A DNA stretch of 22,064 nt from an uncultured archaeon (GTDB taxonomy: Archaea > Iainarchaeota > Iainarchaeia > Iainarchaeales > Iainarchaeaceae), in contig CAZNZM010000003.1 of NCBI GenBank assembly GCA_964577555.1, forward strand, positions 125,015-147,078, written 5' to 3'. Made by a program: the position numbers and the translations under genes. The notes below the pieces were generated by a model, which was given only the letters and a program-made list of their open reading frames with translations, searched no databases and was not told the origin of the DNA. Shown piece after piece: positions 1-22,064 of this stretch (position 1 is its first letter; the number at the start of each line of letters is the position of its first letter).

Positions 1-63
1 GGCGTATTTTTCATTTTTTTGTTGTATTTCTGCTTTTTTGCAAGCCAATTTTTTTTCAGTCAT
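1..63 (-). CDS. Possible 5' end of a minus-strand gene running off the window (MTEKKLACKKAEIQQKNEKYA...)
   Basis: ATG at 63-61 (cat on + strand) is open for all 21 codons to the window edge. A TATA-like taatttaaaa lies at 91-100, about 32 nt upstream. The sequence becomes less homopolymeric toward the edge. The same start module recurs at 16629 and 16812. Confidence 0.3.
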   Translation of the reverse strand, partial: MTEKKLACKKAEIQQKNEKYA

Positions 64-297
64 TTTTTTTGATTTTTTTTATTTTGTTTTTAATTTAAAA
101 TTTTCAATTATTTTTTTGTCTTTTGTCAGGCGTGTTTTTTTTAATAAATTTATTTTTTTCCAATTCAATTTTATTTTTTTAGCGGTAAAGACTTTTTTTG
201 AATTATTTTTTTGTGAGCCAAATTTTTTTGTTTTTGTGAACTGTTTTTTGTTGTTTTTTTTGGCGAAACATTTTTTTTGTTATTTATTTTTTTTGAA
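1..297. repeat. T-rich (+ strand) low-complexity repeat array, locus A; truncated by the left window edge
   Basis: T7-T9 runs punctuated by gcaagccaa (40-48), gtgagccaaa (213-222) and ggcgaaaca (261-269). Positions 33-100 are near-identical to 16781-16846 apart from homopolymer-length changes. Confidence 0.85.
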
Positions 298-1305
298 TTA
301 TTTTTTAGTTATCTTTCCAAGCAACCATGCGGTTTCGCCGTTTTTTTTCAAAAATTCAATTGTTGCGTTTGCATCTGTTTTTTTGACAACAAGCACAAGT
401 CCCACTCCCATATTGAATGTTTTGAACATTTCTTCGTTTGAAACATTTCCTTTTTCTTGTATTAATTTAAAAATTTTTGGAGTATGAATGGAGTTCAAGT
501 CAAAGTCTGGGGTGAGGTTTTTTGGAATTATGCGCGGCACGTTTTCTCCAAGGCCGCCGCCTGTTATGTGTGCTATGCCTTTTACTTCAATTTTTTTCAT
601 TAGCGAAAGCACTGGTTTTGAGTAGCTTTTATGCGGTTCCAACAATGCTTCTCCGATTGTGCGACCCAAATAATCTGAAAAATCGTTTACTCCCAAGCCA
701 GCTTCATTGAAAAGTACTTTTCTTGCAAGGCTGTAACCGTTGGTGTGAAGCCCTGTTGAAGCCAAACCTATTAATACATCTCCTTCTTTTATTTTTGAGC
801 CGTCAATCATTTTTTTTCTTTCAACAATTCCAACCATCATGCCTACCACATCATGTTCATCTTCAAGATAAACTCCTGGCATTTCTGCTGTTTCCCCGCC
901 TATAAGCGAACAATCAAGTTCTTTGCAAGCTTTTGCCATGCCTTTAACTATTTCTGCAATTCTTGAAGGATTGATTTTTTCAGCGGCAATATAATCCATG
1001 AAAAAAAGAGGTTTTGCGCCCATTGCAAGTATGTCGTTGGAGCAATGGTTTACAATGTCTTGGCCTATAGTGTCCCATTTTTTCATTAGTGCTGCAACTT
1101 TAAGTTTTGTTCCTACTCCGTCAACTGTTGAAACAATTACCGGTTCTTTCATTTTGAAGGCGTCTTTCAAGGAAAAGGCCGCGCCGAAAGCTCCTACTCC
1201 TGCAATCACGTTTTTATTGTAAGTTGACTTGACAACTTTGCCAATAAGCTCTTCGGCTTCGTTTCCTGCATTAATGTCAACGCCTGCTTCTTTATAGCTA
1301 ATCAT
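298..1305 (-). CDS. purM: Phosphoribosylformylglycinamidine cyclo-ligase (AIR synthetase)
   Basis: Motifs VDGVGTKLK and GGETAEMPG with full-length PurM-like sequence. The start is moved to the ATG at 1305 (MISYKEAGVDI), which overlaps the purB stop as TAATG. The ORF-track start at 1335 would lie inside purB. Confidence 0.95.
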   Translation of the reverse strand: MISYKEAGVDINAGNEAEELIGKVVKSTYNKNVIAGVGAFGAAFSLKDAFKMKEPVIVSTVDGVGTKLKVAALMKKWDTIGQDIVNHCSNDILAMGAKPLFFMDYIAAEKINPSRIAEIVKGMAKACKELDCSLIGGETAEMPGVYLEDEHDVVGMMVGIVERKKMIDGSKIKEGDVLIGLASTGLHTNGYSLARKVLFNEAGLGVNDFSDYLGRTIGEALLEPHKSYSKPVLSLMKKIEVKGIAHITGGGLGENVPRIIPKNLTPDFDLNSIHTPKIFKLIQEKGNVSNEEMFKTFNMGVGLVLVVKKTDANATIEFLKKNGETAWLLGKITKK

Positions 1306-2681
1306 TATTTCAACCTTTTTTTCCAGTAATCGCAAATTTTTTCCGTCTTTCTTTCGGCTATGCCTGTGTAATTTTTCGGGTTTTTTATTATTTCTATTTC
1401 TTTTTTTGAAAATTTTTTTATAAAGCCATGCAACTCTGGGTCTTTCATTGCAATTTCTAATATTCCGATTCCGCTTTTCTTTGACTCAATAGTCAATTTT
1501 CTTACGCATTCGTGTGCATTTGTGTGTCCGTATTTTGCAAGCAAAATGTAAAGGGGCTCGGCGACTATTTTTTCCCTGCTCATTTCAAAATTTTTTGTCA
1601 TGGAGTCTTTGTCAACAATCATTTTTTTTGAGACATTTGCAAGTCTTTTTGATGTGACAATTAATGCGAGGAAAAATTCTGGTATGAATCTTGCGCTTGC
1701 GCTATTGGTTAAATCACGTTGGTGTTCTGAAATTGCATCAAGGTGGAAAGTGACAATCCTTGGCATGAATGCTTTCCAAAGGCTTTTGGCGTTTTCAAAA
1801 TTAATGGGGTTTCGTTTGTGTGGCATTGTGCTTGAACCTACTTGTTCTTCTTCAAAGCTTTCCGCGATTTCCGATATTTCGGTTCTTTGCAAATGCCTCA
1901 TGTCGTCGGAGAAATTTGCAAGTACTGCAAATGCTTCCGATGTTGAGTGAAGAAGGTCAAGCATTGGTTCTGGTTCAACTATTTGAGTTGAGTGCATTGG
2001 TTGGCAAAGTCCGAGTTCGTCCATAATATCTTTTTCGAGTTTTTCAGGGTTGCTTACTAAAATTGAACTGGCGTTGAAACAACCTACTGCTCCTGAAAAT
2101 TTTCCTTCCAATTTTTTTGCGCACCAATCCATTGAGGAAATGGCTCTGCCAAGCCTGTTTATATAACCAGCCATTGCAAAGCCGAATGTTATTGGTTCGG
2201 CGTGTTGTCCGTGTGTTCTGCCTATTTGCAAAGTGCTCTTTTCTCTTAAGGCGATTTCTATCCACACGTCAAGAAGTTCTTTCAATTCAGGTATGACAAA
2301 TTCGATAACCGCGTCTTTATACCTTGCAGCAGATGCGGTATCAACAATATCGTATGATGTTGCGGAAAAATGGACAAACGGCTTGGCTTCATCCGAAATT
2401 TTTGCTCTGATAACATTGACAAGAGCCCTTACATCGTGCTTGATTTTTTTTTCTTCTGCATAAACTTCTTCCGCAGTGATTTTTTCTGCTGCGTTGGCAA
2501 TTTCCTCATATGCTTTTTTCGTGCAAACCCCTTGTTTGTAAAGCGCTTTGGCTAGCGCGACTTCAACTTTTGCTTGATATTTTATTCTGGCGTTTTCCGA
2601 AAAATATTTTCCAGCCTTGGCAGCCAATGTTTCATCAATATAGCGATAATCTAGAGGGGAGAAAAAATCGAATTTATTCAA
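1305..2681 (-). CDS. purB: Adenylosuccinate lyase
   Basis: Fumarate-lyase family signature GSSTMPHKRNP in a 458-aa PurB-like sequence. The start codon is TTG at 2681-2679, preceded by GGTGAT (2690-2685) with a 3-nt spacer. Confidence 0.95.
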   Translation of the reverse strand: MNKFDFFSPLDYRYIDETLAAKAGKYFSENARIKYQAKVEVALAKALYKQGVCTKKAYEEIANAAEKITAEEVYAEEKKIKHDVRALVNVIRAKISDEAKPFVHFSATSYDIVDTASAARYKDAVIEFVIPELKELLDVWIEIALREKSTLQIGRTHGQHAEPITFGFAMAGYINRLGRAISSMDWCAKKLEGKFSGAVGCFNASSILVSNPEKLEKDIMDELGLCQPMHSTQIVEPEPMLDLLHSTSEAFAVLANFSDDMRHLQRTEISEIAESFEEEQVGSSTMPHKRNPINFENAKSLWKAFMPRIVTFHLDAISEHQRDLTNSASARFIPEFFLALIVTSKRLANVSKKMIVDKDSMTKNFEMSREKIVAEPLYILLAKYGHTNAHECVRKLTIESKKSGIGILEIAMKDPELHGFIKKFSKKEIEIIKNPKNYTGIAERKTEKICDYWKKRLK

Positions 2682-2770
2682 TGCATCACCAATAAAAATT
2701 TGATATTTATGGTTTTTTAAAGGCTGATGAAAACATTACCAACTTAATAATTAGTGCATTAAATTTATCA

Positions 2771-3439
2771 ATGCCGAAAAAATCGCCGAAAAGCATAATT
2801 CAATTTTTTTCAAATAGTACTGGAAAATTTTACCAATTGATTCCAACCAAAACTTTGCCTGCCTTGAGAATAAATGCCGTGCCAATGCACAAATTTGCAA
2901 AACTTGACCCGCTTGAAGATGTCAAAAGAAAAATATCGGTTTTAAGGCCGCATGGAAGGATTTTGGATACTTGCATGGGTCTTGGGTATACTGCAATTTA
3001 TTCTGCTAAACTTAATGAAGTCAAGCAAGTCACAACGATAGAAAAAGACCAAGAAGTAATAAAGATTTGCAAGTTCAACCACGCAAGTTCAAATTTGTTC
3101 GTCAACAGCAAAATAAAAATAATTGAAGGTGATGTGTCCGAAATAGTTTCAGGTTTTCATGATAATTTTTTTGATTGCATTATTCATGATCCGCCAACGT
3201 ATGTTGTGGCGCCGGAGCTTTATTCAAAAAATTTTTACTTGGAATTGTTTCGTGTGTTGAAGTTTGGGGGAAGGCTTTGGCATTATGCGGCAATGCCTGG
3301 AAAATCCAGTGGCAAAAGTTCAAGCTTGCCGAATAAAATAATTTCTGGACTTGAATCTGTTGGCTTTGTAGGAATTGAACACGATTTGTATTCAGACGGA
3401 ATAATTTGCTCCAAGCCTTCCGGCATCAAAAATTTTTAG
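2771..3439 (+). CDS. Class I SAM-dependent methyltransferase (DPPxY-type; resembles the predicted archaeal methyltransferase family, COG2521-like, from memory)
   Basis: SAM-binding motif I ILDTCMGLGYTAI and motif IV IIHDPPTY. ATG start verified. Substrate unknown. Confidence 0.75.
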   Translation: MPKKSPKSIIQFFSNSTGKFYQLIPTKTLPALRINAVPMHKFAKLDPLEDVKRKISVLRPHGRILDTCMGLGYTAIYSAKLNEVKQVTTIEKDQEVIKICKFNHASSNLFVNSKIKIIEGDVSEIVSGFHDNFFDCIIHDPPTYVVAPELYSKNFYLELFRVLKFGGRLWHYAAMPGKSSGKSSSLPNKIISGLESVGFVGIEHDLYSDGIICSKPSGIKNF

Positions 3440-3463
3440 CAATATTTGCCTTTTTAGGTGTTA

Positions 3464-4429
3464 TCAATTGCTTTTTTCAAGAAAGGCTTTGTATTTGTTC
3501 ATTACTTCTTCAAGTGGCGGTGCCTTGAATATTTTTTCTCCGGTCCAGGCATCGCATACGCTCTTGTACATTTCTGAAACAATCTGGACAAGTTCTGTTG
3601 GAAGTTTTGGAGGCTCTGGCCAAGCGGCTTTTTCAAGTCCTTTGTTTTTGGCTTCTTCCAATTCTGCGTACCATGGCAATTTTTTGTAGTAATCCCTGCA
3701 AACTTGTTTGCTTACATGGATTCCGTTCCACAAAAACCTGTTTTCGTCCAAAGTGCCGCATACATCCACAAGCATAAGTTCGTTTTTTGGGGTTATGGCA
3801 AATTCTACTTTTCCGTCCGCGTGTTCGAGCCCTATTTGAGCTGCTTTTTCGGTGATAAAGTCGTTGATGTTAAGGACTGCTTCTTTTAATTCGTACATTT
3901 GGTCTTCAGTTATTTGTGAAAGTTCAAGTGCTTCATCCCATGAAAGATACCTGTCGGTTGGTTCTAATTTGGTGCTTACATCGAGAAAGGCTTTTTCGAA
4001 TTTGTGGCCGGGTTGTGGTTCAATAGAAAGTCCGAGGTCATCTAATGTTAATTCGCCTGTTTGCAGTCTTTTGAATACAGAGCTGCCGGGAGGCAAAGTG
4101 TTTCTAAAAATTATTTCCAAAGGAATCAAGTAATTTGTGGTTTCTTCGTAAATTTTTACTTTTTGCGGGTCGAGTACTCTTACCAAGTTTATTTGCATTT
4201 TGTTTCCTGAAATTAGTTTTCTGAAATGTGTTTTTATGTCAAATCTTTTTTCTATTTCTTTGAAATTGTAAGCTGCTTGTCTGCAAAGCGCTTCGCCTTT
4301 GCCTGGGATTTTGTCCGGCATCTTGCCATAATCAAAAACCGAGTAATCATCAGTGAATTCAAAAATTCCTATTCCCATTGAATCTTCAGTAGCTTCTTTT
4401 TCAATTATCAAGTTTTTTACGGAACCCAT
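3464..4429 (-). CDS. purC: Phosphoribosylaminoimidazole-succinocarboxamide (SAICAR) synthase, long form
   Basis: N-terminal GSVKNL...FTDDYSVFDYG...IPGKGEAL and LVDVCGTLDENRFLW are typical of PurC. ATG at 4429 is preceded by GGTGG (4438-4434) with a 4-nt spacer. Confidence 0.92.
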   Translation of the reverse strand: MGSVKNLIIEKEATEDSMGIGIFEFTDDYSVFDYGKMPDKIPGKGEALCRQAAYNFKEIEKRFDIKTHFRKLISGNKMQINLVRVLDPQKVKIYEETTNYLIPLEIIFRNTLPPGSSVFKRLQTGELTLDDLGLSIEPQPGHKFEKAFLDVSTKLEPTDRYLSWDEALELSQITEDQMYELKEAVLNINDFITEKAAQIGLEHADGKVEFAITPKNELMLVDVCGTLDENRFLWNGIHVSKQVCRDYYKKLPWYAELEEAKNKGLEKAAWPEPPKLPTELVQIVSEMYKSVCDAWTGEKIFKAPPLEEVMNKYKAFLEKSN

Positions 4430-4497
4430 CCAACCACCTAAAAAATCTACTTGACTAATCTTTAAAAATGGATTATTTTTGAAAAATATTAAAAAAA

Positions 4498-5310
4498 TTA
4501 TTCAGCAGATCTTGAAATCAAGGTTGATTGCTTGTTGCTTTCAATGACTTTTTGTGCTTCGCTTCTTCTCAATTCCAAGAGGACTTTTGAATAATTTCCG
4601 TTTAGATTGGCTAGTTGAATTGCTGCAATAACTGCGTTTTTGTAGTTGTTCAATCCTACGCAATATGATGATTGAAGAGTGTCAAAGAATTTGATTGCGT
4701 CTTTTTTTGAATTTTTTTTTGCAACTGGGCAAATAATTGTCGAGTTTTGCGTTGCAGTAGGCTTTTTTCCAAGTTTTACGAAATCAACGAAGATTTTTGA
4801 GTGTTCAAGTTTTTTTGTGTTGGGTGATTCGGAAAAAGGTATTTTATTTGTTTCCAGGAATTTTTTTGCTTTTTCGTAGTATTCTTTTTCAATGTTGGCG
4901 GTTTTTTTTACCAACGCAATTTCGGTAAATCCGTGTAAAAAATTTCCGCAAAGGCTTACCGCTTTTTCCACTTTTCCCACGCCAACTGCAATGACTGGGA
5001 CTCCGGGTGGCATTTGGGTGCAACTTAGAAAGGAATCAAGTCCGTTGAAGGCGCCTTCGCATGGAATTCCTATGACTGGCTTGATTTTTTTTGATGCTAT
5101 GACTCCTGGCAAAGCCGCAGCTAACCCTGCTCCTGCAATAAAAATTTCTGCAGCCGAGTCGTTTATTTCGAATTCAAGTTCTTTCGGGGTTTTGTGCGCG
5201 CTTAACACTCTGAAATCAAATGAAATGCCTGACCTTTTCAGCCTTGCGTTGAGGTCGTTATAAGTTTTTTCATCTGTTGAAGAGCCAAAAACAACCATTA
5301 CTTCTGCCAT
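4498..5310 (-). CDS. purE: PurE (AIR carboxylase / N5-CAIR mutase family) with a class II-like SAHK motif and an extra C-terminal partial repeat
   Basis: MAEVMVVFGSSTD, SAHKTP, AGAGLAAALPGVIA and VIGIPC...QMPPGVPVIAVGV. The start is moved to the ATG at 5310, preceded by GGTG at 5320-5317. The upstream extension to 5409 would cross the divergent purA promoter. Confidence 0.85.
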   Translation of the reverse strand: MAEVMVVFGSSTDEKTYNDLNARLKRSGISFDFRVLSAHKTPKELEFEINDSAAEIFIAGAGLAAALPGVIASKKIKPVIGIPCEGAFNGLDSFLSCTQMPPGVPVIAVGVGKVEKAVSLCGNFLHGFTEIALVKKTANIEKEYYEKAKKFLETNKIPFSESPNTKKLEHSKIFVDFVKLGKKPTATQNSTIICPVAKKNSKKDAIKFFDTLQSSYCVGLNNYKNAVIAAIQLANLNGNYSKVLLELRRSEAQKVIESNKQSTLISRSAE

Positions 5311-5335
5311 TTTAAACACCAAAAAAATCATGATT

Positions 5336-5358
5336 GGAAGATTTAATATTTTTAGTGG
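5336..5358 (-). promoter_or_regulatory. Putative TATA-like box for purE (minus strand aaaaatattaaatc)
   Basis: A/T box centred about 36 nt upstream of the purE ATG. The same spacing is seen for the other SD-led genes here. Confidence 0.4.
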
Positions 5359-5415
5359 TTCGGTTTCAAAATTTTGTTTTTTTGGTGTTTTGTTTGCTTG
5401 TTTTTTCAACGATTC

Positions 5416-5426
5416 TTTTAAAATAT
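5416..5426 (+). promoter_or_regulatory. Putative TATA-like box for purA (ttttaaaatat)
   Basis: Centred about 36 nt upstream of the ATG at 5457. GGTGG SD at 5446-5450. Confidence 0.4.
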
Positions 5427-5456
5427 CCGTGTTATTTTATCAGTTGGTGGATTATA

Positions 5457-6728
5457 ATGGTTGGCACTGTTATTATTGGTTCGCAATTTGGTGATGAAGG
5501 AAAGGGCAAGGTCACTGATTTTTATGCCGCCAAAACTGATTGTGTTGTAAGGTATCAAGGCGGTAATAATGCAGGCCATACTGTGGTTGTCAGGGATAAG
5601 ACTATAAAATTTCATTTGTTGCCAAGCGGGGTTGTTCAAGGAAAAAGAATATTGATTGGCGCTGGAGTTGTTTTGGATCCAAGGGTTTTGAGAAATGAGA
5701 TTGAGCATTTGAAGGAACTTAAATTGTTTGTTGATTTGGGCATAGACCCGCGTACTCACATAATAATGCCTTGGCATAATCTTTTTGATGAGGGCAGGGA
5801 GGAAAGCAGGAGTAAGACTAAAATAGGGACTACTAAAAGAGGCATCGGGCCTTGCTATGCTGACAAGGCTGAAAGGATAGGATTAAGATTTGAGGATTTG
5901 GTTGATGAAAAGAGGTTGAAAGAAAAAATTGATGAAGTTTTTCCAATAAAAAAGGCTATTCTTGAAAAGGCTTATAAAATAAAAGTGCCTTTTACAAAGG
6001 AAGATGTTTATGCCGAGTATTCGGTTCTTGGAGCTGAATTCAGAAATTTCTTGTGTGATGTGAGCCTTGAAGTGTGTGAAAAGCTTGAATCTGGAAAAGA
6101 TGTTTTGTTTGAAGGTGCTCAAGGAACTTTTTTGGATAATGATTTTGGGACTTATCCTTTTGTGACTAGTTCTCATCCTATTTCTGGCGGCGTGGCGACT
6201 GGTGTTGGAATGCCTTTTTCAAAAATTAAGAGGATAGTTGGCATTGTCAAAGCATATACTACTAGAGTCGGTTTTGGGCCTTTTCCAACAGAGCTTAAGG
6301 ATGAAATTGGCGATTTTTTGACTCAAAAGGGGAACGAGTTTGGCACTACTACTGGAAGAAAAAGGCGTGTTGGTTGGCTTGATCTTCCGATGCTCAGGAC
6401 TTCTCATCGCTTGAATGGTTTTACTGAATTGGCGATAACAAAGTTAGATGTTTTGAGCGGGCTTGATAAAGTAAAAATTTGTTTGAATTATAAAATAGGC
6501 GGAAAGGAAATAAGGTATTTTCCTTATAGCAACAAGGGTCTTGAAAGCGCCGAGCCTGTTTATAAGGAATTTGACGGTTTTGAGGTTACTGGAAAGGAAA
6601 AGGAGTATGATGATTTGGATTCTAATGCGAAAAAATATTTGGAGTTTATTGAAAAGGAAATAGGCGTGCCAATAAGGCTTGTTTCTGTTGGGCCAGAAAG
6701 AGAAGAAACAATAATAAAAATACTTTGA
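5457..6728 (+). CDS. purA: Adenylosuccinate synthetase
   Basis: GSQFGDEGKGK P-loop, GGNNAGHT, GTTKRGIGPCY and TTTGRKRRVGW. The start is moved to the ATG at 5457 (MVGTVIIGSQFGDEGKGK); the ORF-track extension from 5334 is hydrophobic junk over the promoter region. Confidence 0.95.
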   Translation: MVGTVIIGSQFGDEGKGKVTDFYAAKTDCVVRYQGGNNAGHTVVVRDKTIKFHLLPSGVVQGKRILIGAGVVLDPRVLRNEIEHLKELKLFVDLGIDPRTHIIMPWHNLFDEGREESRSKTKIGTTKRGIGPCYADKAERIGLRFEDLVDEKRLKEKIDEVFPIKKAILEKAYKIKVPFTKEDVYAEYSVLGAEFRNFLCDVSLEVCEKLESGKDVLFEGAQGTFLDNDFGTYPFVTSSHPISGGVATGVGMPFSKIKRIVGIVKAYTTRVGFGPFPTELKDEIGDFLTQKGNEFGTTTGRKRRVGWLDLPMLRTSHRLNGFTELAITKLDVLSGLDKVKICLNYKIGGKEIRYFPYSNKGLESAEPVYKEFDGFEVTGKEKEYDDLDSNAKKYLEFIEKEIGVPIRLVSVGPEREETIIKIL

Positions 6729-6740
6729 AGCGCGTTTGAA

Positions 6741-6760
6741 TTATTTTTGTGTTTTTGTCT
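6741..6760 (+). terminator. Possible oligo-T terminator for purA
   Basis: T5 runs at 6744-6748 and 6752-6756 directly after the purA stop. Archaeal RNA polymerase terminates at oligo-T. This cannot be separated from the repeat array that starts here. Confidence 0.3.
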
Positions 6761-7032
6761 TTTGCAAGGCTTTTTTTTAGTTTTGGTTTTTTTTGTCTTT
6801 TTTTTGTTTGTTTTGTGAGCCAATTTTTTGTTTTTTTTTGGGGAGCCAAATTTTTTTGTCATTTTTTTGAATTTGTTTTTTTTTATTTAAATTGTTTTGT
6901 TTTTTTTGCTTGTTTTTTTAGATGTTTTTTTTGAATTGTTTTTTTTTGGTTTTGTTTTGGCAAGCCGTTTTATTTTTTTTGTTTTTTTTGTTTGAATTTT
7001 TGTTTTTTTTGCAAGCCGAATTTTTTTTGTTG

Positions 7033-7090
7033 TTTTTTTGATCTGTTCTTTTGTTTTTTTTGGTGAGCCAATTTTTTTTGTAATTTTTTT
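7033..7090. repeat. 58-bp perfect direct repeat, copy 1 (tttttttgatctgttcttttgttttttttggtgagccaattttttttgtaattttttt)
   Basis: Base-for-base identical to 7333-7390; offset exactly 300 bp. Confidence 0.95.
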
Positions 7091-7168
7091 GTGAATTTGT
7101 TTTTTTTTATTTAAATTGTTTTGTCTTTTTTTTGTCTTGTTTTTTTTGTTTGTTTTTGGCGAGCCGTT

Positions 7169-7471
7169 TTATTTTTTTATTTTTTTTGTTTGAAATTTTG
7201 TTTTTTTTCGGGCTATTTTTTTGTTGAGCCAATGTTGTTTTTTTGGTGTTTTTTTTATTTTTTTTAGTTTTGGTTTTTTTTTGAAGTTTTTTAGTTTATG
7301 TTTTTTTTGGCGAGCCGTTTTATTTTTTTTATTTTTTTTGATCTGTTCTTTTGTTTTTTTTGGTGAGCCAATTTTTTTTGTAATTTTTTTTGTCTTGTTG
7401 TTTTTTAGCCAAGGTCGTTTTTTGTTGTTTGTTTTTGCTAGCCTTTTTTTTTCAATTTTTAATTTTGTCAT
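7169..7471 (-). CDS. Questionable lysine-rich ORF inside repeat array B (100 codons, includes a GSPKK motif)
   Basis: ATGACA start at 7471 with an A/T-rich box (7485-7498) upstream. The composition is almost only K/N/Q/T/P, which any frame of an A/C-only strand would give. The conserved GAGCCAA cores are read in different frames in neighbouring ORFs. Confidence 0.2.
   Translation of the reverse strand: MTKLKIEKKRLAKTNNKKRPWLKNNKTKKITKKIGSPKKTKEQIKKNKKNKTARQKKHKLKNFKKKPKLKKIKKTPKKQHWLNKKIARKKTKFQTKKIKK
7333..7390. repeat. 58-bp perfect direct repeat, copy 2
   Basis: Base-for-base identical to 7033-7090. Confidence 0.95.
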
Positions 7472-7643
7472 TTTTTTGGTATTTTTATTTTAAAAATTAA
7501 AATTGTTTTGTTTTGGCGAACAGATTTTTTGTATTTTTTTGAATTTATTTTTTTTTAATTTTGTTTATTTTTTGTTTTTTTTGCAATCCTTTTTTTGTCG
7601 ATTTTTTGTTTTTTTAATATATTTTCGTGTTTTAATTTGTTGT

Positions 7644-8021
7644 TTAATTTGCTGTTGGTTTTTCAAGGTAAGAAAGAAGTTCGCGTTGCATTTTGTCAAA
7701 AGTATTTTGAAATTCGTTAATAAATTTTTTTGAGTTATTTCCGAAAAGCGGTTTGAGGATTTGAATGGCTTTGCCTTTGTTTTCGCCTGTAAAGAAGAGC
7801 AGGTTTATTGCGTCTTTTTGCTCTTTAAGTATTTCCAAAAACGCTTTTTTTTGTGTTGCCGAAACCCATTGTTTTGAAAGAACGTGTTGAAGCGCGTATC
7901 GCATGCTTTCATTGGTAATTTCTTTTATGGATTTTTCAATGTCCAGGTTTTCAACATTTGAAAATATTTTTGATTTTATTTCTTTTGCTTTTTTTTCAAA
8001 GTCTGTGTCTTTTTTTGCCAT
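7644..8021 (-). CDS. Hypothetical small protein, predicted helical, no recognisable family
   Basis: Normal (non-homopolymeric) codon composition. The likely start is the ATG at 8021 (MAKKDTDFEKK); the ORF-track start at 8057 is a TTG. Confidence 0.6.
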   Translation of the reverse strand: MAKKDTDFEKKAKEIKSKIFSNVENLDIEKSIKEITNESMRYALQHVLSKQWVSATQKKAFLEILKEQKDAINLLFFTGENKGKAIQILKPLFGNNSKKFINEFQNTFDKMQRELLSYLEKPTAN

Positions 8022-8056
8022 GCTTTTAATAAAAGCATAGAAAGGGTTAATAATCA

Positions 8057-8068
8057 ATAATTTAAATC
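8057..8068. promoter_or_regulatory. Shared palindromic TATA-like box (aataatttaaat) in the divergent hypothetical/glyA intergenic region
   Basis: tttaaat at 8061-8067 is centred about 36 nt upstream of the glyA ATG at 8100. GGGTG SD at 8090-8094. Confidence 0.4.
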
Positions 8069-8099
8069 TATTTTAGTTTGAATGGTGTAGGGTGTGCTG

Positions 8100-9434
8100 A
8101 TGGTTGGCAAGCCGTTGAAAAAGTCTGACAGGGAAGTTTTTGATTTGATTCAATCTGAAACCAAGAGGCAGGAAAATGGGCTTGAAATGATTCCTTCTGA
8201 AAATAATTGTAGTATTGCAGTTAGGGAGGCGCTTGGCTCAGTTTTTACTGACAAATACTCTGAAGGCTATCCTAAAAAAAGATATTATGGCGGACAAGAA
8301 TTTGTGGACAAATTGGAGTTGCTTGCAATTGAACGTGCAAAAAAATTGTTTGGAGTTGAACATGTCAATGTTCAGCCTTACTCTGGAAGTCCTGCAAATC
8401 AGGCTGTTTATTTTGCGTTGCTTAATGCTGGAGATGTGGTGATGGGTCAGAGCCTTACGGCAGGAGGGCATTTGACTCATGGTTGGAAGGTGAATTTTTC
8501 GGGAAAAACATATAAAAGCGTGCAATACAATGTCAAGCCTGATGGCTATATTGATATTGAGGAAGTGAAAAGACTTGCACATGAACACAAACCTAAATTG
8601 ATTTGGGTTGGGGCAACTGCTTATCCGAGACAACTTCCTTTTAAGGAATTTTCAGAAATAGCGGAAGGGGTTGGAGCTTATCTTGCCGCTGACATTTCGC
8701 ATATTTCAGGGCTTGTTGCAGGCGGAGTTCATGAAAGTCCTGTCAAGTACGTGCATATTGTAACCACTACAACTCACAAGACATTGCGTGGCCCCAGAGG
8801 AGCAATGATAATGGTTACTAAAAAGGGAATTGAAAAGGATTTTGAATTGCCTTCAAAAATAGACAAGGCTGTGTTTCCGGGTTTGCAAGGGGGGCCTCAT
8901 GACCATCAAACCGCGGCAATAGCAGTTGCTTTGGGTGAAGCATTAAAACCACAGTTTAAAGAGTATGCTGCCCAAATAGTCAATAATACTAAGGCTTTGG
9001 CGGAATCGCTTAAAAAAAATGGGGTTAAGCTTGTTACTGGCGGTTCGGACAATCACTTGATTTTGATAGACTTGACTCCTTTTGGAAAGGGAAAAGGGCT
9101 TTATTGTCAACAAGGACTTGAAAAAGCCGGAATAACAGTTAATAAAAACACTATTCCTTTTGATCCGAGTTCTCCATTCTATCCTAGTGGCATAAGGCTT
9201 GGGACTCCTGCTTTGACAACAAGAGGCATGAAAGAAAAGGAAATGAAAATAATAGGTGAATTGATAGCAAGAGTAATAAAAAAAGTGGCAGTATATGATT
9301 TTTATGAAGACAAGGATGAAAGGGAAAAGGTTATACAAGAGGTAATGGAAAGAATTGAAAATGATGCTGAAATAAAAGAGATTCATAAAGAAGTTCTGAA
9401 ACTTTGCAAAAAATTCCCGTTGCATTCCAAGTGA
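8100..9434 (+). CDS. glyA: Serine hydroxymethyltransferase
   Basis: SENNCS, YSGSPANQAV and TTTTHKTLRGPRG (PLP-lysine motif). The start is moved to the ATG at 8100; the track start at 8094 is a GTG. Confidence 0.96.
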   Translation: MVGKPLKKSDREVFDLIQSETKRQENGLEMIPSENNCSIAVREALGSVFTDKYSEGYPKKRYYGGQEFVDKLELLAIERAKKLFGVEHVNVQPYSGSPANQAVYFALLNAGDVVMGQSLTAGGHLTHGWKVNFSGKTYKSVQYNVKPDGYIDIEEVKRLAHEHKPKLIWVGATAYPRQLPFKEFSEIAEGVGAYLAADISHISGLVAGGVHESPVKYVHIVTTTTHKTLRGPRGAMIMVTKKGIEKDFELPSKIDKAVFPGLQGGPHDHQTAAIAVALGEALKPQFKEYAAQIVNNTKALAESLKKNGVKLVTGGSDNHLILIDLTPFGKGKGLYCQQGLEKAGITVNKNTIPFDPSSPFYPSGIRLGTPALTTRGMKEKEMKIIGELIARVIKKVAVYDFYEDKDEREKVIQEVMERIENDAEIKEIHKEVLKLCKKFPLHSK

Positions 9435-9438
9435 AAAC

Positions 9439-10308
9439 ATGTCTGCAAAGATAATAGATGGAACAAAAATTGCAAAAAAAATACTTGATAATGCAAAAAC
9501 AAGAGTAAAAGAGTTGAAGGATAGAGGAATAGTCCCGAATTTGGTTGTAATTCAAGTTGGCAATGATCCTGCATCAACAATTTATGTGAAAAAAAAACAT
9601 CAAACCTGTCTTGAAATAGGTATGAGTTCTGAAATAAAAAAGTTGCCTGAAAAAATTTCATATGAAGAGCTTTCCAAAATAATAAAATCGCTTAATTATG
9701 ATTCAAAAGTTCATGGGGTGTTGTTGCAACTTCCATTGCCAAAACATTTGGTGGAAAAGCAGGTTTTGGAATTGATTGACGTGCGCAAAGACGTGGATGG
9801 CTTTCACCCTTATAATCAAGGCAGGAACTTGTTAGGTAAGGAATGCATGCCACCTGCAACTCCAAAAGGAATAGTGGCTTTGTTAAAAACAGTTTCTCAA
9901 AATATTGAAGGAAAACATGCTGTCATAATTGGAAGGAGCAATATTGTAGGCAAGCCTTTGGCTTTAATGCTTTTGCATGAAGGTTGCACAGTCACTGTTT
10001 GCCACAGTAAAACCGTTGATCTTGCAAAACACACAAAAATGGCGGACATACTTGTGAGTGCCGCTGGAAAGGAAAAACTGGTTACTGCAAAAATGGTGAA
10101 AAAAGGTGCAATAGTGGTTGATGTTGGAACAAACCGAACAAAAGAAGGAAAACTTGTCGGGGACGTCGATTTTGAAGCTGTTAAAAAAAAGGCAAGCTGG
10201 ATTACGCCTGTGCCTGGCGGGGTAGGGCCAATGACAATTGCGTCTTTGATTGAAAACACTTTAAAAGCGTGTGAAGAAATAGAAAATTCAAGCAATGCGA
10301 GAAAATGA
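9439..10308 (+). CDS. folD: Bifunctional 5,10-methylene-THF dehydrogenase / 5,10-methenyl-THF cyclohydrolase
   Basis: VIIGRSNIVGKPLALMLL and TPVPGGVGPMTIA. Starts 4 nt after the glyA stop. Confidence 0.95.
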   Translation: MSAKIIDGTKIAKKILDNAKTRVKELKDRGIVPNLVVIQVGNDPASTIYVKKKHQTCLEIGMSSEIKKLPEKISYEELSKIIKSLNYDSKVHGVLLQLPLPKHLVEKQVLELIDVRKDVDGFHPYNQGRNLLGKECMPPATPKGIVALLKTVSQNIEGKHAVIIGRSNIVGKPLALMLLHEGCTVTVCHSKTVDLAKHTKMADILVSAAGKEKLVTAKMVKKGAIVVDVGTNRTKEGKLVGDVDFEAVKKKASWITPVPGGVGPMTIASLIENTLKACEEIENSSNARK

Positions 10309-10340
10309 TTTTTGTTGGTTGAAATTTTTGTTTACAATTC

Positions 10341-10350
10341 AATTTTAAAA
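10341..10350 (+). promoter_or_regulatory. Possible internal TATA-like box for purN-purH (aattttaaaa)
   Basis: Centred about 29 nt upstream of the ATG at 10375 with no SD, which is leaderless-type spacing. Confidence 0.35.
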
Positions 10351-10374
10351 ACCAAACAAAAGTAATTTTATTGC

Positions 10375-10998
10375 ATGAAAAAAGAATTGAAAATAGGAGT
10401 ATTGGGTTCAACCAGGGGAACTGATTTACAAGCCATAATAGACGAAATTGAGGCAGGAAAACTCAATGCAAAAATTTCTTTGGTTGTTTCTGACAAAAAA
10501 GATGCGTTTATATTGGAAAGAGCCAGGATGCATGGCATAAAAAATTTTTTTGTTGATTATAAGAAATTCCGAGACAGGGAAATGGCTGAAAAGGAAATAA
10601 TAAAAAAATTGAAGGAAGAAAAAACTGAACTTGTTATTTTGATAGGTTTTATGAAAATACTTACTCCTTATTTTGTGTCTGAATTTAGGGGCAGGATTTG
10701 GAATGTACATCCAAGCTTGTTGCCAAAATATGCTGGCGGGATGAATCTTGATGTTCATAAGCAAGTAATAAATAATAAGGATGAAGAGACAGGTTGTACT
10801 TTGCACGAGGTAATTGAAAGAGTAGACGCGGGAAAAATAATAATGCAGAAAAAAATCAAGGTTTTGCCAAACGACACGCCTGAAACTCTTAAGGAAAAAG
10901 TTCAAAAGCTTGAACAGGAATGTATATTGAAAGCAATTAAAATGGTTATTGACAAAAAGTTAGCAATAGGGGAAAAAGATAAAAATGCACAGAATTGA
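10375..10998 (+). CDS. purN: Phosphoribosylglycinamide formyltransferase (folate-dependent)
   Basis: IGVLGSTRGTDLQAII, NVHPSLLPKYAGG and HEVIERVDAGKII. Confidence 0.93.
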   Translation: MKKELKIGVLGSTRGTDLQAIIDEIEAGKLNAKISLVVSDKKDAFILERARMHGIKNFFVDYKKFRDREMAEKEIIKKLKEEKTELVILIGFMKILTPYFVSEFRGRIWNVHPSLLPKYAGGMNLDVHKQVINNKDEETGCTLHEVIERVDAGKIIMQKKIKVLPNDTPETLKEKVQKLEQECILKAIKMVIDKKLAIGEKDKNAQN

Positions 10999-12520
10999 AA
11001 CAGCCTTGATATCGGTTTCTGACAAGACCGGGCTTATTGAATTTGCAAAAATTCTTGAAAAGCATGGAGTGAAAATCATTTCTTCTGGCGGAACATACAA
11101 TACTTTGAGTCTTGCAAGTATCAACACAACAAAAGTGGAAGATTTCACTGGGTTTCCGGAAATTCTTGACGGAAGAGTGAAAACTTTGCATCCGAAGATT
11201 CATGCAGGAATACTTGCAAAGAGAACAAATGAACATTTGGCTCAGCTTTCAAGTCATGGGTTTGAAAAAATTGATTTGGTTGTTGTGAATCTTTATCCTT
11301 TCAAAAAAGTTGCTTCAAAAGAAAAATCAGATATTGAAGAGGCAATTGAAAATATTGATATAGGCGGTCCTGCGTTAATAAGGGCTGCGGCAAAAAATCA
11401 TAAAAATGTCGGAGTAATTGTCGAGCCAAGTCAGTATACTAAAGTGGTTGAGGACTTAGAAAAAAATAATGGTTGTCTTTCAGATTCGGTGAAAAAGGCT
11501 TTGATGGTTGATGCTTATAGACACACTGCTTTTTATGATTCAATTATATCAAACTATTTTGCAGAAAAATATGGGGTGGCTGATTTTTCGGAAAAATTGG
11601 TTTTGGGTTATGAAAAGGTTTCGGAATTGAGGTATGGTGAAAATCCGCATCAAAAAGCGGCTGTTTATTCAAAACCAGCTTATTTTGGGATTAATATTTC
11701 AAATGCAAAGCAGTTCAACGGAAAAGAACTTTCATTCAATAATTATTTGGATGTAAATTCTGCTTTGCAGGCAATATTGGAATTTAGAGAGCCAAGTGTA
11801 GTAATAGTTAAGCATGGTAATCCTTGCGGCGTGGCTTCTGCTGAAAAAATTGACGAGGCTTTTTCAAAAGCATATGCTTGCGATCCGCTTAGTGCTTTTG
11901 GCGGCATTATTGCTTTGAACAGGGAATGTGACAAGGCTTCTGCGGAAAAAATAGTTTCATTTTTTAATGAAGTTGTAGTGGCTCCGGAATATTCCGAGGA
12001 GGCGCTTGAAATTTTGAAATCCAAAAAGAATTTGAGAGTCTTGCAAATTGACTTTGTTTCAAAAACTGAGAAAAAGGATTTTAGGCAAATTGAAGGCGGC
12101 TTGCTTTTGCAGGAAAAGGATTTTTTAGGCAGGTTTGAATTGGATGACAAAACAGGCATAAAAATTTCAAATGAGATTATTTCAGATCTTGAATTTGCAT
12201 GGAAAGTCGTAAAAAACGTGAAAAGCAATGCGATAGTTGTTGCAAAATCAAAAGCAACAGTTGGTATAGGCGGTGGTCTTACTTCAAGAGTTGATGCAAC
12301 CGAACTTGCATTAAAAAAAGCCGGTGAAAGGGCAAAAGGCGCTGTTTTGGCGTCTGATGCTTTTTTTCCGTTCAAAGATAGTGTGGAAATCGCTGAAAAG
12401 GCCGGAATTGTCGCGATTGCAGAGCCAGGGGGAAGTATTAATGATGAACAAGTAATAGACGCCGCGAAAAAGGCAAAAATAGCGCTTTATTTTACTGGTG
12501 AAAGGCATTTTAAGCATTGA
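10985..12520 (+). CDS. purH: Bifunctional AICAR formyltransferase / IMP cyclohydrolase (full-length type)
   Basis: ALISVSDKTGL, RVKTLHPKIHAGIL and VKHGNPCGVAS. Overlaps purN by 14 nt. Confidence 0.96.
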   Translation: MHRIETALISVSDKTGLIEFAKILEKHGVKIISSGGTYNTLSLASINTTKVEDFTGFPEILDGRVKTLHPKIHAGILAKRTNEHLAQLSSHGFEKIDLVVVNLYPFKKVASKEKSDIEEAIENIDIGGPALIRAAAKNHKNVGVIVEPSQYTKVVEDLEKNNGCLSDSVKKALMVDAYRHTAFYDSIISNYFAEKYGVADFSEKLVLGYEKVSELRYGENPHQKAAVYSKPAYFGINISNAKQFNGKELSFNNYLDVNSALQAILEFREPSVVIVKHGNPCGVASAEKIDEAFSKAYACDPLSAFGGIIALNRECDKASAEKIVSFFNEVVVAPEYSEEALEILKSKKNLRVLQIDFVSKTEKKDFRQIEGGLLLQEKDFLGRFELDDKTGIKISNEIISDLEFAWKVVKNVKSNAIVVAKSKATVGIGGGLTSRVDATELALKKAGERAKGAVLASDAFFPFKDSVEIAEKAGIVAIAEPGGSINDEQVIDAAKKAKIALYFTGERHFKH

Positions 12521-12540
12521 AAATAATTTTTTTGGAATTT
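12521..12540 (+). terminator. Possible oligo-T terminator for the glyA-folD-purN-purH unit
   Basis: T7 run at 12527-12533 immediately after the purH stop. It merges into repeat array C. Confidence 0.3.
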
Positions 12541-12860
12541 TAATGGCTGAACTTGTTTTTTTTGTCAATTTTTTTAACCATTTTTTTGTATTAGCTTTTT
12601 TTAGGGTTGTTTTTTTGCCAGATGTTTTTTTTGTTTTTTATTATTTTTTTAATTTTCTAAATCAATTTTTGTATCTAATCAGTTTTTTAGCCAATTTATT
12701 TTTTTAAATTCTTTTTTTTGTCAAGTTTTTTGCAAGCATTTTTTTGAATTTTGATTTTTTTTTCAATTTAGTTTTTTTTGGTGAGCCATTTTTTCATGAA
12801 ATTATTTTTTTATTTGTTTTTTGCCTGTTTTTTTGAACATTTTTTAACCAAAAACCCTAT
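12521..12860. repeat. T-rich (+ strand) low-complexity repeat array, locus C
   Basis: Same style as the other arrays: ggtgagcca (12780-12788) followed by ttttttcat, ttagccaattt (about 12688) and tgcaagcattttttt (about 12731), with T6-T9 runs throughout. Confidence 0.8.
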
Positions 12861-12868
12861 CAAAAAAC

Positions 12869-12880
12869 TTTATTAATATA
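12869..12880 (+). promoter_or_regulatory. Putative TATA box for the ABC transporter operon (tttattaatata)
   Basis: Centred about 26-27 nt upstream of the ATG at 12901 with no SD, consistent with a leaderless archaeal mRNA. Confidence 0.45.
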
Positions 12881-12900
12881 GATTAATTAATTTTACTTAA

Positions 12901-13851
12901 ATGCCTAAACCTGTTTGTTTGGTAACGAATGTAACTAAATCTTTTGGGCTTCATAAGGCGTTGGATAATATTAATCTTGTGCTTATGGAGCGTGAAATTT
13001 ATGGTTTATTAGGCAGTAATGGCGCTGGCAAAAGCACTTTGATTAAAATAGTTACTGGGATTATGATGCAAGACTTGGGCAATGTGCAATATTTCGGGCA
13101 AGAACTTGACAAAAATTATTCTAAAATAAAAACTTTGTTTTCAGTCGTGCCTCAAGACATAAGTTGTTATCATGGGTTTAGCGTTTATCATAATTTAAGG
13201 TTTTTTGGATTAATGTATGGACTTAAAGGTGAAAAATTGGATGAAAAAATAGAGTATTTGCTTGACTGGTTTCAGCTTAAAGAATTTGAAAAAAAGACTG
13301 TGGCTGATTTAAGTGGTGGTTATAAGAGGTTGGTTAATATTGCATGTTCTTTGTTGCATGATCCGCAAATAATTTTTTTGGATGAGCCAACCGTTGGTTT
13401 GGATCCTACAATGAGAAGATTGATTTGGAAGAAAATAAAGGAACTCAAAAACCAGGGCAAAACAATTTGTTTAACAACCCATTACCTTGATGAAGCACAG
13501 CAATTGTGTGACCGAGTTGGTTTGTTGGTGAATGGAAAGTTGCTTGTCAGCGGAACTCCAAACGAATTAATAGAAAAATTCGGTGGAGTAAGAATATTGA
13601 TAATGAAGCTTGACAAAATTATAGATGAAGCACATGCCGAACTAATAAAAAATTCATTTCCTGATTCCCGTGTTGAAATAACCGGCTCTGTGATAGTTAT
13701 TTCTTTTTCACAGGAGCATTCCCTTGAAAAAATATCAATTCTTACCCAATGGTTGAACGATCAAGGCTATGAAGTTGCAAGTTCGGTTATCAAAGAGCCT
13801 GAACTTGAAGATGTATTCCTTAATGTTACAGGCGAGAGGTTGAGAAACTGA
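12901..13851 (+). CDS. ABC transporter ATP-binding protein (ABC-2 / DrrA-CcmA-like subfamily)
   Basis: Walker A GSNGAGKST, signature LSGGYKR and Walker B IIFLDEPTVGLD. The stop overlaps the next start as TGATG. Confidence 0.9.
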   Translation: MPKPVCLVTNVTKSFGLHKALDNINLVLMEREIYGLLGSNGAGKSTLIKIVTGIMMQDLGNVQYFGQELDKNYSKIKTLFSVVPQDISCYHGFSVYHNLRFFGLMYGLKGEKLDEKIEYLLDWFQLKEFEKKTVADLSGGYKRLVNIACSLLHDPQIIFLDEPTVGLDPTMRRLIWKKIKELKNQGKTICLTTHYLDEAQQLCDRVGLLVNGKLLVSGTPNELIEKFGGVRILIMKLDKIIDEAHAELIKNSFPDSRVEITGSVIVISFSQEHSLEKISILTQWLNDQGYEVASSVIKEPELEDVFLNVTGERLRN

Positions 13852-15833
13852 TGCCAAAGAGCATTTTGTCAATAATTGAATATTTTCCAGGTTATAAAAT
13901 ATTGGCAATTGCGTCAAAGGAAATAAATTTGATAAAAAACCAAAAAGTGGCTCTTGCGTTGCTCATAATTTATCCTTTAATAGTCATACTTACCCTTGGG
14001 ACAGCATATTCTGGCGACACGTCAATTGGCAAAATAGAAGTTGCATTATATGCGCCTAATGAAATTTCAAAATTTGAAACCTCAAAACTTATTGAAAAAC
14101 TCAAAAAATCCGAATCTATAAACATAATCAAAGTAGACGACGAAAACCAAGTAAGGGAAATGGTGATGAAAAGAAAAGCCAAGGTTGGAATAATAATTAG
14201 GGAACCAGAGCCAACACAAGGACGCTTTGTGGTGGATATTATTAATGACAATTCAAATATAATAAATTCAGTTTTCTTTTTCCAAGTTGCTTCAGATTCA
14301 ATAAGAGCCATAGGCTTTCAAACGTCCCAGGAGATGCTTTCAGAAATTTGGACTGGCCTTGATACGATCAAGCAAAAACTTCAATTGGAATCTGAAAAAA
14401 TAAACGAATTCACAAAAAAACTTGGTGAAGTGGAAAGCCAAATAATTGATTTGAATAATACAGTAAACAGCATTGATGTTGAGGAAATGCGTACAAAGCT
14501 TCAAAGCCAAAAAAGAATGATTGATGAACTTGAACCAAAAATAACCGTGTTTCAACAAAAAATAAGTTCATTCAGAGAACTCAAACAAAAAAATTCCAAA
14601 AGAATAAAGAATGCAAAAATGAAAATTTCAGAATATAAAGAAATAATAAATTCTATTGATAGGCAATCCAAGGAAGCAAAAGAATATTGTACTTCAGAAA
14701 AATACGCAAACGCAGTAAAAAACACTCCAGAGTTAAAGGAATTGTGTGACCAAATAATTTCTTCATTTAATGATCTTCAAAAAATTATTAATGAATTTAA
14801 TTCATTGGAAAGAGAATTGACTGAAGCCGAAAAGGAATTTGATTCAATAGAAATAGAACTTAACAATGCTTCAAGGGATCTTCAAATAATCAAGCAGCGT
14901 TTTTCGCAAGTTCAAGGTGATATAAATTATTTTAACAGTCAATTGTCAAGTTTGCAGGGAACTATAAACAAAGTTAATGGGCTTATAAGCAACGCTGTTG
15001 AAACTGAAAAATCTATAAGAAACGATTTGAAAGACGCAGCAAAAATCCTTGATTCGTTCATATATAATATAAAGCAATTGTCAATGGTGAGTCCCGAATT
15101 TCTTTCTAATCCTGTCATAATAAACAAAAACAGTATTTATAAAGCATCAAAACTTGAAATAATAACTCCTATTGCACTTGTATTGGTTATAATGCTTACA
15201 TCTATACTTTTGACTGGTGTCTCTTTTGTAAATGAGAGAAATGAGGGGGCTTATTCAAGGCTTATTTTGTCTCCTACAAGTAAATTGGAGCTTTTCCTTG
15301 GAAAAGTATTTGGACAACTAATGATTTCAATTTTTGAGGCCGGCGTTATAATGTTTGTTGCAATATTTTTCTTTGGGGTAAGGATATCTGGAATATCCAT
15401 AACAATTTTTGATATTTTCGACGCGGTTTCTGGCAAGTCCAATTTAATGCAAATATTTTCCAATTTTTTCAGTTTGAATTTTATCCTTGGTTTGTTTAAC
15501 CTTTTAGCAGTAACCATCGTAATAGGATTTGCGTTCATTTGTTTGGGTTTGTTCATATCTAATTATACAAAAATGCAATCAACCACTATTCTTGCAGGTC
15601 TTTTGGCAGTCATTCCAATGATATTTATAAGTGGTATAATAATTCCAATGGAATTTATGAGTGAAATTGTTCAAAAAATAAGCATTATCCAACCTTTGAA
15701 CCTTGGAATAGTACTTGCAACCGAGGTAATAATCAAAAATACAATGATTGCAAATTTGGTTTCTGAATGTATAAAATTGATAGTTCCTGGCATAATTTTC
15801 TTTTTGTTTACGATTTTAAACAGGAATCTTTAA
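13851..15833 (+). CDS. ABC-2 family permease with a large extracytoplasmic coiled-coil insert (YhgE/Pip-like architecture)
   Basis: An N-terminal TM helix (ALALLIIYPLIVILTLG) is followed by about 400 aa of soluble region. Roughly residues 165-415 of this are heptad-like, K/E/Q/N/I/L-rich sequence. A C-terminal multi-TM ABC-2-type domain follows. Translationally coupled to the ATPase. Confidence 0.8.
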   Translation: MPKSILSIIEYFPGYKILAIASKEINLIKNQKVALALLIIYPLIVILTLGTAYSGDTSIGKIEVALYAPNEISKFETSKLIEKLKKSESINIIKVDDENQVREMVMKRKAKVGIIIREPEPTQGRFVVDIINDNSNIINSVFFFQVASDSIRAIGFQTSQEMLSEIWTGLDTIKQKLQLESEKINEFTKKLGEVESQIIDLNNTVNSIDVEEMRTKLQSQKRMIDELEPKITVFQQKISSFRELKQKNSKRIKNAKMKISEYKEIINSIDRQSKEAKEYCTSEKYANAVKNTPELKELCDQIISSFNDLQKIINEFNSLERELTEAEKEFDSIEIELNNASRDLQIIKQRFSQVQGDINYFNSQLSSLQGTINKVNGLISNAVETEKSIRNDLKDAAKILDSFIYNIKQLSMVSPEFLSNPVIINKNSIYKASKLEIITPIALVLVIMLTSILLTGVSFVNERNEGAYSRLILSPTSKLELFLGKVFGQLMISIFEAGVIMFVAIFFFGVRISGISITIFDIFDAVSGKSNLMQIFSNFFSLNFILGLFNLLAVTIVIGFAFICLGLFISNYTKMQSTTILAGLLAVIPMIFISGIIIPMEFMSEIVQKISIIQPLNLGIVLATEVIIKNTMIANLVSECIKLIVPGIIFFLFTILNRNL

Positions 15834-16387
15834 ATTTTGGCTTTTGCAAAAAACAAGATTGCTAATATTAACAAAGGCACGCCAATATAAAAAATCAGCA
15901 AGATTATTGATTGCAAATTTGAGATGTTAAAAAATTTTTCAAAAACCTCGTTAGTGAAATAAAGATAAAGAGCCATGCTTATTGTAATAAAAACTGCTCC
16001 TGCAAATTCTGCAAAAGGGATCATGACAACAAAAGCCAATATACAGGCAGAAGCTGCAAGAAAATAGTTTATTGCAATTAGTTTTGGCAGTTCTCCTTTG
16101 GATGAAAAAATTCTTGATATGAAAAAAATTATTAAAGAACTTAAAGGTATTTCAACAAGCAGTGATATGAATATTCCAAGAAAAATCCAGCTTTTTGTTA
16201 GAATGTTTTCTAAAAAGTTGGAATTATATGTTATTACTGAGAATGCTGAGGAAATTGCCCAATAAAGAAAAGTAACTACTGCAAGAAGCAATATTGACAT
16301 GAAAATGCTGCGGTTTTCTTCAACAACTGTTCCGATTGGTTTGTAAAAAGTCATTACATCAAACATTTCTCTGATATTTTCGGACAT
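15830..16387 (-). CDS. Polytopic integral membrane protein (about 5 TM; possibly Yip1-domain-like)
   Basis: ATG verified at 16387 (MSENIREMF). Five hydrophobic segments follow a short polar N-terminus. Its stop shares the TTAA at 15830-15833 with the convergent permease stop. The family call is weak. Confidence 0.7.
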   Translation of the reverse strand: MSENIREMFDVMTFYKPIGTVVEENRSIFMSILLLAVVTFLYWAISSAFSVITYNSNFLENILTKSWIFLGIFISLLVEIPLSSLIIFFISRIFSSKGELPKLIAINYFLAASACILAFVVMIPFAEFAGAVFITISMALYLYFTNEVFEKFFNISNLQSIILLIFYIGVPLLILAILFFAKAKI

Positions 16388-16469
16388 TTTAACACTAATG
16401 AAATCTACAAAGTCCGAGAATTTAAACTTTTCTGAAAATTCGCAAGACTGTGCTGTGTTGTCATAGCGC

Positions 16470-17124
16470 CAATGTTTTTTATTGTTTTGTTTTTTGCGGG
16501 CCTTTTTTTTGAAATTATTTTTTATTTAAAATAAATTTTTTTGTCATTGGCTTGGTTTTTTTTGAATTGTTTTTCTGATTTTTGTTTTTTGTTGATTTTT
16601 TTTACAAGCCAAATTTTTTTTTCAGTCATTTTTTTGTGAATTTGTTTTTATTTCGTTTTAAATTATTTTTTTGTTTTTTTAGTTTATTTTATTTTTTTTG
16701 TCTTTGTTGGCTTGATTTTTTTTGTTTGAAATTTGTTTTTTTTGAATCAATTTTTTGGCGTATTGTTTTTGTTTTTTGTTTATTTTTGCAAGCCAATTTT
16801 TTTTTCAGTCATTTTTTTGATTTTTTTTGTTTTGTTTTAATTATTTTTTTTGTCTTTGTTGGCTTGGTTTTTTTGGGTTTTGTTTTTTTTGTTTTTGTGA
16901 GCCAATTTTTTGCAACCCATTTTTTACCACTTTTATTTTTTTTAAAGTAAAATTTTGTTTTTGGTCTTTAGTTTGTTTTTTTCCGAGCCGTTCTTTTGAC
17001 AATTTTTATTTTTTTTAGTTTTATTTTTTGTGTTGTCTTTTTGCTGTTTGTTTTTTTTGAGACGTGTTTTTTATTTGAATTATTTTTTTGAATTCGCTTG
17101 TTTCTTTTCTTTTCCGTATGAATT
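16470..17124. repeat. T-rich (+ strand) low-complexity repeat array, locus D, with tandem units of about 150-185 bp
   Basis: caagccaa(a)-T9-cagtcat at 16605-16629 and 16789-16812. gtgagccaa at 16897-16905. gtc(a/ttt)(t)tggcttg at 16543-16554, 16701-16714 and 16853-16866. The gtttgaaatttgtttttttt module is shared with locus B. Confidence 0.88.
16522..16629 (-). CDS. Questionable lysine-rich mini-ORF in array D (35 codons: MTEKKIWLVKKINKKQKSEKQFKKNQANDKKIYFK)
   Basis: ATGACTG start with a TATA-like ttttaaatta (16656-16665) about 31 nt upstream. The sister copy starting at 16812 stops after only 10 codons, so there is no protein-level conservation. Confidence 0.15.
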   Translation of the reverse strand: MTEKKIWLVKKINKKQKSEKQFKKNQANDKKIYFK

Positions 17125-17865
17125 TTATTTTTTTAAGTATTCAAATGCGTTTTCAAAAATTTTTCTTCCTTCGCCTTCTTCTTTTATTTTTCCGTATTCT
17201 GAATTTGGAGCATTTATTCCGAAAAGATTTCTTTCTGGGTGAGGCATTAATCCAAAGACCCTGCCTGTTTGGTCGCAAATTCCAGCTATTGAATCAGTAG
17301 AGCCGTTTGGGTTTTCTTCGTACTTGAATACTATTTGTTTGTTTTCATATAGTTTTTCCAATGTTTTTTTGTCTTTTGTTATGAATTGTCCTTCTCCGTG
17401 GGCTATTGGAACTTCAAGTGTTTCTATTTCTTTTGTGAAAACGCATTTGCTGTTTTGTCCTTTAAGTTTTACCCATTTACATTGAAAACCTATTGGATCG
17501 TTAAGGGTAAGCGTTGTGAGTTGTTCTGAATATTTTTTTTCAAAGCCTGGAAGTATGCCTGCTTTTACCATTACTTGGAATCCATTGCATATGCCTATTG
17601 CTAGGTTGCCTTCGTTTATAAATTCTGGGATTTGCTGTCCCAATTTGAATATTATTTTGTTGGCAAATACTTTTCCTGATCCTAAATAATCTCCTGCTGC
17701 AAAGCCTCCTGGCAATGCCAAGAGCCTGAAATTTTCGAGGTTTTTTGTTCCTTTAATAAGTTCGTTAATATGGACGTTTTCTATTTCAAATCCTGCGCAT
17801 TTTAATGCAAAGCCTAATTCGTAGTCGCAATTTGTTCCAGCGGCTCGCAAAATCATTGCCTTCAT
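17125..17865 (-). CDS. purQ: FGAM synthase, glutamine amidotransferase subunit
   Basis: Catalytic GICNGFQ and MPHPER. The start is moved to the ATG at 17865 (MKAMILRAAGTNCD), 1 nt after the purL stop, with GGTGG inside the purL 3' end. The track start at 17922 overlaps purL by 56 nt. Confidence 0.93.
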   Translation of the reverse strand: MKAMILRAAGTNCDYELGFALKCAGFEIENVHINELIKGTKNLENFRLLALPGGFAAGDYLGSGKVFANKIIFKLGQQIPEFINEGNLAIGICNGFQVMVKAGILPGFEKKYSEQLTTLTLNDPIGFQCKWVKLKGQNSKCVFTKEIETLEVPIAHGEGQFITKDKKTLEKLYENKQIVFKYEENPNGSTDSIAGICDQTGRVFGLMPHPERNLFGINAPNSEYGKIKEEGEGRKIFENAFEYLKK

Positions 17866-17866
17866 T

Positions 17867-20242
17867 TTACCACCATAAAGTTTTTTTCCATGCTTTTTTA
17901 AGTTCTGCAAGGCTTTCTTCAATCAATTTTTTTTCTTTGAAATTTATTATTAATTTTTTTTGTTTTGTCACTTCTCCTATTTTTGAAAACTCTGCACCTT
18001 CCAAGGCTTTTTCAAATTCTTTTTCTTTTCCTTTCGCGACTTCAACAAGCATTCTTGAATTTGATTCGGAGAAAAGCAAAATGTCTGGTCTTTCTATTTT
18101 TTCTCCTGTAATTATTTTTTCACATTTTATTTTAGCTCCAAATCCTGAACCAAAAGACATTTCAGACAAGGCAACTGCAATCCCGCCTTCAGAACAATCG
18201 TGGCAGGCAGTTATGATTTTTTCATTTGTGTCTTGGCTTGCAATTAATTTACTTAATATTGAATATGTTTTTTTTGCTGACTTGAATCTTACTTTAGGCA
18301 CTTTGCCGGACTTTGTTTTTGTTAGTTTGTAATAATGGCTTCCTCCAAGTTCATCATATGTTTGCCCTAAAATATAAATGCTGTTTCCTTCCCTTTTAAA
18401 TGGCATTGAAATTTTTTTTCTTGAGTCTTCAATTATTCCTATTGCAGAAATTAAGAGTGTGCCTGGTATTGAAATGTTTTTGTCGTTTGCTTTGTATTCA
18501 TTGTATAAGCTGTCTTTTCCTGAAATGAATGGCGTGTTGAATTCGATTGATGCGTCGTGGCATCCTTTGCAAGCTCTTACAAGTTCTCCTAATGTTTCTT
18601 TTTTTTCAGGGTTGCCCCATGAAAAGTTGTCTAGCAATGCGATTTTTTCAAAATCCGCTCCAACGCATATAGCGTTTCTTATTGCTTCATCTATTGTGGA
18701 GCAAGCCATCCAATAAGGATCTATGTCGGTGTAGAAGGGATTTATTCCGTTGGCAATGACAACTCCTTTCCAGCAATCAAGTAATGGTCTGACTATTGCA
18801 GCGTCGCTTGGTGCATCAGATTCTGGCCCAACAAATGGTTTTAGGACTGTTCCGCCTCTGACTTCATGATCATACTTTCTTACTGTTTTTTCTTTGCTGC
18901 AAATGTTTGGCATTGATAAAATGCTTTTTAGAATTTTGCCATAATCTTCTGGTTCTTTTGGTTTTGCTGTTTTTTCTTTTTTTTCAATCCATTCAGCTTC
19001 AAGTTCTTTTTTTGGGTTTCCGTTGTGCAGGAAATCCATGTCCAGTTCTCCTACAAGTTCTTGTTTGTAATAAAGCTCCAATTTTTTTGTGTCTGTAAAT
19101 TCGCCTATGATAGTGGCCTCTGTTCCTTCTATTTCGCATATTTCCTTGATTTTTTGGAAATTATTTTTTGGCACTGCAAGTATCATTCTTTCTTGTGCTT
19201 CTGACAACCATATTTCCCATGGTTGTAGGCCTTCGTATTTTAAAGGCGCTTTTTCTAAATATACTTTTGCACCTGTTTTTGAACCCATTTCGCCAATTGC
19301 TGATGAAAAGCCTCCTGCACCGCAATCGGTTATTGCGGTGTAAAGCTTTAAATCCCTGGCTTTTAGTATTGCTTCAATCATTTTTTTTTCTTCAATAGGA
19401 TTGCCTATTTGGACTACGCTTGAAGAAATTTCTGAAGTGAGTTCGGTTGATGAAAATGTTGCTCCATGAAGCCCGTCTCTTCCTGTCCTTCCGCCTATAA
19501 CAACTATTAGTTCTCCTGGGGATGCTTTTTTTTGTGTCATTTCTTTTGGTATTATGCCAATTGTTCCACAATAAACAAGCGGGTTTCCAAGGTAGCGTGG
19601 CTCGAAAAGTATTGCTCCATTGACTGTGGGTATTCCGAGTTTGTTGCCGTAATCCATTATTCCTGCTCTTACTCCTTTGAATATTCTTTTAGGATGCAAT
19701 ACTCCTTTAGGGATTTTTTGCAATTCAGTGTCGTGGTTGCCAAAACATAGTACATCCGTGCAGGCAAAAGGCCTTGCTCCAAGCCCTGCTCCAAGAACGT
19801 CTCTTATTACTCCTCCAACTCCGGTGTTTGCTCCGCCGAATGGGTCTAATGCGCTTGGATGGTTGTGGGTTTCCACTTTTATAGCAATGTCATAATTTTC
19901 GTTGAATTGTATTATGCCAGCATTGTCTGAAAATACTGATGCTAACCATTTTTTTTCGGATTTGTATGTTGGTTCGCGAATGTATGTTTTGAATAGGCTG
20001 TCTATTTTTTCTTGCTTCCCGTTTTCTTTGTAATTTATCAATGCGTTGAATGTTTTGTGTTTGCAGTGTTCGCTCCAGGTTTGCGCAATTGTTTCAAGTT
20101 CTATGTGGGTTGGTTCGCGCCCTATTTTTTTGTAATATTTTTGTATTTGAAGCATTTCAGTTTGGTTAAGGGATAATAGCATTTTTTTGCTTAATTCTAT
20201 CAATTCTTTTTCATTCATTTTTGAAATCTTGATTTCACTCAT
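17867..20242 (-). CDS. purL: FGAM synthase subunit II (small-type PurL)
   Basis: WSEHCKHKTF and ETHNHPSALDPFGGANTGVGG, with duplicated PurM-like domains. ATG verified at 20242. Confidence 0.96.
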   Translation of the reverse strand: MSEIKISKMNEKELIELSKKMLLSLNQTEMLQIQKYYKKIGREPTHIELETIAQTWSEHCKHKTFNALINYKENGKQEKIDSLFKTYIREPTYKSEKKWLASVFSDNAGIIQFNENYDIAIKVETHNHPSALDPFGGANTGVGGVIRDVLGAGLGARPFACTDVLCFGNHDTELQKIPKGVLHPKRIFKGVRAGIMDYGNKLGIPTVNGAILFEPRYLGNPLVYCGTIGIIPKEMTQKKASPGELIVVIGGRTGRDGLHGATFSSTELTSEISSSVVQIGNPIEEKKMIEAILKARDLKLYTAITDCGAGGFSSAIGEMGSKTGAKVYLEKAPLKYEGLQPWEIWLSEAQERMILAVPKNNFQKIKEICEIEGTEATIIGEFTDTKKLELYYKQELVGELDMDFLHNGNPKKELEAEWIEKKEKTAKPKEPEDYGKILKSILSMPNICSKEKTVRKYDHEVRGGTVLKPFVGPESDAPSDAAIVRPLLDCWKGVVIANGINPFYTDIDPYWMACSTIDEAIRNAICVGADFEKIALLDNFSWGNPEKKETLGELVRACKGCHDASIEFNTPFISGKDSLYNEYKANDKNISIPGTLLISAIGIIEDSRKKISMPFKREGNSIYILGQTYDELGGSHYYKLTKTKSGKVPKVRFKSAKKTYSILSKLIASQDTNEKIITACHDCSEGGIAVALSEMSFGSGFGAKIKCEKIITGEKIERPDILLFSESNSRMLVEVAKGKEKEFEKALEGAEFSKIGEVTKQKKLIINFKEKKLIEESLAELKKAWKKTLWW

Positions 20243-20717
20243 TTTTTTCGCCTATTTCATAGGTTTCAATTACTGAATTTGCAAGCAATTCTTTGGTTAT
20301 GCGTTTTATGTCATTTTTTGTTATTTTTCCATAAAAATAGTATTTTTTTCCTGTTCTTATTTTTGCTTCTAATTTTTTTCCCGTAAAATCCTCTATTGCT
20401 TCTGCCATGACTATGCCTAAGTTGTCTGTAACTCCTTCGTGCAGTTTTACTTCCACCCAATAGTTGCTGTCTTTGTAAAAATTTTCGTCTATTGAAAATT
20501 TTTGAATTAAAGGATCAATAATGGCTTTTTCGCAAATTATAGAGAGTGTTTCTTTTTCCAAGTTTGATTCTATGTGGTATGTTTCGCAGAATCTTATTGA
20601 TTCAATTCCTTTTATTAGCAAATCTTCTTCTATGTCGTTTTTTGTTGAAATTCCTACTGCATCAAGCCTTTTTTCGGTAATCGCTGTTTCGATTCTGTGT
20701 TTTTGTTTCACAATCAA
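20235..20717 (-). CDS. purS: PurS-like FGAM synthase subunit, tandem double-PurS fusion (about 160 aa)
   Basis: Two consecutive PurS-like halves, each ending in a PurS-type C-terminus. Half 1 is about residues 8-75 (DAVGISTKNDIEEDLLIKGIESIR...EKAIIDPLIQKFSI). Half 2 is about residues 85-155 (WVEVKLHEGVTDNLG...KELLANSVIETYEI). Overlaps the purL start by 8 nt. The start is uncertain: TTG at 20717 or GTG at 20711. Confidence 0.8.
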   Translation of the reverse strand: MIVKQKHRIETAITEKRLDAVGISTKNDIEEDLLIKGIESIRFCETYHIESNLEKETLSIICEKAIIDPLIQKFSIDENFYKDSNYWVEVKLHEGVTDNLGIVMAEAIEDFTGKKLEAKIRTGKKYYFYGKITKNDIKRITKELLANSVIETYEIGEKNE

Positions 20718-20729
20718 AATTAAGACTGA

Positions 20730-20742
20730 AACTTTTAAATTT
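20730..20742 (-). promoter_or_regulatory. Putative TATA box for purS-purL-purQ (aacttttaaattt; minus strand aaatttaaaagtt)
   Basis: Exact 13-mer also present at 20867-20879. The core is centred about 20 nt from TTG 20717 and about 26 nt from GTG 20711. Confidence 0.45.
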
Positions 20743-20866
20743 CAATTGATGTCATTGGCTACGTTGTTTTATTGTAACTTTGCAAGACTTTTTGGCATAT
20801 TATACTTATTGTTTTTTATTGATTTTTTTTGCAATCGTGCTATTTTTTTGTGAGAGTTGTTGCGGT

Positions 20867-20879
20867 AACTTTTAAATTT
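20867..20879 (+). promoter_or_regulatory. Putative BRE/TATA for purF (gcggtaa-cttttaaattt)
   Basis: TATA core centred about 28 nt upstream of the ATG at 20902 with no SD, which is leaderless-type spacing. Confidence 0.5.
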
Positions 20880-20901
20880 GTTCTTATAAGTAATCTAGTT
20901 T

Positions 20902-22064
20902 ATGGTTGGCGAGGTAAAGGATGAGTGTGGTGTTGCCGCGGTTTACTTGCCAAAGCCTCTTAAAAATTATCCTTTTGGCGGAGCCGCTTTTTATCTTTAT
21001 AAAATGCTTTTGCAAATGCAGAACAGAGGGCAACTTTCTGCAGGAATAACGACTTATAATTCTAATAGGCAGCAGCTTATTGATACTCATAAAAAAGTAG
21101 GTTCGGTTTCTGAAGTTTTTTCAACGAGAAAGAAGCATGAAGCTGTTTCAATAATGGAGCGTTATGTTGGAGACCGTGGAATAGGGCATACTAGGTATAG
21201 TACTTCTGGTGGTGATGATGATGGTTCTGCCCAGCCTTTTGAAAGGCATCATGGCAGAAAGTGGAAGTGGTTTTCTTTTGCGTTTAATGGCAATATAGCT
21301 AATTTTTCCGAGTTGAAGACCCAGCTTGAAAAAAAGCAGTATCATTTGGTGAGAAATCTTGATACTGAACTTATTTTGCATTTTCTTGAAAAGAACCAGA
21401 TTGGCGAGAAGAAAAAGCCTATTGACCACGTGTTTTCTGATATTTCTTCTATTTTTGATGGCGCTTATAATATTGTTTATATAAATGCCGAAGGTGTTGT
21501 TGCTGCAATGCGGGATCCTTATGGCATAAGGCCTATGTGTTATTCGGTTTCTGATAATTTTGTTGGCGCCGCTTCGGAAACTGTTGCTCTTGAAAATGTT
21601 ACTGACAATCATACGAAAAGTTTGAAGCCTGGGGAAATACTGATTGTGCAGGACAATTCTGTCGAGGTAAAGCGTTATGCTAAAAGTCCAAGGTCGGCTC
21701 ATTGCATGTTTGAATGGGTTTATTTTGCGAATGCCGCTTCGGTTATAGATGGAAAATCTGTTTATCAAGTCAGGTGGAATCTTGGTGTTGAACTTGCAAA
21801 ACAGGAAAAATTGAGTATAAATTCTTCTGAGTGGGTTGTTGCTGCTGTTCCTGATACTGCCAGGCCTGCTGCTGATGCTTATGCCCATGAAATAGGTGTT
21901 CCTGCCATGGAAGCTTTTATAAGAAACAGGTATGTTGGCAGGACTTTTATTGAGAGTACTGATAGGCTTGATAAAGTAAAAGAAAAATTTTATGTTAATA
22001 AGTCGGTTATAAAAGACAAAAAAGTTATTTTGATTGACGATTCAATTGTCAGAGGCAATACTTC
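20902..22064 (+). CDS. purF: Amidophosphoribosyltransferase (partial, 3' end beyond the window)
   Basis: MVGEVKDE propeptide followed by catalytic CGVAAV (Ntn-type Cys), then GIGHTRYSTSG, and the PRTase motif VILIDDSIVRGNT at the window edge. Absent from the ORF track because there is no stop codon in the window. Confidence 0.93.
   Translation, partial: MVGEVKDECGVAAVYLPKPLKNYPFGGAAFYLYKMLLQMQNRGQLSAGITTYNSNRQQLIDTHKKVGSVSEVFSTRKKHEAVSIMERYVGDRGIGHTRYSTSGGDDDGSAQPFERHHGRKWKWFSFAFNGNIANFSELKTQLEKKQYHLVRNLDTELILHFLEKNQIGEKKKPIDHVFSDISSIFDGAYNIVYINAEGVVAAMRDPYGIRPMCYSVSDNFVGAASETVALENVTDNHTKSLKPGEILIVQDNSVEVKRYAKSPRSAHCMFEWVYFANAASVIDGKSVYQVRWNLGVELAKQEKLSINSSEWVVAAVPDTARPAADAYAHEIGVPAMEAFIRNRYVGRTFIESTDRLDKVKEKFYVNKSVIKDKKVILIDDSIVRGNT

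Follow-up and report, generated by a model that had tools for sequence, protein, structure and literature searches.

The window, the whole stretch of 22,064 nt that was analysed, carries a purine and one-carbon gene cluster, as read from the annotation and a domain search. It lies in the JGI metagenome contig Ga0394875_0003638, with window base 1 at contig base 346. The genes follow in the order purM, purB, a methyltransferase gene, purC, purE, purA, an unannotated open reading frame of 125 aa (hyp125), glyA, folD, purN and purH; beyond purH come an ABC transporter, the gene for a Yip1-like membrane protein, purQ, purL, purS and purF. Annotation and domain search agree with the flanking genes named in the preliminary description of the locus. 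By the same two approaches, no transposase or integrase gene was found in the window, and the window holds no orc1/cdc6 gene.

DPANN-type archaea are generally held to be streamlined, and the host is probably an archaeon of this type. This placement draws on the PurH homologues, of which the best clusters show approximately 63% identity and bear the names 'Candidatus Diapherotrites archaeon' and 'uncultured archaeon', and on the promoter architecture. TATA-like boxes are located 27-45 nt 5' of the start codon of the first gene of each transcription unit, and no Shine-Dalgarno-like motif was noticed by eye upstream of the first genes in the window. An archaeal host is relevant here, since bare oligo-T is where the RNA polymerase of archaea terminates (PMC2253867).

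The genome is otherwise compact, with a G+C content of about 35-40%, and about 11.5% of the contig is low-complexity DNA of the arrays. Four gaps of 0.3-0.9 kb are non-coding and contain 58-67% T on the + strand (arrays A to D in Table 1). Pooled over these gaps, the + strand has 119 runs of T>=6 but a single run of A>=6, and the T-rich strand of the arrays also contains more G than C. In the remaining spacers of the window T and A are about equally frequent, apart from the purS/purF spacer, where a small T-rich insertion (site E) contains the family words TGTCATTGGCT and TTTTTTTGTGAG. The preliminary description had counted four loci, which is correct for the large arrays, and had overlooked this fifth, small one. 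The four gaps that it delimited also stand, with two corrections: array D begins near the position given in Table 1, and array A reaches the contig start, so that its length is at least 642 bp. All four large arrays lie directly 3' of a stop codon, and stop codons and TATA boxes are spared by every array, site E included.

Table 1. Arrays and associated features in the window
Feature	Position	Strand	Setting	T on + strand (gap scored)	Remarks
Array A	1..297	+	3' of purM (minus strand)	62% (1-297)	extends past the window by 345 bp, as far as the contig start
Array B	6729..7643	+	flanked by the convergent stop codons of purA (+) and hyp125 (-)	67%, A 12% (6729-7643)	
58-bp segment, copy 1	7033..7090	+	array B		carries a T8-GGTGAGCCAA-T8 core
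58-bp segment, copy 2	7333..7390	+	array B		exact repeat of 7033-7090, spacing 300 bp
Array C	12521..12860	+	flanked by the purH stop codon and the ABC-transporter operon promoter	58% (12521-12900)	
TATA-like box TTTATTAATATA	12869..12880	+	ABC-transporter operon		kept in the sister species; untouched by array C
TATA-like box	16420..16428	-	Yip1-like gene		kept in the sister species; untouched by array D
Array D	16446..17124	+	flanked by the Yip1-like gene promoter (minus) and the purQ stop codon (minus)	61% (16388-17124)	
Site E, small T-rich insertion	~20750..20860	+	divergent purS/purF spacer		same polarity

The arrays have a common grammar, in which T7-9 tracts on one strand alternate with short variable words and an AGCC(A/G) core recurs. 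The distribution of T-run lengths is not geometric. It peaks at 7 and 8, with 46 and 49 runs where 18 and 14 would be expected. Runs of at least 10, of which 33 would be expected, do not occur in the arrays. The AGCC(A/G) core is present 22 times in the arrays, with 1.1 occurrences expected, and 5 times in the reverse orientation (1.6 expected); RAGCCRWTTTTT has 7 matches, exclusively on the + strand, against 0.4 expected. These counts of runs and cores bear out the proposal of one strand-locked family with AGCC cores in the gaps. The T-runs had also been described as mostly parted by single G residues. This is inaccurate because the words between the runs are diverse: they are 1-13 nt in length, 134 of the 208 are distinct and only 25 of the 208 are a lone G, while the base that follows a run of T>=6 is G in 66% of cases. 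The only constant element of the arrays is the T7-9 run. Array B holds 50 runs of T>=6, none of A>=6 and 11 GCC cores, and its periods of 51 and 99 bp (TRF) are degenerate, with a match of 63-67%. Array C is the most divergent member; it has GTTTTTTTTGGTGAGCCA in common with array B.

Modules extend across loci. After the T-runs were collapsed, arrays A, B and D had 70 segments of at least 9 tokens in common, against 22-32 in shuffled arrays (maximum 52), in keeping with the earlier claim that modules recur at several loci. Simple Markov nulls for shared k-mers were uninformative unless the k-mers had non-T letters or the T-runs were collapsed. The longest shared segment, T-GCAAGCCAA-T-CAGTCA-T-GA-T, spans four T-runs and occurs in arrays A and D; exact matches between arrays reach at most 22 bp. 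Taken among A, B, D and the array of a sister species (see below), module sharing exceeds all shuffles. Within arrays, we found an exact direct duplication of 102 bp at a lag of 298 in array A, one of 58 bp at a lag of 300 in array B, and further exact duplications of 33 bp and 26 bp with lags of 151 and 152 in arrays B and D; a lag of 224 was also seen besides those of 151 and 298-300. Arrays A, B and D are each most similar to themselves at a lag of 298-308 bp. Despite these lags, the putative 300-bp units fail to align as one element in a multiple alignment, which thus gives no support to a common 300-bp unit. The array observation is confirmed as more than background base composition.

Homopolymer-rich repeats raise the suspicion that the arrays are an artefact of assembly or sequencing. 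Every assembly breaks within an array, which is expected of repeats, and the exact 58- and 102-bp internal repeats are of k-mer size. Against this, four contigs of the Logan assembly SRR12686701 and a contig of a second JGI metagenome (3300043267) match the window base for base through arrays B, C and D, with both junctions between array C and the genes covered, and an array of the same grammar was assembled in another species from another sample. The source samples are those of JGI 3300037501 and 3300043267 and of SRR12686701. In all, three assemblies agree in sequence through the arrays. When purM and purQ were looked up as exact sequences, the contig itself and shorter Logan contigs were retrieved, with no extension; an NCBI contig of 147,078 bp encodes an identical PurH and hyp125. 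We therefore regard the arrays as real, with their exact lengths less secure than their sequence, and consider an artefact highly improbable.

The sister species has the same gene order, with 92% amino acid and 87% nucleotide identity in PurH and 88% identity in hyp125. Its spacers are much shorter at the sites of the arrays. The purA/hyp125 spacer measures 14 bp (ATTTTTGTGCCAAC) against 915 bp in the window, the spacer from purH to the ABC transporter 73 bp against 380 bp, that between the Yip1-like gene and purQ 78 bp against 737 bp, and the divergent purS/purF spacer 123 bp against 190 bp. The stop codons and TATA boxes on either side are conserved in the sister species, and the arrays are confined to the unconserved middle. 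Each of the sister spacers at the colonised sites already has a short + strand T-run, and two of them carry TTTTTGTnAGCCAA-like words. Judged from this comparison, three large arrays and one small array were gained recently in the species of the window, in spacers that measure 14-123 bp in the sister, and the arrays appear dispensable for the flanking genes and their expression.

An array is present in the sister species 3' of purM, where it measures 628 bp (L196 9543-10170) and has the same site and polarity as array A. It contains 63% T, no run of A>=6, T-runs that peak at 7-8 with a maximum of 9, and AGCC cores, and it has modules in common with arrays B and D of the window. Its alignment score is 327 to A, 328 to B and 340 to D, against 282 +/- 18 (maximum 326) in a unit-shuffled control, while the flanking purM genes are 86% identical. 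As judged by these alignments, the sequence of the arrays turns over much faster than the flanking genes, and the grammar and polarity persist. Since both species have an array at the purM site, the family would appear to be older than their split. However, the two arrays there might have been inserted independently at a hotspot and not be one inherited array. No arrays were found in four further, more distant relatives. Taken together, the comparisons among relatives point to a lineage-restricted, fast-evolving repeat family that has reached new sites at the 3' ends of transcription units.

Several known identities were considered. Repeat finders revealed no unit of the CRISPR type, in which almost identical direct repeats (24-48 bp) alternate with unique spacers about as long; inverted repeats or hairpins as in REP/BIME or MITE elements were not found either. 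Reverse-complement matches of at least 12 nt within or between arrays were limited to one AT-only 12-mer. The preliminary description, which had denied that the arrays are CRISPR, REP or MITE elements or have long terminal inverted repeats, was right on this point; the arrays have no constant unit, no inverted repeats and no hairpins. A structured RNA was rejected on fold z-scores of -0.15 and -0.6; Rfam gave no match at E<=1, and no tRNA or tmRNA was found. Helically phased bent DNA, one of the roles suggested earlier, was dismissed since the spacing of T-runs peaks at 13-15 bp and the strongest Fourier periods are 14.5-25, with no signal at 10-11 bp. Relics of tRNA 3' ends (CCA followed by a T-run) were discarded for want of any tRNA-like sequence, and cDNA copies of the A/G-rich tails made by the exosome were dropped because the complement of the arrays is A/C-rich, which is the wrong composition.

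The minus strand of the arrays might also encode small proteins rich in lysine, which the JGI annotation calls as genes and which the preliminary description had proposed among candidate roles. Open reading frames of up to 100-116 codons are indeed found on the A-rich strand and are called as genes. However, long open frames are expected there by chance because stop codons are rare on an A/C-rich strand. The period-3 power is 0.5-1.4 in the arrays against 7-18 in the pur and glyA genes (2.0 in hyp125), the called lysine-rich frames have neither a Pfam match nor a homologue at E<=1, and arrays are missing at three of the sites in the sister species. The coding interpretation is scarcely credible.

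The T-tracts themselves resemble a known archaeal signal. In archaeal intrinsic termination, T5-6 on the non-template strand is enough and no hairpin is needed, and natural genes may carry several consecutive oligo-T signals (PMC2253867). The arrays contain this bare signal in their 119 + strand runs of T>=6, while a search for hairpin terminators found none in them. Like archaeal oligo-dT terminators, the arrays offer bare runs of T>=5 without a hairpin just past stop codons, and arrays B and C begin with T-tracts right after purA and purH. They differ from these terminators, which have one to four tracts, in having tens of tracts over 0.3-0.9 kb, and in the AGCC core, the modules shared between loci, a polarity that is independent of the genes and three sites that are empty in the sister species. 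The array polarity fits purA and purH but is wrong for purM, purQ and hyp125, and thus unsuitable for three of the five genes whose 3' ends adjoin an array. In both species, the array next to purM is antisense to the genes on either side of it, and the purE spacer has a T7 on the minus strand, as expected of a genuine terminator. We therefore rejected the possibility that the arrays are mere terminators of the neighbouring genes. The same polarities uphold two earlier claims, namely that the orientation of the arrays is indifferent to the direction of the flanking genes and that simple oligo-T termination is insufficient to account for them.

The arrays could nevertheless be selected as one-way transcription insulators, in which stacked oligo-T would stop rightward read-through or antisense transcription at the ends of transcription units. 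The position of the four large arrays at the 3' ends of units with promoters spared, the suitable polarity of B and C for terminating purA and purH, the sufficiency of T5-6 and natural occurrence of multiple consecutive signals in archaea (PMC2253867), and the retention of the grammar and of the purM-site array in two species are all consistent with such a role. It is difficult to reconcile with the wrong polarity at purM, purQ and hyp125 and with the minus-strand T7 of the purE spacer. Moreover, 20-50 T-tracts per array are far above what termination needs, and the sister species copes with 14-78 bp at three of the sites. Selection as insulators is therefore unlikely.

A polarity that ignores the genes might instead follow the chromosome. 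In this case the arrays would be elements tied to replication, for example lagging-strand priming zones or orientation signals. One polarity is kept in all arrays, including those at the purM site of both species, whatever the direction of the genes; the arrays have more G than C on the T-rich strand, and the cumulative GC skew rises over most of the window. However, this skew largely tracks gene strand, and all the arrays of the window lie on one contig with one presumed fork direction. Under random orientation, the probability that the four later arrays all match array A is approximately 0.06, and strand-locking over four to five loci in one 22-kb contig is statistically weak. An archaeal replication origin was rejected as well: a mini-ORB-like pattern matched 17 times against 17 expected, and none of the matches was in an array. 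On balance, a role in replication is quite unlikely.

A-tracts disfavour histone wrapping, and the arrays could be histone-free spacers or chromatin boundaries, in which unphased poly(dA:dT) would resist wrapping and keep gene ends open. The T7-9 tracts are dense and unphased, and this property would be independent of gene direction. The strand-locking and the AGCC core are left without a reason, however, and the sister species does without arrays at three sites. We consider a chromatin function very unlikely.

New arrays have appeared at formerly compact sites since two congeneric species parted. One way to spread would be a small non-autonomous mobile element, or several, that targets T-runs and nests into itself to build the arrays. 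The new arrays, multi-word modules common to several loci and duplications that recur in A, B and D at lags near 150 and 300 bp agree with this possibility. However, terminal inverted repeats, hairpins and defined ends of units are all missing, the putative 300-bp units show no common element when aligned, and the window lacks a transposase or integrase gene. A BLAST search with array B against phage and plasmid collections gave no match, though the low-complexity filter weakens that search. A mobile element is thus fairly improbable. Slippage-generated satellite DNA, another of the roles proposed earlier, accounts for part of the observations: the internal duplications of 26-102 bp and the periods of 51 and 99 bp speak for it. 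In-place slippage is insufficient because modules are shared between loci and arrays stand at sites that measure 14-78 bp in the sister.

The explanation that we tentatively prefer, with a little less than even confidence, is that the arrays propagate themselves by duplication and by template switching at T-tract microhomology, and that oligo-T termination is a side effect. Arrays would grow through local duplication and slippage. A new site might then be seeded when a nascent strand that ends in an A/T run changes its template for a different T-run of the same strand. Such switching would keep polarity, shuffle the words and favour spacers in which a short T-run is already present; copies would keep their polarity because the donor arrays have long T-runs on one strand only. 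Homology breakpoints fall in T-runs in 7 cases against 2.6 +/- 1.5 expected (shuffle maximum 8), and the support for the template-switch mechanism is circumstantial. As to consequences, we infer by analogy with known archaeal terminators and poly(dA:dT) DNA that each array would be a stack of intrinsic oligo-T terminators, acting on rightward transcription only and perhaps as a near-absolute block, and that the array DNA would be stiff and probably histone-poor. We file the arrays under intergenic repeats or satellite DNA, with T-tracts like those of archaeal terminators as building blocks.

Some observations hint at more than self-propagation. Approximately 600 bp are kept at the purM site in both species, and T-run lengths are tightly bounded at 7-9; both hint at constraint or at a dedicated process. 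The grammar has survived complete sequence turnover, which keeps function from dismissal, and a streamlined, deletion-biased genome is not expected to keep such DNA passively. The persistence at the purM site, the bounded tract length and the surviving grammar leave some room for selected one-way insulators, a chromosome-polar element linked to replication, a mobile element that targets T-runs, and chromatin-free spacers. It is possible, though unlikely, that the arrays represent an undescribed archaeal element class that is defined by its grammar, is maintained and spread by a dedicated process and has a chromosome-polar role. The process might involve a binding protein, or an activity that copies or primes specifically at T-tracts, and the role might be that of one-way transcription barriers or replication-linked signals. 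Such a class would fit because grammar and polarity persist at the purM site, tract length is bounded and the spread is recent.

A share of about 11.5% array DNA is unexpected in a DPANN-type archaeon, the more so as this DNA would have arisen or spread since two species of one genus diverged. Arrays that propagate themselves would provide a clean natural case of microhomology-driven satellite birth in a prokaryote and a practical source of broken assemblies in such genomes. If they are under selection, no polar insulator or orientation element defined by a grammar would have been described in archaea before them. Under either reading, the 'genes' annotated inside the arrays are spurious.

Pattern scans of sequence collections yielded chance or eukaryote-like matches. 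A scan of genome contigs with the pattern TTTTTTGN{2,3}AGCCAATTTTTTT produced 77 single matches in unrelated taxa, none of them array-like among the matches listed, and no genome-contig locus stood out when all loci fetched from the collections were scanned for the density of T- and A-runs. A scan of metagenome contigs with TTTTTTTTGTTTGAAATTN{1,3}TTTTTT produced 83 single matches, in a collection from which the source metagenome is evidently absent, and scans of viral contigs gave chance matches only. The array-like matches among the metagenome contigs belong to eukaryote-like contigs with intron-split genes and are chance look-alike arrays of T-tracts and GAAAWT.

Known repeats of other organisms resemble the arrays in part. 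The MIRU/VNTR tandem repeats and REP/BIME clusters of bacteria are likewise non-coding, dispersed in the spacers of operon-rich regions and variable among close relatives. Unlike these minisatellites and clusters, the arrays have no evident fixed unit (51 and 99 bp at 63-67%) and no palindromes, are extreme in the base composition of one strand and belong to a probably archaeal host. In AT-rich eukaryotes such as Plasmodium and Dictyostelium, intergenic low-complexity DNA is rich in poly(dA:dT) tracts, and as in the arrays, dense homopolymer tracts are restricted to intergenic DNA. In contrast to those eukaryotes, the genome described here is compact with 35-40% G+C, and its arrays are made of bounded T7-9 runs of one polarity with a core word.

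The sister species, which has the same gene order and mostly compact spacers, carries an array of the same grammar as those of the window downstream of its purM gene (Table). The AGCC cores of this array are equally divided between the two orientations (5 versus 5), whereas the cores of the window arrays are mostly in one of them (22 versus 5). Elsewhere in the sister species, two intergenic words that resemble TTTTGT(n)(AG)CCAA, both in the forward orientation, occur at 4274-4287 of locus L084 and at 11010-11030 of locus L083. The sites of these two words correspond to array B and to a fifth, small T-rich insertion in the purS/purF spacer of the window. These words may be seeds of the arrays or an ancestral spacer motif. 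In place of the T-rich insertion, the purS/purF spacer of the sister species contains a palindrome-like AGCCAAG-N11-CTTGGTT between the two TATA boxes, and this element could be an operator.

Table. Coordinates of the array-associated features
Feature	Location	Strand or polarity	Context
hyp125, 125-aa ORF	window 7644-8021	-	between purA and glyA
K-rich "hypothetical protein", 100 aa	window 7169-7471	-	JGI annotation, inside array
K-rich "hypothetical protein", 35 aa	window 16522-16629	-	JGI annotation, inside array
K-rich "hypothetical protein", 53 aa	window 16841-17002	-	JGI annotation, inside array
K-rich "hypothetical protein", 116 aa	contig bases 58-408	-	JGI annotation, inside array
Fifth, small T-rich insertion	window 20750-20860	same as arrays	divergent purS/purF promoter spacer
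Array, 628 bp, same grammar as window arrays	L196 9543-10170		downstream of purM, sister species

Every assembly of this organism breaks off inside an array: position 1 of the window, the end of L002 (16565), the ends of L087 and L088 (7361 and 7162, respectively) and the start of L089 (16848). This makes the arrays a cause of assembly fragmentation, and they may be under-represented in binned genomes. The lysine-rich ORFs annotated within the arrays appear to be spurious calls on the A-rich strand. In each relative examined (L084, L176, L179 and L199), purA and glyA flank a conserved counterpart of the ORF hyp125, which in the window converges on purA across array B. The product of hyp125 has no Pfam match and counts no more than four clusters in the protein database. 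Sequences identical to hyp125 and PurH of the window are on record for an NCBI contig of 147,078 bp.

The pattern scan of the metagenome collection also returned, by chance, unrelated look-alikes (L091, L136, L117 (Ga0208946); L131, L163). One group consists of T-tract/GAAAWT tandem arrays on eukaryote-like contigs, where they adjoin intron-split genes; the other is a TTTGAAATTYTATTTTTTTT repeat with a 21-bp period.

Two purine genes of the window are longer than usual. The purE gene (4498-5409, minus strand) encodes 303 aa to the first TTG, compared with 270 aa in relatives, and the product of purS (20235-20717, minus strand) is about 158 aa long and has its PurS domain in the C-terminal half only. 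The extra length reflects either uncertain start codons or N-terminal extensions.

Follow-up and report, generated by a model that had tools for sequence, protein, structure and literature searches.

Lineage-specific adenine-rich mosaic repeat arrays in the intergenic spacers of an archaeal purine-biosynthesis contig

Extragenic repeats of several kinds have been described in microbial genomes. In enterobacteria, BIMEs and REP arrays lie outside genes, at gene 3' ends or between convergent genes, where they form non-coding, strain-specific mosaics. Their REP units are imperfect palindromes of ~35 nt that alternate in orientation and are mobilised by RAYT transposases. Minisatellites and "cryptically simple" DNA characterise eukaryotic genomes and are seldom met in streamlined prokaryotic ones. 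Archaea also carry MITEs (for example, the SM elements of Sulfolobus), which are small, non-coding and multi-copy. The genomes of DPANN archaea are small and tightly packed, and in our literature search we found no account of arrays such as those described below for DPANN or Diapherotrites. In marine Beggiatoaceae, abundant intergenic direct repeats of TAACTGA are described (PMC4679880).

We analyzed one 22-kb purine-biosynthesis contig of a DPANN (Diapherotrites-like) archaeon; the whole stretch of 22,064 nt is called the window. Four of its intergenic spacers hold long arrays, at about 1-297 (and on beyond the window), 6729-7643, 12521-12900 and 16388-17124, which had gone unnoticed in the original prediction and make up ~11% of the contig. 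On the minus strand the four arrays are 58-67% A, with 37-46% of their bases within A5-9 runs. The same strand is the A-rich one in all arrays, and the same orientation in 4 of 4 has a chance probability of 1 in 8. Every array spacer includes a gene 3' end, and arrays were found in no other kind of spacer. The arrays and their neighboring features are as follows.

16444..17122, minus strand: array R4 (the focal array), a 679-nt A-rich mosaic repeat block, delimited by blastn comparison of the window with L111, L204 and L205 and by composition and A-run statistics
16420..16426, minus strand: TTTAAAT box belonging to the genuine promoter that serves the membrane-protein gene (ATG 16387), conserved in sister contigs
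6730..7643, minus strand: array R2, 914 nt, where the 3' ends of purA and orf125 converge
12523..12841, minus strand: array R3, 319 nt, flanked by the purH stop and the promoter of the ABC transporter
1..297, extending a further 345 nt past the window as far as the contig end, minus strand: array R1, downstream of purM
20752..20857, minus strand: modest enlargement of the spacer between the divergent purS and purF, 106 nt versus 40 nt in sisters

Array R4 is flanked by the purQ stop on one side and by the promoter of the membrane-protein gene, whose product has a weak Yip1-like match (Pfam), on the other; the TTTAAAT box of this promoter falls outside the inserted array. Array R3 is composed of A-run words and GGCTCACC/GCTTGC words and has no complete copy of the repeat unit described next. 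The purS-purF expansion likewise consists of A7-8 runs with GATTGC, GTCTTGC and AGCCAATGAC words. In R1, the contig end cuts within a 102-nt exact direct repeat (offset 298).

The original prediction placed recurring promoter-like modules on the minus strand of the focal spacer, and we find them there. The minus strand of 16522-16870 holds, twice in full and once in part, a unit of ~80 nt with the order CCAAGCCAA, AAAGAC, A8, a TTTAAAT-like box, ~25 nt, (A)TGAC, A8 and TTGGCTYRC. Each unit opens with CCAAGCCAA-AAAGAC-A8, a point missing from the original prediction. The copies in the focal array are as follows.

16788..16867, minus strand: complete unit of ~80 nt (nhmmer 16865-16788, E = 2e-7)
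16604..16715, minus strand: second complete unit, 112 nt, with additional A-run words inside (ATG 16629, 35-aa ORF)
16490..16555, minus strand: partial or rearranged unit, reading CCAAGCCAATGAC, A7, TTTATTTTAAATAAAAAA, ..., A8, GGCCCGC

The first of these reads CCAAGCCAAC, AAAGAC, A8, TAATTAAAAC, ..., A7, TGACTG, A9, TTGGCTTGC, and its ATG at 16812 opens an ORF of 10 aa. The second matches it over 58 nt at 90% and over 34 nt at 97%. Four further copies lie elsewhere in the window, one in R1 at 40-134 (ATG 63) and three in R2, at 6841-6913 (ATG 6862), 7063-7141 (with ATT in place of ATG) and 7434-7514 (ATG 7471). ATGAC starts on the minus strand are at 63, 6862, 7471, 16629 and 16812, and the exception at 7079-7083, also noticed originally, is an ATTAC variant. 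The six modules align as paralogues with a mean column identity of 73%. The building words (mainly (T)TGGCTYRC, and also CCAAGCCAA, AAAGAC and TGAC) contain G/C and are each flanked by A7-9 runs. GGCTYRC occurs 20 times versus 5.25 expected, with 12 of the 20 falling within the four A-rich spacers, each of these on the minus strand, and ATGACWRAAAAAA N0-6 TTGGCTYRC occurs twice versus 0.00 expected.

These arrays resemble BIMEs and REP arrays in their position in 3'-end and convergent spacers, in being assembled from a small set of short motifs whose order and number vary, and in being lineage-specific and non-coding. However, the words here do not form hairpins, all point the same way and have A7-9 runs between them; they come from an archaeon, and the contig showed no RAYT-like gene. 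With minisatellites and cryptically simple DNA, which change by slippage and unequal exchange, the arrays share scrambled motifs, tandem higher-order duplications, rapid length change and strand asymmetry, but they also have a defined ~80-nt unit common to separate loci. The likeness to the Beggiatoaceae repeats is that both are lineage-specific short direct repeats filling intergenic regions; there the repeat is a strict heptamer in bacteria, whereas here heterogeneous A-tract-bounded words and an 80-nt unit are found in an archaeon (PMC4679880).

The units do look like leaderless archaeal promoters with a start codon, as was originally proposed. All five ATGAC(T/A) modules that are preceded by an A-run have a box of the TTTAAA/ATTAAAA type centered 26-30 nt upstream of the A of the ATG, a spacing that matches the genuine genes on the contig, where a TTTAAA(A/T) box ends 20-31 nt before the start codon. 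Two ATGAC sites of the focal spacer, at ~16547 and ~16464, are without such a box. Because the modules are paralogues, the shared TATA-to-ATG spacing is largely inherited and does not amount to six independent observations. With archaeal TATA/BRE promoters, their initiators and leaderless mRNAs, the units share the TTTAAA(A/T) box, A-rich on its upstream side, and, 26-30 nt downstream of it, a conserved T-G/A step (TGAC) like that of the contig's genuine genes. In contrast to archaeal leaderless promoters, the putative promoter units precede no conserved or plausible gene. Based on this resemblance, we propose that each unit mimics an archaeal promoter and may act as one.

The lysine-rich "mini-genes" that these promoters were predicted to serve are almost certainly not genes, and are instead chance reading frames of adenine-rich non-coding repeats. 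The ORFs themselves are as first described: their lengths are 10, 35, 100 and 100 aa, GSPKK is present in both 100-aa ORFs (its source being TTGGCTC(A/C)CC followed by an A-run), and copies of the TTGGCT core fall in each of the three frames. Traced beyond the window in the full contig, the ORF from ATG 63 is a lysine-rich frame of 116 aa that stops within repeats. Compared with dinucleotide shuffles, the longest open frame is 54 versus 85 expected codons in R4 (P = 0.98), 106 versus 105 in R2, 39 versus 49 in R3 and, at the borderline, 121 versus 84 in R1 (P = 0.06). There is no overall stop avoidance in the arrays, where total stop counts equal expectation. One frame is poor in stops in R2 (4 versus 13 and 14; P = 0.018) and one in R1 (4 versus 12 and 11; P = 0.07), and the 116-aa ORF of R1 exceeds 99% of shuffles in length, so a few frames may occasionally be translated. 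Codon periodicity is lacking: the period-3 signal-to-noise is 0.9-2.1 in arrays (1.27 for the 100-aa ORF at 7169-7471) versus 2.4-28.7 in 17 genes. The GC skew of the A-rich strand is -0.24 to -0.45 in R1, R2 and R4 and -0.06 in R3; on gene sense strands it is mostly positive or near zero (-0.17 to +0.37), opposite in sign to R1, R2 and R4. Of 12 internal duplication offsets, 5 preserve the frame, as chance would predict. Pfam gave no matches for the lysine-rich ORFs, and the 100-aa and 116-aa ORFs have no homologues even at E <= 10, a weak negative given low-complexity queries. Lastly, two of the three complete units in a sister lineage read TTGAC, so the conserved element is TGAC and not ATG.

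We therefore consider it very unlikely that the units are leaderless promoter-plus-start modules expressing small lysine-rich (SPKK-type) DNA-binding peptides. The box spacing in the five modules, the ORFs of 100, 100 and 116 aa and the single stop-poor frames of R2 and R1 are what such genes would show. Weighing more heavily are the missing period-3 signal and a strand skew opposite to that of most genes, ORF lengths at or below chance with just 10 and 35 aa in the focal region, a core read in three frames with duplications out of frame, the lack of homologues or families, the replacement of the ATG in sister units, and the absence of the arrays from sisters at ~88% nucleotide identity. For the copies available, real lysine-rich mini-proteins gain no support from frame, periodicity, homologues or start codon, and these copies show what the original prediction itself named as speaking against it. 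The lysine-rich ORFs are a by-product of poly-A composition and carry no coding signal.

Comparison with sister lineages shows where the arrays are and are not. The sister contigs L111, L112 and L203-L207 are collinear with the window at 85-91% nucleotide identity, and in these genomes (~12% DNA difference) the arrays are missing at three of the four sites. Spacers of 13-14 nt in sisters correspond to the 914 nt of R2, 13 nt to the 319 nt of R3 and 20 nt to the 679 nt of R4. In the more distant L117 (GlyA 80% identical), purA is followed by 40 nt and the orf125 homologue. At the fourth site, downstream of purM, a sister lineage has its own array of ~600 nt built of the ~80-nt unit (L203). By nhmmer, the unit is present in this contig and L203 only, and among ~200 further loci no other A-run-dense region was found except the L203 array at the purM site. 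The composite motif has 0 occurrences in 927 kb from 86 related loci, the AAAAAATTGGCTYRCNAAAA pattern gave only single chance matches in unrelated bacteria among genome contigs, and the unit patterns gave 0 matches in viral contigs. One apparent A-run-rich relative, L104, was rejected, as its runs are dispersed through coding sequence. The empty sites have T4-T7 runs on the same strand, and the one at R2 reads atttttgtgccaac, which resembles the core word. Judged by these alignments, the arrays are recent and lineage-specific, and the fact that the unit's architecture is kept in two lineages could reflect selection on some function.

Within arrays we find direct duplicates of 34-102 nt that are identical or nearly so, and between arrays there are segments of 57 nt in common at 95% identity; blastn detected no extended inverted copies among the arrays. 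R2 has tandem higher-order duplications with offsets of 152, 198, 224 and 300 nt, and TRF reports periods of 51, 52 and 99 with matches of 63-83%. The arrays thus have the head-to-tail copies, and the length change between close relatives, of tandem or minisatellite-like repeats, and are a loose member of that class because the copies are degenerate and shuffled. Our preferred explanation, which we hold to be probable, is a lineage-specific, non-coding family of mosaic repeats that grows through duplication or template switching at oligo-T/A spacers. The arrays would have grown out of the oligo-T/oligo-A tracts of ancestral spacers by replication slippage, unequal recombination and template switching, with the A7-9 runs supplying the microhomology by which modules were duplicated, shuffled and copied between arrays. 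The array downstream of purM may be the oldest source. The units probably fire short A-rich minus-strand transcripts, given that the conserved TGAC, which makes a good archaeal initiator context, lies 26-30 nt downstream of a TATA-like box, and the dense T7-9 tracts of the complementary strand would stop plus-strand transcription. Since one unit is common to arrays 7-16 kb apart, some ectopic copying step would be needed as well.

A bolder version takes the ~80-nt unit for an active "portable promoter" that propagates itself, a new type of repeat for archaea that has neither inverted termini nor a transposase, spreads between oligo-A/T spacers by template switching or an RNA intermediate and fires A-rich leaderless transcripts. 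We regard this as a long shot. If it were true, a slippery A8-9 run every ~15 nt would make the transcripts translatable in any frame into lysine-rich peptides, and the transcripts could serve as antisense or read-through RNAs for the neighboring purine genes.

Two functional or mobile interpretations compete with mosaic expansion. The ~80-nt unit could be a MITE-like non-autonomous element, or a composite of such elements, that inserts into the A/T runs of spacers, with arrays formed by nested or serial insertions. Like MITEs, including the Sulfolobus SM elements, the units are short (~80-110 nt), non-coding and multi-copy, and both insertion polymorphism (presence or absence relative to sister genomes at three loci) and dispersed copies (in three separate spacers and in both lineages) were found. 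In addition, the two best-preserved copies carry complementary terminal 8-mers, CAAGCCAA ... TTGGCTTG, but these two copies duplicate each other. Unlike MITEs, the units have no significant terminal inverted repeats and are arrayed rather than discrete single insertions. Extended inverted repeats are absent by blastn, the flanks of cognate ends are complementary at 2.1 of 6 positions versus 1.9 of 6 in random pairings, and a terminal inverted repeat or stem with covariation was rejected when its two compensatory examples failed a systematic test. No target-site duplication is seen at the junctions of R2, R3 and R4 against the empty sites (L203, L205 and L206), where a pure-A/T duplication would be unrecognisable, and the ancestral spacer seems to have been replaced rather than split. 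Given also that R3 has no complete unit and the contig no transposase, we consider this origin unlikely. Somewhat less likely still is that selection maintains the arrays as super-terminators or insulators working in one direction, with the plus-strand T7-9 tracts stopping rightward transcription and poly(dA:dT) perhaps excluding chromatin proteins. Archaeal termination requires U4 or longer tracts and becomes more effective with tract number (PMC8716108), and at the oligo-U terminators of aCPSF1/FttA two tracts are enough for factor binding (PMC8716108, PMC7515710). The plus strand of the arrays is similarly dense in T tracts of at least four; R2 comes directly after purA and R3 directly after glyA-folD-purN-purH, both of them plus-strand units, and R4 would block read-through from the ABC operon into antisense purQLS. 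Yet two or more T tracts of at least 4 lie on the sense strand downstream of purA (R2) and purH (R3) but not of purM (R1) or purQ (R4), where the sense strand is the A-rich one, so that two of the four arrays are in a non-terminating orientation for the operons that end there (purB-purM and purSLQ on the minus strand). Known terminators have one to three tracts, whereas the arrays hold 19-57 tracts of at least 5 T each, far above need, and spacers of 13-78 nt suffice in sister genomes. The tracts also lack helical phasing: phased A-tract curvature was rejected, as no array has a spectral peak above token shuffles (top periods 13-15 nt, P = 0.27-0.79).

Other candidates were set aside. A replication origin and a CRISPR array were both rejected on the anatomy of the region: it has four arrays in 22 kb, neither an ORB-like nor a regularly spaced constant repeat, and neither an orc1/cdc6 nor a cas gene. 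Rfam gave no match at gathering score or E <= 1, a tRNA/tmRNA scan found none, and the 679-nt R4 RNA has a fold energy of only -49.9 kcal/mol.

The young, non-coding repeat DNA that fills ~11% of this purine-biosynthesis contig is missing in close relatives. If such expansion is genome-wide, it would be a datable natural case of satellite-like or mosaic repeat growth in an archaeon and a source of new promoters and terminators beside conserved operons; no new protein family is revealed by the arrays. Four contigs, this one and three independent short ones, break within arrays, which fits growth by duplication and might also be expected of an assembly or sequencing artefact of low-complexity reads. 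We find such an artefact extremely improbable: the repeats are matched at 100% identity in JGI 3300037501, JGI 3300043267 and Logan SRR12686701 (read sets that are possibly not independent), L203, from another lineage and sample, has a related array with the ~80-nt unit, and structured units do not fit homopolymer noise. As a practical warning, gene callers label "hypothetical proteins" of 35-116 aa within these arrays, and assemblies break there.

JGI metagenome contig 3300037501 Ga0394875_0003638 is 22,409 bases long; the window covers 22,064 of them, and the organism is known here from this one 22-kb contig. The window carries a purine-biosynthesis cluster that runs through purM, purB, a methyltransferase gene, purC, purE, purA, a 125-aa ORF (orf125), glyA, folD, purN, purH, an ABC-2 transporter, a weakly Yip1-like membrane-protein gene, purQ, purL, purS, and purF. 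Given that the best PurQ matches with taxon names are "uncultured archaeon", "Candidatus Diapherotrites archaeon" (~71% identity), and archaeon GW2011_AR10 (61%), the host is a DPANN archaeon near Diapherotrites/Iainarchaeota. The window proteins that we checked, lysine-rich ORFs excepted, likewise have entries on a 147,078-bp NCBI contig that presumably comes from the same organism; tRNA and Rfam scans of the window returned zero hits. A young, lineage-specific family of non-coding mosaic repeats, made of words bounded by A-tracts and a unit of ~80 nt that resembles a promoter, fills ~11% of the window in four A-rich intergenic arrays:

R1: 1-297, plus 345 nt past the window (together L197 17725-18366); minus-strand A-rich array
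R2: 6729-7643; minus-strand A-rich array
R3: 12521-12900; minus-strand A-rich array
R4 (focal array): 16388-17124; minus-strand A-rich array

On the minus strand, the arrays are 58-67% A, with 37-46% of bases in runs of A5-9 (run lengths peak at 7-8). The words between runs are mostly (T)TGGCTYRC(C) or CGGCTYGCC, together with CCAAGCCAA, AAAGAC, TGAC(TG), and GNTTGC variants. As mosaics, the arrays are put together from direct duplications, among them (length/identity/offset) 102 nt/100%/298, 58 nt/100%/300, 78 nt/92%/224, 86 nt/88%/198, and 34-37 nt/97%/152. Different arrays also have segments in common, such as a 57-nt stretch that matches at 95% in R1 and R4. Tandem Repeats Finder reports degenerate periods of 51/52/99, and we see neither extended inverted copies nor helical phasing of the A-tracts in the arrays. 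The JGI contig ends inside the 102-nt exact repeat of R1, so the true array downstream of purM is probably longer than assembled.

The original prediction described a recurring minus-strand module resembling a leaderless gene start, and we confirmed this observation. ATGAC(T/A) starts are present at 63, 6862, 7471, 16629, and 16812, and an ATTAC variant at 7079-7083, each followed by an A-run and TTGGCTYRC. A TTTAAA/ATTAAAA-type box is centered 26-30 nt upstream in all five ATGAC modules, and genuine genes on the contig share this arrangement, their TTTAAA(A/T) boxes ending 20-31 nt ahead of the start codon. We count the composite pattern twice versus 0.00 expected and GGCTYRC 20 times versus 5.25 expected; 12 of the GGCTYRC copies fall in the four A-rich spacers, and all 12 are on the minus strand. 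The repeating unit is longer than first described, with a 5' part of CCAAGCCAA-AAAGAC-A8 and a total of 73-112 nt. The resemblance of the units to promoters is real as a sequence likeness. However, the six modules are paralogues (mean column identity 73%), so their common spacing is inherited and does not represent six independent measurements. Contrary to what the original prediction implied, the organism is also not uniformly leaderless or SD-less, as GGTG/AGGTGG Shine-Dalgarno-like motifs lie 5-11 nt before the starts of four genes:

3464-4429: purC
5457-6728: purA
8100-9434: glyA
1305-2681: purB

The proposed ORF lengths of 10, 35, 100, and 100 aa are correct. Five independent tests argue against the mini-ORFs as real protein genes. 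The open frames show no excess over dinucleotide shuffles, with longest frames of 54 versus 85 codons in R4 (P = 0.98), 106 versus 105 in R2, 39 versus 49 in R3, and 121 versus 84 in R1 (P = 0.06). Stop codons are not avoided in the arrays (totals of 27-34 versus 26-32 expected). Period-3 signal-to-noise is 0.9-2.1 for the arrays and 1.27 for the 100-aa ORF, compared to 2.4-28.7 (median ~10) for 17 genes. On the A-rich strand, C outnumbers G (skew between -0.24 and -0.45 in R1, R2, and R4; -0.06 in R3), opposite in sign to most sense strands in the window. Reading frame is not conserved among copies, as only 5 of 12 duplication offsets are in frame, and the TTGGCT core is indeed read in all three frames. 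No Pfam family or homologue was found for the lysine-rich ORFs even at E <= 10, a weak point because the queries are of low complexity. The ORF starting at 63 does prove longer when followed past the window (116 aa, lysine-rich) but ends within repeats; JGI annotates a 116-aa "hypothetical protein" in R1. A residue of doubt comes from stop-poor frames in R2 (4 stops versus 13 and 14 in the other frames; P = 0.018) and R1 (4 versus 12 and 11; P = 0.07), which are inflated by in-phase duplications (offsets 300 and 198) and have no counterpart in R4. The mini-protein reading is not supported.

Using cluster look-ups, we identified sister contigs (L111, L112, and L203-L207) from five other samples, all collinear with the window and 85-91% identical to it in nucleotide sequence. 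The lengths of the corresponding intervals are as follows:

purA stop to orf125 stop (R2): sisters 13-14 nt, window 914 nt
Unaligned stretch after purH (R3): sisters 13 nt, window 319 nt
Unaligned stretch from purQ to the membrane-protein gene (R4): sisters 20 nt, window 679 nt
purS-purF spacer: sisters 40 nt, window 106 nt (66 nt longer)
L203 2517-3127 (JGI 3300010938 Ga0137716_10008266): array; two ORFs were called inside it, 37 and 64 aa long

A more distant relative, L117 (GlyA 80% identical), has a compact arrangement of purA, 40 nt, and orf128, which polarises R2 as a gain. The L203 array, ~600 nt long and of the same kind and orientation, lies downstream of purM at the R1 position, while the other three L203 sites have compact spacers of 13-78 nt. 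Its units share the architecture CCAAGCCRA, AAAGAC, A8, TTTAAAT-like box, TGAC, A8, and (T)TGGCTYGC, and two of three complete units have TTGAC in place of ATGAC, demonstrating that the conserved element is TGAC and not a start codon. Across 86 related loci (927 kb), the composite motif does not occur, a scan of ~200 other loci found no A-run-dense regions, and nhmmer with a unit profile matches only the window and L203. Among the loci searched, the repeat family thus appears confined to these two lineages. The array sequence is 100% identical in the JGI 3300037501, JGI 3300043267, and Logan SRR12686701 assemblies, whose read sets are not necessarily independent, and contigs characteristically break within arrays. 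An assembly artefact is opposed by the independent array in L203.

How did the arrays arise? Classical transposition ranks lower than slippage, unequal exchange, and template switching, which we favor. Filled versus empty junctions have no target-site duplication. The arrays do not cleanly split the ancestral spacers, which in their empty form hold plus-strand T4-T7 runs; the entire 14-nt ancestral spacer at R2, atttttgtgccaac, resembles a T-run plus a core word. Unit ends do carry complementary cores (AGCC ... GGCT, extended in two R4 copies to CAAGCCAA ... TTGGCTTG). These two R4 copies, however, arose from one another by duplication, and a systematic test gave cognate ends no greater complementarity than randomly paired ends (2.1 versus 1.9 of 6 flanking positions). 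Growth by slippage and exchange may have been seeded at oligo-T/A tracts already in the spacers, with A7-9 runs supplying microhomology. Given that one unit is common to arrays 7-16 kb apart, some ectopic copying step would also be needed. The purS-purF divergent spacer (20752-20857), with A7-8 runs and GATTGC, GTCTTGC, and AGCCAATGAC words, may be an incipient array; AAACTTGGCTGACAAAAAGCCCG is already present in the sister spacer.

The family behaves most like enterobacterial BIME/REP arrays and minisatellite-like simple sequence, and it does not represent a new protein family. Each unit has good archaeal promoter geometry on the minus strand, with the conserved TGAC at the position expected for an initiator. 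A-rich RNA, spurious or real, is likely to be transcribed from these predicted promoters, and transcripts would likely run from R4 toward the membrane-protein gene and from R2 antisense into purA. The 679-nt array RNA is essentially unstructured (-49.9 kcal/mol). On the plus strand, T7-9 tracts follow one another densely. Termination in archaea relies on tracts of U4 or longer, its efficacy increases with tract number, and two U tracts are enough for aCPSF1 binding (PMC8716108); the arrays would thus be expected to stop rightward transcription. Selection as terminators is possible and would fit R2 and R3, located after plus-strand operons, but not R1 and R4, where the preceding operons are on the minus strand; moreover, the sisters manage with spacers of 13-78 nt, and such selection is not needed to explain the arrays.

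Elsewhere in the cluster, the purE (AIRC-domain) ORF at 4498-5409 encodes 270-303 aa depending on the gene caller versus ~160 aa for a typical PurE, indicating an uncharacterised C-terminal extension. At 15830-15833, the 3' ends of two convergent genes, encoding the ABC-2 permease and the Yip1-like membrane protein, overlap by 4 nt, so that no space is left for a separate terminator of either. Among more distant relatives, with PurQ 72% identical, this flank (L113 versus L114/L115, ~15863-20750) looks like a variable island: contents differ, with a 1218-aa Peptidase_S74 protein in one sample and a cluster of small toxin-antitoxin genes (HicA, PIN, RHH, and ParE) in another.
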